Notes: generated by a model from the letters alone, not told the origin. A stretch of DNA of 64,000 nt from Planctomycetota bacterium (GCA_044225365.1 JBGAIQ010000001.1:1-64000), one strand, 5' to 3'. Counted from the stretch's first letter, positions 1-64,000 are shown. Program-made: numbers and translations.

Positions 1-132
1 GTATCAGCGGCTCGAAGCGCTGCGGTGATCGAGCGCCGCAGCGACTCTTGCATTGGCCGAATCACGAAGATCGTCGCGGCCTTCCGCGGGGACGCGGCCC
101 ATCGTTTTCCACGGAGGTTCACGGAGGTCAGA

Positions 133-278
133 AGAGGACCACGGAGTTCGAAGAAGAACGGAGGTTCGAAAAGGGGCTGTCCTCCGCACGCGAGACGATG
201 TGGATCTCCCCGGCGCCCGCGTTCGTGAGGACCGCTGAGCCGGCCCCCTTTCAAGTTTCATGCCCTCCGTGGTCCTCT
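133..278. repeat. Long imperfect inverted repeat (REP/MITE-like hairpin) with CACGGAG motifs
   Basis: Perfect 14-bp IR AGAGGACCACGGAG (133-146) / CTCCGTGGTCCTCT (265-278). Inner imperfect arms at ~168-178/242-252 and ~180-192/218-231. Direct copies of ACGGAGG at 111, 121 and 158. Confidence 0.6.
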
Positions 279-305
279 GTGGCAAACTCCGGATCGGACC
301 CCGCG

Positions 306-1481
306 TCACGCCCTCGCGGCGAGCAATGCGTCGTACAGCGACTCCTGCGCCGCGACCATCGCGTGGACGTCGAACTCGGGGAGGAGGGGCTGTGCGGCAG
401 CGATGAAGCGCGCGCCGAGCGCGGGATCCGCGAGGAGATCGAGCGTTCGCGCCGCCGCGCTTTCGATGTCTCCGGGCTCGACGACGAACCCTGTCCGTCG
501 ATCCTCGATCACGTCGGCGACGCCGTCGACTCGGTTCGCCACGACCGGGACGCCGGACGCGAGGGCCTGAACGACCGATCGTGGCAGTCCTTCCCAGCGC
601 GAGGTCAACATGAACACGTCGAGCGCGCGAAGGACGAGCGGGATGTCGTCGCGCCAACCGAGGACGTGGAAGCGCTCTCGCAGCCCTTTGGCAGCGATTC
701 GTGCTTCGACGGCCTCGCGCAGTTCCCCATCGCCGGCGAGGACGAAGTGCACGCCCGGTCGTCGCCGTGCGATCGACGCGGCGGTGTCGACGAAGTCGAG
801 CGGAGCCTTCTGTGGTTTGAGGCACGCCACCATGCCGACGACCTGCGAATCGAGCGGGACGCGAAGCGCGTCGCGGGCGGCTTGTTGCGTCAGCGTGGGC
901 GCCGCGAACGCGTCGAGCGAGAAGCCGCTGCGGATGAGTTCGACGGGCGTCGTTCGAAACAGGCCGAGAGCGCGACCCTCGTCGATGTTGGCGCGGGAGA
1001 CCGCGATGAAGCGATCGGTGCGCGGCGCGAGGTATCGCTCGGTCGCGATCGCGAACCGCCTCAGGATGGGATTCCGGATCGCCGGATGACCGAAGCCGTG
1101 GATCGTGTGCACGATCGCCGTCGCTCCGACTGCACGCGCCGCGAGTCGACCGACGATGCCGGCCTTGCTCGAATGCGTGTGCACGAGGAGGGGTGCGGTG
1201 CCGGTTGAACGGATCTGCCGCAGGTGGCCGCGGATCTCGACGAACGCCTTTCGATCCGCGAGCGGAGCGATGGGGCGGACGAGGTGATGCAGCAATCGGA
1301 GATCGAGCTTCTCGATCCGCGCGGCTTCGGCGTCGAGCAACCCGCCGTGTCCGGCGAGGAGGTAGACGTCGAAGCGCTCGCGATCGAGCCTCGCACAGGT
1401 GTCGAGCGTGTTCTGCTGCGCGCCGCCGAGCTCGAGCTGCGTGATGACGTGCACGATGCGCGGCTTGCCGCCGCGGTTCAT
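306..1481 (-). CDS. Glycosyltransferase family 4 (GT-B)
   Basis: MNRGGKPRIVHVITQLELGGAQQ, HTHSSKAG, LKPQKA, SRWEGLPRSVVQALASGVPVV. ATGA overlap with the upstream gene; start trimmed from the 770-aa ORF. Confidence 0.92.
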   Translation of the reverse strand: MNRGGKPRIVHVITQLELGGAQQNTLDTCARLDRERFDVYLLAGHGGLLDAEAARIEKLDLRLLHHLVRPIAPLADRKAFVEIRGHLRQIRSTGTAPLLVHTHSSKAGIVGRLAARAVGATAIVHTIHGFGHPAIRNPILRRFAIATERYLAPRTDRFIAVSRANIDEGRALGLFRTTPVELIRSGFSLDAFAAPTLTQQAARDALRVPLDSQVVGMVACLKPQKAPLDFVDTAASIARRRPGVHFVLAGDGELREAVEARIAAKGLRERFHVLGWRDDIPLVLRALDVFMLTSRWEGLPRSVVQALASGVPVVANRVDGVADVIEDRRTGFVVEPGDIESAAARTLDLLADPALGARFIAAAQPLLPEFDVHAMVAAQESLYDALLAARA

Positions 1482-2854
1482 TCGCTTGCCTGCTCCAGGA
1501 ATTCCGCGGTCTCCTTGCCCTGCAGGATCGTCGTCTCCATCGAGAGGTAGTCCCAAGCGCCGTAGCGGCCGACTGGAATGATGTCGCGTTCGAGCAAGGC
1601 TTCGAACACGATCGGGAGCGCGGCGCGGCGATCCTCGTCGAACAATACGTAGGCGAAAGGCAGATCGAGCCGCGACTCGGTCAGGATCGTCGCTTCGCGC
1701 GCGATCACGCCGGCGCGAACGAGGTCGCTGAGGACGCGCTTCGCGGCATCCTTCTCCGGGGGGAACCGATCGATGGGGTAGGCGACCTCGGCGCAGATCG
1801 AATGCGTGCCGTCCGGCGCCATCGACGGCGCGAGGTTCGACGGGAATCCGACGCGATAGAACGAGAACTCGCGCTCGGGGTAGTAGATCCAGTGCCGGCC
1901 GTGATCGAGCTTTCCCTTCACTCCGAAGTTGAACGACGAGACCGCGCACCAGCGCAGTCGCTCGGCGGCGTCGCGCACGTGACGCGGGAGGCCCTCGATC
2001 ATGGTCACGAGTTCGGGCAGCGGATTCGTGGCGACGAGCGTGTCGTATTCGAGAGGGGCGCCGTTGCTGCGCAGCAGCTTCTTCTTCTTGGCGTCGATCC
2101 GCGTGACCTTCGCGCCGCGCTCGATCGTCCCGCCGCGCTCCTCGATCGCGCGTCCCATCGCTTCGGGGAGTCGTCGGATCCCGCCGGCCTTCGGGTATCG
2201 GAAGCGCGGGTTGTACCCGAACTCCTTCTTCGACTCGCCGAGAGCGCCGCGCAGCACGTCCTCGAGAGAGGGTTTGGGCACCGACCACGAGACCCAATCG
2301 GCGGAGATCGTCATCAGGTCCGCGGCGAAGTTCTTCTCGTTGTAGGTGAGGAAGAAGTGTCGCGCGAAACCCTCGCCGAAGGTCGCGATCGCCCAGTCGT
2401 GGAAGCTCTTGGCGTATCCACCCCGCGGTTCCTTCAGATTGAGGAAGGAGAGCGGGAAGTCGGTACGGGGCGGGTCGAACGATCCTGGCGGCAGACGGTG
2501 GCTCCTCTGGAGGGACTCCGCGAACTTCAGGACGCAGTCGACTCGCGTCGCGATCGGCAGCTCGTGGGTGTTCACCTGGAACGGGTAGGGAACGAGCGTG
2601 TTCTGATAGTGGACCCAAGCCGACCGTTCGAGGTGGATCTGATCGTCGACCAGGAGCGAGTCGATGAGGCCCTTCACCGCGTCGCTCTGGAGGTGGAGGA
2701 GATGCCCCGTGAAATCGAAGACGAACCCGTTCGCATCGACCGAACGGGCAAGGCCGCCGACTTCGCGCTCGCGCTCGAGCACGAGGAAGGGCCGTCGTCT
2801 CAGGTGGTAAGCGGTGGAAAGTCCGGCGAGGCCGGCGCCTAGGACGAGGATCAT
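1478..2854 (-). CDS. FAD-dependent oxidoreductase, UDP-galactopyranose mutase-like / HemY-like superfamily
   Basis: GAGLAG Rossmann motif, GGLARS..GFVFDFTGH, VPYPFQVN, GYNPRFRYPKAGG, GRYGAWDY. Glycan gene context. Confidence 0.8.
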   Translation of the reverse strand: MILVLGAGLAGLSTAYHLRRRPFLVLEREREVGGLARSVDANGFVFDFTGHLLHLQSDAVKGLIDSLLVDDQIHLERSAWVHYQNTLVPYPFQVNTHELPIATRVDCVLKFAESLQRSHRLPPGSFDPPRTDFPLSFLNLKEPRGGYAKSFHDWAIATFGEGFARHFFLTYNEKNFAADLMTISADWVSWSVPKPSLEDVLRGALGESKKEFGYNPRFRYPKAGGIRRLPEAMGRAIEERGGTIERGAKVTRIDAKKKKLLRSNGAPLEYDTLVATNPLPELVTMIEGLPRHVRDAAERLRWCAVSSFNFGVKGKLDHGRHWIYYPEREFSFYRVGFPSNLAPSMAPDGTHSICAEVAYPIDRFPPEKDAAKRVLSDLVRAGVIAREATILTESRLDLPFAYVLFDEDRRAALPIVFEALLERDIIPVGRYGAWDYLSMETTILQGKETAEFLEQASE

Positions 2855-2883
2855 CGGCAAGGCGTCCTTATGATCGTCGACCG

Positions 2884-3948
2884 ATGACGTCGAAACCCAA
2901 GAAGCGGATCCTGTTCTTCGCCAAGGTGCCGATGAACTACGCGCTGTTCCGGCCGGTTCATCGGCTGCTCGCGCGCGACCCTTCGCTCGAGTTCGTGTTC
3001 ACCGGCAAGTACCAAGGGCGCCAAGATCCTGCTCGCGTCTACCAGGGTTTCGACCTGCTCGGCGGCAGGCTCCAGCGCAGCTCGTTCTCGCGGTGGTTCA
3101 AGTACGACGTCTACGTGTCGCCGGACTATCGTCTCGCCGGAAAACGCTGCCGCGTCAAGGTACACATGTTCCACGGCTTCTCGATCCGGAACTTCGCGAT
3201 TCAAGAGCGGGCGAAGGACTTCGACAAGCTGTTCCTGATCGGCCCCTACATGCGGCGCAGATTCGTCGAGAGCGGCATCCTGCGGCCCGACGATTTGCGG
3301 TTCGAGGACGTCGGCATGCCGAAGCTCGATTCCTTGGTGAACGGCGAGTACGACCGCGAAGCCATCCTCACCGGCCTCGGGCTCGATCCCACGCGGAAGA
3401 CGATCCTGTTCGCGCCGACGTGGATCGCGGGTGGTTGCCTCGATACGCAGGGCCAGGCGATCCTGCGTGAACTCCACCGTTGCGAGCACAATGTGATCGT
3501 GAAGCTGCATGACAACTCCTTTGACCCGCGCAAGCAGCGCTTCGACTGGCGAACGGAGGTCTCCGCGTTCCTCTCGTCGAGAAGGGTCCTCGCGACCGAT
3601 CCGGACTCGAATCCTTGCCTTGCCGTCGCGGATCTCCTGATCTCCGACGCCAGTTCGATCGCGAACGAGTTCCTGCTCCTCGATCGCCCGCTCGTCTTCT
3701 TCGCACTGAAGGACCTCGCGAAGGACTGGCCGTCGACCGACGAGAAGACGTGGGGGACTTCGACGGGCGAGACGATCGAGAGCGCCAGCGAACTCATGGG
3801 CGCGATCGAACGCGGTCTGCGAGCTCCACTCGCCAAGAGCGAAGTGCGTCGCGCGGCGGCCGCGGACTTCTTCTTCAACCCGGGGCGTGCGGCGAGCGTC
3901 GCCGCGAACCTGCTAGCCGAATATGCCGGCGCGGAAGGGCGCTCATGA
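2884..3948 (+). CDS. CDP-glycerol glycerophosphotransferase (TagB/TagF-like) family protein
   Basis: HMFHG, GMPKLD, LFAPTW, VKLH, DLLISDASSIANEFLLLDRPLVF motifs. Confidence 0.85.
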   Translation: MTSKPKKRILFFAKVPMNYALFRPVHRLLARDPSLEFVFTGKYQGRQDPARVYQGFDLLGGRLQRSSFSRWFKYDVYVSPDYRLAGKRCRVKVHMFHGFSIRNFAIQERAKDFDKLFLIGPYMRRRFVESGILRPDDLRFEDVGMPKLDSLVNGEYDREAILTGLGLDPTRKTILFAPTWIAGGCLDTQGQAILRELHRCEHNVIVKLHDNSFDPRKQRFDWRTEVSAFLSSRRVLATDPDSNPCLAVADLLISDASSIANEFLLLDRPLVFFALKDLAKDWPSTDEKTWGTSTGETIESASELMGAIERGLRAPLAKSEVRRAAAADFFFNPGRAASVAANLLAEYAGAEGRS

Positions 3949-6821
3949 GTCGCCTGCGCGTCGCCGTCGGGATCGGCTGCCTCCTCGCCTGCTGCATCGC
4001 CGCGTACTTCTCGCGACTCGCCGTCCTTCGTAGCGGAGAGCGAATCGTCACGACGAACGTCGGGCGCGCCCTCGACGTCGAGGGTGCCGAGCTGCACCTT
4101 CCGAGGGTCGCGGATCCCGTCGACGATGGGTGCGCTCCACTCGCTCCAGATCAGCGCTTCGTGATCGATTGCGGACTCGGTGGAGTCGACGGGCTCCGGG
4201 TGTCGCTCGCGCCGGATTCGACCGTGACGCAGATCCGCGTCGAATTCGGGGCGGATACGGGTCACCGTCGCGCGGGGAAGGACGGACTTGCTCTGCTCCT
4301 CGATCCGTCCCGTGCGTGGAGCGGAGGATTCGTCGACTCGAACGCTGCGCCGAACGGTGCTGTTCTCGTGGCGCCTGCGTCGAAGCCGCAACGCGACGGC
4401 GCGGAACTCGAACTCGCACTCGGGAACGGAACGCTCACGGCGGAGATCGATCACGCCCTGGTCGCTCGAGCGCTCTTCGAGGGCGGTGATCTGCGCGGCA
4501 CCCGAATCGTCGTGGTGGGCGGGAAACTGCGACTCGCGAGGGCGTCGCTCGTCGGCGTCGGGGCCGATAAAGAGCGATACGAGGTCAGCGACGGATTCGA
4601 CGGCCTGCCCGCGAAGCGAGCGAACAAGTGGGTCGCGTTCGACATCGCTCTCTTGATGTTCCTCGCGTTGCTCGGCGTCGTGTTCGGTCCGTGCTTCGAG
4701 CCCGAATACGACGGCGCCGCGGCCTCCCTCCTCGCAATGTTCTCGGTCGGGATCTCGACGATTCCACTGACGATCGGGTTCATCGTCCACGCGAACGCGC
4801 CGAGTTCGGTGAGCGCGCTCGCGCTGCTCGTTCTAGCGATCGTCAGCGGGATGCTCGCCGCGTGGCGTGAGAGTCGCGACGCGCGTCGGGTCCATCGCAT
4901 CTTTTCGAGGAACACGTCGAAGGGCGGTCGCATCGTTGCGGGCGCGACGATCGTCGCGATCGCGATCTCCGCCTACCTGGCCACGAGCCCGCCGCGCACT
5001 CACGGAGCGACCTCGAAGCCGGTCGACGGCGTGCCGTCCGCTCATCACGACGCGTCGCAGCACTGGCTCGATCCGAGCAACGCGGTCGTGATTCCCGGGC
5101 CCTACTCCGACTTCGAGATGCGATTCACGGTCGCGACGACGTGGAACTCGATCCTCGAAACGAGGTTCTCCGGTGCGGGGGATTCGACCGACGCGCTCGC
5201 GTTCGTCGTCGGCACCGATCCGCGAGTGCGAACGGGCTTTCGCCGCGAGAGCGGCACGCTCGAGCCGATCGGCATCGATGGCGTGGGTCCGCAACCCCGC
5301 AAGCTCCTGAACGTGCGCCTGCGAGCGATCGGCGATCGTTTCGAAGCGTACGTCGTCGATCCCTTCGGGACGCAGAAGCAAAGGGACGATGCCGCCGTGC
5401 TTCCCATCGCGAGCGCGACGTGGAATTCCCGACCCGCCATCCATGCGATCCAGCTCCTCGCGGCGAAGGGGTCGACACGGGTCGACTCGATCGACGTCGA
5501 GCCGCTTCCACGCGATGCGACGACGCCGACCGAATCGAACACCGCGCCACTCTCGAAGCGCCTGCGGTTGCCGTTCGTGATCCTCCTCGCCGGCTTTCTC
5601 ATCGCCCGCGGTCGGAAGGGATCGTTGAACGAAGCCGTGTTCCTGCTCCTGCCCTGCGGACTCTTCTGCTACCAGATCGCGATCGCGAAGTATCCCGCCG
5701 CGACGGGAACGCTCGTGGGCCGCGAGTTCGTCCTCGTCGTGCTGGTGTTCATCGCCGCGTTCGTGATGGCTCGTGCAGTTCTGTTCGCGCGTTCGAGCAA
5801 CACGGATCTCCTTGCGAGCGCGAGAGCGGGCGGGATCTGCATCGCGATGTCCGTGCTCGTCGCCCTCATGGCGACGCTGCTGCGGTTCGAGGGTCGCGGA
5901 GCCCTCGTCGAAGGGACGGCGTTCGACTTCCCCGGGCGGCGCTTCGAGCCGGATCTCTCCTTGCTCACGCATGCGCCGACTCGCCGCGGTCTCCGCGATA
6001 CCTGGCTCCAGGATCATCGCTTCCACGGGAGTTCCATCACCGAGCGGAAGGCGAACGACCCGTATCGAGTGATGTTGTTCGGCGATGCCAATGCAATCGC
6101 GAGCGACGCGACGCCGGGCGCGCGCAGCGAGATCGCGACGCTCCTCGAGCGGGGAATCGAGTTCGGAGTCGAAGGGCGAGGCGCCCAGGTCGTCGATGCG
6201 ACGTGGAGCGGAGCAAACCTCTCGGCGATCACGGCGATGCTCGAGAACGTCGTGCTCGCGCCGATCGAGACCGAATCGACCTTCGCGGCGAATTCGCCGC
6301 CCACTCCGGCCTTCGCACCGGATCTGGCGATCGTCGTTCTGACGCCGCACATGCTCGAGGGCGCGCGGATCGCGGCGCTCTCCGCGGCGGCCGCGCCGAA
6401 CGCGTTCCGCACGATGCTCGACGAAGTGAGCGCGGAATGCGACGTCCTTTCGAGTGACCGAGGAAGAGAACACCCGAGCGACGCGGTGGACTCCGTTCAC
6501 GCTCTGATCGGAATGAACCTGGTCGACCCGGACGAGTTGCTTGCGCTGTACGGAAGAGTCACGAATCTCCTCGCGCTCGCGGCGAAGGCCCACTGCAAGA
6601 TCGCGTTCGTCATCGCGCCGATCGAGCGACTCTCCGTGGTCCCACGGTTCTGGCTCGGTCGCGGAGTCGATCTGTTCGCGCCGGCGATCCCGCGCGTGGC
6701 GGCCGGCGCTGCGACGGGCTTCCTCGATTCGGCGGTGCTGTCGCATCGCGGTCGCCTGATCTTCGTCGAACAGCTCGCGCGGTTCGTTCGCAAACGCTAC
6801 CTCGCCGGGAGGGGGTCGTGA
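3945..6821 (+). CDS. Large multi-pass membrane protein with beta-rich extracytoplasmic domains and a possible degenerate SGNH-like C-terminal domain
   Basis: ATG overlaps the upstream stop (ATGA). Two clusters of hydrophobic segments alternate with beta-rich regions; YRVMLFGD resembles SGNH block I but lacks the Ser. Confidence 0.7.
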   Translation: MSRLRVAVGIGCLLACCIAAYFSRLAVLRSGERIVTTNVGRALDVEGAELHLPRVADPVDDGCAPLAPDQRFVIDCGLGGVDGLRVSLAPDSTVTQIRVEFGADTGHRRAGKDGLALLLDPSRAWSGGFVDSNAAPNGAVLVAPASKPQRDGAELELALGNGTLTAEIDHALVARALFEGGDLRGTRIVVVGGKLRLARASLVGVGADKERYEVSDGFDGLPAKRANKWVAFDIALLMFLALLGVVFGPCFEPEYDGAAASLLAMFSVGISTIPLTIGFIVHANAPSSVSALALLVLAIVSGMLAAWRESRDARRVHRIFSRNTSKGGRIVAGATIVAIAISAYLATSPPRTHGATSKPVDGVPSAHHDASQHWLDPSNAVVIPGPYSDFEMRFTVATTWNSILETRFSGAGDSTDALAFVVGTDPRVRTGFRRESGTLEPIGIDGVGPQPRKLLNVRLRAIGDRFEAYVVDPFGTQKQRDDAAVLPIASATWNSRPAIHAIQLLAAKGSTRVDSIDVEPLPRDATTPTESNTAPLSKRLRLPFVILLAGFLIARGRKGSLNEAVFLLLPCGLFCYQIAIAKYPAATGTLVGREFVLVVLVFIAAFVMARAVLFARSSNTDLLASARAGGICIAMSVLVALMATLLRFEGRGALVEGTAFDFPGRRFEPDLSLLTHAPTRRGLRDTWLQDHRFHGSSITERKANDPYRVMLFGDANAIASDATPGARSEIATLLERGIEFGVEGRGAQVVDATWSGANLSAITAMLENVVLAPIETESTFAANSPPTPAFAPDLAIVVLTPHMLEGARIAALSAAAAPNAFRTMLDEVSAECDVLSSDRGREHPSDAVDSVHALIGMNLVDPDELLALYGRVTNLLALAAKAHCKIAFVIAPIERLSVVPRFWLGRGVDLFAPAIPRVAAGAATGFLDSAVLSHRGRLIFVEQLARFVRKRYLAGRGS

Positions 6822-8764
6822 GAGGGGAGGGGACGTCACTCGGCGCCATCGTCGCTCTCGTCGTCGTCGTCGGTCTCGCGGCGGCGGCAGGAGCGTTCGA
6901 CCTCTTCGACTACGACCTCGGGCTCGCGCGGGCGACCGGGCGCTGGATCCTCGAGCATCACGCGGTGCCGACCTCGAACGTCTTCTCGACGATCCACGCC
7001 GATCATCCGTTCGTCGACGACAAATGGCTCTTCCATGTCTTCGCGTACGCGGCCGTCGACGGCCTTTCGCCCGCGATCGCCGTGATCCTGCGCATGCTCC
7101 TCCTCGCGGCGACGTTTGCCACGCTTCTGCCCCGGCGCACCGCGAGCGCGATCGACCACGCGTGCGCCGCGACCGTGATCGTCGTCGCGATCGTTTGCGC
7201 GCACGAGCGCTTTGCATTTCGACCCGAACTGTTCACGATGCTCTTCCTCGCGCTCCTCTGGCGCAGGTTGCGCGAGGACGATGCACTGACGAGGAAGGAC
7301 TTCGCCCTCCTGCTCGCGATGCAGCTCCTGTGGACCAACCTCCACGGCTACTTCGTGCTCGGTCCCATCGTGGCGGCCGCCGCCGTTACCGGCAGACTCG
7401 TCGATCGCCTCGTCCACCGCATCGAACTCTCCGACCTGAGGGCGCGCGTCGCACTGCCCGCCCTCCTCGTGGGTGTGGGCCTCGTGAATCCCTACGGCGT
7501 GAAACTCTTGCTCTCGCCGTTGCACATCCTTGCCGACCTGAAGGGCTACGAAGACGTCTTCAAGCAGACGATCGTGGAGTTCGTGCCGCCCTTCTCGTAC
7601 TTCGAGCGACTCTCCTCCGATCTCGTCGCGTATCGAGTCCTGCTCGGTCTTCTCGGATGCGCCGGTCTGCTCGCGATCGTCTTCGCGCGCCGGGCTCTGC
7701 GTTTCTCGGATCTCGTTCCCCTCGGAGTGTTCTTCGCGATGTCGCTCGATCTACGGCGCAACACGGCGCCGTTCGCGATCGTCGCGGCTCCGATCGTGGG
7801 CACGTGGCTCGCTGCGACGATCCGGGAGCGATCCGGTTCGGATCGAGTCGCCCCCGTCGTCCTCGTTTTCACGGCGAGCTGTGCACTCGCATTGGGATTC
7901 TTGTTCTGTAGCAATCGCATCGCCGTCTACGACCGACTCGACCGCACGACGGGCCTCGCCGAGTCGACGATCGCGAACCCGACGGAGGAAGTCGAGTTCG
8001 TGAAGGCGCATCTGCCGATCGATGGCATGTTCAACTCCTTCACGTTCGGGTCGTACTTCGTGGGTCGCGCGTTTCCCGAGCGCAAGCCGTTCATCGATGG
8101 CAATACCGCGGGATACCCGCCGGAGTTCCTGCGCGAGTATCAGCAGATCGTCACGGGAGCGATCGAACCGTCGGCCGCAGTCGCGAAGTACGACATTCGC
8201 TACTTCCTGATCCGTCCTGGTCATCCCCTCACGCAGAAGCTGCTCGCCGACGACCGATACGTCCCCGTCTTCCTCGGTCGTCATGCGGTCGTGGTGGTGG
8301 TGAGGGACCGCGTCGACGCAGCGATCGTGCGCGACTTCGATCTGCGGCTGGCTCTGCGCAACGGCACGTACAAGCCCGTCGTGGCGACTCCGATCTCGAC
8401 TCCGACCTGCGCCACGTTTCCGGTCGCCGAGATGAATCGAGCGCGGCTCGAGTTCGCGCTGAAACTGAACGAGCGCGCGGAGTCCACGCTGCTTCGCGCG
8501 ATCGCGATCAACGCCGATGCATACGAGGCCTGGCACCTGCTCGGGTTCATTCGCTTCTCGCGGCATGCTCTCGCGGCGGCACGCGACGCGTTCGACCATG
8601 CGATCGAGATCGCTCCCGGCTTCGCGGAGGCGTATGCCGACCGAGCGCTCGTCCTTGGTTCGATGCACCAGCGCGCACTCGCCCTTCAGGATCTCGATCG
8701 CGCCGTCGAATTGCGGGGCGAGGACGACAATCTGAAGAAGCGGCGCACGATGCTCGGTGACTGA
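6818..8764 (+). CDS. Polytopic membrane protein (GT-C-like) with C-terminal TPR repeats
   Basis: DYDLGLARATGRWI, RPELFT, LWTNLHGYFVLG and LVNPYG motifs; about 10 hydrophobic segments; TPR-like AIEIAPGFAEAYADRALVL. GTGA overlap. Confidence 0.75.
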   Translation: MRGEGTSLGAIVALVVVVGLAAAAGAFDLFDYDLGLARATGRWILEHHAVPTSNVFSTIHADHPFVDDKWLFHVFAYAAVDGLSPAIAVILRMLLLAATFATLLPRRTASAIDHACAATVIVVAIVCAHERFAFRPELFTMLFLALLWRRLREDDALTRKDFALLLAMQLLWTNLHGYFVLGPIVAAAAVTGRLVDRLVHRIELSDLRARVALPALLVGVGLVNPYGVKLLLSPLHILADLKGYEDVFKQTIVEFVPPFSYFERLSSDLVAYRVLLGLLGCAGLLAIVFARRALRFSDLVPLGVFFAMSLDLRRNTAPFAIVAAPIVGTWLAATIRERSGSDRVAPVVLVFTASCALALGFLFCSNRIAVYDRLDRTTGLAESTIANPTEEVEFVKAHLPIDGMFNSFTFGSYFVGRAFPERKPFIDGNTAGYPPEFLREYQQIVTGAIEPSAAVAKYDIRYFLIRPGHPLTQKLLADDRYVPVFLGRHAVVVVVRDRVDAAIVRDFDLRLALRNGTYKPVVATPISTPTCATFPVAEMNRARLEFALKLNERAESTLLRAIAINADAYEAWHLLGFIRFSRHALAAARDAFDHAIEIAPGFAEAYADRALVLGSMHQRALALQDLDRAVELRGEDDNLKKRRTMLGD

Positions 8765-8779
8765 GGCCACTTCGCGTCG

Positions 8780-11700
8780 TCAGCGCGCGGCGGCGGCGAG
8801 TTCGGCCGTCGCGGCCTTCGCCCTGCGTTCGAGCCCGAGCCCTTGAAGGAGCGCGCAGCGGAATTCGTGGGCGACGACGCCGCTATTCAGCGCGAGCGCG
8901 TCGCTCTCCAGTCGATCGGCGTAGGTACTTGGTGTCGAACCTACCGGACGCGTCGCGGCGAAGCGTTCGCCCAATCGTTTCGCGAGATCACGGGAATCCT
9001 GATTCGCCGGCGCGAGGAGGGTGAGTCGAAGTGCGCGCGTGAGTGCGTTCGCCGCGTCCTTCGTCGAATCCTTCGGGTCGGCGAGGAGATGAGCGCTGGC
9101 GGCATCGACGAGCGCGCGTGCGCGGTCGAGATCTTCCGCCGTAAAGAATGCGATCCGTTCGAGCGTTCGCGCGCGGTCCGCCTCGCGTCCACTCGCGTGA
9201 TACACCTCCGCGAGTCGAGTGAGCACGTCGTGGTAGCCGTAGGCCTCGAAGTAGACGTCCTTCGAGACCGGGAACGCGTTCTCGTAGTCGGCGATGGCGG
9301 CGTCCTGTTTCCCGAGGGCGAGTTCGATGTCACCGCGGTTCGCGAACAGCACCGTCGTCGGGAAACGCGAGATCGCTTCATTGGCGGCAACGAGCGCCTC
9401 TTCGAGCCGACCCTCGGCGAGCAGCACGCGTCCAAGGAAGTCGTAGTACGACGGCGCCTCGGGGAGTGCGGCGTGGTAGGCGTCGAGGTGGGTGTGGGCG
9501 AGCGCGAAGTCCTTCGTGGCGAGGGCGATCTCGATGATACGAAGTTGAACGCGTGCGGTGACCGCGGCGGCAGCGCCTGTCGGGATCGACCGTTCCGCGA
9601 CGGCGATCAGCTCGGCGATCGGGATCGAATGCGCGCCGACGCGCAACAGTTTCGGGTCTTCAGGATCACGGAGCTTCCCGAAGAGTCCGATGTCGAGGCG
9701 AATGACGCCGTCGAGGATGAGCAGGGCGCGCCCCCGATCGCCGATCTCGAATTCGAGTTCTGCGGCGAGCAGGCCGAGACGTCGCGGCAGCGCGCCGAAG
9801 GGGTCGAGTTCGAGCGCGCGCCGCGCTGCGTCGAGTGCCCCCTGGCGATCGTCGACACCGATGCGGAGTCGCGCGAGCGATTCGTGGAGGTCTGGTCGGA
9901 GCGGCGCGATCTTCAGCGCGGCATCGAGCATGTCCCGCGCGGGGAGTCGCTTCCCCGCCCGGAAGTAGGTCATCGCCAGATCGAGTCGGAGATCGGTGTC
10001 GAAGGGCGTAAGCGCGACCGCGGACTCGAACGAGTCGATCGCCCGGGGCAGCATCTTCTGGCGACCGAACTCCCGCGCTCGCTCCGCATGAGCATCCGAG
10101 AGTCCGAGCAGGAGCGCGATGGGACCGAGCACGGCGGCCGTCGTGAGCGCCGGCCACGACCATTTCGCCATGGCTTCGCCGTCCCTTCGTCGTGAGGTCA
10201 GTGCTCCGATCATCGCGACATCGATTGGCAGGCACGAAGGGATCAACGTCGAGAGTGCATCGCCCATGTCGATCGTGTTGGTGAGGAGTTGCGCGACGAG
10301 CGCGAGGAGCGCGGCACGCATCAGCGCCCGATCCCATGTATCGGGTTCCGCGGAGCGATGCACGTCCTTGGCGCTCAGGACGCACGCGACGAGCAGTAGG
10401 AGGAAGGCCAAGAGGCCGGCGATCCCACAGCCTTCGAAGACGGCGATCGCAAGACAGTGCGGGTGGTCCGACGAACTCTCGCCCTCGAAGTTGGTGCGCG
10501 GCGTGAACTCGCCCTGGCGGAAGTAGCACAGCGGTCCCTGACCGAGCCAGGGCCGATCGAGCGCGGCACTCCAGCCGACGCTCATCCGGAAACCGCGGTG
10601 GTCGAAGTTCTCGGACGCATGCCGGAGTTTCATCACCTTCGATTTCAGGGGCGGGATCGTGAGTGTGCCGATGACGAGTGCGGCGATCGTGACCAGGAGG
10701 GCGAAAACGGCGCGCTTCGCGTGGCGCGGCTGCAGGGCGATGCGCGCGACGAGCGGCAGCACGAACGCCGCGGTCGTGGCGAGGATCGCGAGTCGCGACG
10801 CGGTAAGAAGGAGGATGGCTGCAACGACGGGAAGCGTGAGGCGTGCGAGGAGTCGCAAGGACCGCGGTGGCCCTTCGTCCGCACGGAAGGGATGGAATGC
10901 GAGCGTCCCCGCAACGACGACGGCGGCACCGAACCACGGGGCGAGCAGGTTCGGGTGTCGCGAGAACAGCGAGAGTTCGCTGCCGAACACATCGACGTGC
11001 AGGCCTGCTGTTCCGCTCGCGAGGAGGAGCTTCGCCCAGACGGCGAGGGCCGAAACGAAGAGGGTCGTCACGAGCAGTGATCCGAGTGCGATGCCGACTC
11101 CGACGCGACCTTCGGTGAGCACGACGAAAGCCGCGACGACTAGCGCGGTGACGCGAATCCCACCGGGCAGACTCGTTCCGGGATCCGCGCCGAGCGCGCT
11201 CGACACGAGGTAGACCAGCAGCAGGCCGAGCAGCGCGACGCGGATGCGGCGCGTCGCCGGGGTTGCCTCGTTCTGCGGCGGAGACGCCGCAAGAGCGATC
11301 ACCGCAATGGCGAGCATGAGCCACGGCGGAGTTCCGAGCGGCAGTCCCTCGAGGGTGAGCGACGGGACGAGGAGCGCGATCGCCGCGGAGCGGGGGGCGA
11401 TCTTCGATCCAATCGCGATGGCGATGAACGCCGCGATCGCCGCGCCTCCGAGCGCCGCGAGTCCCTCGAATCCCGGAGGGCGACCGATCGTGAACAGATT
11501 CACGTCGAGCGGGGCGGTCGCGCCCGCTGCGGCCGCGACCGCCGTCGTGGCGAGGACGAGCGAGAGCATCGCCAGGAGGTGCGAGCCGGGGATCGCACCT
11601 CGCGGCGCGCGCACGATCATGAAGAGTGCTGCGGCGAGCCCCGCGGACAGCGTCCACCCGGCCGCGGCCGCTCCACCGCCGGCGTTCGGAGCCGTGCTGT

Positions 11701-11833
11701 CCCGGAACAGCACGATCGCGAGCGCGACCGCAGCGATCAACGCGGCGAGGGCCGGCGCGCCGAGGCTAGGGCCTGGATCCAACGGGATCGCAGTGCGCGG
11801 CAGGGGCGAGCTGGAGTTCTGGGCGTCGGGCAT
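8780..11833 (-). CDS. O-antigen ligase / Wzy_C-family membrane protein with C-terminal TPR array
   Basis: Many TM segments, HPNLLA, LLTASR, R..W..ALDRPWLGQG, DHPHC..AVFEGCGIAG, then repeated TPR-like helices. Start taken at MPDAQ. Confidence 0.8.
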   Translation of the reverse strand: MPDAQNSSSPLPRTAIPLDPGPSLGAPALAALIAAVALAIVLFRDSTAPNAGGGAAAAGWTLSAGLAAALFMIVRAPRGAIPGSHLLAMLSLVLATTAVAAAAGATAPLDVNLFTIGRPPGFEGLAALGGAAIAAFIAIAIGSKIAPRSAAIALLVPSLTLEGLPLGTPPWLMLAIAVIALAASPPQNEATPATRRIRVALLGLLLVYLVSSALGADPGTSLPGGIRVTALVVAAFVVLTEGRVGVGIALGSLLVTTLFVSALAVWAKLLLASGTAGLHVDVFGSELSLFSRHPNLLAPWFGAAVVVAGTLAFHPFRADEGPPRSLRLLARLTLPVVAAILLLTASRLAILATTAAFVLPLVARIALQPRHAKRAVFALLVTIAALVIGTLTIPPLKSKVMKLRHASENFDHRGFRMSVGWSAALDRPWLGQGPLCYFRQGEFTPRTNFEGESSSDHPHCLAIAVFEGCGIAGLLAFLLLLVACVLSAKDVHRSAEPDTWDRALMRAALLALVAQLLTNTIDMGDALSTLIPSCLPIDVAMIGALTSRRRDGEAMAKWSWPALTTAAVLGPIALLLGLSDAHAERAREFGRQKMLPRAIDSFESAVALTPFDTDLRLDLAMTYFRAGKRLPARDMLDAALKIAPLRPDLHESLARLRIGVDDRQGALDAARRALELDPFGALPRRLGLLAAELEFEIGDRGRALLILDGVIRLDIGLFGKLRDPEDPKLLRVGAHSIPIAELIAVAERSIPTGAAAAVTARVQLRIIEIALATKDFALAHTHLDAYHAALPEAPSYYDFLGRVLLAEGRLEEALVAANEAISRFPTTVLFANRGDIELALGKQDAAIADYENAFPVSKDVYFEAYGYHDVLTRLAEVYHASGREADRARTLERIAFFTAEDLDRARALVDAASAHLLADPKDSTKDAANALTRALRLTLLAPANQDSRDLAKRLGERFAATRPVGSTPSTYADRLESDALALNSGVVAHEFRCALLQGLGLERRAKAATAELAAAAR

Positions 11834-11944
11834 CGATCGTGGTTCTCGGCTCAAGATCCTGGAACGGAACGGAGACGGCGGTCGGCGGAGGTGAATCGAA
11901 AGGGCGGAATCGTGCGGAATGATCTCTTCGGAAGCGGGCGACAG

Positions 11945-11973
11945 TTGTTTCAGCCCTTGCAGGTCCGTAACTT
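11945..11973 (+). promoter_or_regulatory. Putative sigma70 promoter of the lipoprotein gene
   Basis: TTGTTT-N17-TAACTT about 40 bp upstream of ATG 12014. Confidence 0.35.
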
Positions 11974-12013
11974 TACCGACGTCGATGGCGGTTCCGTTCA
12001 TGGGCGAGGTGTT

Positions 12014-12379
12014 ATGAATCGTGCATTCAAGTTCTGTTCTTCGTTGGTCGTCGCTGCGGCGGCGCTCGCAGGCTGTAGTTTCGAGCACGCGGCAGCGGTC
12101 GATTACGACCACATGGTGAAGGTGAAGGACGGCTACACGATCGTCGGCTACGTCCACGCCGAGACCTGGACGCCCGCCGTGTTCTATGTGTTCCCGATCC
12201 TGCCGTTCCAGAACGCCGACAAGGCGTCGAGCATGGCGCTCGCGAAGGCGCAGAACGCCTTCAACGCCGACGGTTTGATGGATCTGCAGATCCACACGGA
12301 CACCCATATGTGGTTCTTTCCGTTCGGATGGGTCGAGAATCACGTTTCGGCGACGGCGATCGCGAACGGCGGCAAGTAA
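12014..12379 (+). CDS. Small lipoprotein (YbjQ/TRL-like fold suspected)
   Basis: RBS GAGG, signal peptide with lipobox LAGC, pattern ALAKAQ...ADGLMDLQI...VSATAI. Confidence 0.75.
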   Translation: MNRAFKFCSSLVVAAAALAGCSFEHAAAVDYDHMVKVKDGYTIVGYVHAETWTPAVFYVFPILPFQNADKASSMALAKAQNAFNADGLMDLQIHTDTHMWFFPFGWVENHVSATAIANGGK

Positions 12380-12509
12380 GCCCGACACGATCGACGCGGA
12401 AGGCAAGGCCGGCGCGCGGTGACGTCGCTGCGCCCAAGGGCGAGCCGTCCGATCTCGTTTCGCCATCGACTTGCAGTTCGCCTTTTCGAGTCGAGGTCGT
12501 GAGTCGCCG

Positions 12510-13631
12510 TTGCGAATCCTCCAGTTCCTGACCCACGATCGGATCGAGTCGGGTGGGGCCCAGCAGGCCTTCCTCCTCGCTCGGGAGCTGGTGCGCCGCG
12601 GTCACGCCGTGACGGTCGCGATGGGGATCGACGAGCGGTCGATCGAAGCCGACACCCGCGCGAAGATCGAAGGAGCGGGGTGCGAGTGCGTGGGGATCCC
12701 GGTGCGGGGGTTCGCTGCGTTCCTGCGTGCGACGAAGGCCATCGAACGTGTCGGACGGCGGGTCGACGTCGTGCATCTCCATCGTGAGCACGCGCTCGCG
12801 AGATTCGTCGCCGCGGAGAAGAGGGTCCCGAATCTCGCCGCGGTCGCGAACATCGGCACCAGCACGAAGCCGAATCGAGCGCATGCAGCACGCCTTGCTC
12901 ATCCACGGATCCATCGGGTCGTGTGCGTCGCCGAGGCGTTGCGGGAGATGATCATCGACACCGCAGGCGTCTCCGAGGAACGCGCGATCACGGTGCATGG
13001 TGCTTTCGACGAGGATCGCTTCGACGAGCGCGCGACACCGCGGCGCGCCTCCGAACTCGGAGCGCCCGAGGGCAGCAGGATCGTCGGTGTCGTAGCGAAT
13101 CTCGACAACAAGAAGGGTCATCGCCGCTTCCTGGAGGCGGCGAAGATCGTGCTCTCGCGGTATCCCGATACGTACTTCGCGTGGGCCGGCGCGGGCGACA
13201 TCGATGGCTTGAAAGCGATGGCGCGCGAGATCGGTCGCGACGTATTCGATCACCTCTTGGCGCTCGGCTTTCGCGAGGACGTGCCGTCGGTGTTGCGCTG
13301 TTTCGATGTGTCGGTCAGCGCGTCGACCCGCGGCGAAGGGCTATCCGGCGCGATGCGGGAGTCGCTCGCGATGGGCGTGCCCGTGGTGTGTACCGACGTC
13401 GGCGGGAATCGAGAGATCGTGCGGGATGGGGAGACCGGTCGGCTGGTCCCGCCGCGCGATTCGGCGGCGCTGGCCAACGCGATCTGCGATCTCTTGGAGC
13501 ACCGCGATGCGGCGCTCGCGATGGCCTCGCGCGGTCGCGCCGAAGTTCGCGCCCGCTTCGGCTGCCGCGCGCGCGCGGCGAAGATGGAAACGGTCTATGC
13601 GGCGGTGATCGCGGAACTCAGGAACCGCTGA
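12510..13631 (+). CDS. Glycosyltransferase family 4
   Basis: RILQFL...SGGAQQ, ANLDNKKGH, GEGLSGAMRESLAMGVPVVCTDVGGNREIV. TTG start assumed. Confidence 0.9.
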   Translation: MRILQFLTHDRIESGGAQQAFLLARELVRRGHAVTVAMGIDERSIEADTRAKIEGAGCECVGIPVRGFAAFLRATKAIERVGRRVDVVHLHREHALARFVAAEKRVPNLAAVANIGTSTKPNRAHAARLAHPRIHRVVCVAEALREMIIDTAGVSEERAITVHGAFDEDRFDERATPRRASELGAPEGSRIVGVVANLDNKKGHRRFLEAAKIVLSRYPDTYFAWAGAGDIDGLKAMAREIGRDVFDHLLALGFREDVPSVLRCFDVSVSASTRGEGLSGAMRESLAMGVPVVCTDVGGNREIVRDGETGRLVPPRDSAALANAICDLLEHRDAALAMASRGRAEVRARFGCRARAAKMETVYAAVIAELRNR

Positions 13632-15099
13632 CGACCGTTGCGAACCAGTTGGGCGCGACACCGAACCAAAGGGTCGCGATGACGGCGGCGGCGGAGACGA
13701 GTGCGAGCAGCGCGTCGCCGCGTGGAGCGAGCGAGCCTTCCGCGCCCTTCTCGGAGTACATCACGAGCAGGAGCCGCAGGTAGTAGAACAGGCCGATCAC
13801 CGAAGCGATCACGCCCGCGACCGCGAGTCCGATCTGGCCCGCCGAGACCGCGGCTTCGAAGAGGTAGAACTTGCCGACGAATCCGGCGGTCGGAGGCAGG
13901 CCCGCGAGGGCGAGTGCGAAGACCGCCATCGACGCTGCCAGCATCGGTCGCTCGCGGCCGAGACCGGAGAGATCCGACACGCGCTCCCGATCCATCCCGC
14001 GATCGGCGACGAGGATCACGGCGAAGGCGCCGAGATTCATCACCGCATACACGGCGAGGTAGTACAGCACGGCCGTCGTCGGATCGATCTGGCCGGGATG
14101 ATCACCGCGGCCCGCCGTGGCGACAGCGGTTGCGACGCCGATCAACATGTAGCCGGCGTGTGCGATCGACGAGTACGCGAGCAGTCGCTTCAGGTTGTCC
14201 TGTCGCAAGGCGCCGAGGTTGCCGACGAACATCGTGAGGATCGCAACGCCGCCGATGAGTTGGGCGCCGAGCGCGCGTCCGAACGATTCGGCGATCACCG
14301 GCGCGGAACGCAGCAACGCGATGAAGACAGCAGCCTTTGTCGCCGTCGCCATGAAGGCCGTGACGGGAGTGGGGGAGCCCTCGTAGACGTCCGGCGACCA
14401 CATGTGGAAGGGCGCGGCGCCCACCTTGAACAACATGCCGACGAGGAACAAGGAGGCGCCCAGGGCAGCGATTCCGTTGCCGCCGCCATGCGTGAGTCGA
14501 TGGATCTCCGGAGCGAGACCGGAGAGCGACGTCGTTCCGCCCGCGGCATACCAGAGCGCCATGCCGAACAGCAGGAACGCGCTCGCGAACGCGCCGAGCA
14601 GCAGGTACTTCATGCCCGCTTCGACGGAGCGCTCGGACTTGAGGCGCATCGACGCCAGGACGTAGAGCGGGACCGAGAGGATCTCGATGCCGAGGAAGAC
14701 GCACACGAGATCGTTCGAGCAGGCGAGCATCGCCATGCCCGCGGCGCTGAATTGGATGAGCGCGTAGTACTCGTTCTGATCGATGTCCGGCCGGCGATCG
14801 AGGTAGAGCTTGGACAGCAGCGTCGCAAACAGCGCAGAGCCGTGGATCACGAGTCCCGCGATGAGCGCCGCGTGATCGATCTCGAGCATGCCGGAGAACG
14901 CGAGGCCCTGTTGCCTACCCTGCACGAACAACGCGGTGTAGACGAACGACAAGAGCGACCCGAGCACTCCGAGGAAGAACGAACCCTCGAAGCGACGCGC
15001 ACCGGGCAGCGTGTCCATCAGCAGCAGAATGAGTCCCGCCAGGGTGGGGACGATCACGAAACCGGCGAGCGACATGTCGTGAAGCACTGTGGGCTCCAT
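13618..15099 (-). CDS. nuoN: NADH-quinone oxidoreductase subunit N
   Basis: EAGMKYLLLGAFAS, FKVGAAPFHMWSPDVYEGSP, KRLLAYSSIAHAGY. Confidence 0.97.
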   Translation of the reverse strand: MEPTVLHDMSLAGFVIVPTLAGLILLLMDTLPGARRFEGSFFLGVLGSLLSFVYTALFVQGRQQGLAFSGMLEIDHAALIAGLVIHGSALFATLLSKLYLDRRPDIDQNEYYALIQFSAAGMAMLACSNDLVCVFLGIEILSVPLYVLASMRLKSERSVEAGMKYLLLGAFASAFLLFGMALWYAAGGTTSLSGLAPEIHRLTHGGGNGIAALGASLFLVGMLFKVGAAPFHMWSPDVYEGSPTPVTAFMATATKAAVFIALLRSAPVIAESFGRALGAQLIGGVAILTMFVGNLGALRQDNLKRLLAYSSIAHAGYMLIGVATAVATAGRGDHPGQIDPTTAVLYYLAVYAVMNLGAFAVILVADRGMDRERVSDLSGLGRERPMLAASMAVFALALAGLPPTAGFVGKFYLFEAAVSAGQIGLAVAGVIASVIGLFYYLRLLLVMYSEKGAEGSLAPRGDALLALVSAAAVIATLWFGVAPNWFATVVSGS

Positions 15100-15118
15100 C
15101 CTTCGGAAAAGTCTGTTT

Positions 15119-16594
15119 TCAGCTACCGGCGAGAGGCTTCAGGACGAGGTCGACGGCCGGACCGATCCGGTCGAGCAGATACCCCGGCGAAAGGCCGATC
15201 CAGAACATCAGGGCGAGGAGTGGCAGGAAGGCCAGCTTCTCCGAGAACGTGAGATCCGTGAGGTGCGCGGCTTCGTCGGTGGTCGGCTTGCCGTAGCAAA
15301 CGCGACGCACCATCTGGAGCATGTAGATCGCGCCGAGGAGGATTCCGAGCGAGGTCAGCGCCGCGACCCACGGCAACGACTGGAACGTGCCGATCACGAT
15401 CATGAACTCGCCGACGAATCCGTTGAGACCCGGCAGGCCGATCGACGACATCGACGTGACGATCAGCGCGACGGCCGCGGCGGGCGCGATCTTCGCGAGG
15501 CCGCCGAAGTCATCGAGACCGCGCTTGTGACGTCGTTCGTAGATCGCGCCGACGAGGAGGAAGAGCGCGCCCGTCGAGATGCCGTGGTTCAGCATCTGAA
15601 GCACGGCGCCGCGCACGGCGACCGCGTTCATCGAGAACACACCGACCATCACGAAACCCATGTGCGCCACGGAAGAGCAGGCGACGAGCTTCTTCAAGTC
15701 GTTCTGCGCCCACGCGAGATAGCTGCCGTAGATCACGCCGATGACGGCGAGCGCGATGAGCACCGGCGCGAAGGTTTTCGCCGCGATCGGCATGAGCGGC
15801 ATCGCGAAGCGGATGAAACCGTAGCCGCCAAGCTTCAGCATGATCGCGGCGAGGATGATCGAGCCGCCCGTGGGCGCCTGGACGTGCGCGTCCGGCAACC
15901 AGGTGTGGACCGGGAACATCGGAACCTTGATCGCGAATGCCGCGGCGAATCCGAGGAAGCACCAGAACTGCGCTGCCGGAGGCAAGGGCTGCGAGAGCAG
16001 GGCGGAGTAGGCCGCCGACCAGGTGCCGGCCACCTCGCGGTGGTGCCACAGCATGTAGAGGATGGCGACGAGCATCGGCAGCGAACCCGCGGCCGTGAAC
16101 AGGAAGAATTTGAACGCCGCGTAGACCCGGCGCTCGCCACCCCAGATCCCGATCAGGAAGTAGAGGGGCACCAGCGTGAGTTCGAAGAACACGTAGAACA
16201 GCACGAGGTCCGTCGCCGCGAACACGCCGACCATGCCGACCTCCATCAGGAGGAGCAGGACGAGGTATTCCTTCAGGTTCTCGCCGATGTGCTTCGTCGT
16301 GACGACGACGATCGGGACCACGAGGCACGCGAGCACGATGAGCGGCGCGCTGATGCCGTCGACCCCGAGCGAGAAGTGGATCCCGAAGGCGGCGAAGAGC
16401 GACTGCGTTTCAACGAAGTCGAAGGCGCCATCCGCTCGCAGCAGCATGATCTTCAGCGACGCCGCGAGGTTGATGAGGCCGAACAGAAGGGTCGCGCCCC
16501 GGAGCGCCGACGAGTTCGACCGCGGCAGCAGCGCGACCACGATCGCGCCGAGCAGTGGCAGGAACGTCAAAAGGGAGAGGATGCCGAAGTCCAA
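15119..16594 (-). CDS. nuoM: NADH-quinone oxidoreductase subunit M
   Basis: FYVFFELTLVPLYFLIGIWG, IKVPMFPVHTWLPDAH, GLPGLNGFVGEF. TTG start with AAGGAG RBS. Confidence 0.97.
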   Translation of the reverse strand: MDFGILSLLTFLPLLGAIVVALLPRSNSSALRGATLLFGLINLAASLKIMLLRADGAFDFVETQSLFAAFGIHFSLGVDGISAPLIVLACLVVPIVVVTTKHIGENLKEYLVLLLLMEVGMVGVFAATDLVLFYVFFELTLVPLYFLIGIWGGERRVYAAFKFFLFTAAGSLPMLVAILYMLWHHREVAGTWSAAYSALLSQPLPPAAQFWCFLGFAAAFAIKVPMFPVHTWLPDAHVQAPTGGSIILAAIMLKLGGYGFIRFAMPLMPIAAKTFAPVLIALAVIGVIYGSYLAWAQNDLKKLVACSSVAHMGFVMVGVFSMNAVAVRGAVLQMLNHGISTGALFLLVGAIYERRHKRGLDDFGGLAKIAPAAAVALIVTSMSSIGLPGLNGFVGEFMIVIGTFQSLPWVAALTSLGILLGAIYMLQMVRRVCYGKPTTDEAAHLTDLTFSEKLAFLPLLALMFWIGLSPGYLLDRIGPAVDLVLKPLAGS

Positions 16595-16616
16595 CGTAGC
16601 TCCTTCCGAATCCGCT

Positions 16617-18536
16617 TCAGAGCAATACGAGCGCCAGGAATGCGGCGCCGGCGACGAACAGCAGGGCATACGCGTGCACCGTGCCGTTCTGTGCGCCCCG
16701 AATCACACGGCCGAAATTGTCTGCGAGGCGAGCGATGCCGTTCACGAGTCCGTCGATCACGTAGCGATCGAAGAAGCCCGAGAGCAGTGCGAGCACGCGC
16801 ATCGGTCCGACGACGACCATCGCGTAGATCTCGTCGACGAACCACTTGTTCTCCATGGCGTAGGCCATGCCCGCCGTTGCCGGCTTGGCCTCCTCGCCCG
16901 GACCATCGAGGTACTTCTTGAATCCCCACGACGCGCCGCCGATCGCGATCACGGCTCCGAGGAGGAGCAGCGCGATCTCGGTCGAGTGCGGGGCTTCGTG
17001 ATGCTCGCCGAGTACTTTCATCGCCGGGGCGAAGATCGACTCGAGGTAGTGACCGAGCGAGTCCGGCATGCCGAGCGGCAACGAGAGTCCGCCGCCGACG
17101 ATCGCGAGGAGCATCAGGATCTGCAGCGGCCCGGTGATGCTCGCCGGGGACTCGTGCAGATGCTCCTTCGTGTGGTGATCGAGTCGCTCGGGCGACGCGA
17201 AGACCAGCGTGTAGAGCCGGAACGTGTAGTACGCCGTCATGAGCGCGGTGATGAGGCCGATGACGCCGAGCGCGAAGTAGAGCCGATGCCCGGAGGTGAG
17301 CGCATCGCCCAGGATCTTGTCCTTCGAGAAGAACCCGGCGAGCGGCGGAACTCCTGCGAGCGCGAGGCAGCCGACAAGGAACGTCCGGTGCGTCGTCGGC
17401 AGCAATTTCTTCAGGCCGCCCATCTTCATCGCGTCCTGCTCGTGATGCAGCGCGTGGATCACCGAGCCGGCACCGAGGAAGAGCAGCGCCTTGAAGAACG
17501 CGTGGGTGATGACGTGGAAGACTGCGGCCGAATACGCGCCGATGCCGAGCCCGAGGAACATGTATCCGAGCTGCGAGACGGTCGAGTAGGCGAGCACCTT
17601 CTTGATGTCGCGCTGGCGCAGGGCGATCGTTGCGGCGAACAGCGCCGTGAGTCCGCCGACGACGGCGACCGTCGCGCTTGCGGTGGGGGAGAGGGCGTAG
17701 AACACCGAGAGGCGCGCGACCATGTAGATGCCGGCGGTCACCATCGTGGCGGCATGGATGAGGGCCGACACCGGAGTCGGACCCGCCATCGCGTCGGGGA
17801 GCCACACGTAGAGTGGGAGCTGGGCCGACTTGCCGCAGGCGCCGACGAAGAGCAGCAACGCGATCGCGGTGACGGTCGGATTGCCGGAGACCAGCGTGCC
17901 GGCATCGACGCGCCGCACGACTTCGGCGATCACGTCGGCGATCCGCATCGACCCGAATTCCTTGAAGATCAGCGCCATGCCGAGCAGGAATCCGAGGTCG
18001 CCGATGCGATTGACGACGAACGCCTTCTGGCCCGCCTTCGCGTTCTCCATGTCGGAGAACCAGAAGCCGATCAGCAGGTACGAGCAGAGACCGACGCCTT
18101 CCCAACCGAGGAACATCACGGGCAGCGTGTCGCCGAGCACGAGCGCGAGCATCGAGCCGACGAACAGGTTCAGGTAGATGAAGAACCGCGTGAATCCGTC
18201 GTCGCCCTTCATGTACCCCGTCGAGTACACGTGGATCAGGAAGCCGATGCCGGTGATGAAGAGCGTCCAGGTGAGCGACAGCGCGTCGGCTCGGAATGCG
18301 AAGTCGACACTGAAGTTGCCGACCGCGGGCATCCAGCGCATGAGCGTCGCGGTCACGACGCCCTCGGCCGGCGTCTGCTTGAACACGAGCACCGTCGCAA
18401 TGAACGGCAGGAGCACCGCGAGGCAGGCGATTCCACCGGCCGCTGCGGGTGCGAGCATCTTCCGCAGCAAGTAGATGAGACCTGCCGACAGGAAAGGTGT
18501 GAGGACGATCGCGAGGACGAGGTTTTCAGGCGTCAT
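16617..18536 (-). CDS. nuoL: NADH-quinone oxidoreductase subunit L
   Basis: GWEGVGLCSYLLIGFW, KSAQLPLYVWLPDAMAGPTPVSALIHAATMV. Confidence 0.97.
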   Translation of the reverse strand: MTPENLVLAIVLTPFLSAGLIYLLRKMLAPAAAGGIACLAVLLPFIATVLVFKQTPAEGVVTATLMRWMPAVGNFSVDFAFRADALSLTWTLFITGIGFLIHVYSTGYMKGDDGFTRFFIYLNLFVGSMLALVLGDTLPVMFLGWEGVGLCSYLLIGFWFSDMENAKAGQKAFVVNRIGDLGFLLGMALIFKEFGSMRIADVIAEVVRRVDAGTLVSGNPTVTAIALLLFVGACGKSAQLPLYVWLPDAMAGPTPVSALIHAATMVTAGIYMVARLSVFYALSPTASATVAVVGGLTALFAATIALRQRDIKKVLAYSTVSQLGYMFLGLGIGAYSAAVFHVITHAFFKALLFLGAGSVIHALHHEQDAMKMGGLKKLLPTTHRTFLVGCLALAGVPPLAGFFSKDKILGDALTSGHRLYFALGVIGLITALMTAYYTFRLYTLVFASPERLDHHTKEHLHESPASITGPLQILMLLAIVGGGLSLPLGMPDSLGHYLESIFAPAMKVLGEHHEAPHSTEIALLLLGAVIAIGGASWGFKKYLDGPGEEAKPATAGMAYAMENKWFVDEIYAMVVVGPMRVLALLSGFFDRYVIDGLVNGIARLADNFGRVIRGAQNGTVHAYALLFVAGAAFLALVLL

Positions 18537-18563
18537 GGGTTCTTGGTTCCTCCGTCCTTCCGA

Positions 18564-18866
18564 TCAACCGCGGAGGCTCGAGAGCTTCTCGGAGTCGAGC
18601 GTCGCCTTGAGGCGGAAGCTCGCGATGATGATCGCGAGACCGACTCCGACCTCGGCCGCGGCGACCGCGACCGAGACGATCGCGAACGCCGAACCGCGGG
18701 CGAGATCGAAGGTGCGCGACGCCGCCACCAGCGCGAGGTTCGCCGCGTTGAGCATGAGCTCGACCGACATGAACATCACGAGCAGGTTGCGGCGGAGGAC
18801 GAACCCCATCGCGCCGATCGAGAACAGGATCGCGGCGAGCACGAGATAGTGCTGTACGGGAATCAA
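18564..18866 (-). CDS. nuoK: NADH-quinone oxidoreductase subunit K
   Basis: RRNLLVMFMSVELMLNAANL, AAAEVGVGLA. Confidence 0.97.
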   Translation of the reverse strand: MIPVQHYLVLAAILFSIGAMGFVLRRNLLVMFMSVELMLNAANLALVAASRTFDLARGSAFAIVSVAVAAAEVGVGLAIIIASFRLKATLDSEKLSSLRG

Positions 18867-19384
18867 GGCATCTCCTCCCCTTGCTCGTTCTCGTAGCGGC
18901 GGCGACCGACGACGATCGCACCGACCATGGCGACGAGCAACAGGATCGAGGCAGCTTCGAAGGGGAACATGTATTCGTTCGCGAAGAGTTTTCCGATCTC
19001 CTTCGCGGTACCGCTGCGCAGCGATTCGCCGGGCGGCGGTCCGTGCGCACCGAGGTAGGCCGCGGTCGCGAAGAGAAGGCCGATCGTCAGCGCCGCGCCG
19101 AGGAGACGTGACACGCCAGGTACGTCACGCGGCTCGACCTCGAGGTTGAGGAGCATGATGACGAAGAGGAAGAGCACCATGATCGCGCCGGCGTAGACGA
19201 GGATCTGAACGGCCGACATGAACGTCGCACCGAGGTTCAGATACAGGCCGCCGACGGCGACGAAGCACATCACGAGGGACATCGCACTCGCGATCGGATT
19301 GCGCAGCGCGACGACTCCGATCGCCGAGACGATCGCAAGCGCCGCGAACACGTAGAAGGCGATGGTGGAGAAGATTGAATCCAT
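18863..19384 (-). CDS. nuoJ: NADH-quinone oxidoreductase subunit J
   Basis: QILVYAGAIMVLFLFVIMLL, PFEAASILLLVAMVGA. Confidence 0.97.
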   Translation of the reverse strand: MDSIFSTIAFYVFAALAIVSAIGVVALRNPIASAMSLVMCFVAVGGLYLNLGATFMSAVQILVYAGAIMVLFLFVIMLLNLEVEPRDVPGVSRLLGAALTIGLLFATAAYLGAHGPPPGESLRSGTAKEIGKLFANEYMFPFEAASILLLVAMVGAIVVGRRRYENEQGEEMP

Positions 19385-19388
19385 CGGA

Positions 19389-20456
19389 TTAGAGTCCCGC
19401 GACGACGCCGCCGGTGAGGAGCAGATTGAGGAGCGCGAGCGGCAGCATCACCTTCCAACCCAGGGTCATGAGCTGGTCGTACCGGAATCGCGGCAACGTC
19501 CATCGGACCTGGATGAAGAGGAAGAGGAAGACGCCGACCTTCGCCATGAAGATGAGCAGGCCGAGGATCACGTAGAGGATCGTGCCGGGTGCGGCGAGGA
19601 GCTGCATTCCGGGGAGGTGCCAGCCGCCGAGGAACAGGATCACCGTGAGGCACGAGATTCCGAGCATGCCCGTGTATTCACCCATGAAGAACAGGGCGAA
19701 CTTCGTCGCCGAGTACTCCGTGTGATACCCGCCGACCAGTTCCGATTCGGCTTCGGGGAGGTCGAACGGCGTGCGGTTCGTCTCGGCGAATCCTGCGATG
19801 AGGAACAGGATGAACGCGAGCGGCTGCGCGAAGACGTTCCATCCGCGCCAGTTGCCGGTCACCGAGTCGAAGCCGATGAACTGCGTCTGCTGCTCGATCA
19901 TGTCCTGGAGGTTCAGCGTTCCCGCGACGCAGACGACGGCGAGTGCCGAGAGTCCGAGCGCGAGCTCGTACGACACCATCTGCGCCGAGCTGCGAAGGCC
20001 GCCGAGCAGCGAGTACTTGCTATTGCTCGACCAGCCGCCGATCGCGATGCCGTAGACCGTGAGCGAGGAGAGAGCGAAGGCGAGCAGCAGACCGACCGGC
20101 GAGTTGATGATCTGGGGATCGATCACGACGCCGTCGCGCAGCGGGATCCGCGGCGCGAATGGGATGTTCGCCATCACGAGGAAAGGTGGGATCGCCGTGA
20201 GCGCGGGCGCGAGCCAGAACAGGAGCTTGTTCGCGCCCGCCGGGACGAAGTCCTCCTTGCCGAGGAACTTCACGAGGTCGGCAAGCGGCTGGAAGAGGCC
20301 GAGCGGACCGACGCGATTCGGCCCGATCCGGAGCTGGATCCACGCCGAGATCCGGCGCTCCAGGATGACCATGATCGGGACGATATGGACGGCGAGCAGG
20401 AAGATCAGGAGCGCCTTGACGAGCGTGGCGACGATGACGAGTTGATTGTCGCTCAA
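19389..20456 (-). CDS. nuoH: NADH-quinone oxidoreductase subunit H
   Basis: RIGPNRVGPLGLFQPLAD, AETNRTPFDLPEAESELVGGYHTEY, PRFRYDQLM. Confidence 0.97.
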   Translation of the reverse strand: MSDNQLVIVATLVKALLIFLLAVHIVPIMVILERRISAWIQLRIGPNRVGPLGLFQPLADLVKFLGKEDFVPAGANKLLFWLAPALTAIPPFLVMANIPFAPRIPLRDGVVIDPQIINSPVGLLLAFALSSLTVYGIAIGGWSSNSKYSLLGGLRSSAQMVSYELALGLSALAVVCVAGTLNLQDMIEQQTQFIGFDSVTGNWRGWNVFAQPLAFILFLIAGFAETNRTPFDLPEAESELVGGYHTEYSATKFALFFMGEYTGMLGISCLTVILFLGGWHLPGMQLLAAPGTILYVILGLLIFMAKVGVFLFLFIQVRWTLPRFRYDQLMTLGWKVMLPLALLNLLLTGGVVAGL

Positions 20457-22000
20457 GAGTGCGTCTCCGCCTTCGATCCGAGCGTGCGCCCATCCGCGGG
20501 GAGTGCGGCGAGCGTGAGGTTCCCCGGACCGAGCGCGTCGGTCCAGGCCATGAATGCGTCGGAGGAGTTGCTCGGTAGTTCGACACCGAGTTCCTGACCG
20601 AGCGCGTAGAGCGACTTGAAGTCACCCGGAACGCTCTGCGGGGCCTTCAGGCCCGCCCGCACGCGTTGCGTGATTCCCGTGCAGTTGGTCGCCGTGCCGT
20701 CCTTCTCGCCGAACGTGTGGCCGGGGAGGACGATGGTCGCCTTCGACGCGAGGTGCGAGTTCACTCCGACGACCGCGAGGAACGGCGCGTCGAGCGAGGT
20801 GACGGCGTCGTCGCAGCAGAGGACGACCGCGGCGCCCTTCGCGGCCTGCGCGAGGTCGCGAATCGGCGTGAATCCGAGGGCCTTCAAACCCGAGAGATTG
20901 GCGGCCGCGACACCCGTCTTCAGGATGCCGTCGCCGCCCGTGTCCTCGACTTCGCTATGGACGAGCTTCGCGACACCGGACGAGACGGCGGCGTCGAACG
21001 CACGCTTCAGGAGCCAGGCCTCCTCGTTGGTCGCGTCGGTCGACGCGACGACGAGTACCGTCTTGCGATCCTTCACTGCGGCTTCGATGGCCGCGGCGAG
21101 CGCTTCGATTGCGCGCTCGAACGGAGCGTCTTCACCGCGCAGCTTGACGGTGGTGAGGCGCTCGGTCGGGTGATAACGATCGAGCAGGCCGAAGCGGCCC
21201 GTGTCGCAGATGAAGTAGCCGTTGACCTGCTTGTTGGTCCGCGGCCGAACGCGATTCAATTCGTTCGCGCGCACGTCGAGCGTGATCGAGCAGCCGCGCG
21301 AGCACGAGGGACAGACCGTGTCGAAACCTTTCAGGTACCACACGCGGTTCTTGAAGCGGAAGTCGGTGAGTGTGAGCGCGCCGACGGGACAGATGTCCGC
21401 GAGGTTGCCCTGGTACTCCGAGCTGACCGGCTGATTCGGGAAGATGTCGATCACCGACTTCTCACCGCGCGCCGTGACCACGAGCTCGGGCTTCTTCGCG
21501 TACGAATCGAGGAAGCGCACGCAGCGGGTGCAGAGGATGCATCGCTCCTGGTCGAGGAGGACGTGCTCCGCGATCGGCTTACGCTTCTCGAGCTTGCGAC
21601 GGGGGAAATCGTTGCGACCCGCAGCCGCGCCGTACTCGTAGGTGTAGTCCTGGAGCCAGCACTCGCCCGCCTTGTCGCAGATCGGACAGTCGAGCGGGTG
21701 ATTGAGAAGCAGTCCCTCGAGGTTTCCGGCGCGCGCACGCGAGATCGCGGGGCCTTCGGTCTCGACGACCATGCCCTCGGCGCACTGCGTGTTGCAGGCC
21801 GTGACGAGACGCTTCGGTCCCATCCCCTGCGGGCCGGGCTGAGCGACCTCGACCTGGCAGATGCGACAGCTCGCAACCACTGGCAGCGCGGGATGCCAGC
21901 AATAGTGGGGGATGTTCTGCCCATTCCCGAACGCGACCTCGATGATCGTCTGTCCGGGAGTGAACTCGACGTCCTTGCCATTCACTCGAATTTTCGGCAT
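20453..22000 (-). CDS. nuoG: NADH-quinone oxidoreductase subunit G (short, ~515 aa)
   Basis: Fe-S motifs YCWH..ASCRIC, NHPLDCPICDKAGEC, CILCTRC..CPVGAL, CPSCSRGC..ICDTGR. Confidence 0.93.
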   Translation of the reverse strand: MPKIRVNGKDVEFTPGQTIIEVAFGNGQNIPHYCWHPALPVVASCRICQVEVAQPGPQGMGPKRLVTACNTQCAEGMVVETEGPAISRARAGNLEGLLLNHPLDCPICDKAGECWLQDYTYEYGAAAGRNDFPRRKLEKRKPIAEHVLLDQERCILCTRCVRFLDSYAKKPELVVTARGEKSVIDIFPNQPVSSEYQGNLADICPVGALTLTDFRFKNRVWYLKGFDTVCPSCSRGCSITLDVRANELNRVRPRTNKQVNGYFICDTGRFGLLDRYHPTERLTTVKLRGEDAPFERAIEALAAAIEAAVKDRKTVLVVASTDATNEEAWLLKRAFDAAVSSGVAKLVHSEVEDTGGDGILKTGVAAANLSGLKALGFTPIRDLAQAAKGAAVVLCCDDAVTSLDAPFLAVVGVNSHLASKATIVLPGHTFGEKDGTATNCTGITQRVRAGLKAPQSVPGDFKSLYALGQELGVELPSNSSDAFMAWTDALGPGNLTLAALPADGRTLGSKAETHS

Positions 22001-22052
22001 CGGAAACGGTCCTCGTGATTCGATCGATCGCCGGAAACGGTCTCGGTTCTCT

Positions 22053-22151
22053 GGGCAAGACGGGCGCACAGGCGTGCGCCCCTACGGGCAAGACGGATGC
22101 ACAGTCGTGCGCCCCTACGGGCAAGATGGGCGCACAGCGTTGCGCCCGAAC
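22053..22151. repeat. Three tandem 33-bp GTAG-type REP units
   Basis: GGGCAAGACGGGCGCACAGGCGTGCGCCCCTAC (22053-22085) with variants at 22086-22118 and 22119-22151. Each carries the palindrome GGGCGCAC-N4-GTGCGCCC; units 1 and 2 end in CTAC (GTAG on the minus strand). Confidence 0.88.
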
Positions 22152-22160
22152 CGTGTGCCG

Positions 22161-23976
<1,816 letters not shown>

Positions 23977-23993
<17 letters not shown>

Positions 23994-24360
23994 GGACACC
24001 CTTTCGCCAGGCGTAGCCCAGGCCAAGTCCGAGGATGGCCACGAAAACGATGGCTTCGAGGAAGCCGGCCCATCCGAGATCCTGCAGCGCGACGGCCCAC
24101 GGGAACAGGAAGACGGCTTCGATGTCGAACAGGATGAAGAGGACGGCGACGAGATAGAAGTGGACCGAGAAGCGCTGCTTCGCCGTGCCTTCGGGGTCGA
24201 CACCGCACTCGTAGGCCACTTCCTTCGTCTTGCTGGTCGAGCTCTTCGCGATCACCCGCGGCAGCACCATCAGCACGGTGATCATGCCGAAGACGAGCAC
24301 GAGGTAGACCGGGAAGGCGCCGAAGTTTGCGACTGCGTTGATTTGTTCGAGGAGGAGCAT
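23977..24360 (-). CDS. nuoA: NADH-quinone oxidoreductase subunit A
   Basis: YECGVDP, RFSVHFYLVAVLFILFDIEAVFLFPWA, YAWRKGVLDW. Confidence 0.96.
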
Positions 24361-24423
24361 CTGCTACCGGGGGTAGTGTCCAGGTCAACGGGGAGACGGA
24401 AGTACTCGAATCGACGCGCGCCT

Positions 24424-24573
24424 TTCCAATCCGGATGGATCGAGAGGATCGGTTCCGGATCGGAAGAGGGATGACTTCGCGCCTCGTGCTGCCGCGATCG
24501 ACGGACCGCGAAACCGCTGCGAGGCGTGTCACCGCCCAGTCCTTCCGCATCGCATTTCCGGAAGAACCCGAGC
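24424..24573 (-). promoter_or_regulatory. Structured leader RNA or ncRNA (three hairpins) upstream of nuoA
   Basis: Stems at 24534-24573, 24480-24526 and 24424-24465. Plus-strand C.A mismatches become G.U pairs on the minus strand; starts at the predicted TSS. Confidence 0.5.
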
Positions 24574-24578
24574 CTGGC

Positions 24579-24607
24579 GTTATATCGACCCCAAGAACAG
24601 GGGTCAA
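24579..24607 (-). promoter_or_regulatory. sigma70 promoter of the nuo region with overlapping palindromic operator
   Basis: Minus strand TTGACC-N17-TATAAC; palindrome GACCCC-N7-GGGGTC at 24587-24605. Confidence 0.75.
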
Positions 24608-24670
24608 ATCAGAAGGGAATCAGCATTGCGGATGGTGCAGATGGGACGCCGAAGGACGCGAAGATGCGGG

Positions 24671-25591
24671 TCAGGAACCGCCGCCATCCTTCTTCGATGA
24701 GTCGGGCGGAGAGTCGGGGTTCGCACCCGATTCCTCGGTGTCCGGCGGCGTGGGTTTCGCGTCGTCCTTCGCGTCCGCTCCCGGTGGATCCGTCGTCGTC
24801 TTCTCCTTGCCCGTCACTTTGTCGGTCAAGGCGCCGTTCGGCTTCTTGTTCGCCGACTTGTTCTCGCTCCCGTCGCGATTCAGCCCATGTTCGAAGTCGG
24901 GACGGAACGCGCGCGGACCGCGCTCGAAGAAGTTGGAGTCGCGCGGCAGCACGCCCGCGATTTGATCGAGACGCATGAAGGGCAGGAGCTGGATGTGACT
25001 GCCGAACATCGAACCGAAGAAGGTGTCGCTGTCGATCGTGGCGAGCGTGCCGTTGAGGATGCCGACGATCTCGTAGACGCCCTTGCGCTTGGCGTACACG
25101 CCGGCGCCAGCGAATCGCGCCGCGACTCGCTCGCGGTCCACGTTCCAGGTGTCGACCGCGAGCAGGTCGCCCATCTCCCCGTCGCGATACCAATGGCATT
25201 CGATCACGTAGGGAAGGCGTTCGAAATCCTGGTCCTGGATCAACTGGATGAAGAGCGTCTCGCCGGGCTCGATGTCGTCGGACGCGAACGTCGACAAAGT
25301 GAATTTGGCCGTTTCGGGTCGCAACAGCGTGAGATCGCGGTCGTGCTGCACGATCTGGAGGTCATCGCGGATCTCGCGCCCCTTCCAGTATTGAACCGCC
25401 GGGACCTTCCCGGTGAGATCGTCCCCGCCGAGCGCGACGATTCCGTCTTCGGTGGAGAGCGCGTAGCGAGCGGAGCCCGGCAGATCGAGCACGACGAGGT
25501 CGTTCGGGGTCGGCGTGTGACAACCGACGGCGACGAGGCCGACGAGGCCATGGAGCAGTGCGATGCCGCCGACACGTGTCGTGGGGTTCAT
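24671..25591 (-). CDS. Hypothetical lipoprotein with acidic/Pro-rich C-terminal tail
   Basis: Signal peptide ending VAVGC; protein-like composition; alternative start at 25618. Confidence 0.72.
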   Translation of the reverse strand: MNPTTRVGGIALLHGLVGLVAVGCHTPTPNDLVVLDLPGSARYALSTEDGIVALGGDDLTGKVPAVQYWKGREIRDDLQIVQHDRDLTLLRPETAKFTLSTFASDDIEPGETLFIQLIQDQDFERLPYVIECHWYRDGEMGDLLAVDTWNVDRERVAARFAGAGVYAKRKGVYEIVGILNGTLATIDSDTFFGSMFGSHIQLLPFMRLDQIAGVLPRDSNFFERGPRAFRPDFEHGLNRDGSENKSANKKPNGALTDKVTGKEKTTTDPPGADAKDDAKPTPPDTEESGANPDSPPDSSKKDGGGS

Positions 25592-25835
25592 CGCGAATCG
25601 GAGCAGGGCGCCGCGCATCGAATTCCTCGGTTCATCCGTTGGAGGGGAACCACCGTCGACGGTTCGATCGAAGACGACCGTAGAGGCGGGGTAGGGCGGC
25701 GTCAACGATACCGGGCGCCCGTTACGCCGCGTTACCGAGTTGCGGCGCGAATCCCATTTCGCTTTTTCGGAAATAACCGCGAACGAACCACAGTCCGCTC
25801 GCACTTACTGCCACGGAATGTGCGTGGCGGTCGCG

Positions 25836-26450
25836 ATGCGAGTGAGTATCGCGGCGGGTCGCGAGGCATCGACCGGAGCCAAGTCCTTGGATCGTGAGCC
25901 GGAAGATCCCGAAGCGACGCTCGAAGCGCGCCTGCTCGATGCCGCCCGCCGTGGCGATCGCGACGCGTTCGCCGCGTTGATCGACCGCCATTACGAAGCG
26001 GTTCGTGCGTTCCTGTACCGCCTCGGCGTTCGGGGCGGGGACATCGATGACGCCACTCAAGAGGTCTTCCTCGCCGTGATCCGTTCGCTCGAAGACTTCA
26101 AACAGCAGTCGCGATTCCGAACCTGGACGTTCGGAGTGGGGGTCAACGTCGCGCGCAAGTTCACACGGCGTAATCTGGCGAGTTCCCTCGTCACGGCGGA
26201 CGAGAGCGGCGTCGATTCCGATCCGGCGCGGAGCATCACCGCGAGCGAGGTCGGTGAACTCGTTCGGAAGCAACTACTGCTCTTGCCCGAGCCGCTGCGC
26301 GAAGCGTTCGTGCTGCGCCACGTCGAGGGCCTCTCCGCCGTAGCCGCCGCCGCGGCGCTCGGCATTCCGGAAGGAACCCTTCGTCGCCACGCGTTCGAAG
26401 CGCGCGAGCGTCTGCGGACCCTTTGTTCTGCGCTCGAGGCAATGCAATGA
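25836..26450 (+). CDS. ECF RNA polymerase sigma factor
   Basis: AARRGDRDAFAALI, DDATQEVFL, SRFRTW, LPEPLREAFVLRHVEGLS...LGIPEGT. Start uncertain. Confidence 0.9.
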   Translation: MRVSIAAGREASTGAKSLDREPEDPEATLEARLLDAARRGDRDAFAALIDRHYEAVRAFLYRLGVRGGDIDDATQEVFLAVIRSLEDFKQQSRFRTWTFGVGVNVARKFTRRNLASSLVTADESGVDSDPARSITASEVGELVRKQLLLLPEPLREAFVLRHVEGLSAVAAAAALGIPEGTLRRHAFEARERLRTLCSALEAMQ

Positions 26451-27025
26451 ACGACGAACCGATCGACGACGATGTCGAGGAGCCGCTCGCCCGCGCTCTG
26501 CGTGCGGTCGCGCCTCCGCCGGCCCGCAGCGATGCGCGACGGGCATTGCTCGCCGAGTTCGAGCGGTCGATGGCCTCGCGGCGCGCGCCGACTCGCCGGT
26601 TGCAGCCGCTTCAGCTCGTTGGGCTCGTCGCCGCGGCCGCCGGTCTCGTGCTCGCGGCCCTCCTGCTCCTCCGATCGACGGGGCCAGTGGGATCGACGGA
26701 AACGCGAGAGGCGGTCGCCGAGCGTGAGTTCGCGAATCTGCAGTCGCGTCTCGATCGCATCGCCGAGTCGATCGCTCGCATCGAACGTCCCGCGGTCACG
26801 GCGCTGCGTAGCGAGGAAGGCAAGCGTCTCGAAGCCGCGCTCGATGTCTCGGGTCGCGACCCCGGTCTCCTGCGCCTCGTCGCGGCGAGTCGGATCGAAC
26901 AAGCCGACCGGGCCGAAGCGGAGAATCGCTATCGCGCGCTGATCCACGACTACGCGAACAGCCCAGCCTCCGAAGTCGCCGCCGAACGGCTCGCGCGGCT
27001 CGCGGGAAGCGAGAACGCGCGGTAG
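26447..27025 (+). CDS. Putative anti-sigma factor (single TM, coiled coil, C-terminal TPR-like motif)
   Basis: ATGA overlap with the sigma gene; TM LVGLVAAAAGLVLAALLLL; YRALIHDYANSPASEVAAERL. Confidence 0.72.
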   Translation: MNDEPIDDDVEEPLARALRAVAPPPARSDARRALLAEFERSMASRRAPTRRLQPLQLVGLVAAAAGLVLAALLLLRSTGPVGSTETREAVAEREFANLQSRLDRIAESIARIERPAVTALRSEEGKRLEAALDVSGRDPGLLRLVAASRIEQADRAEAENRYRALIHDYANSPASEVAAERLARLAGSENAR

Positions 27026-27085
27026 CGCGTTCCTACGAGATTGTCGAATCATCCCCGTCCGAATCCTCACGAAAGGAAGTTCGTC

Positions 27086-28186
27086 ATGCGTGTTCACCCT
27101 CAGGTCCTCGTCGCCGCGCTCGCCCTCGCCCTCGCGGCTCCGATCGCTGCGCGTCAGGAGCCACGACCCAGCACGTACGCGCGGAACATCGTCCTGCAGG
27201 TCGAGCGCGAGCCCGATTACTCCGCAAGCGATCTCGGTCGACTGCTCGCCGACGACACCTACCTCGGAGCCTTGGCCCCGAACCTGATCACGGTCGCTGG
27301 GCTGAAGGCGTTGCCATCCTCCTACATCCCCGCGGGTGGACTCATCACCCTGGTGACGAACCAAGGCTCGCCGGAGATCCTGACGCTCGCGTTCAGCGGC
27401 CAGGATCAGCGCGCGGTGAACGACGCCGCGGACAAGGTGGTCCATCACCTGCAGTCGCTCGTGCCGACGCGGCGCCGGCAATCACAGGACCAGTACGTGC
27501 GCGCGACGGCCGCGCTCGAGACCGCGAAGACGGAGCGCGACCAAGCGATGAGGGCGGTGAGTAAGTTCAAGCAACAGTACGGCGCCGACATCGACCAGCA
27601 GCTCCGCGATTCGCAGGACCGCCTTCGTCGCAACCGCAACGACCTCTCCGATCTGATGGACAAGCTCTCGCAGATGTCGGCAACGCGGGATTACTTGCGC
27701 AAGGCGGTCGAGGAGGCGGCGAAGACCGCCGCGTCGGACTCGTCCGCGAGCGATCTGACGTCGGTGCGACAGCAACTCGCGACCGCACAGAAGGATCTTC
27801 AGGATCTCAAGACGCGCTACTCGGACGAGCATCCTTCGGTGGTGAAGGCCAAGGCTCAGGTCGAACAGATCGGAAAGCAGATCGAATTGCTGTCGCAGGG
27901 TGCCGGCGCGCCGAGTCGCGGCAATCTCGAAGCGCGACTCTTCGACACGGAGCAGGACGTGTTCGAACTCGAGCGTCGTCGCGATTGGCTCAAGTCGCAG
28001 CTCGAGGCGATGGCGGTCGAGCAGAGCAAACTCATCGAGCTGACCGAACAGGTTCGTGCCCTCAGCGACGCGCAGCAACTCGCGAGCATGCGCTTCGACG
28101 AAGCGCGCAACAGCGTGACGACCCTCGAGCGCGGCCTCGCGAACATGGCCCAGGGACCGTGGATCCACGTGCTCGCCGGCGGGTGA
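27086..28186 (+). CDS. Secreted coiled-coil protein resembling the periplasmic part of Wzc/GumC
   Basis: Signal peptide, long heptad regions, RYSDEHPSVV motif; no second TM and no kinase domain. Confidence 0.7.
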   Translation: MRVHPQVLVAALALALAAPIAARQEPRPSTYARNIVLQVEREPDYSASDLGRLLADDTYLGALAPNLITVAGLKALPSSYIPAGGLITLVTNQGSPEILTLAFSGQDQRAVNDAADKVVHHLQSLVPTRRRQSQDQYVRATAALETAKTERDQAMRAVSKFKQQYGADIDQQLRDSQDRLRRNRNDLSDLMDKLSQMSATRDYLRKAVEEAAKTAASDSSASDLTSVRQQLATAQKDLQDLKTRYSDEHPSVVKAKAQVEQIGKQIELLSQGAGAPSRGNLEARLFDTEQDVFELERRRDWLKSQLEAMAVEQSKLIELTEQVRALSDAQQLASMRFDEARNSVTTLERGLANMAQGPWIHVLAGG

Positions 28187-28354
28187 TCGACGATCGCGAG
28201 CCGCGGCCCGCACGCGCGGACTCCGCGTGCGGGCCGCGTCCTTGCATCCGTTCGCGAATCGTTCGCTCGCATGAAGATTCTCTGGACCTCCGCAACCACG
28301 ACGCCGAAGATCGGTTCAACGACGGGTCCCTCACTCGTGCTCGGAGGCGAATCG

Positions 28355-29965
28355 ATGTCTTTCGCGACGGTGTTCATCGCCCTCCTGTGCGGATTCACGC
28401 CACCTTCCCCCGCGGCCTCGCACGGAGCGACGCGCGACGATCGAGCGCTCGAATCGATCCCTGCGATCGATTCGAAGGACTGGTCGCTCGCCCACGCGAG
28501 GCAGTTGCTCGATCGCGCCGGATTCGGCGGCACTCCGGAGCAGATCGAGAAGCTCTTCGCCCTGGGCCCCGAAGGCGCGGTCGACTGCCTCCTCGACGCC
28601 GCTTCTGGACGCGAGCCGGAGCAGCGGTTCGACGCCGAGATCCTCCGCAAGAAGTTGCGAGAGATGCTGCCGCCCGGCGAGACGCCGAAGGGCGAGGTCG
28701 GGCAGAAACTCCGCCGTCAACTCGTGCTGAAGGACCGCTCCCAGTTCGAGGAGTATCGCGAGTTCTGGATCACGCAGATGGAGACGAGCGCGGATCCGCT
28801 GCGCGAGAAGCTCGCGTTGTTCTGGCACGGCTACTTCACGTCGGCGCAGCGCGAAGTGCGCGACTCCTACTCGATGGCGCGGCAAGTCGAACTCTATCGC
28901 GCGCTCGGACTCTCGTCGTTCCGCGAACTGTTGCAGCGGGCGAGCAAGGAGCCCGCGATGATCGAATACCTGAACAACGATCAGAACAAGAAGCAGTCCC
29001 CGAACGAGAACTTCGCGCGCGAGGTGATGGAGCTCTTCACGATGGGCCCCGGTCACTACACCGAGGACGACATCCACGAGGCCGCGCGCGCCTTCACCGG
29101 CTGGCAGACGCGGGAAGGCGAATTCGTGTTCAGTCGCGGGCGTCACGATTTCGGCAAGAAGCAGTTCCTCGGACGAACGGGCGCCTTCGGCGGCGAGGAG
29201 ATCCTCGACATCCTGCTCGAACAGGATGCGACACCGCGGTTCGTCGCGAAGAAGCTGTTCGAATTCTTCGCCTATCGCGATCCGTCACCGGACGAGATCG
29301 AGCCGCTCGCGCGCCTGCTGCGCGAGCACGACTACGCACTCCGCCCGGCCCTGCGCGCCTTGTTCCTGTCGAAGGCGTTCTACTCGCAGGACGCGGTCGG
29401 AGCATTGTTCAAGAGCCCGGTCGAGTTCTGCGTCTCTACGGTGCGGAGGCTCGACATCGAACCGCCGCCTCCGGGAGTGCTCGTCGAGGCCTGCGCGTTG
29501 CTCGGGCAGGAGCTCCTGAATCCGCCGAACGTGAAGGGATGGGACGGCGGGGAGTCGTGGATCTCGGCCTCGACGCTGCTCATGCGCGCCAACGTCGCCC
29601 GCGCGCTCGTCTTTGGGGATGCCGCATTCGTCGCCCGCGGACGCAAGAACAAGATGGATGGTGAACGGACGAAGGACAACGTCGCGAGCGTGGGCTTCAA
29701 GGTGATGAAGGACCTGCGCGGCTGGCGACCGGCGATCCAAGTCGACAAGTGGATCGGCGACGCGACCGACGCGCACACCGCGGTGACGCGGCTCTGCGAC
29801 CGCTTGCTCGCGATCACGCCCGCACCGTCGACGGTCGACGAGTTCGTGCGCTACGCAGCGCCGTTCGGCGACGAGGCGTTCGATCCGACGCAGCAGGACA
29901 CGCGGGAACTGCTGGTCGAGGTCGTCCACATGATCCTGTGTCTCCCCGAGTATCAGCTGAATTGA
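28355..29965 (+). CDS. DUF1800 domain protein
   Basis: LLDRAGFG, LREKLALFWHGYF, PNENFAREVMELFTMG, ARAFTGW, PPNVKGW. GGAGG RBS. Confidence 0.92.
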   Translation: MSFATVFIALLCGFTPPSPAASHGATRDDRALESIPAIDSKDWSLAHARQLLDRAGFGGTPEQIEKLFALGPEGAVDCLLDAASGREPEQRFDAEILRKKLREMLPPGETPKGEVGQKLRRQLVLKDRSQFEEYREFWITQMETSADPLREKLALFWHGYFTSAQREVRDSYSMARQVELYRALGLSSFRELLQRASKEPAMIEYLNNDQNKKQSPNENFAREVMELFTMGPGHYTEDDIHEAARAFTGWQTREGEFVFSRGRHDFGKKQFLGRTGAFGGEEILDILLEQDATPRFVAKKLFEFFAYRDPSPDEIEPLARLLREHDYALRPALRALFLSKAFYSQDAVGALFKSPVEFCVSTVRRLDIEPPPPGVLVEACALLGQELLNPPNVKGWDGGESWISASTLLMRANVARALVFGDAAFVARGRKNKMDGERTKDNVASVGFKVMKDLRGWRPAIQVDKWIGDATDAHTAVTRLCDRLLAITPAPSTVDEFVRYAAPFGDEAFDPTQQDTRELLVEVVHMILCLPEYQLN

Positions 29966-30002
29966 GCCGCGAGTCGATCGAACCCGAACCAGGTGAACCA
30001 TC

Positions 30003-31217
30003 ATGCGAAGTGCATTCGAATCGAATCGTCGCGCCTTCCTGAAGTCGGCGACCGCGGCTCTCTGCGTCGGTCCCAGTCTGTTCGCTCGCGCACTCGCGGC
30101 GAGGGGTGACTCGAGCGATGACCGCGTCCTGGTGCTGCTCGAGCTCGCCGGTGGAAACGACGCGCTCAACATGCTCGTCCCATTCGCGGACGATGCGTAC
30201 TACCGCGTGAGGCCGAACATCGCGATCGCCGCGAACGAACTCGTGAAGCTCGACGACGAAGTCGGCCTGCACCCTGCGCTCGCGAAGTTGAAGCCGCTCT
30301 ACGATGCAGGGAACTTTGCGCTCATCGAAGGCGCCGGGTACCCGAATCCGATCCGTTCCCACTTCCTGTCGATGGACGTGTGGGAATCGGGCGATCTGAA
30401 GGGTCGCAATGGGGGCACGGGATGGGTCGGCCGGCTCGCCGACTCGGCGTTCGCCGACCTCGACGATCCGAACGCGGTCGTCGCGCTAGGCCAAAAGGTC
30501 CCGTTCAGTTGCGAGGGCGAACGTTATCGGGCGGTCGCGCTCTCGTCGGTGAAGGCGTATCGCGTCGTGGGCGAGGATCGCATGGTCGAATCGCTCGACT
30601 CGGCGATCTCGTCGCAGAAGGTGAGCGAGCACGCGCGCAAGTTCCTGCGCGATGCCTACGTGAAGGCCCGCGAATCGTCCGAGGCGGTCGCGGCCGCCGC
30701 CGCGCAGTACAAGCCGGGCGCCGAGTATCCGAACAACAGTCCACTCGCCAGCGACCTGCGCACGGTCGTGTCGTTGATCGCGGGCGGCCTGAAGACGCGA
30801 GTCTTCGCGGTCCAGATGGGTGGATTCGACACGCACAACAACGAGGTTCAACGCCACAACCAGCTCTACACGAACCTCGCCGGCTCGCTCGCGGCGTTCT
30901 TCGAAGACTTGAAGGCTCACGGCTTGTCCGATCGCGTGATGGTGCTCGGGTTCTCCGAGTTCGGTCGTCGCGTGAAGTCGAATGCCAGCGGCGGTACCGA
31001 TCACGGAACTGCAGGGACGATGTTCGCGATCGGCGCAAGGGTGAAGGGTGGGCGTCACGGCAAGCGCCCGAGTCTCACCGAGCTCGATGCCAACGGCGAC
31101 TTCGTGCATACGACCGATTTCCGCAGCGCCTATGCGACGGTCATCGATCGTTTCCTCCGGTGTGACGCCCGAAAGGTCGTTCCCGATGCGCCGGGAAGAC
31201 TCGGCTTCTTGAGCTGA
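30003..31217 (+). CDS. DUF1501 domain protein (Tat signal)
   Basis: RRAFLK, LAGGNDALN, RSHF, GGFDTH, SEFGRR, GTDHG, DFRSAYATV. Confidence 0.93.
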   Translation: MRSAFESNRRAFLKSATAALCVGPSLFARALAARGDSSDDRVLVLLELAGGNDALNMLVPFADDAYYRVRPNIAIAANELVKLDDEVGLHPALAKLKPLYDAGNFALIEGAGYPNPIRSHFLSMDVWESGDLKGRNGGTGWVGRLADSAFADLDDPNAVVALGQKVPFSCEGERYRAVALSSVKAYRVVGEDRMVESLDSAISSQKVSEHARKFLRDAYVKARESSEAVAAAAAQYKPGAEYPNNSPLASDLRTVVSLIAGGLKTRVFAVQMGGFDTHNNEVQRHNQLYTNLAGSLAAFFEDLKAHGLSDRVMVLGFSEFGRRVKSNASGGTDHGTAGTMFAIGARVKGGRHGKRPSLTELDANGDFVHTTDFRSAYATVIDRFLRCDARKVVPDAPGRLGFLS

Positions 31218-31331
31218 ATCGAAGCGATTCGAGTCTCCGCCACGGCAAATCCGCGGGCATCGAAAGCTCTTCGCGCGAGCGACCGATAAGCAAAGTCGAA
31301 TCACCCTTCATTCGACCCTTCGGAGTTCGCG

Positions 31332-32732
31332 ATGTCGTTCACCGTTTCATCAACGTTCGCGCGGCGGTTGCGCCCGGCCGCGGCCGCCATCGTCGGCTGC
31401 GTGATGCTCTCCTCCCACCTCCTCGCGTCGCCGCCCCTGTCGCTCGCGCGCGTGCGATGCGCAGCGGTGGTGGCGCCCGACCAGCTCGTGTTCTTCGATG
31501 CGTCGTCGCCGGCGACGATCACGAGTTCGGTGACGCTCAGCGGGTTCCATGCGATGGGGGAGCAGATCGATTCGCTGTTCCAGGATCCGGCGAACGGGCA
31601 GCTCTACGGCTACGGATCCCTCTACAACGTCTACTCGATCGACGCCGCGAGCGGTCTGCTGCAGTACAAAGGCGCATTGACGAAGACGGGCACGGATACC
31701 CGCTGGGTGACGAAGATCGACCCGGTCACCGGGATCTGGAACGTTCTCGGCACGGCGGACGCGAACCTCGAGATCGACTCGGGAACTCTCGCGATCGATA
31801 CCGTCGGATTTGCGTGGACCTACCTCCTCGGCGATCCGTCGTACCTCCAATCGACACAGTTTTCCGGTTTCGCGTTCGACCACAGTCATCCGTCGGCGAG
31901 CGCGACCACGCGCTACGCGATCGATTTCGGTCAGGACACTCTCGTCTCGCTCGACGCCGTTCACGGCTGGGCGTCCACGATCGGTGATCTGACGTACGAC
32001 AGCGGCGACTTCGTGGGCCTCGCCTGCGGCCTCGACGGCTACCTCTATTCGTCGGACTTCGATTTCACGACCGACACGCATGTCTACCGTATCGATCCAT
32101 CGACCGGCGCCGCGACGCTGCTCGGCACGCTCGGCGGCGGCAACATGGTCGCGCGCGACATGATCTGCTACCTCGATTTCGCGTCGGGCGACGTCGATGG
32201 CGATGGATATTCCTCCGCGATGGAGACCGCGGCGGGGACGAGTGATTACGACGCCGTGGCGCATCCGTTCTCCTCGCTCCTGACCACGCCGGTCCCGGTG
32301 AACGCGTCGAACATGGTGAAGAAGCTGAAGATCAAGCTCCGCTTCGACAGCGCGAGCGCGGACACCATCTCCGTCTCCGGCAAGTTGCCTTCGGACGCCT
32401 TCTCCGCTCTCGCGGGAACGGAGATGTACGTCGACGTCGGCGGCTACTTCACGGCTTTCACCTTGAACGGACTCGGTCAGGGCGTTGGCACCGACGGATC
32501 GACGATCCTCGTCAAGCTGCATCCGGGGACCAGCAAGGCGACGTTCAAGCTCGATGTTCCTCCGACATCCGCCGCGGTGACCTTGCTCGACGACGGCCTC
32601 GTGAACTCGACCGTGTCGCATCAGACGCTCTCGATCCCGATCGCGGTATGGCTCGAGACGGGCGTCTACACCGACGATCAGAACGTACGATACGACGCGA
32701 TCGCGAACGTGAAGGGCACGGCCAAGCACTGA
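31332..32732 (+). CDS. Secreted DUF4394-like beta-propeller protein with Ca-binding linker and beta-rich C-terminal domain
   Basis: Signal peptide; DPANGQLYG...YSID, YAID..QDTLV, YRIDPSTGAATLLG; DVDGDG motif. Confidence 0.75.
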   Translation: MSFTVSSTFARRLRPAAAAIVGCVMLSSHLLASPPLSLARVRCAAVVAPDQLVFFDASSPATITSSVTLSGFHAMGEQIDSLFQDPANGQLYGYGSLYNVYSIDAASGLLQYKGALTKTGTDTRWVTKIDPVTGIWNVLGTADANLEIDSGTLAIDTVGFAWTYLLGDPSYLQSTQFSGFAFDHSHPSASATTRYAIDFGQDTLVSLDAVHGWASTIGDLTYDSGDFVGLACGLDGYLYSSDFDFTTDTHVYRIDPSTGAATLLGTLGGGNMVARDMICYLDFASGDVDGDGYSSAMETAAGTSDYDAVAHPFSSLLTTPVPVNASNMVKKLKIKLRFDSASADTISVSGKLPSDAFSALAGTEMYVDVGGYFTAFTLNGLGQGVGTDGSTILVKLHPGTSKATFKLDVPPTSAAVTLLDDGLVNSTVSHQTLSIPIAVWLETGVYTDDQNVRYDAIANVKGTAKH

Positions 32733-32868
32733 TCGCGCTCGGGACGGGCGGACGATGAGCATCCCGGGTCGTGGTCGAAAGCCGCGGCCCGGGATGCTTG
32801 ACTTCCCTCCCTCATGAAGCGAGAGTTCAGGTCCGCGCCCTTCGCGCGGAATGTCCCTTGGAGCCACC

Positions 32869-33096
32869 ATGGCGCTCGATCCCGAACTGCTCGACATCCT
32901 GGCCTGTCCGGAGTCGAAAGCCCCGCTCATCTACTTCGAAGCGGAGGGCTTCCTGTTCTGTCCGAAGTCGCGTCGCAAGTATGCGATCAAGGACGGCATT
33001 CCCGTGATGCTCATCGATGAATCGGAACTGCTCTCCGAGGCCGATGCCAAGCGCTGGGTCGACCAGGCCAAAGCGGCGAATCTGAAGAACGCCTGA
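32869..33096 (+). CDS. Trm112/YcaR family protein
   Basis: LDPELLDILACP...YAIKDGIPVMLIDE. Confidence 0.92.
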   Translation: MALDPELLDILACPESKAPLIYFEAEGFLFCPKSRRKYAIKDGIPVMLIDESELLSEADAKRWVDQAKAANLKNA

Positions 33097-33266
33097 TCGC
33101 GTATTCCAGCGCGAGCGGGGAGTTCCGAGAGGCGGGTGCGACTTCCCGCATTTCGTGCGCGCAACACCGCGATGCGCGATTCGCTTTTGAGGGGCAAGGG
33201 AACTCTTCGAGCGGGGGGTAGTCCGCCGAGATACGCATTCGTCGACTCCATGCGAGTCGTTCGATC

Positions 33267-33905
33267 ATGCGAATCCCCAGACCGAGATCCTCGATCATCG
33301 AAACCTGCACCGGAAGTCTTGCCTTCCGTCGGCTCGTGGTGATCGTCTGGGCCGCAGCGTCGGTCGCTGGCATCGCGGGATTGTCCCGTCTCGAGAGCGC
33401 GCCGGGCGCGCAGCGATCGGCCCCCACGAAGTGGACCGCGAAGCAGCTCGAACGACTCGGAGATCTCGACCATGAGCGTTGGAACCTCGTGGTCTTCGCC
33501 CATCCCAAGTGCCCCTGCATGCGTGCGACGATCGAGAACCTCGATCAGTTGCTCGTCGAGAGCGGGGATCGAATCGCCACGAAGGCCGTCTTCTTCCTCG
33601 ATCCGAACGCCGAAGCGTCGTGGGCCTTCACCGACACGTGGGACCGGGCGCGACGACTCCCGCGCACGAGCACGTTCGAGGATCGCGGCGGTGGGATCGC
33701 GGCCGACTTCGGCGCCGCGACTTCCGGCGACGTCTTCCTCTTCGATCCCGACGGCGCACTTCGCTTTCGCGGCGGATTGACGTCGGCGCGCGGGCACGCC
33801 GGCGGTTCGATCGGTGTGAAGGCGGTCCTGGATCTCGTACAGGGGCGGGGCGGCGATCGGTCCTCGACCCCCGTGTTCGGCTGTCCCATCGAGGAAGAAA
33901 GATGA
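33267..33905 (+). CDS. RedB-like membrane-anchored thioredoxin-fold protein
   Basis: N-terminal TM, HPKCPCMRAT, FGAATSG, GGLTSARGHAG, PVFGCPI. Confidence 0.75.
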   Translation: MRIPRPRSSIIETCTGSLAFRRLVVIVWAAASVAGIAGLSRLESAPGAQRSAPTKWTAKQLERLGDLDHERWNLVVFAHPKCPCMRATIENLDQLLVESGDRIATKAVFFLDPNAEASWAFTDTWDRARRLPRTSTFEDRGGGIAADFGAATSGDVFLFDPDGALRFRGGLTSARGHAGGSIGVKAVLDLVQGRGGDRSSTPVFGCPIEEER

Positions 33906-35767
33906 GCGACGACGACGTCGAGGCGATGCGCGCCGCGGAGATCTTCGCACGCTCACAGCGCTCGCTCCACGAACGAACCGACCGGCTGTTCGCGTGGCTC
34001 ATGGCGGGTCAGTGGTTCTTCACGGTTCTCTGCGCGGTGATGTTCTCTCCGCAGACGTGGGTCGGGAGTGCGAGCCGCATCCACATCCACGTGCTCGCGG
34101 CGACGGGACTCGGGGGCATGCTCGCGATCCCCGTCCTCTTCCTCGCATGGCGCAGGCCGGGTGAAGTCGCGACGCGATACTCGATCACGATCGCCCAGGC
34201 CCTGTTCTCCGCGCTCCTCATCCACGTGATGGGCGGACGAATCGAGACTCACTTCCACATCTTTGGATCCCTCGCGTTCCTCGCCTTCTATCGAGACGGG
34301 CGAATCATCCTGCTCGCGACGCTCCTCCTCGCGATCGATCACTTCTTCCGCGGGTGGCTGTGGCCGGAGTCGGTCTTCGGGCTCGCGGCGCCGGAGCGCT
34401 GGCGTTGGATCGAGCACACGGGCTGGATGCTCTTCGAGGACGTGTTCCTGATCTGGTCCTGTCGACGCGGTGTTCTCGAGATGAAGAGCGTCGCGAGTCG
34501 TCAAGCCGAGCTGGAACGAGTGAACGCGCGGATCGAGCACGAGGTCGAGTTGCGCACGGCGGAGCTGCGAGTCGCTCGCGATCAGGCGCTCGATGCCGTG
34601 CGGTTGAAGTCCGAGTTCCTCGCGAACATGAGCCACGAGATCCGTACACCGTTGAATGGCATCCTCGGATTCGTGCAGCTCCTCAGCGCATCGAAGCTGG
34701 AGACCGAGCAACGCGAGTTCGTGGCGACGATCGAGGAGAGCGGCGAGACGCTGCTCACGGTGCTCAACGACATCCTCGATTTCAGCAAGATCGAGGCCGG
34801 CCAGCTCAAGCTCGAGCACATCGAATTCGATCCGGCTCGGGTGATCGAGGGCGCTTCGGCATTGCTCACCGCGATGGCCTCCGCGAAAGACCTGGATTTC
34901 GTCGTCGAGACTCACGAGCTACGCGGATGCGTCGTCGTCGGCGATCCGACTCGTCTTCGTCAGGTGCTGCTCAATCTGATCGGCAACGCGATCAAGTTCA
35001 CCGAATCGGGCGGAGTGTCGGTGCGCGCGGCCTCGCAAGAACTCGATGCGAACCGAATCGAACTCGTGATCGAGATCACCGACACCGGGATCGGCATCTC
35101 GAATGAAGCTCGGTCGCGTATCTTCCAGGCATTCTCGCAGGCGGACGGCTCGACGACGCGGCGCTTCGGAGGTACGGGCCTCGGCCTGTCGATCTGCCGC
35201 CGTCTCGTCGAGTTGATGGAGGGCTCGATCACGTTGGTCAGTGAGCCCGGGTGCGGCAGCACGTTCACGGTGCGCCTCGAACTGCAGCGGGGGCGACGAT
35301 CCCAGGACGGCTCGGCGATCTCGGACGATTCGACGGAGCGACGGCCGAGCCGCGCGCGATCGCTCCGCGTGCTGGTCGCGGATGACAACCCCGTGAATCA
35401 ACGAGTGATCTCGGCCATGCTCCGGCATCGGGGTCACGTCGTCGACGTCGCATCCGACGGAGCTTCCGCTTTCCGAGCGCACGAGACCGCCCCGTACGAC
35501 CTCGTGTTCATGGACGCGCAAATGCCCGTGATGGACGGCTTCTCAGCGACGCGCGCGATTCGTGCTCGGGAGATGTTGAAGGGAACCTACACCCCGATCA
35601 TCGCGCTCACCGCCCACGCCATGCTCGGCTATCGTGATTTGTGCTTCGCCGCGGGAATGGACGACTATCTAACGAAGCCGATCGAGCAGGGCGAACTCGA
35701 TCGTGTGCTCGCGAAGGTACAAGAGAATTCGGCGACCGCGAAGCGACTCGAGGACGCTCCGGCGTGA
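33902..35767 (+). CDS. Hybrid sensor histidine kinase with RedC-like membrane sensor and receiver domain
   Basis: TM region GGRIETHFHIFGSLAFL; KSEFLANMSHEIRTPLNG, NLIGNAIKFT, DTGIGI, GTGLGLSI; receiver DDNPVN, LVFMD, TKP. Confidence 0.95.
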   Translation: MSDDDVEAMRAAEIFARSQRSLHERTDRLFAWLMAGQWFFTVLCAVMFSPQTWVGSASRIHIHVLAATGLGGMLAIPVLFLAWRRPGEVATRYSITIAQALFSALLIHVMGGRIETHFHIFGSLAFLAFYRDGRIILLATLLLAIDHFFRGWLWPESVFGLAAPERWRWIEHTGWMLFEDVFLIWSCRRGVLEMKSVASRQAELERVNARIEHEVELRTAELRVARDQALDAVRLKSEFLANMSHEIRTPLNGILGFVQLLSASKLETEQREFVATIEESGETLLTVLNDILDFSKIEAGQLKLEHIEFDPARVIEGASALLTAMASAKDLDFVVETHELRGCVVVGDPTRLRQVLLNLIGNAIKFTESGGVSVRAASQELDANRIELVIEITDTGIGISNEARSRIFQAFSQADGSTTRRFGGTGLGLSICRRLVELMEGSITLVSEPGCGSTFTVRLELQRGRRSQDGSAISDDSTERRPSRARSLRVLVADDNPVNQRVISAMLRHRGHVVDVASDGASAFRAHETAPYDLVFMDAQMPVMDGFSATRAIRAREMLKGTYTPIIALTAHAMLGYRDLCFAAGMDDYLTKPIEQGELDRVLAKVQENSATAKRLEDAPA

Positions 35768-35785
35768 CGCGCGATTCGGCGCGGG

Positions 35786-36904
35786 TCAGGGCGTCTGTGA
35801 CGTCTTCGGCTGGTAGTTCGGATTCCCGACCAGCACGTAGCAGTTTTTGCAGACCTCGGGGTAGTCGCGCGCGAACATGCGGCGGCGAAACTCCTGGTAG
35901 CGCGGTCCGTTCCAGATCGCCTCGAAGCTCTCCTTCGTGACGTCGCCCATCTTGAGCTCCTCCGGTCCACGGCAGCACGGGAACACCGCGCCGTCCGGGT
36001 TGACCTTGAGGTACGTCGTCGACATCGAGCAGTAGTTCGGGAATTGGCGCGAGATCGCGTCCGTGAAGCGCAGGCGAAGTTCCGCGAGCGGCGCCTTGTA
36101 ATGCTCCTCACGATTCGCAAAGTAGAAGCGGCCCTGGAACGGCGGGCGGAGTTCCAACGTGAGATCGATCTTGCGCGCTTCCGCGACCGCGCGAGCTTTC
36201 GTGAGCTCGGCCGCGATCTGCTCGTGCGAGACCTTGCCCTCCCAGACGAGGCTGTCGAACTGCGTGGAATTGGGGAGCAGTTCCTGGATGTTGCAGGCGG
36301 TGCCCCCGAGATCGGCGACGAGTTCGACGAACTTCGCCGCCTCGAACCAGTTCGTCGCCATCAACACGTAGTTGAACGTGACTTCGACGCCGTCCTGCAG
36401 CGCGCGCGGCAGCACGTTCTTCACGTTTTGCATGACGACGTCCCAGTTGGCGGGGACGCGGATCCGCTCGAACGTCTCCTTCGTCGCGGCGTCGAGCGAG
36501 ATCCAGAGCTTGTGCAGGCGGTCGCGGATCTTCTCGTAGCGTTCGAGCGTCAGCAGCGTGCCGTTGCTGAAGAGGTGCAGCCAGACGATGTGCTTGCGCG
36601 CCTGATCCGCGATGAGATCGACGTTGTTGAGCAGCGGCTCGCTGTTCGCCGACGGAGTCCAGTGCAATGTCCAGGGCAGGACGGAGTCGAGGAACTTGAT
36701 CCCGACCTCTTTGTCGAGCACCCAGTTCGGCTCGTCGTCCGACTTGGCGCACATGATGCACTTGAGATTGCAGAGATTGTTGAACGAGAACTCGAGACGA
36801 GTGGGGCGGCTCTTCCAGACCAGCGAATGCGTCGCAAGGTCCGAAGCGAGCGCGACTTCGTTGTCGAGTTCACGGTCGATCTTGGAGGCGGCAGGTTCCG
36901 ACAT
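35786..36904 (-). CDS. Radical SAM protein with SPASM/twitch domain
   Basis: CNLKCIMC; C-terminal YC...DGAVFPCC...IWNG...CKNC. Confidence 0.9.
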   Translation of the reverse strand: MSEPAASKIDRELDNEVALASDLATHSLVWKSRPTRLEFSFNNLCNLKCIMCAKSDDEPNWVLDKEVGIKFLDSVLPWTLHWTPSANSEPLLNNVDLIADQARKHIVWLHLFSNGTLLTLERYEKIRDRLHKLWISLDAATKETFERIRVPANWDVVMQNVKNVLPRALQDGVEVTFNYVLMATNWFEAAKFVELVADLGGTACNIQELLPNSTQFDSLVWEGKVSHEQIAAELTKARAVAEARKIDLTLELRPPFQGRFYFANREEHYKAPLAELRLRFTDAISRQFPNYCSMSTTYLKVNPDGAVFPCCRGPEELKMGDVTKESFEAIWNGPRYQEFRRRMFARDYPEVCKNCYVLVGNPNYQPKTSQTP

Positions 36905-36997
36905 GAGGCTCCATTGATAGCACGAAGCGTCGCAGCGGGCGCCCTCCAAATCGCCACACGCGGCACACCACGGGACGCGCCGCCGTCGACCCGGCGA

Positions 36998-37354
36998 TCA
37001 CTTCGCCGGCTTCGTCTTCGATTTGCCTTCGGAGGACGGCTTCTTCGCGGATTTCGCCGCGGGTGCCGCCGGACTCGATGGGGCCGTGCTCTCGGACTTC
37101 GTGGAGTCCGCTGCGGGTTTCGAACTCTCCCCGCCGCCCGAGTCCCGTTTTGCCGCGTCCTTGTAGGAGTCCGACCGATAGTCGGTGATGTAGAACCCGC
37201 TGCCCTTGAAGATGAACCCGCCGCCGACGCCGATCTTTCGCCTCAGCTTCTTCTTGCTGCACTTCGGGCACTTCGTGAGCGGGTCGTCCTTGATGCTCTG
37301 GAATTGCTCGAACTCGTTCTGGCACGCGTCGCAGACGTATTCGTAGGTGGGCAT
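36998..37354 (-). CDS. FmdB family zinc-ribbon protein
   Basis: MPTYEYVCDAC...CPKC...FKGSGFYITDYRS. Confidence 0.93.
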   Translation of the reverse strand: MPTYEYVCDACQNEFEQFQSIKDDPLTKCPKCSKKKLRRKIGVGGGFIFKGSGFYITDYRSDSYKDAAKRDSGGGESSKPAADSTKSESTAPSSPAAPAAKSAKKPSSEGKSKTKPAK

Positions 37355-37390
37355 CGCAGGCCTCTTGGAAGTGGGGAGGCGAGGAAAGGC

Positions 37391-37969
37391 TCAGGAGCTC
37401 TTCTGTTCGTTCGAGCCGCGCTTCTTGCACGCCACTCGCACCATCGCCGGACGGAGCAATCGATCGCCGATGCGATAGCCGCGCTGCCATTCGGCCGTGA
37501 TCGTGCCCGGAGCGACGGTGTCGGTCTCGTCCTCGGCGATCGCGTTGTGGAGATTGGGATCGAACGGTTTGCCGAGTGCCTCGACGGCTTCGACTCCGTG
37601 CTTCTTCAGCGCCTTCATCAGCAGGTCGTACACCATGCGCACGCCGAGGACGACCGGGTCGTTCTTCCGCTCGTCGCCACCGGCGCCGGCGAGGGCGCGC
37701 TCCATGTTGTCGACCGCATCGATCAAGTCGCCCGCGAAGTTCGTGATCGCGTACTGGCGCGCGTCCTGCAATTCGCGGAGCTGGCGCTTGCGCGCGTTCT
37801 CCTGATCGGCGAGTGCGCGCGCGGTGCGATCCTTCCATTCGTCCCGTTCCGCGGTGAGGCGGGTGACGGTGTCGTTCTCGTCGCCGTCGCGCGGGTCGGG
37901 TTCGCGTTCGGTCGCTTCGGAATCGAACTGCGAGGCGTCGGCTGCATCGTCGTCGGGCTTGCGCTTCAT
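37391..37969 (-). CDS. grpE: Nucleotide exchange factor GrpE
   Basis: [37 protein letters not shown]. Confidence 0.95.
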
Positions 37970-39111
37970 GGTTCGAACAACTCCCGTACCTTGTCGAGGA
38001 ATGATTTCCGCCGCGGGGTCGCGCTCGCTTCTTCGCCTTCGGCGAATTCGCGCAGCAGCACTTCCTGGCGCGGAGTCAATTTCCGAGGGACTTCGACCGC
38101 GACCTTCACGAGGAGGTTTCCGCGGCCGTATCCCTGCATGTTCTGGAGGCCGAGGCCACTCAATTCGAAGATCTTGCCGGACTGCGTTCCACGGGGGATC
38201 GTGAGAGGGGTGCGGCCCGAGAGCGTGGGAACCTCGACGTCGGCGCCGAGCGCCGCCTGCGGGAACGTGATCGGCATCTCGCAGACGAGGTCGTCGCCAT
38301 CGCGAGTGAAGATCGGGTGCGGCTTCACCTTGATGAAGCAGTAGACGTCGCCGCGAGCGTCACCCTGTTGTGGGAGTTCGCCCTCGCCGGCGACGCGCAA
38401 TTGCACGCCATCGGGAACGCCCGCCGGCACGCGAACCGTGATCGTCAGTTTCTTCGGGACACGACCCGCTCCGCGACACGCGGTGCAGGGAGTCTCGATC
38501 ACGCTGCCTGCGCCTTGACAGCGCGGACAAACCTGACGGATCGCGAAGAAACCCTGCGAGATCTGGATCTGGCCGTGACCGCCGCATTCGGCGCATGTCT
38601 TTCGTTTCGTGCCGACCTTGGCACCGGTGCCCGAGCACGTCTCGCACGGCTCGGCGCGACGGATGTCGACCTTCTTCTCCGCACCCTTGTCCACCTCGTC
38701 GAGCGTGAGTTCGATCTCCGCCTTCAACGAAGGGCCGCGCTCGCCGCGCCCGCGGCCGCGAAAGCCGAACATCTCGTCGAAAGGCGATCCTCCTCCGCTG
38801 CTCCCGCCGCCGCCAAAGATGTCACCGAACGCTGCGAAGATGTCCTCGAACGATGCGAAGCCGCGCGCGCCGCCGCCCGCCGCGCCCTCGAGACCCTTGT
38901 GCCCATACTTGTCGTAGATCGCGCGCTTCTGGTCGTCGGAGAGGACTTCGTAGGCCTCCGCGGCTTCCTTGAAGCGCTGCTCGGCCTCGGCGTTGCCCTT
39001 GTTGCGATCGGGGTGGTACTTGAAGGCGAGCTTGCGATACGAGCGCTTGATGTCGTCCTGCGACGACGTGCGTTCGACCTCGAGCACTTCGTAGTAGTCG
39101 CGTTTTGCCAT
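37966..39111 (-). CDS. dnaJ: Chaperone DnaJ
   Basis: [14 protein letters not shown], four CxxCxGxG repeats, C-terminal domain. Confidence 0.97.
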
Positions 39112-39209
39112 TCTGCCCGGGGGATTCTCGTTCCGTCGCTCTTGTCGAAAGGCCCCGGCGAGCAGGGGTTCGCTCACCGGGGCCCATCACGCTGCCTCGA
39201 ATACCGGCA

Positions 39210-40823
<1,614 letters not shown>

Positions 40824-40846
40824 CTATCTCTTTCCGGGTGCGTTCT

Positions 40847-41140
40847 TCAGGACTCGAGGCGCAAGAGGATCTCGCTCTCGCGCATGATCTTCACTTCCTT
40901 GCCGTCGATCTTGACGTCGGAGCCGGCGTACTTGCCGAACATCACGACGTCCTGGACCTTGACGGTCAGAGGATGGCGCTCGCCGTTCTTGCCGGACTTC
41001 CCGGCGCCGACCGCGGTCACGCGACCACGCTGCGGCTTCTCCTTCGCAGTGTCGGGCAGCAGGATGCCGCCGGCCGACTTCTGCTCGGCTTCGAGGACCT
41101 CGACCACGACCCGGTCGTCGATGGGACGAATCTTGACCAT
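40847..41140 (-). CDS. groES: Co-chaperonin GroES
   Basis: IRPIDDRVVV, GGILLPDTAKEKPQRG, FGKYAG. Confidence 0.97.
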   Translation of the reverse strand: MVKIRPIDDRVVVEVLEAEQKSAGGILLPDTAKEKPQRGRVTAVGAGKSGKNGERHPLTVKVQDVVMFGKYAGSDVKIDGKEVKIMRESEILLRLES

Positions 41141-41214
41141 GACAATTCTCTCCGATGCTGTTTGTATTCTTGGTTCGTGCGGACGGAATGGATCGAGAGT
41201 GAGGCGCTTCGGAC

Positions 41215-42906
41215 TCAGAAGTCCATGCCTCCGCCCATGCCACCCATACCGCCCATTCCACCCATGCCACCCATACCGCCCATACCGCCCATCTCGTCGT
41301 GACCACCGGGGCCGCCCTTGTTGTCGCTCTCCTTCTTCGGGAGTTCCGCGACGAGGGCGTCGGTGGTGAGGAGGAGGGCTGCGACGGACGCACCGTTGGT
41401 GAGTGCCGTGCGGACGACCTTGGCAGCGTCGATCACACCGAACTCGAGCATGTCGCCGAAGCGCTCGCCGAGCGCGTCGTAGCCGAACGAGCCCTTGCCC
41501 GCGAGGACCTGCTTCAGGATCAGCGGAGCGTCGGCGCCCGCGTTGTTCGCGATGGTGCGCAGCGGTTGCTCGACCGCCTTCTTCAGGATCTGGATGCCGA
41601 AGGCTTCGTCGCCCGCGACCTCGACCTTGTCGAGCGCCTTGCGGGCCCGTAGGAGCGCCACGCCGCCGCCGGGGACGATGCCTTCTTGCACCGCCGCGCG
41701 CGTCGCGTGGAGCGCATCCTCGATGCGCGCCTTCTTCTCCTTGACCTCGACCTCGGTCGCGCCGCCGACCTTGATCACCGCGACGCCGCCCGCGAGCTTC
41801 GCGAGACGCTCTTCGAGCTTCTCACGATCGTAGTCGGAAGTCGCCTTCTCGATCTCGCGACGGATCTGCTCGCCGCGCGCCTTGACGGCCTTGTCCGAAC
41901 CCGCACCCGAGACGATCGTCGTGTTTTCCGACGAGATCGTGATCTTGGCGGCCTTGCCAAGATCCGCGAGGCGGATGCTCTCGAGGTCGATTCCGAGATC
42001 CTTGAAGAGCGGCTTGCCGCCCGTGAGGATCGCGATGTCCTCCATCATGGCCTTGCGGCGATCGCCGTATCCCGGCGCCTTGACGGCCGCGCACTTCAGG
42101 ATGCCGCGCAGCTTGTTGACGACGAGCGTCGCGAGCGCCTCGCCCTCGACATCCTCCGCGATGATGAGCAGCGGGCGACCTTGCTGGCTGACCTGCTCGA
42201 GCAGCGGGATGAGCTTCTTCGCGGACGAGAGCTTGTCCTCGTGGATGAGCACGAAAGCGTTCTCGAGCTCTACTTCCATCTTCTCCGTGTCGGTCACGAA
42301 GTGCGGCGAGAGGAAGCCGCGGTCGAACTGCATGCCCTCGACGACGTCGACCTGGGTCTCGACGTTACGTCCGTCGTCGACCGTGATCACGCCATCCTTG
42401 CCGACGCGGCTCATCGCGTCCGCGATCATCTTGCCGACCTCGGCATCGTTGTTCGCGGAGATGGCGGCGACGTGGAGGATCTCGCGCTGATCATCGGCCT
42501 TCTTGGCGCTCGCGGTGATCTCCGCGCACATCGCGTCGACGCCCTTCTTGATGCCGCGGGTGAGCGCCGCGGCGTTCACTCCCGACGTGAGGAACTTCAG
42601 GCCTTCGAGGAAAACGGCTTCCGCGATGACCGTCGCCGTCGTCGTGCCGTCACCCGCGACGTCGCTCGTCTTCGATGCGGCTTCCTTCACGAGCTGCGCC
42701 GCCATGTTCTCGTAGGCGTCCTTGAGCTCGATCTCCTCGGCGACGGTGACGCCGTCCTTGGTGATCGTCGGTGCGCCCCAGCCCTTGTCGATGACCGCAT
42801 TGCGGCCGCGCGGACCGAGCGTGCTCTTCACGGCGCGGGCGATCTTGATGACGCCGTCGCGCAGTCTCTCACGAGCTTCTTGTTCGAAGGCGAGCTGCTT
42901 CGCCAT
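41215..42906 (-). CDS. groEL: Chaperonin GroEL (first copy, GGM tail)
   Basis: [31 protein letters not shown]-terminal (GGM)n. Confidence 0.97.
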
Positions 42907-43130
42907 GGTGAGTTGTACTCCCGTCTTGGGTTTGCTTTCGGAAAACGACGAAGCGCAACGGTCCGACTCCGCTCTCGAAGCTCGGGCGCGAGCGCTTTTC
43001 TTGTTCTGACGACCGGTCAGGTCTCGTTCGTGGCGGTCGTGCGACCGCGAGTTCGCTGCGTTCGATCGCAGGACTCGCGGCGCGGCGGAATGTTCCGCAT
43101 CGACTGCACGGACGGCGACGCGATCGCCTC

Positions 43131-43147
43131 AGCAATTCGAATACCGA
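43131..43147 (-). promoter_or_regulatory. Putative sigma54 (-24/-12) promoter of the chaperone operon
   Basis: Minus strand TCGGTATTCGAATTGCT, i.e. GG-N10-GC with TTGC, about 225 bp upstream of groEL. Confidence 0.5.
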
Positions 43148-43448
43148 CCCCTTTCGTCGCAGTGCCTGCGTTTCGGGGGCTCGAGTCGGTCCAGATGCGA
43201 GTCCATAAGCTTATATTTGCAAGTGACGTGCGGCAATGCGATGGAGCGAGTCGCGGCGCCGACATCCTGTCGTAGGAGCGCAGCGGCAGGAAACGGCGCC
43301 GACAGATTGTCATGGTCGCGTTCTAGCGTCCTGCTTCGCAGGGTCGTTTCGAGCCGTGGATGCGATCTCGCACTGCGGGGTGCGAGCACGTAGATTGCGC
43401 GACCTTCGACCCCCAGGCCCCGCAAGAACATCGATCGGGACGTGCGTC

Positions 43449-44648
43449 ATGCTCACGCTGCTCGCCCTCTGCTCGGCTTTCGTCCTCGCGCCGCCGGTGT
43501 ACACCGTGCGGGCGATCGGACTCGAACCCCTGGCGGCGTCGAATCTCGAACTCGACATCGCGAGTCGAACCCTGCGGCTCGTCCTCGAATCGGGGACGCG
43601 TGAGATCCCGCTCGCGGACCTGATCCGGATCGATGTCGCCGGCAGCGCCTCGGTGTTCGACGCGGATTGCGACGTCTTGCTCGCCGACGGATCGCGCTTC
43701 CTCGCGCGGCTCGCCGATGGGGTCGAGGACTCCCTGGCAATCGAGACGCCGGCGTTCGGTCGTAGCGCGATCGCACTCGAGCACGTGCGATCGGTCGCGT
43801 TCGGCGATGCGAGCCTTCGTCCCGACCCCACGCGCTGGCCGCCCCTCGCGGAGGACTCGGCGCTGCGACGTGGCAAGGGCGAGGGCGACAAGGTGGTGGG
43901 AACCCTCACCAAGATCGGGCGTGATGGCGTCGACATCGCGAGCGACATCGGCGCGATCCATCTCAAGGTGACCGATCTCCTCGGTGCGAGCATCGGCGTG
44001 GATCCAAAAGATGCAGCGAAGGCGAGTGCGGTCGCAGGCGGCATCGACGTCGATCTGCGCGACGGAGGATCGCTGCACGCCGAACTCCTCGCGATGCACG
44101 CCGGTGCGATCGCTGTGAAGACGGTGTTCTCGCCCACGCTCGATCTGCCGTTCTCCCACGTCGAACGAATTCGGTTCCACAGCGAGCGTTTCACCTGGCT
44201 CTCCGACCTCGAACCCGCGACGGTGGAGGAGATGCCCTACCTCGGTGGCGCCGACGACTTCATCTTTCACTGGCGCAAGGACCGCAGCGTGACGGGCGAG
44301 CCGCTCGCGGTCGGCGGAGTTCGCTACGGCAAGGGGATCGGAGCGCATTCGCGCACGCGTCTCACCTACGCGCTCGATGGGAAGTTCACGTCGTTCGAAG
44401 CCGCCGCGGGGATCTGCGACGAGGTCACCGCACTTCGCGTGAACGGCTCGGTGGTGGTGCGCGTCCGAGTCGACGACCAGCCGGTCTTCGAGAGCCCGCT
44501 GCTGCGCGGCGGAGACAAGGCATTCCCCATTCCCCGCGTCGATCTGAAGGGCAAGAAGACGCTTCTCGTCGAGTTCGATTTCGGAGATCAGGGCGACGCG
44601 GGCGATCGTGCGGCCCTCGTCGATCCGCTTCTCACTCGATCTCCGTGA
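43449..44648 (+). CDS. Secreted protein with C-terminal NPCBM/NEW2 domain
   Basis: Signal peptide; WLSDLEP...KDRSVTGEPL..GGVRYGKGIGAHS...FEAAAGICD...DFGDQGDAGD. Confidence 0.85.
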   Translation: MLTLLALCSAFVLAPPVYTVRAIGLEPLAASNLELDIASRTLRLVLESGTREIPLADLIRIDVAGSASVFDADCDVLLADGSRFLARLADGVEDSLAIETPAFGRSAIALEHVRSVAFGDASLRPDPTRWPPLAEDSALRRGKGEGDKVVGTLTKIGRDGVDIASDIGAIHLKVTDLLGASIGVDPKDAAKASAVAGGIDVDLRDGGSLHAELLAMHAGAIAVKTVFSPTLDLPFSHVERIRFHSERFTWLSDLEPATVEEMPYLGGADDFIFHWRKDRSVTGEPLAVGGVRYGKGIGAHSRTRLTYALDGKFTSFEAAAGICDEVTALRVNGSVVVRVRVDDQPVFESPLLRGGDKAFPIPRVDLKGKKTLLVEFDFGDQGDAGDRAALVDPLLTRSP

Positions 44649-44753
44649 GATCGGGAAGACCGCCCGCCGACCGTCCACGGATCGATTCGGCCCGCGACGA
44701 GCGGATCCCTGTCACCGGCCGCCGTTCGATGCGTTGTGTCGTCGGAGGTCGAG

Positions 44754-45470
44754 ATGAACGACGAACACGGAACGGACGAAGAGAAGGATCTCGATTCGCG
44801 GCCGCGTGAGCGGCTCGTGGAACGAGGCGTGGGCGCGCTCGGCGCGAACGAACTGCTCGCCTTGGTGCTGGGCACCGGCAGCCTCGGTGAGGATGCCGTG
44901 ACCCTCGCATCGCGCCTCTTGGCGCGCGGCGGATTGCGCGGGCTCGCTCGGCGGTCGGCCCACGAACTCGCGCGCGAGCGCGGCATAGGACCGGCGCGCG
45001 CGGCGCGACTCGTCGCGGCGTGCGAGATCGGGCGCAGACTTGCCCAGTCCACCGCCATGCGGGGCACGCCGTTGCGAGGAGGTGGAGACGTGTATCGCCT
45101 CCTGGCGCCGACTCTGCGCGATCTGCGAAAGGAAGTGTTCGTCGCGCTCCTGCTCGACGGCAAGCATCGCCTTCTCCGCGAGGAGCGTGTCTCGGAGGGA
45201 TCGCTCACTTCCGCGATCGTGCATCCGCGCGAAGTGTTCGGCCCCGCGATCCGCGAGTCCGCGGCCGCCGTGATCGTCGCTCACAATCATCCCTCGGGCG
45301 ATCCGTCGCCGAGTCGCGAGGACATCGCCGTGACCGAGCGCCTCATCGAGGTGGGCCAACTCGTCGGAGTCGAGTTGATCGATCACGTGGTGATTGGCGA
45401 TCCCGGCTACGTGTCGCTGCGCGAGCGCGGCTGCTTCCAGCGCGAGCTCGACACCGCCCGCCGTTCGTGA
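44754..45470 (+). CDS. radC: RadC family (JAB/MPN) protein
   Basis: RPRERL...ELLALVLGTG, VHPREVF, HNHPSGDPSPSRED, DHVVIG. GGAGG RBS. Confidence 0.95.
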   Translation: MNDEHGTDEEKDLDSRPRERLVERGVGALGANELLALVLGTGSLGEDAVTLASRLLARGGLRGLARRSAHELARERGIGPARAARLVAACEIGRRLAQSTAMRGTPLRGGGDVYRLLAPTLRDLRKEVFVALLLDGKHRLLREERVSEGSLTSAIVHPREVFGPAIRESAAAVIVAHNHPSGDPSPSREDIAVTERLIEVGQLVGVELIDHVVIGDPGYVSLRERGCFQRELDTARRS

Positions 45471-45480
45471 TCATCGCCGA

Positions 45481-46785
45481 TCAGTGCTTGCCCGTGCGAT
45501 CGCGAAGGAACGTGTCGCTCACGCCATTGGCGTCCCCTGCGGCGAGGTTCGTCGCGAAGGACGAGAACAGGACGAAGCGGCCGTTGTTCGAGATCGCGTT
45601 GGGGAACGAATCGCCGTCGCCAGGCGTCTTCGAGTCGTCGATCGAGACGAGCGAAGTCGTTCCCTTCTTCAGATCCCGCACGTAGGTCTGGTTGCCGGTG
45701 GCTTGAGCGGAGAAGTTGGTGGCAGGAGTCTGGAACACGACGTAGCGCGCGTTCCCGCTGATTCGTGGCAGGTCGCAGTAGGCGTTGGCTTCTACTCCTT
45801 GTGGACCGAGCGATGCGCGCACCGTCGTGTGGTGCTTGCGATCGTGGACGAAGACGTCGGCGACGGCGTTCGTGTCGTTCGGGACGAGGTTCGTCGCGTA
45901 GGAGCGGAATGCGACGAAGCGACCGTTCGCGCTGAGCGAGGGTTGCAGGCTGATGTCGTCGCTCTGAACGCCGATACTGCTGATCGAGACGCGATCGACT
46001 GCGCCCGTGATGCGATCCTTCACGAAGACGTCCACGAGGCCGTTCGTGTCCGCGGCGACGAGATTCGTCGCGTCGGACACGAACGTCACGTAGCGCCCGT
46101 CGGAAGAGATCTCGGCGCCGTAGCTGTGTCCGTTCGATTCGACGCCGGCGGCATCGACGCTCATGCGCGACGTCACTCCGGTCGTGAGATCGCGGAGGAA
46201 GACATCGACTTTGCCGTTCGTGTCCCCAACGATCACGTTCGTCGCCGCGCTCGAGAACAGAACGAAGCGACCATTGCCCGAGATGGCGCAGTCCCACGCC
46301 GCCCCGTCGGCGTCGCCGCCACCCGGATTGCCGCTTACTTTCGTCGTCGTATTCATGTCGAGGTCGCGAACGAAGACGTCGACGGCCTGATTGAGGTCTC
46401 CTGAAGACAGGTTCGTCGCGCCCGACAAGAAGGCGATGACCTTTCCATCGTTGGAGCAGCTCGGGTTCGAGCAGCCGGCGTTGGCGGGACCGGAGTCGAA
46501 CGGGCTCACCGAGACGAATCGCGTCAACGACGCCTTCATGTCGCGCACGAAGACCTGATCGAATCCGTTCGCGGCGCCGCCGTCGAATTCGGCGCCCGGC
46601 GAGGTGAATACGGTGTAACGCCCGTTCTTCGAGACGTCGCCGCCCCAGCTCGGATTCGTCGCCATCGTTCCGGAGAAGCTCTCCGAGACGAGACGTGTGC
46701 TGCCGGCGAGTACGAGATGCGGGGTGCTGAATGCAATGACGAAGGCAACTCGCAAGGAGGTCGTGCGAGTGAGGCGATGCAACAT
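45481..46785 (-). CDS. Secreted TolB-like/PD40 beta-propeller protein
   Basis: Seven repeats of S(N/D)GR(F/Y)V.F.S.ATNL...DTNG..DVF.RD. Confidence 0.88.
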   Translation of the reverse strand: MLHRLTRTTSLRVAFVIAFSTPHLVLAGSTRLVSESFSGTMATNPSWGGDVSKNGRYTVFTSPGAEFDGGAANGFDQVFVRDMKASLTRFVSVSPFDSGPANAGCSNPSCSNDGKVIAFLSGATNLSSGDLNQAVDVFVRDLDMNTTTKVSGNPGGGDADGAAWDCAISGNGRFVLFSSAATNVIVGDTNGKVDVFLRDLTTGVTSRMSVDAAGVESNGHSYGAEISSDGRYVTFVSDATNLVAADTNGLVDVFVKDRITGAVDRVSISSIGVQSDDISLQPSLSANGRFVAFRSYATNLVPNDTNAVADVFVHDRKHHTTVRASLGPQGVEANAYCDLPRISGNARYVVFQTPATNFSAQATGNQTYVRDLKKGTTSLVSIDDSKTPGDGDSFPNAISNNGRFVLFSSFATNLAAGDANGVSDTFLRDRTGKH

Positions 46786-46989
46786 GGGAGTGCTCGAATT
46801 CTCTTCGGGATCGGATGGAGCGCACGCATGCCCCTTGCGCGCTCGGACTCCAGGCCTCCTATCGACGGACCTTCTTGCTTTCTTGATGACGGACTTTCGA
46901 CGCCGGCGAATTCGCCGCGCGCGGTAGATTCGCGGCCCGACGCCGGAACGAATCGACGAACGATTCGATGCTCGTGTGGAGCCTGGTCG

Positions 46990-48276
46990 ATGGCAGGGAA
47001 AGAGCGCCAAGCCGAACTGCCCGCGGAGCCCATCGAACGCGGAGGAGGTCCACTCGGACGGGCCGCATGGCTCGCGCTCCTCGCGGCATTCCTGGGCTGG
47101 CTCTTCGACGGATTCGAGATGGGGCTCTTTCCGCTCGTCGCTCGCCCGGCGTTGCGGAGTCTCCTCGCGTCTTCGGGAGCCGGCGACGAAGTGGTCTCGG
47201 AGTGGATCGGGATCATCACCGCAGCGTTCCTGCTCGGCGCCGCGAGCGGGGGGATCGTCTTCGGCTGGCTCGGGGATCGGGTGGGGCGGGTGCGCGCGAT
47301 GTCGCTCAGCATCCTCACCTATTCGCTCTTCACCGGTCTCACTTACTTCGCGAACGAGCCCTGGCAGCTCGGAGCGCTGCGATTCGTGGCGGCGCTCGGC
47401 ATGGGCGGCGAATGGTCGCTCGGCGTCGCGCTCGTCATGGAGGTGTGGGGCGAGCGGCATCGTCCTCTGCTCGCCGGAGCCATCGGCGCTGCGGCGAATC
47501 TCGGGTTCCTGCTCGTCGGCAGCGTCGGGAAGTGGTTGCCGATCACGATCGATTCCTGGCGCTGGATCATGCTGGTCGGCGCACTGCCGGCCCTGCTCGT
47601 GTTCCTGATCCGACTCGGGGTGAAGGAATCGGAGCGCTGGCGCGAGGCGAGTCGTTCTGCGCCGACGCGACCTCTCGCCGAAGTGTTCGGCGCCGCGCTG
47701 CGCGGCCGGACGTTCGTCGCGATCGGACTCGCGTCCGTCGTGCTCATCGGCACCTGGGCCGCAGTGACGTGGATCCCCTCGTGGGTCGACCGGCTGAGCG
47801 GCGGGAAGGATCCCGGCGCGAAGGCGACGGCGGTCCAGGCCTACGGCATCGGTGCGACTCTCGGCAGTTTCCTCGGTCCTTTGCTCACGTTCCTCGGTCG
47901 CCGCGCGCAGTACGCACTCTTCTGCGTGCTGTCGACGATCGCGTGCGCGATCCAGTTCCGGTTCCTGCACGAGTGGAACTCGATGTTCGTGGTCATGATC
48001 GGCGTGACCGGTGCGACGACCGCAGCGTTCTACGGATTCCTTCCGCTCTATCTCCCCGAGTTGTTCCCGACGCGGGCGCGCGCGACGGGCCAAGGCGTCG
48101 CGTTCAACTTCGGACGGGTCTTCGCGGCCGGCTTCGCCCTTCTCGGCGGGCAGATCGCGAAGGCGTTCGACGGGGATCTCGCACGAGCGGGCGGGATGGT
48201 GACTCTCGTGTATCTGCTTGGACTCGTGCTCGTCCTTTTCGCGCCCGAAACCCGCGGCGAGAGGTTGCCCTCGTGA
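46990..48276 (+). CDS. MFS transporter
   Basis: GWLFDGFE, GWLGDRVGRVRAM, GMGGEW, YLPELFPTRARATG, PETRG. Confidence 0.93.
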   Translation: MAGKERQAELPAEPIERGGGPLGRAAWLALLAAFLGWLFDGFEMGLFPLVARPALRSLLASSGAGDEVVSEWIGIITAAFLLGAASGGIVFGWLGDRVGRVRAMSLSILTYSLFTGLTYFANEPWQLGALRFVAALGMGGEWSLGVALVMEVWGERHRPLLAGAIGAAANLGFLLVGSVGKWLPITIDSWRWIMLVGALPALLVFLIRLGVKESERWREASRSAPTRPLAEVFGAALRGRTFVAIGLASVVLIGTWAAVTWIPSWVDRLSGGKDPGAKATAVQAYGIGATLGSFLGPLLTFLGRRAQYALFCVLSTIACAIQFRFLHEWNSMFVVMIGVTGATTAAFYGFLPLYLPELFPTRARATGQGVAFNFGRVFAAGFALLGGQIAKAFDGDLARAGGMVTLVYLLGLVLVLFAPETRGERLPS

Positions 48277-48439
48277 ACGGCGCGCGAAGCGAAGACGGGA
48301 ACCGCTTCACTTCGCCGGGAGGGAAGGCTAAAACCATACGTTTCGAACCCCGCTGCGAAGTGGGGCGTGCGGGGCGATGCTCGCCTCGTCCCGTCGGCAA
48401 CGGCCGCGCGAAACGAATCCACGCTCCGGAGTGCCCGGT

Positions 48440-49198
48440 TTGATCGCCTTCATTTCCGATCTTCACTCCAACATGGAGGCGATCCGCGCGGTCCTCGATC
48501 ACATCGCCGCGCAGAAGATCCAGCGGATCATCTGCCTTGGCGACGTGATCGGTTACGGACCGGAGCCGGTCGCCGCGCTGCGACTCGTCAAGGAGTGGGA
48601 AGCGTGTCTGCGTGGCAACCACGAAGAAGCGCTGCTCTACATCGCCGAGGACTTCAACGAGAAGGCGCGCGCCGCCCTCGACTGGACCCGCGATCGTTTG
48701 AACGACGAGTCGTTGCCGCGCGACGAACGCTACGGCTTCTGGTCGATCATCGCCGACGTGATGCGCGAGACGATTCGACTCGAGGACGCGCTCCTGGTGC
48801 ACGGATCGCCACGCGATCCGATTCGCGAGTACATGCTGCCGCGCGACGTCCAGAACCCGACGAAGATGAAGCAAGTCTTCGACAAGATGGATCGGCCGAT
48901 GTGCTTCGTGGGTCACAGTCACGTGCCCGGCGTCTACGCCGAATCCGGTGGTTTCATCTCGCCGACGCAGATGGAAGGCCAGGCGTATCGCGTTGCGAAG
49001 GGTCAGAAGCACCTCGTGAACGTCGGGTCGGTCGGACAACCGCGCGATGGCGACAATCGCGCGTGCTACGCGACGTGGGACGGCGAGACGGTTCGATTCC
49101 ACCGCGTCGAGTACGACTACGCGACCACCATGAAGAAGATCTACGAGTCCGGCGGACTCCCGCGATACCTCGCGGACCGATTGAAGGTTGGCCGTTGA
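48440..49198 (+). CDS. Metallophosphoesterase (YfcE/PrpA-like)
   Basis: SDLHSN, LGDVIGYG, RGNHE, HGSP, GHSH, NVGSVGQPRDGD. Start approximate. Confidence 0.93.
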   Translation: MIAFISDLHSNMEAIRAVLDHIAAQKIQRIICLGDVIGYGPEPVAALRLVKEWEACLRGNHEEALLYIAEDFNEKARAALDWTRDRLNDESLPRDERYGFWSIIADVMRETIRLEDALLVHGSPRDPIREYMLPRDVQNPTKMKQVFDKMDRPMCFVGHSHVPGVYAESGGFISPTQMEGQAYRVAKGQKHLVNVGSVGQPRDGDNRACYATWDGETVRFHRVEYDYATTMKKIYESGGLPRYLADRLKVGR

Positions 49199-49261
49199 TC
49201 TCGCGTAGATCGCAGCCATCCCGGACCGAACCGACGACGACAACCAACCGACAGGCCCCAC

Positions 49262-51094
49262 GTGGATAACCAGCGCGTACGACTGACGCTGCTCGTAGCA
49301 TTCATCTTCACGATCATGTTCTTCTGGGCGACGAACAAGGATCGGCCGCCCGTTCCCCCCGTGACCAAGGATCCGAGCGCGCCGCAGGCGAACACGTCTT
49401 CGGGGAGCGGCGGTTCGGGGACGAGCGCGAGTAGTCCTGCGTCCGCGAGCAATTCGAACCCCGCGCCGGCGGTTCCCGCGAAGTTCGAGGTCACGGCCGT
49501 TCCGGAAGTGCCGGTGCTCCCGCTCGAGAACGAGTTCCTCCGCGTCGAACTGTCGGCCATCGGCGGGTCGATTCGCCAGGTCAGTCTGAAGAAGTTCTAC
49601 GAGACGCCGCCGCCCCGCGGCGCGCGGCCGGAGGACATCGACCCCGCGCTGCTCGTCCAACTCCTGCCGACGACTCCGAAGGCGATCGCGCCGACGCTGG
49701 CGTTCGCGGAGCATGGCGCCTCCGACGCCGAGAACCAATTGCTCGCGACGAAGCCGTGGACCGTTTCGGAGGAGCGCTCGGACGCGGGCGACCGCACCGT
49801 CGTCTTTGGATTTCGCACGGCCGACGGCATCGAGATCGAGAAGCGACTCACCCTGAAGAAGGACAGCTACGCGCTCGACATCGAACTGCGCACCAAGAAG
49901 GTCGATCCGACCTTGCCCGCGGCGAAGATCTTTCGCATCCGAATCGGCTCGGGCGTGAAGGACACGCATCGTGGGCAGTTGTCCCAGGATCCTTCGTGCG
50001 TCGCCATGCAGGACGACGGTCGCGGCGAGATCGCGGTCACCGTGAAGCACGCGAAGGACCTCGGGACGGCGATGGTGACGCTCGAGCGTCAGGGCGAGGC
50101 TCGACTGCCTTTCGCGGGCGTTGCGAACCACTATTTCGCCCTGCTCCTCACTCCCGCCGACGATGCCGCCGATCAACGCACCGTCGGCACGAATCTCTCG
50201 ACGTTCGACGCCAAGGATCCGGAAGCCGTGACGACCGAAGTCGCGGTCTCGATGCCGCTCGACGAGAGTTCAGCGCAACGGACGCATCTCCGGCTCTACG
50301 CCGGCCCCAAGGATCCGCGCCTCCTCGAGGCGCAGGGTCTGCCGCGACTCGTGCATCTCGTCGAGGAGGACTACGGGAGCTGGAAGAGCCTGCGCTGGGT
50401 CAACAAGGCGTTGCTCGGTGGCCTGCGCTTCTTCCACGGCCTCGTCGGCAACTGGGGCGTCGCGATCATGCTGCTCACGCTCCTGATCCGCGCCATCGTG
50501 TTCCCGATCACTCGCGCCCAACAGGTGAGCATGGCGCGCTACAGCGCGAAGATGGCGGTGCTGAAGCCCAAGCTCGATCGCCTCAAGGCCGAGATGGGGG
50601 ACAACCCGCAGAAGTTCGCTCAAGAGCAGATGAAGCTGCTGCGCGAGCACCAAGCGACACCGCCGCTCTTCGGCTGTCTCTCGAGCTTCATCACATTGCC
50701 GGTCTTCGTCGGGATGTGGCAGAGTCTGCGCAGCGCGATCGAGGTTCGGCAGGCCGAATTCGTCGGTTGGATCCACGACCTCTCCCTGCCCGACGCGCTC
50801 ATGACGATCGGCACGATCCACATCAACGTGCTCCCGATCCTCGCCACGTCCGCCTTCGTGCTGCAGGTCGCAATGCAACCGAAGCCCGCCGATCCACAGG
50901 CCGCTCAGCAGCAGAAGATGATGATGGTGATGCCGATCATCTTCGGTGTGGTCTTCTACAACTACGCAGCCGGCCTCTCGCTCTACTCCCTCACCTCGAG
51001 CAGCCTCTCGATCTTCGAGTCGAAGGTGATCCGGAAGAAGTGGCCGGTGCCTACGGCGGCTTCGTTCCAAGCTGTTCCCGTGAAGAAGAAGTAG
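49262..51094 (+). CDS. yidC: Membrane protein insertase YidC
   Basis: N-terminal TM, periplasmic domain, YAGPKD, GNWGVAIMLLTLLIR, WIHDLSLPD, AGLSLY. Confidence 0.94.
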   Translation: MDNQRVRLTLLVAFIFTIMFFWATNKDRPPVPPVTKDPSAPQANTSSGSGGSGTSASSPASASNSNPAPAVPAKFEVTAVPEVPVLPLENEFLRVELSAIGGSIRQVSLKKFYETPPPRGARPEDIDPALLVQLLPTTPKAIAPTLAFAEHGASDAENQLLATKPWTVSEERSDAGDRTVVFGFRTADGIEIEKRLTLKKDSYALDIELRTKKVDPTLPAAKIFRIRIGSGVKDTHRGQLSQDPSCVAMQDDGRGEIAVTVKHAKDLGTAMVTLERQGEARLPFAGVANHYFALLLTPADDAADQRTVGTNLSTFDAKDPEAVTTEVAVSMPLDESSAQRTHLRLYAGPKDPRLLEAQGLPRLVHLVEEDYGSWKSLRWVNKALLGGLRFFHGLVGNWGVAIMLLTLLIRAIVFPITRAQQVSMARYSAKMAVLKPKLDRLKAEMGDNPQKFAQEQMKLLREHQATPPLFGCLSSFITLPVFVGMWQSLRSAIEVRQAEFVGWIHDLSLPDALMTIGTIHINVLPILATSAFVLQVAMQPKPADPQAAQQQKMMMVMPIIFGVVFYNYAAGLSLYSLTSSSLSIFESKVIRKKWPVPTAASFQAVPVKKK

Positions 51095-51102
51095 CTCGCG
51101 GG

Positions 51103-51150
51103 CTCCAACATTTTGCGTCCCCTCTATCATCGTCCCACAACCGGTGGTAG
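51103..51150 (+). promoter_or_regulatory. Tandem NrdR-box-like operator overlapping a putative promoter
   Basis: Box 1 CTCCAACATTTTGCGT (51103-51118) matches all core positions of acaCwAtATaTwGtgt. Weaker box 2 CCACAACCGGTGGTAG (51135-51150) at 32-bp spacing. TTGCGT-N17-CACAAC overlaps both. Confidence 0.6.
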
Positions 51151-51291
51151 AACCAGCCAACGCGGCGGACGGAGCATGGATTTGGAGCGGTTGCGGTACT
51201 TCGGGCGGTGAAAGCCTGGTGGCGCAAGGGGTTCCAAGCGGCGTCCGGTGCGCCCGTCGCGACTTCGCATCCCCTGAACCCACGGCATCGC

Positions 51292-51768
51292 ATGCGCTGC
51301 CCATTCTGCTCCGCGAACAACGATCGTGTCATCGACTCGCGAACGTCGGGAGACGCGTTCGTGATTCGTCGCCGACGTGAGTGCATTCAATGTGCGAAGC
51401 GGTTCACGACCTACGAGAAGGTCGAGGAGCCCACACTGCACGTGATCAAGAAGGACGGATCGCGGGTCCCCTTCGATCGCGCCAAGATCATGAACGGCCT
51501 GCTCAAGGCCTGCGAGAAGCGTCCGGTCTCGGTCGATCGGCTCGAAGAAGTCGTGAACCGGATCGAGGCGCAGCTCAACGAGTCGTTCGACAAGGAAGTG
51601 TCTTGTCGGTTCGTCGGCCAGCTCGTGATGAACGCGTTGAAGGAGATCGACGAAGTCGCGTACGTGCGCTTTGCGTCGGTCTACCGCGAGTTCAAGGACA
51701 TCGAGGAGTTCATGCACGAACTCCAACCCCTGCTCGATGCGCGGAGGCTCCCGATCCGTGATTCGTAG
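51292..51768 (+). CDS. nrdR: Transcriptional repressor NrdR
   Basis: MRCPFC..DSR..IRRRREC..C..RFTTYE, ATP cone VIKKDG, DEVAYVRFASVYREF. Confidence 0.98.
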   Translation: MRCPFCSANNDRVIDSRTSGDAFVIRRRRECIQCAKRFTTYEKVEEPTLHVIKKDGSRVPFDRAKIMNGLLKACEKRPVSVDRLEEVVNRIEAQLNESFDKEVSCRFVGQLVMNALKEIDEVAYVRFASVYREFKDIEEFMHELQPLLDARRLPIRDS

Positions 51769-53881
51769 CGCAAGAGTCGTGCGGAAGAGAGACGGCCGCG
51801 AAGTGCCGTTCGAGCAGGCCAAGATCGTGAGCGCGATCTGGAGTGCAGCTCGTTCCGTTGGCGGCGGCGATCGGCTCCTCGCCGAGGAACTCGGTTCCGT
51901 CGTCGCGATGTTCATCGAGCGCGAGTTCCAGGATCGCACGCCGTCGATCGACGATGTCTCCGATCTGATCGAGAAGGTGCTCGTCGAGACGGGTCATGCG
52001 CGCACGGCGAAGGCCTACATCCTCGAGCGGGAGCGACGCGATCGCATCCGTCAAGCATTGCGCGTGCGCGACGACGCCGCGGGTGCGCTCCCGTTCGACG
52101 GCTACACGCGAACGAGTGGAACGCACGCGCATGGGAACCCGCGAGGCGTGCTCGGATTCGGCATATCGCCCGCCGTCGACGCGCATGCGAGGGGGAGCGT
52201 CTCGCCGTGGTCGAAGGCGAAGATCATCGAGGCGTTGATCCTCGAAGCGGAGGTGCCGAACACGGTGGCCGCGGAGATCGCGTCCGAGGTGGAGCGTCGA
52301 GTCTTCGCATCGGGCATCACGCGAATCTCGACCTCATTGGTGCGCGCGCTCGTCGACAACGAGCTCTTCGAGCGCGGCTACACGCGCTGGCTCGATCGGC
52401 AGGGCGTGCTCGGGCTGCCGCGCTACGATCTCGATCGCATGGCCCGCGGGGGCGTCGAACTCGATTCGGCCTCAGCGCACTCGACGCCGTACTTCGGGAC
52501 CGCGCTCGACGGCGAAGTCGCGCGTGCGACGTGGTCGCAGTACTCGCTGCTCGAGATCTACCCGCAGCCCGTCGTCGAAGCGCACTCCGCGGGTCGGATC
52601 CACCTCGGCTGTCTCGCGGCGCCCTCGCGATTCCAGTCGCTCGCGATCGACCTCTCCAAGATCGCGCTCGAACGCCTGGCGCTGCCGTTGCCCCCGCAGC
52701 GGGCGGAGCGAGCGGGTCTGCAGGTGAGCGACCTGGTGCGAGAACCCGAACTGCTCCGCGTCATCGCGGCGCGCGCCACGAGCCTCGGTCACGAACGGAT
52801 CGTCCTCGAGGGGCTCGAGAACGCGATCGGTCGCGAACTCGAATCGGGCGCAGCGCCGCGCGATGTCGCGCGCGGATTCGCTCTCTCTCTTGCGGTGCCC
52901 GCGGGGCCCGAGGGGGTCCAGGGCCGGATCGAACTCGATCTTCCGATCGCGGTCGCGACCGGGTCGCGCGAGGGGCTCGCCGCTTCCGTCGCCTATGCGG
53001 AGTTCGTGCAGGAACTCTTGTCCGCGATCGCCCGCGTGCCGACCTTCCTCGCGCCACCGGCGATCGCGTTCCGTCTCGAGGGAGCCGCAGATGCCTCGGG
53101 CGATGTTCTCGCTGCGATCTCCCTCGCCGAAGTCGATCCCGAGCGCGTGCGGATTCGCGCGGGGCGTCGCATGCCCGGCCTTCCTCCCGTGGTGCCTTTG
53201 CTCGAGCGCGTCGCCGTGAACCTCGCGCATCCGTCGCTGCTCGCACCGAAGGGCGACACGTCGGCGGCGATCGCGCAGATCACGACGGCCATCGAGATCG
53301 CGGCCGAGGCGTGCGAAGCTCGCCTCCGGTTCCTGGCGTCGCTCGTCGGATCCGCGGCACCGCGCGAGCGCGCGGCGGCGATGTTCGGCAGCGACGAGCT
53401 CGCGGTGGGCGGCTTCGAGATCGCCCTCGCCGCGATCGACTCCGCGGCGCGCGCCCAGACTGGAGAATCGGTGGTGCGCGACGAAGGCCGCGAATACGCA
53501 CGCTCGGTCGTGGCCGCCGCGCGCGGCGTCGTCGCTCGCGAGTCCGCGTCGCGGCGCATCCCGATCGTGCTCGCCCTCTGTGACGATCGCGTCGCGCTCT
53601 CCCGTTTCGGCCGCTCGGACGCGGAGCGCTTTCCGCGAACCCGCGATGCCGCGGCCCTGCCACACGACGGCACTCGCTACGTCTATCACGGCGGCGTGCC
53701 GGCGCTCCACGCGGATGCGTCGGAACTGCCGATCGAGAAGATCGCCCGCATCGAGGCCGAGCTGCGCGCTCGCCTCGCTCCGAGCATCGTGACCCTGCCC
53801 TATGCTGCGGTCGAAGACCGCGTTCAGTTCCTGAAGATGATCGACCCGCTCTTGCGGGAGGACCTGCTTCGATGCGCTTGA
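51758..53881 (+). CDS. Degenerate class III ribonucleotide reductase (NrdD)-like protein with two ATP cones, apparently non-catalytic
   Basis: GGAGG RBS and GTG start inside nrdR. ATP cone 1 VRKRDGREVPFEQAKI...AKAYIL, cone 2 PWSKAKIIEAL...LVDNEL. NrdD-like LGLPRYD, QYSLLEIYP..VVEAH..GRIHL, VAVNL, RFGRSD..RFP. No C-terminal Zn CxxC pairs and no RxxGY glycyl loop. Confidence 0.75.
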   Translation: MIRSARVVRKRDGREVPFEQAKIVSAIWSAARSVGGGDRLLAEELGSVVAMFIEREFQDRTPSIDDVSDLIEKVLVETGHARTAKAYILERERRDRIRQALRVRDDAAGALPFDGYTRTSGTHAHGNPRGVLGFGISPAVDAHARGSVSPWSKAKIIEALILEAEVPNTVAAEIASEVERRVFASGITRISTSLVRALVDNELFERGYTRWLDRQGVLGLPRYDLDRMARGGVELDSASAHSTPYFGTALDGEVARATWSQYSLLEIYPQPVVEAHSAGRIHLGCLAAPSRFQSLAIDLSKIALERLALPLPPQRAERAGLQVSDLVREPELLRVIAARATSLGHERIVLEGLENAIGRELESGAAPRDVARGFALSLAVPAGPEGVQGRIELDLPIAVATGSREGLAASVAYAEFVQELLSAIARVPTFLAPPAIAFRLEGAADASGDVLAAISLAEVDPERVRIRAGRRMPGLPPVVPLLERVAVNLAHPSLLAPKGDTSAAIAQITTAIEIAAEACEARLRFLASLVGSAAPRERAAAMFGSDELAVGGFEIALAAIDSAARAQTGESVVRDEGREYARSVVAAARGVVARESASRRIPIVLALCDDRVALSRFGRSDAERFPRTRDAAALPHDGTRYVYHGGVPALHADASELPIEKIARIEAELRARLAPSIVTLPYAAVEDRVQFLKMIDPLLREDLLRCA

Positions 53882-56800
53882 AGAAGATCGAGATCCACGG
53901 CTTCAAGTCCTTCGCGGACAAGACGGACTTCGAGGTCGGCAAGGGCGTGACGTGCCTCGTCGGCCCCAACGGCTGCGGCAAGAGCAACGTCGTCGACGCG
54001 CTCAAGTGGTCCCTCGGTGAGCAGCGCGCTAGCGCGCTCCGCGGCGACTCGATGGCGGACGTCATCTTCAAGGGCAACGGCAATCGCCCGGCGATGGGTT
54101 TTGCCGAAGTCACTCTCATCTTCGACAACGAAGCGGGCGAATTGCCGATCGATCTCCCCGAAGTCGCCGTGACGCGACGGCTCTATCGGAGCGGCGATTC
54201 GGAGTACCTGCTGAATCGGCAGCCCGTGCGTCTGAAGGACGTGCGGGAACTGTTCGTCGATACGGGCCTCGGAGCCAATGCGTACGCCGTGCTCGAGCAG
54301 GGCAAGATCGACGCCGTCCTGCGCGCGAATCCGGTCGATCGGCGCGCGCTCTTCGAAGAAGCGGCGGGCATCCAACGGTTCCGACTGCGCAAGAAGGAAG
54401 CCGCTCGCAAGCTCGAGAAGGTCGATCAGAATCTGTTGCGCGTCGCCGACGTCATGGCGGAACTCGAGAAGCGCGAGCGATCGCTGAAGGTCCAGGCCGG
54501 AAGGGCGCGATCCTACGTGCAGCTCACTGCGCGCCTCACCGAATTGAAGACGGTGCAATTCCTGGTCGCCGGATTCGAGATGGCGCAACGGTGGATGGAA
54601 CTCGTCACGCGCCTCGAGGCCGCACGTCTCGACGACGTGACGAGCGATCAGGCGCTCGTCGCCGCCTCCGCCGAGGTCGAGGCCCGCGACAAGATCGTCG
54701 TCGGCGAGCGCGATCGCGCCGGTGAACTCCGCACGCGCGAAGCTCAGGTCCATGCCGAGCGCGACGGCGCGCGCACTCAGATGCAGGCGCTCGAGATGCG
54801 GCGCGAAGAGTCGGAACGCGCGGCTGCGGATCGTGAGAAGAGGATCGGCGAACTCGACGCCGAGATCGTCGCTCGCGGCCAGGAAGTCGAACAGCGCGAG
54901 GCCGATGTCGCCCGCTTCGAAGGGGAGCTGAAGGACGCGCGCGCGATCGTTGCCGAACGCAAGACTGCGCTCGCGGCCGAGGAGCGCGCCGAGCAGGAAC
55001 GGGCCGCCGAGATCGAGCGTTTGCGGCGTTCGGCCATGCAGGCCGCGCAGCAGGAACTCGAACTCTCGAATCGACTGACCGCCGTCGAGACCCGCGGCCG
55101 CAGTCTGCGGCAGTCGCGAGAACGACTCGTGCGGCGCGAGGCCGAGATCGCGGGCATGCTCGAGAAGGTGCGCATCGATGCCTCCTCGATCGAGAGCAAT
55201 CTCTCCCGTCTCGGGCGAGAGGCGGAAGAGCAGGGCGCCTCGCTCGAGCGCGCGCGCGAGGAACTCGGTGCCCGCCGCACGCGCGAACACGAATTGCGCA
55301 ATGCGATCGCGGAGTTGTCGGCGCAGCGCGCCGGCAAGGTGGCCCGTCGCGATACGCTCGCATCGGTCATCGAGAAGATGGAGGGCGTCGACGAGGGCTC
55401 GCGCATCCTGCTTCGTGCCGCGCGCGACGACAAGGCGCGCCATGGCGGAGTCCTCGGACTCCTCGGCGAGATGTTCACCGTGCCGCGCGAACGAGCACGT
55501 GCGGTGGACGCGGCGCTCGGCGCCCTGGCCGGTGCAATCGTCGTCGAGAACGTCGAGGCTTTGCGACGCAGCGTCGAGTTCCTGCGCGCTCAGGGCAAGG
55601 GAACGGCGACGTTCTTCGTGCTCGACAAGGCGCGCGGACCGTCGAGCACGCAGGGTCCGGGGGAGTCGCTCCTCGAGGGCGTCGATCTCCCGGATCACGT
55701 GGCCCCGTTGTCGATGGCGGTCCTTGGCGGCGCGCGCCTCGTGCGCTCGGAGGACGCGCTGTTCGAGGCGCTCGGCGAGGGTGCGTTCGTCGTCACCGAG
55801 GACGGCATGCGCCTCGACGCGAACGGCGCGTTCCAGGACCGACCGAAGAAGCAAGCGCTCGGATTCGTCGAGCGCAAGGCGGAGCGCGATGAGCTCACGA
55901 AGGAGCTCGTCGTCCTCGAAGAGAAGCTGCATCGGATGGGCGAGGACGAGGCGCGGCTCGCGGGCGAGATCGCCGAGTGGACCGCGACCGTGTCGGAGGC
56001 CGAAGCGCGTCGACGCGCTGTCGAGGCCGGGATCGTGGAGACCCGAAGCGCATCCGAGCGACTGCGCGATCGCGCTCAGATCTTCCGTCGCGAGCTCAAG
56101 GTGAGCGCGCACGAACGCTACGACGTCGAGCGCGAGGAGACTCGCAATCATTCCGAGCGATTCGCGGCGTCCGCTGCGCTTGTCGGCAAGCAGGACGAGC
56201 GCACTGCGCTCGAGGCGAGCCGGATGGCGCTGGTGGCCGCCCGCGAAGAGCGGGAGGCTCTGCTGCAAGCGCTCGTCGAGGCCGCGGCGCAAGCGACGCG
56301 CGAGGTCGTGCGAGTGGAAGAGCGCGCACGTTCGGCCCAATCCGAACTCGCCGTCCTGAAGCGTGGTCTCGACGAACTCTTGCGTGCGCGATCCGATCAG
56401 GAGCGCGAGCGGACGAATCTTCAGGAGCGCGCGGCCCGGGCGACCGCCGACGCGGCGGCCCAGCGCGAGATCGCTGACCGGCTCGCACTCGAAGTCGAAG
56501 CGCTCGTGACCTCGATCGCATCCGCCGATGCCGCCGTCGAGGTGGCGATGTCGGCTTCGCGGGAATCGCGACAAGCCGCTCTCGAAGCCGCGGAGCGTCG
56601 CGAACAGGCGCGGGCGTGTCTCCATCGCCTCGAGATCGAAGAGCGAGAGCTCGACCTCGGCCGTACGAATCTTCGCGCTCGCGCGCAGGAAGAGATCTCT
56701 CTCGACCTCGACACCAAACTGTCGGAATTCGATCCCACGCAATCCCCACCCGCCGAGGTGCTCGCGAGCGAGATCGCGGAACTGCGCGACAAGGTGGCTC

Positions 56801-57429
56801 GACTCGGCAACGTGAATCTCGACGCGATCAACGAACTCGAGGAGGTCGAGCAACGGCTCGAATTCCTCACCAAGGAGCGGTCGGATCTCGACGCCGCGAG
56901 GCGCTCGCTCGAGGACACGATCAAGGAGCTCGATCAGATCTCGAAGGGCAAGTTCGCCGAGACGTTCGAGATCATCCGTGGACACTTCCGTGAGATCTTC
57001 CGCAAGCTGTTCCACGGCGGACGCGCCGACATCATGCTCACCGAGGGAGCGGACGTCCTCGAGGCGGGCGTCGAGATCATCGCGGGCCCGCCCGGCAAGG
57101 ATCCACGGTCGATCACGTTGCTTTCGGGCGGCGAGCGCACGATGACCGCGGTCGGTCTGCTCTTCGCGCTGTTCAAGGCGAAGCCGGCACCGGTCGCTGT
57201 GCTCGACGAAGTCGATGCCGCGCTCGACGAAGCGAACACGGAGCGCTTCTGCGGACTCCTCTCCGAGTTCATTGGCCAGTCCCAGTTCCTGATCGTGACC
57301 CACAGCAAGCGCACCATGTCGTACGCTGACATCATCTTCGGCGTCACGATGCAGGAGAATGGCGTGTCCAAGCGGATCGGGATCCGGCTCGAAGACTACG
57401 AGGACAAGGATCAGGGACAGGTCGCGTAG
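53872..57429 (+). CDS. smc: Chromosome segregation protein SMC
   Basis: GFKSFA, GPNGCGKSN, EQGKI, long coiled coils with a central hinge, LSGGE, VLDEVDAALD, VTH. Confidence 0.97.
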   Translation: MRLKKIEIHGFKSFADKTDFEVGKGVTCLVGPNGCGKSNVVDALKWSLGEQRASALRGDSMADVIFKGNGNRPAMGFAEVTLIFDNEAGELPIDLPEVAVTRRLYRSGDSEYLLNRQPVRLKDVRELFVDTGLGANAYAVLEQGKIDAVLRANPVDRRALFEEAAGIQRFRLRKKEAARKLEKVDQNLLRVADVMAELEKRERSLKVQAGRARSYVQLTARLTELKTVQFLVAGFEMAQRWMELVTRLEAARLDDVTSDQALVAASAEVEARDKIVVGERDRAGELRTREAQVHAERDGARTQMQALEMRREESERAAADREKRIGELDAEIVARGQEVEQREADVARFEGELKDARAIVAERKTALAAEERAEQERAAEIERLRRSAMQAAQQELELSNRLTAVETRGRSLRQSRERLVRREAEIAGMLEKVRIDASSIESNLSRLGREAEEQGASLERAREELGARRTREHELRNAIAELSAQRAGKVARRDTLASVIEKMEGVDEGSRILLRAARDDKARHGGVLGLLGEMFTVPRERARAVDAALGALAGAIVVENVEALRRSVEFLRAQGKGTATFFVLDKARGPSSTQGPGESLLEGVDLPDHVAPLSMAVLGGARLVRSEDALFEALGEGAFVVTEDGMRLDANGAFQDRPKKQALGFVERKAERDELTKELVVLEEKLHRMGEDEARLAGEIAEWTATVSEAEARRRAVEAGIVETRSASERLRDRAQIFRRELKVSAHERYDVEREETRNHSERFAASAALVGKQDERTALEASRMALVAAREEREALLQALVEAAAQATREVVRVEERARSAQSELAVLKRGLDELLRARSDQERERTNLQERAARATADAAAQREIADRLALEVEALVTSIASADAAVEVAMSASRESRQAALEAAERREQARACLHRLEIEERELDLGRTNLRARAQEEISLDLDTKLSEFDPTQSPPAEVLASEIAELRDKVARLGNVNLDAINELEEVEQRLEFLTKERSDLDAARRSLEDTIKELDQISKGKFAETFEIIRGHFREIFRKLFHGGRADIMLTEGADVLEAGVEIIAGPPGKDPRSITLLSGGERTMTAVGLLFALFKAKPAPVAVLDEVDAALDEANTERFCGLLSEFIGQSQFLIVTHSKRTMSYADIIFGVTMQENGVSKRIGIRLEDYEDKDQGQVA

Positions 57430-57516
57430 CAGCGCCACGAGATCATCGTGGCGGGGCCGCGGCGCGCGACCGTAGTACCTGCTTCGCGGCCGCCCTTCAC
57501 CCGCAACTCATCCCAT

Positions 57517-57557
57517 GAAAGAACGAGGTCCGCGACGACGGGAGTCATCGCGGACCT
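57517..57557 (-). terminator. Intrinsic terminator (minus strand; possibly bidirectional after smc)
   Basis: 14-bp stem 57526-57539/57544-57557 with a G.U pair on the minus strand, followed by CGTTCTTTC. Confidence 0.6.
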
Positions 57558-57651
57558 TGCTGCTTCGTGAAAGTGAGCCAGGAGGGGAACTCCGGGAAAA
57601 GGGGAAGAAGGGGAGAAGAGTTTTACACCGTAGCAGGTAACCCTCTGGCTC
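57517..57651 (-). ncRNA. Candidate small RNA with C/U-rich loop
   Basis: -10 TACAAT (57663-57658), 6 nt before the stem GAGCCAGAGGG/CCCTCCTGGCTC that encloses a 27-nt pyrimidine tract, followed by a terminator hairpin. Confidence 0.45.
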
Positions 57652-57912
57652 GATTGAATTGTAGCGGATCGCGCTTGGGACCCGGTTGTAGGACTCGACT
57701 CCGTAGGTCGATTCGATCGCGTCGATTCGTCGCAATGAACTGCGGACTTCGACGCTCCGTGGGGTGTCACTGCCGTAGCATGCGACTCCGTCGCAACGGA
57801 AGCCAACACAGTAGGGAGCGGATTCGCGGAAACAAGCGACGTCCAAGAAATCTCATCGAATGCAATTCGAAACCCGGTAAACGTGCAGCACGCGCGAAAC
57901 GAAGCGCGACTC

Positions 57913-58842
57913 ATGGCCAAGAACCGATCTGCACTTCGCAATTCCCTGGAGTACGGGGCCGTCGTCGCACTCACATCGACCTTTCGAGTGATGCCACGCC
58001 CCGTCGCGTTCTGGCTCACGGATCGAATCGGAGATCTGGCCTATCTGTGGGATGCGAAGCATCGCCGCGTCGCGATCGAGAACATTGGACGCGTATTTCC
58101 GGAATGGTCTCCAACGCAAGTCCGTCGAGCCGTCCGCCAGGTCTTCCGCAACTTCCTCCGCGTCGCGATCGAGCTTGCGATCCTGCCGGATGAACTCGAG
58201 AAGCGCGGTCTGCGCGATGTCATCGAAATCGTCGGTGAGGAGCACGTGAGGGCCGCATTCGCGTCCGGCAAAGGGGTCATCGTCTACAGCGCTCACCTCG
58301 GCAACTGGGAAGCCATCGCCGCCGCCGGCGAGCCGCTCTCCATGAAGCTGCACTCGGTCGGTCGCGCCCTCGACAACCCTCTCATCGACAAGATGTTGAT
58401 CCAGCATCGGTCGCGCTACGCAAGGTCCGTCGTGCCCAAGGAGGGCGGACTCCGGCGCATCGTACAGTTGCTCCGCGAGGGTTGTGGCGTTGCGATGTTG
58501 CTCGATCAACACGCCGGTCGAGACGGTATCCTGGTGGAATTCCTCGGACGTCCGGCTGCGACGTTTCGCGCTCCCGCGGAACTCGCCTGGAAGTTCGGCC
58601 TGCCCATCCTCGGCGGATTCGGCATCCGAGTCGATTCCTCGACGGACTCGAAGTTGCGGTTCCGCCTGGAGTTCCAGGAACCGCTCCTGCCCGATCCGAC
58701 GCAACCTCGTGAGGATGAAGTGCGGAGGCTCACTCAGTCGATGACGGATCGGATCGCTGTCTACGTGCGCCGTCATCCTGAGCAGTGGAACTGGCTGCAT
58801 CGTCGCTGGCGTGACGTGAAGACCCCGGAGAGTCGCCCTTGA
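57913..58842 (+). CDS. Lipid A acyltransferase LpxL/HtrB family
   Basis: SAHLGNWE, RALDNP, MLLDQHAG, VEFLG, HPEQWNWLHRRW. Confidence 0.92.
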   Translation: MAKNRSALRNSLEYGAVVALTSTFRVMPRPVAFWLTDRIGDLAYLWDAKHRRVAIENIGRVFPEWSPTQVRRAVRQVFRNFLRVAIELAILPDELEKRGLRDVIEIVGEEHVRAAFASGKGVIVYSAHLGNWEAIAAAGEPLSMKLHSVGRALDNPLIDKMLIQHRSRYARSVVPKEGGLRRIVQLLREGCGVAMLLDQHAGRDGILVEFLGRPAATFRAPAELAWKFGLPILGGFGIRVDSSTDSKLRFRLEFQEPLLPDPTQPREDEVRRLTQSMTDRIAVYVRRHPEQWNWLHRRWRDVKTPESRP

Positions 58843-59798
58843 TCCCGCCCGAGAAACCGCGCCCGATCGACCTCGCCCTCGTGCGGACGGTCCCGCTCGA
58901 TTCGCGGCCGAGTCTCGTCGAGACCTCCGCGTTTGCAGCGCCGACTCTGCCCGGTGCCGATTTCGCACGGTTCATGCAGTCGTTCCCGCGCATCCACGCA
59001 GGAAACGCCTTTCGCGACCTCGTCGAGGCGATCGCCAAGGCGCGAGAGCGCGGCGCTCCCGTCATCCTTGGAATCGGGGCGCACGTCATCAAGGTGGGGC
59101 TCGCGCCGCTCGTCATCGATCTGCTCGAGCGCGGCGTCGTGACCGCGATGGCGCTGAACGGCGCGGGCATCATCCACGACTTCGAGATCGCGACGATCGG
59201 GCGCTCGTCGGAGGACGTCGGAGCGGGGCTGGACGACGGTTCGTTCGGCATGGCGAAGGAGACGGCGGAGGAAGTGAACGGCGCCGCTGCCGACGCGCTC
59301 GAGAAGGGCTGCGGCCTCGGACGGGCGATGGGCGAGCGACTGCTGCGCAGCAAGCCGCGGCACCTTCCGTATTCGATCCTCGCTGCCTGCGCGCGCCTCG
59401 GTCTGCCGGCTACGGTTCACGTGGCGCTCGGAGCCGACATCGTCCACATGCACGGCAACGCGAATGGGGCGGCGATCGGTGCGGCATCGCTTTCCGACTT
59501 CCGACTGCTCGCGGGCGTGGTCGCGACGATGAGTGGCGGCGTGTACCTCAACGTCGGCTCCGCCGTCGTGTTGCCCGAGGTCTTCCTCAAGGCGTTGAAT
59601 CTCGCTCGCAACGTCGGGCACGACGTGAAGGACTTCACGACGGCCAACTGCGATCAGATCCGTCACTATCGACCGCGGATGAACGTGCTCGTTCGACCCG
59701 GCGGCAAGGCCATCGAACTCGTCGGTCATCACGAGTTCCTGTTTCCGTTGTTGCGTCTCGCCGTGCTCGATCGCCTCGGCATTCGGGAGGGTTCATGA
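58839..59798 (+). CDS. Conserved protein (GSU2086-like; deoxyhypusine synthase-like fold suspected)
   Basis: GAHVIKVGL, NGAGIIHDFE, SEDV...DGSFGMA.ET, VHVALGADIVHMH, GSAVVLPEVFLKA, HYRP, GHHE. Confidence 0.75.
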   Translation: MIPPEKPRPIDLALVRTVPLDSRPSLVETSAFAAPTLPGADFARFMQSFPRIHAGNAFRDLVEAIAKARERGAPVILGIGAHVIKVGLAPLVIDLLERGVVTAMALNGAGIIHDFEIATIGRSSEDVGAGLDDGSFGMAKETAEEVNGAAADALEKGCGLGRAMGERLLRSKPRHLPYSILAACARLGLPATVHVALGADIVHMHGNANGAAIGAASLSDFRLLAGVVATMSGGVYLNVGSAVVLPEVFLKALNLARNVGHDVKDFTTANCDQIRHYRPRMNVLVRPGGKAIELVGHHEFLFPLLRLAVLDRLGIREGS

Positions 59799-61261
59799 CC
59801 GGAGGTTTGATCTCCATCGCGCGATCCGCGCGTCCGGTGACCGTGGGAGTCGTCGGCGACTTGATCCTCGATCGCTACCTGCGCGGCGAGACCGAACGCA
59901 TCTCTCCGGAGGCGCCGATTCCCGTCCTCGCGGTCGATCAGGAAGAAGTGCGACTCGGAGGCGCCGGCAACGTCGTCGCGAATCTGCTGTCGATCGGGGC
60001 CGAAGTCTGGGTCGGCGGAGTCGTCGGGGCCGACAAGAACGGCGTGACGTTGTGCGATTCACTGCGCGAAGCGGGAGCGAACGTCGACGCCGTCGTCGTC
60101 GATCCGGGTCGGCCGACGATCGAGAAGACGCGACTCATCGCTCGCAGTCAGCAGATGCTGCGCTTCGACCGCGAGAAGACGCATGCGCTCGAGCCTGCGG
60201 TCGAGTCGGCACTCGTCGCGAAGATCGCCGCGCTCGCGCTGCGCTCCGACATCGTCGTCGCGTCGGACTATGCGAAGGGAGTGCTCACGAAGCCCGTGCT
60301 CGCCGCGCTGTTCGCGTGTGGGAAGCGGGTCCTCGTCGATCCGAAGGGGACGGACTACAGCAAGTACCGTGGCGCGTACGCGATCACGCCGAACCGGCAC
60401 GAGGCCGAGGCCGCGACCCACGTGAAGATCACGGACGATGCGAGCCTCGAGCGCGCTGCCGCGCTGTTGTTCGACATCGTGGGCTCGCCCGTCGTGATCA
60501 TCACGCTCGGCAAGGACGGCATCTATTGCTCCGAGCGCGGCGTCGGCGCGTTCCACATCCAGACCGAAGCGAAGAAGGTGTTCGACGTGACGGGTGCCGG
60601 TGACACGGTGATCGGTCTTCTCGCGCGCTATCTCGGCGCGGGCGTCGATCTGCGTCACGCCGTGCGCATCGCGAATGCGGGTGCCGGCATCGTCGTCGGC
60701 AAGCTCGGCGCTGTCTCGGTGAGTCCGCAGGAGTTGTATCGCGCGTTGTCGGATCCGGGCGACGAGATCGTGCGCGACAAGATCCTCTCGCGCGACGAAG
60801 CAGCCTCGATCGCGCGAGATCTGCGAGCGAAGGGGCAGCGCATCGTCTTCACGAACGGCTGCTTCGATCTCTTACACGCGGGTCACGCGCGGTACCTCGC
60901 GCAAGCTCGCGCCCAGGGCGACGTGCTCATCGTCGGGCTGAACAGCGACGAGTCGGTAAGGCAATTGAAAGGCGATGGTCGTCCGTTGCTCGCGATGGAC
61001 GATCGCGCCCAGCTTCTCGCAGCGCTCGGTGTCGTCGACTTCGTCGTCCCGTTCTCCGAACTCACTCCGCAATCGTTGATCGAGGAGATCACGCCGAGCG
61101 TGCTGGTGAAGGGCGCCGACTGGAAGGGAAAGGGCGTCGTCGGCAGCGAGTGGGTCGAGCGCCATGGCGGCCGGGTCTTCTTCGCCGATTTCCTCGATGG
61201 GAGATCGACGACCGGCCTTGTCGAGCGGATCAAGTCGGGTAAGGGCTGGCGCGAGAAGTAG
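59795..61261 (+). CDS. hldE: Bifunctional heptose-7-phosphate kinase / heptose-1-phosphate adenylyltransferase
   Basis: RISPEAPIPV, GGAGNV, DVTGAGDT, FTNGCFDLLHAGH, GLNSDESV, LVKGAD, STTGLV. Confidence 0.96.
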   Translation: MTGGLISIARSARPVTVGVVGDLILDRYLRGETERISPEAPIPVLAVDQEEVRLGGAGNVVANLLSIGAEVWVGGVVGADKNGVTLCDSLREAGANVDAVVVDPGRPTIEKTRLIARSQQMLRFDREKTHALEPAVESALVAKIAALALRSDIVVASDYAKGVLTKPVLAALFACGKRVLVDPKGTDYSKYRGAYAITPNRHEAEAATHVKITDDASLERAAALLFDIVGSPVVIITLGKDGIYCSERGVGAFHIQTEAKKVFDVTGAGDTVIGLLARYLGAGVDLRHAVRIANAGAGIVVGKLGAVSVSPQELYRALSDPGDEIVRDKILSRDEAASIARDLRAKGQRIVFTNGCFDLLHAGHARYLAQARAQGDVLIVGLNSDESVRQLKGDGRPLLAMDDRAQLLAALGVVDFVVPFSELTPQSLIEEITPSVLVKGADWKGKGVVGSEWVERHGGRVFFADFLDGRSTTGLVERIKSGKGWREK

Positions 61262-61433
61262 TTGACGTCGATGGAGGGCGGCAGCGTCCATCCTGGCACA
61301 GGGCGTGTTAACCGAGCGATTTCGCTCGCATCACTCCGTTGATGGTGCGATTCACCACGTTACCCGTTCAGTTCCGCGCGATATCCTCGCGCGGCGTTCG
61401 CAATCGCGCGGACCCTTCCTGCTGAACGGAGCG

Positions 61434-63422
61434 ATGATCGTGACCGCAATTCTCGACGTTCGTGTGCGCGAAGAGGGCAAGGAAGAGAGCGTTCAGTTCG
61501 GCAAGTCGCGGATCACGATCGGTCGCGCGACGAGCAACGATATCTGCGTCGTCGACCGCCAGGCCTCCCGAGTGCACTGCGCGATCGAATGGGTCGACGA
61601 CGGAAATGCACGGCTCCAGGATCTGGGTTCACAGAACGGCACGTTCGTGAACGGTCAGCGCGTTCTTTCGATCGACCTGCGGCCCGGGGACGTCATCAAG
61701 GTCGGCCAGGCGGAGATCCATTACGCGCCGGATCGCAAGAACGGTAGCGACACGATCGTGCCCGATGCCGGAACCCGCGCGCGGTCGGTCGACGACATGG
61801 TGAAGGAGCTGTCGCAGGAACGCGCATTCCTCATGCGGCTCATCGCGATCGGACGCGACATTGCGCTCGAACACGAATTGATGCCGTTGCTCAATCGCGT
61901 GCTCGACGCCGTCGTCGAGCTAACGGGTGCGGAGCGCGCATTCATCGTGCTGTCCGATGGACACGATGGCCTCGAATGCGAGTGTTCGCGGAACTTCGAA
62001 GGCTCCGAGGTGCGTAACGCCGACGTCGCGGTCTCGCGCTCGATCGCGCAGGAAGTGATGCGACGCGGGCAACCCGTGTTCTCGGTGAACGCTCGTGAGG
62101 ACGATCGATACAAGAGCGTCCAGTCGATCGTCAATCTCGGACTGCGCAGCGTGCTCGCGGCGCCGCTGAAGTTCCGCGATCAGATGCTCGGCGTCGTGTA
62201 CATCGACAATCGGCTAGAGGCCGCCGCGTTCAATGCGCGCGATCGAGATCGACTACTCGCGTTCGCGGATCAGGTCGCGGTCGCGGTCGCCAGCGCACGG
62301 CTCGTTCGCGACCTCACCGAGTCGAACAAGGCGCTCGGCTCTGCGAGAGCGCGCCTCGAAGCGCTCAATCGCGATCTGCGCCGCACCGTTTCCGATCGTG
62401 AAGCGGAACTCGCATCGGTTCGAGCGCGTCTCGCCGGCGAGGATCCGAACGAAGCCGAGATGAAGTACGAGACCGTCGGAATCGTCGGGCGCTCACCCGC
62501 GATGCGATCGGTGTTCGAACTCCTCGATCGCGTCGTCGAATCGGATTTCCCCGTGCTCATCGAGGGCGAGAGCGGAACCGGCAAGGAACTCCTGGCGCGG
62601 GCGGTGCATCGCCTCGGTAATCGCAGGTCCGAACCGTTCGTATCCGAGAATTGCGCGGCGTTGCCCGAAACGCTGCTCGAATCGGAGTTGTTCGGATCGG
62701 TGAAAGGCGCGTTCACGGGAGCGACCAATCGTCGCGGCCTGCTCGAGCGCGCCCACGGCGGCACATTGTTCCTCGACGAGGTCTCCGAGATGTCGCCCGC
62801 ATTGCAGGCGAAGCTCCTGCGGTTCCTGCAGGACGGCGAGTTCCGGCCAGTGGGGCGGACGGATCCGATCCACGTGAACGTGCGGATCATCTCGGCGTGC
62901 AACAAGGACCTTCGCCAGCTCGTCGCACAGGGGCAGTTCCGCGAGGATCTCTTCTACCGCCTGAACGTGCTGCCGGTTCGGCTGCCGCCCTTGCGGCAGC
63001 GCCGCGAGGACATCCCCTTGTTGCTCGAACGATTCGTCGCGCGCGCGGCAATCGCGCTCGGGCGACCCGCTCCGGCGATCGCGCCCGAAGTCCTCGAAGC
63101 GCTCACGAAGTACGGCTGGCCCGGTAACGTCCGTGAACTCGAGAACGAAGTGCGACGGCTCGTCACGCTCTCGGACTCGACCGTCACGCTCGATCAGGTG
63201 TCGGCGCACGTGAAGCAACGCGCGGTGAGCGCCGGAAACGTCGACGAAGGTGACCTCGCTCAGATGGTCCAGACCATCGAGGTTCGCGAGATCAAGCGAG
63301 CCCTCGATGCGGCCCATGCCAACAAGACGAAGGCGGCGCAGATCCTCGGGATCTCGCGCTTCGCCCTCAATCGCAAGCTCGAGAAGTATGGCCTCGCGAG
63401 TTCGGATTCGAGCGACGGCTGA
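61434..63422 (+). CDS. sigma54-dependent activator with FHA and GAF domains (FHA-GAF-AAA+-HTH)
   Basis: IGR..SND..SRVH..GSQNGTFVNG; GAF LRSVLAAPL..GVVYIDNR; GESGTGKE, GAFTGA, FLDEV, WPGNVREL; HTH AAQILGISR. Confidence 0.95.
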   Translation: MIVTAILDVRVREEGKEESVQFGKSRITIGRATSNDICVVDRQASRVHCAIEWVDDGNARLQDLGSQNGTFVNGQRVLSIDLRPGDVIKVGQAEIHYAPDRKNGSDTIVPDAGTRARSVDDMVKELSQERAFLMRLIAIGRDIALEHELMPLLNRVLDAVVELTGAERAFIVLSDGHDGLECECSRNFEGSEVRNADVAVSRSIAQEVMRRGQPVFSVNAREDDRYKSVQSIVNLGLRSVLAAPLKFRDQMLGVVYIDNRLEAAAFNARDRDRLLAFADQVAVAVASARLVRDLTESNKALGSARARLEALNRDLRRTVSDREAELASVRARLAGEDPNEAEMKYETVGIVGRSPAMRSVFELLDRVVESDFPVLIEGESGTGKELLARAVHRLGNRRSEPFVSENCAALPETLLESELFGSVKGAFTGATNRRGLLERAHGGTLFLDEVSEMSPALQAKLLRFLQDGEFRPVGRTDPIHVNVRIISACNKDLRQLVAQGQFREDLFYRLNVLPVRLPPLRQRREDIPLLLERFVARAAIALGRPAPAIAPEVLEALTKYGWPGNVRELENEVRRLVTLSDSTVTLDQVSAHVKQRAVSAGNVDEGDLAQMVQTIEVREIKRALDAAHANKTKAAQILGISRFALNRKLEKYGLASSDSSDG

Positions 63423-63527
63423 GCCGTCTCGCGCGAGTCACTAGATGTCGGATCGAGGAACGAGTAGAACCGCGGTGCTGTCGATCGGCGGATCGAGTTC
63501 TCGCGAGAAGCCGAAGAAGAAGTCGGG

Positions 63528-64000
63528 ATGACGTCCACCCCGGAGCCCGTGAAGATCGCCGGATACCGGATCGAGGGAATGCTCGGCACCGGTGGGATGA
63601 GCCGCGTCTACGCCGCGCGTCAGCTCTCCGTCGATCGGCGAGTCGCGCTCAAGATCTTCGAACTCGGCGGCGGAGGCGGCTCGCAGGCGGCAGCCCGACT
63701 GCGACGTGAGGCGCACCTCCTCGCCAAACTCGATCACGAGAACGTCGTCCGCTGCATCGATTTCGGCGAGTCCGACGGGTACTTCTATCTCGCTCTCGAA
63801 CTCGTCGAGGGAGAGAGTCTCAAGCAACGCCTCGATCGGAGCGGCCGGCTCTTCGGGAAGGATGCGGCGAAGATCGCCGTCGCGGTCGCGCAGGCGCTGC
63901 AGCACGCGCACGCCAAGGGAGTCGTGCATCGCGACGTGAAACCGGGGAATATCCTCATCGCACGCGACGGACGGGTGAAGCTCTCTGACTTCGGTCTCGC
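63528..64000 (+). CDS. Ser/Thr protein kinase, 5' part (runs off the window)
   Basis: GYRIEGMLGTGGMSRVY, VALKI, REA, HRDVKPGNIL, KLSDFGL. Not in the ORF track because no stop falls inside the window. Confidence 0.93.
   Translation, partial: MTSTPEPVKIAGYRIEGMLGTGGMSRVYAARQLSVDRRVALKIFELGGGGGSQAAARLRREAHLLAKLDHENVVRCIDFGESDGYFYLALELVEGESLKQRLDRSGRLFGKDAAKIAVAVAQALQHAHAKGVVHRDVKPGNILIARDGRVKLSDFGL

Follow-up and report, generated by a model that had tools for sequence, protein, structure and literature searches.

Why should the only smc gene of a genome lie behind the gene for the repressor NrdR and a gene derived from a ribonucleotide reductase? This arrangement occurs in a 64,000-nucleotide stretch of DNA from a Planctomycetota bacterium (GCA_044225365.1 JBGAIQ010000001.1:1-64000), called the window here (Table 1). 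nrdR, a middle gene that we call X, and smc are co-oriented on the plus strand and packed together, with stop/start overlaps of 11 bp between nrdR and X and 10 bp between X and smc. A first-pass annotation of the window had described these overlaps and a GGAGG in front of each downstream gene, and all were recovered exactly where it had placed them. The GTG start of X agrees with the N-terminus of its family (MIRSAR.VRKRDGR). At the other end, the X codons for ..LREDLLRCA and the stop do double duty, carrying GGGAGGA and the ATG of smc.

Table 1. Features of the nrdR-X-smc locus, in window coordinates.
Feature	Coordinates	Strand	Description
NrdR box A (predicted)	51103..51118		CTCCAACATTTTGCGT; weight matrix
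NrdR box B (predicted)	51135..51150		CCACAACCGGTGGTAG; 16 bp after box A; weight matrix
nrdR	51292..51768	+	ATG to TAG; 158 aa; zinc ribbon and ATP-cone
GGAGG ribosome-binding site for X	51743..51747	+	Read from sequence; inside the nrdR end, 10 nt before the X start
X, catalytically dead NrdD homologue	51758..53881	+	GTG to TGA; 707 aa
X ATP-cone 1	51776..52042	+	Pfam
X ATP-cone 2	about 52190..52381	+	Pfam; followed by barrel remnant and family-specific tail
GGAGG ribosome-binding site for smc	53857..53861	+	Read from sequence; within the last codons of X
smc	53872..57429	+	ATG start; 1185 aa
Inverted repeat, 14-bp stem	57526..57557		Terminator scan; about 100 bp past smc; scored for the minus strand

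The nrdR product scores 205.6 bits on TIGR00244 (cut-off 124.65; E 3.3e-61). It has a zinc ribbon with two CxxC pairs (PF22811, Zn_ribbon_NrdR; E 1.1e-19) and, behind it, an ATP-cone (PF03477; E 4.6e-25); C3, C6, C31 and C34 do not vary among 28 orthologues. The SMC protein is an ordinary full-length one, with 885 bits on TIGR02168 (cut-off 567) over positions 1-1181. SMC_N is present, the SMC hinge is matched at E 5e-16, and the series of head, coiled coil, hinge and head is complete. At E<=1e-10 the genome contains no second SMC match, and scpA and scpB are on contigs other than that of smc.

Upstream of nrdR is a pair of candidate NrdR boxes. Their scores come from a weight matrix for which nrdR-upstream regions of other families, and not proven sites, were the training set; the held-out version excluded both the window's DNA and its whole family from training. 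With the held-out matrix, box A has 14.1 bits, a score that is reached at 17 positions in the 6.53-Mb genome. For box B this matrix gives 10.5 bits (10.5-12.6 across scorings), and 235 genome positions reach 10.5. As a tandem, the two take second place in the genome, with a pair on contig C33 and the pair in front of the class II reductase gene as their neighbours in the ranking, which bears out the tandem NrdR-box-like sites that the first-pass annotation had pointed to. The central 8 bases of box A are identical to those of the box before the genome's class I ribonucleotide reductase gene. Six positions of NrdR boxes are highly conserved (C4, A6, A8, T9, T11 and G13) according to the excerpted text of PMC13584703; box A has all six and box B has four, because its middle is CG. 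The same excerpts indicate that middle pairs of other kinds can be tolerated. The known NrdR site, as given in excerpts of PMC12176259 and PMC13584703, consists of two partly palindromic 16-bp boxes spaced 15-16 bp apart, and the 16-bp gap between boxes A and B matches this operator spacing. Relatives in the family have a box at the position corresponding to box B, between TTGACA and a TACA-type hexamer. A threshold of 13.3 bits, used below, was reached in just 2 of 37 non-planctomycete nrdR upstream regions. The middle 16-mer (51119-51134) was rejected as a box (-7.5 bits). A mismatch scan with a literature consensus performed poorly, giving 5-6 mismatches even at ribonucleotide reductase genes, and the matrix was used instead.

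The evidence supports the view that nrdR, X and smc form one compact unit behind what looks like a genuine NrdR operator. Their spacing makes it plausible that the three genes are co-transcribed and controlled by NrdR. A simple scan of 50900-57900 gave no terminator-like site on the plus strand, and the inverted repeat past smc is possibly the end of the operon. No sigma-70-type site was found on the plus strand by a simple promoter scan, whose scope does not include planctomycete promoters. Rfam gave no match in 50500-58200 at E<=0.1, and the 141-nt leader is without a known RNA element.

X is a class III ribonucleotide reductase (NrdD) that has been stripped of every element of radical chemistry and has kept two ATP-cones and the barrel fold. 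In an alignment of 23 family members with 16 live NrdDs and 14 other forms, two cysteine columns are invariant in the live enzymes. All 23 family members have S, G, A, E, R or T at one of these columns and a gap at the other; in X, residue 294 is S at the first and the second is a gap. The four zinc-site cysteines are missing in 23/23 members (all four columns are gaps), as is the glycyl-radical motif, which reads R..GY in the live relatives of this alignment. Residues of the ATP-cone motif do not vary among any of the 20 members that cover them. The first-pass annotation's description of the middle protein as a dead NrdD with ATP-cones was thus correct.

A live-enzyme profile covers X only to position 560 of 810, and X falls below the Pfam NRDD threshold, with Pfam finding the two ATP-cone stretches. 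A PDB sequence search with X or with the dead-family profile found only the ATP-cone significant, so profile-profile and fold comparison were needed for the barrel. In hhalign, the profiles of the dead family and of live NrdD aligned with a probability of 100 and E 1.8e-85 over 598 columns. The AlphaFold2 model of X has a pLDDT of 83.9, and its best PDB matches in Foldseek are class III reductases (9D3X, 8P2C and 4CON; E 5e-15). By ESM features, the closest clusters to residues 231-707 are those of NRDD, with a score of 0.94. The genome, which is 94% complete, has no PF13597 match and no NrdG (TIGR02491) at E<=0.001. It does encode class I NrdA and class II NrdJ; its dNTPs are made by class I and class II enzymes, and it is without a live NrdD or NrdG.

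X is kept by purifying selection. In family f1, dN/dS of X is 0.16, as estimated from pairs with dS <=0.75 (most pairs are saturated), with 0.009 for cone 1, 0.085 for the linker and cone 2, and 0.21 for the C-terminal part. On the same scale nrdR has 0.03 and smc 0.09. Under the same dS limit, family f3 gave two values for X, 0.21 and 0.22, and family f73 gave 0.26. In f3, the cones are under no stronger constraint than the remaining protein, so a function located in the cones is not a general rule. Open frames of 590-720 codons have been kept in five families of the order and in at least 10 other families.

These results bear on the idea that X is a functionless relic, whose frame persists only because ribosomes that translate it are led on to the overlapping start of smc, or because there has been too little time for decay. 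The ribosome-binding site and start codon of smc are indeed within the last X codons, dead branches in our tree exceed live ones in length by a factor of 3 to 10, and X has been lost outright several times. Against this stand the low whole-protein dN/dS in three independent lineages, the value of 0.009 for cone 1 in one of them, the maintenance of long frames in so many families and the invariant cone motif. Together they make a functionless X very unlikely.

The linkage that the first-pass annotation had seen in one genome extends to relatives. Of the 38 genomes in the order with both nrdR and smc, 37 have the two linked, and the linkage is also present in 28 of 40 family-diverse Planctomycetota loci. 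The 40 loci comprise several layouts: intact nrdR-nrdD-radical SAM-smc (5 loci), forms with a truncated or dead X (14), cone-only remnants (3), direct nrdR-smc (6), and no smc nearby (12, two of which are cut by a contig end). In the live relatives within the phylum, a two-coned NrdD occupies the same place between nrdR and smc. Since the layouts form a series from nrdR-nrdD-nrdG-smc to nrdR-smc, the nrdR-smc link is old and independent of X, and in our samples it is seen only in Planctomycetota. This cross-genome series is new here, and the dead NrdD is one stage of a phylum-wide series. In a quick tree, on which a single origin of the dead forms rests and in which the long dead branches may attract each other, all 32 truncated and dead rows fall on one side of a single branch (SH-aLRT 97), nested among the phylum's live NrdDs. 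An earlier tblastn search with the C-terminal part of X found only f1 genomes (8 of 401 phylum genomes, including the window's own and all 7 other f1 genomes). This range was too narrow; profile HMMs found NrdD-derived genes far more widely.

We consider it fairly probable that the locus is a remnant ribonucleotide reductase operon with smc as its last gene, and that the following history and mechanism apply. An ancestral nrdR-nrdD-nrdG operon would have been located upstream of smc. In one large lineage, NrdD would have lost its glycyl-radical end together with nrdG, and the shortened gene would then have come to overlap smc. NrdR with ATP and dATP would bind both boxes and decrease transcription of nrdR and X, and that of smc too by read-through. 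X would sense ATP/dATP through its cones and might serve dNTP homeostasis in a non-enzymatic way, for instance through an effect on NrdR or the functional reductases. Co-expression would be the main tie of the operon to smc. The dispensability of X in some lineages is a point against this explanation. A complex prediction of NrdR with X residues 1-235, for which controls were not folded, scored 0.01 against a mark of 0.32 and so speaks neither for nor against binding.

A stronger proposal is that the locus is a dNTP-sensing segregation module, in which X senses ATP/dATP and acts on the loading, ATPase or level of SMC, so that compaction follows nucleotides. Several observations would fit. The overlap of the X stop with the smc start is kept in 18 of the 22 order loci measured, smc encodes the genome's only SMC, and linkage was found in 4 of 11 Planctomycetota-labelled loci versus 0 of 69 loci from other phyla. 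In addition, among the eight genomes in which smc is unlinked, one (G007) carries an NrdR-like box of 18.8 bits at 83 nt upstream of smc; this box is the sole site of at least 13.3 bits within the 18 kb of that genome examined. This box favours a more direct tie between NrdR and smc than the remnant-operon explanation assumes. However, at the other seven unlinked smc genes no box within 400 bp upstream comes up to 13.3 bits, and we found no feature in X or SMC that suggests contact. The live nrdR-nrdD-nrdG-smc operons indicate that the neighbourhood is older than the pseudoenzyme. Furthermore, nine loci altogether have nrdR directly before smc without X, and five such genomes have no X elsewhere; in these five, NrdR is the only ATP-cone protein, except for one match in an open frame of 1494 codons. 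X is therefore not needed for SMC to work. For these reasons we regard the module as quite improbable. The first-pass annotation had tied SMC to nucleotide status in two ways. Expression through NrdR is plausible, since a compact unit, an operator and a conserved linkage and overlap would allow NrdR-dependent expression of smc by co-transcription. Action of X on SMC is unsupported, and the proposed effect on SMC activity runs counter to a linkage that predates the death of NrdD and survives complete loss of X.

Alternatively, gene order could be conserved without regulatory meaning, with an smc promoter inside or after X and with boxes that control only nrdR and X. The gap of 150-410 bp between the activase gene and smc in the five intact operons would leave room for a promoter. 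yidC is also retained upstream in many loci, so the whole region is slow to rearrange. The distribution of boxes fits as well: in a first sample, 27 of 49 loci where an NrdD-derived gene is present have a box of at least 13.3 bits, as do 3 of 5 further such loci, whereas among direct nrdR-smc loci the count is 2 of 9, and both of these lie at the threshold. Strong boxes thus tend to accompany an NrdD-derived gene, although the pattern is not clean. An initial impression that boxes vanish whenever X is lost (0 of 7 direct loci) was weakened when two further direct loci scored 13.9 and 13.3 bits. On the other hand, there is no intergenic space before smc here or in most of the order, and four of the direct loci have a 4-bp overlap between the stop of nrdR and the start of smc, so smc can hardly avoid the nrdR transcript. 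We consider gene order without regulatory meaning unlikely, and return to the remnant operon.

The simplest interpretation takes X and the boxes as what remains of a ribonucleotide reductase operon that was by chance upstream of smc. The arrangement suggests, and does not prove, that chromosome organisation has been wired to the supply of DNA precursors. The only SMC gene of many planctomycetes appears to be placed in an NrdR transcription unit, an arrangement absent from the 69 other-phylum loci sampled; if this holds for the RNA, dATP/ATP sensing and chromosome organisation are coupled in these bacteria. A bolder version is that the only SMC in much of Planctomycetota is expressed from, and translationally coupled to, an NrdR operon, and that X, as an ATP/dATP sensor, and NrdR together gate the amount or action of SMC by dNTP supply. 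We give this version little credence, but if true it would connect nucleotide pools with chromosome organisation in bacteria. Within one phylum and at one fixed chromosomal place, a working reductase can be followed to a shortened form, a cone-bearing pseudoenzyme, a cone-only remnant and loss. Because the whole path is visible at one place, the role of ATP-cones after the loss of catalysis is directly testable.

Dead enzymes retained as sensors are well known in eukaryotes. In the literature that our search found, none is described as an ATP-cone enzyme of the ribonucleotide reductase family. The search also found no report of smc in an NrdR-controlled operon and no description of a dead NrdD beside nrdR.

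Two known systems are close to this locus. [quoted passage not shown] X resembles them in its domain order, cones followed by a ten-stranded barrel, and in its conserved ATP-cone motif. Unlike them, it lacks the glycyl-radical domain, the zinc ribbon and both conserved cysteines, its last ~100 residues are a family-specific tail, and its genome has no activase. The second system is nrdRJ of Streptomyces coelicolor, in which, according to excerpts of PMC13584703 and PMC9110341, nrdR is co-transcribed with a reductase gene behind NrdR boxes. As far as those excerpts describe it, nrdRJ shares with our locus the repressor gene in first place, a reductase-type gene next and tandem 16-bp boxes before nrdR, a position from which NrdR is predicted to control its own operon here too. 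The locus differs from nrdRJ, as portrayed there, in that its reductase gene is dead and the putative operon runs on into smc.

The nrdR, X and smc genes fit a remnant ribonucleotide reductase (RNR) operon in which smc is the last gene. X is the NrdD-like gene, a class III RNR homologue, between nrdR and smc, and the identity of the parts of the locus is well supported (see the table). Three overlapping genes on the same strand had been described in the first-pass annotation, and the window sequence bears this out: nrdR and X have 11 bp in common, X and smc have 10 bp in common, and GGAGG lies 10 nt upstream of both the X start and the smc start.

Coordinates of the features discussed (window positions unless a locus or contig is named)
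Feature	Position	Strand	Details
yidC	ends 51094		upstream of nrdR-X-smc
Box A (predicted NrdR box)	51103-51118		14.1 bits, held-out matrix; 17 positions in 6.53 Mb score at least that
Box B (predicted NrdR box)	51135-51150		10.5 bits, held-out matrix; 235 genome positions score at least that
nrdR	51292-51768	+	158 aa; TIGR00244 205.6 bits (cut-off 124.65)
X	GTG 51758 to 53881	+	707 codons; Pfam finds only two ATP-cone stretches
Inter-cone insertion in X	52109-52180		residues ~118-141
smc	53872-57429	+	1185 aa; TIGR02168 885 bits
Inverted repeat	within ~450 bp stretch downstream of smc		14-bp stem
Lipid A acyltransferase gene; PfkB-kinase/cytidylyltransferase fusion gene	~450 bp past smc
DUF1800/DUF1501 gene pair	28187-31217	+
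Radical-SAM/SPASM gene	35786-36997	-
Two tandem chaperonin (Cpn60/GroEL family) genes	39210-43128	-	537 and 637 aa
Best tandem NrdR-box pair of the genome	L082:3895-3942 (C33:218394-218441)		sum 29-30 bits, offset 32
CCA-adding enzyme/PcnB nucleotidyltransferase family gene	L082:3960-5288		442 aa; box pair just upstream, no RNR gene there
Box before unlinked smc, genome G007	L170:1418-1433 (contig C132)		18.8 bits; 83 nt before smc

X is a dead NrdD, as had been proposed from the sequence. The relatives of X form two groups, one of about 25 Planctomycetota MAG proteins 590-707 aa long and one of two-cone NrdDs of 800 aa. Compared with a profile built from 16 live NrdDs, a profile of 21 members of the X family gives a match of probability 100 and E-value 1.8e-85 over 598 columns, in which X residues 5-604 align with positions 23-672 of 824 in the live profile. 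The AlphaFold2 model of X (mean pLDDT 83.9, pTM 0.75) has class III reductases as its top fold matches (9D3X, E 5e-15, then 8P2C, 4CON and 1HK8). In the alignment, none of the 23 family members has either of the two cysteines invariant in live NrdDs, any of the four zinc cysteines or the R..GY motif. The motif of cone 1, KRDGR..F..KI, is intact. The window's genome, which is 94% complete, contains neither a PF13597 match nor an NrdG, and its RNRs are a class I NrdA and a class II NrdJ. In the window's X, the linker between the two cones is lengthened by an insertion of ~20-25 residues that is missing from the other 20 family members, and the pLDDT of this linker in the model is below 50. In genome G022, X matches in two parts whose frames differ (residues 1-62, L017:3383-3568, and residues 68-695), the result of either an assembly error or a frameshift that severs cone 1; the public X protein of this genome is 604 aa.

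Codon substitution patterns indicate that selection maintains X. Reading dN/dS only from pairs with unsaturated synonymous sites and leaving out saturated pairs, we obtained 0.16 for X in f1, the window's family (one genus), with 0.009 for cone 1, 0.085 for the linker and cone 2, and 0.21 for the C-terminal part; nrdR and smc in the same pair gave 0.03 and 0.09. Values for X elsewhere were 0.21 and 0.22 (family f3) and 0.26 (f73), and in f3 constraint on the cones was not above that on the remainder of X.

The linkage of nrdR to smc is present among relatives. The 42 genomes of the order include 40 with nrdR and 38 with smc, and in 37 of the 38 with both genes, smc is encoded on the strand of nrdR, 0.2-2.5 kb past it; in the 38th the two genes are on separate short contigs. 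Across the phylum, smc is at most 5 kb downstream of nrdR in 28 of 40 loci, a non-random sample picked to represent diverse families among the 150 best nrdR matches in a 401-genome sample. These 28 comprise five with a full-length nrdD and a radical-SAM gene before smc (intact operons), 14 whose NrdD is truncated or dead, three with ATP-cone-only ORFs of 133-379 aa, and six in which smc directly follows nrdR (direct forms). Twelve loci have no nearby smc, and a contig edge was reached in two of them. A GTDB-wide set of 80 nrdR loci has smc after nrdR in 4 of the 11 labelled Planctomycetota and in none of the other 69. In genome G190 (contig C5; L064, L163) nrdR and smc are still neighbours, ~6 kb apart on opposite strands, and the unit is split. 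Some loci have an extra ORF between the dead NrdD and smc (L048:3440-4888, 482 aa; L072:9342-9992, 216 aa), neither with a Pfam match.

A quick maximum-likelihood tree with 45 rows places all 32 truncated and dead forms together on the same side of one branch (SH-aLRT 97), nested among the live NrdDs of the phylum. Because their branches are much longer than the live ones, this single grouping could reflect long-branch attraction.

Of the 22 order loci measured, 18 have an overlap between the X stop and the smc start (3/6 in f1, 7/7 in f2, 4/4 in f104, 1/1 in f105 and 3/4 in f3), and most of them also have a 4-17 bp overlap of nrdR with X. The end of X is conserved (..LRED..C.) at least partly because it encodes the ribosome-binding site and start codon of smc. 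Four direct forms have a 4-bp overlap between the nrdR stop and the smc start. The five intact operons leave a gap of 150-410 bp between the activase gene and smc, and thus tight coupling of smc dates from the loss of nrdG or later.

We scored NrdR boxes with a weight matrix seeded on boxes upstream of the RNR genes of the window's genome and then refined with the sequences upstream of nrdR in relatives, where it settled on ACACAA.AT.TTGTGT. With a held-out matrix, retrained without the window and its family, boxes A and B form the second-ranked tandem pair in the genome. Only three pairs survive the pair filter, the others lying upstream of the class II reductase gene and of a CCA-adding-enzyme-family gene. 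Family relatives have boxes at corresponding sites, with the second one flanked by TTGACA and a TACA-type hexamer. NrdR would control the whole nrdR-X-smc unit from these sites.

A threshold of 13.3 bits, the 99th percentile of control segments, was reached in 2 of 37 nrdR-upstream regions of other phyla. Counting loci with a box of at least 13.3 bits, where related genomes are not independent, we found 3/6 in f1, 11/19 in other order loci with X, 7/10 for dead X elsewhere in the phylum, 3/3 for cone-only remnants, 3/6 for intact operons, 0/5 for truncated NrdDs, 0/7 for direct forms and 2/10 for nrdR without a nearby smc. Additional loci included two direct forms at 13.9 and 13.3 bits and three with X at 15.1, 20.0 and 14.1 bits. 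Box strength follows locus class as a tendency, not a rule. X is truly lost from five direct-type genomes, which have no ATP-cone match besides NrdR, except one in an open frame of 1494 codons. One of eight genomes with an unlinked smc, G007, has a box upstream of that gene. This near-consensus box, CCACAATATGTTGTTT, adjoins a putative promoter (TTGACT-17-TATAAT) and is the only site of at least 13.3 bits in the 18 kb examined; upstream of nrdR in G007 the best site reaches 5.4 bits, not a good box.

X may have a sensing role. An effect of X on SMC itself had also been suggested; adjacency is the sole connection that we found between the two. Our literature search found no paper treating NrdR, the ATP-cone and smc together, and none combining ATP-cone with pseudoenzyme. 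Papers naming both nrdR and smc were, by their titles and abstracts, on unrelated topics, and a term search of two broad RNR phylogeny papers returned no mention of pseudoenzymes, inactive or non-catalytic forms, pseudogenes or planctomycetes in the text searched. The tandem NrdR-box-like sites named in the first-pass annotation do resemble known operators in their spacing: the 16 bp between boxes A and B agrees with what PMC12176259 and PMC13584703 give for NrdR sites. The latter paper covers about 60,000 box pairs, which may already include pairs ahead of planctomycete nrdR operons. Of the six positions reported as conserved in PMC13584703, box A has all six and box B has four.
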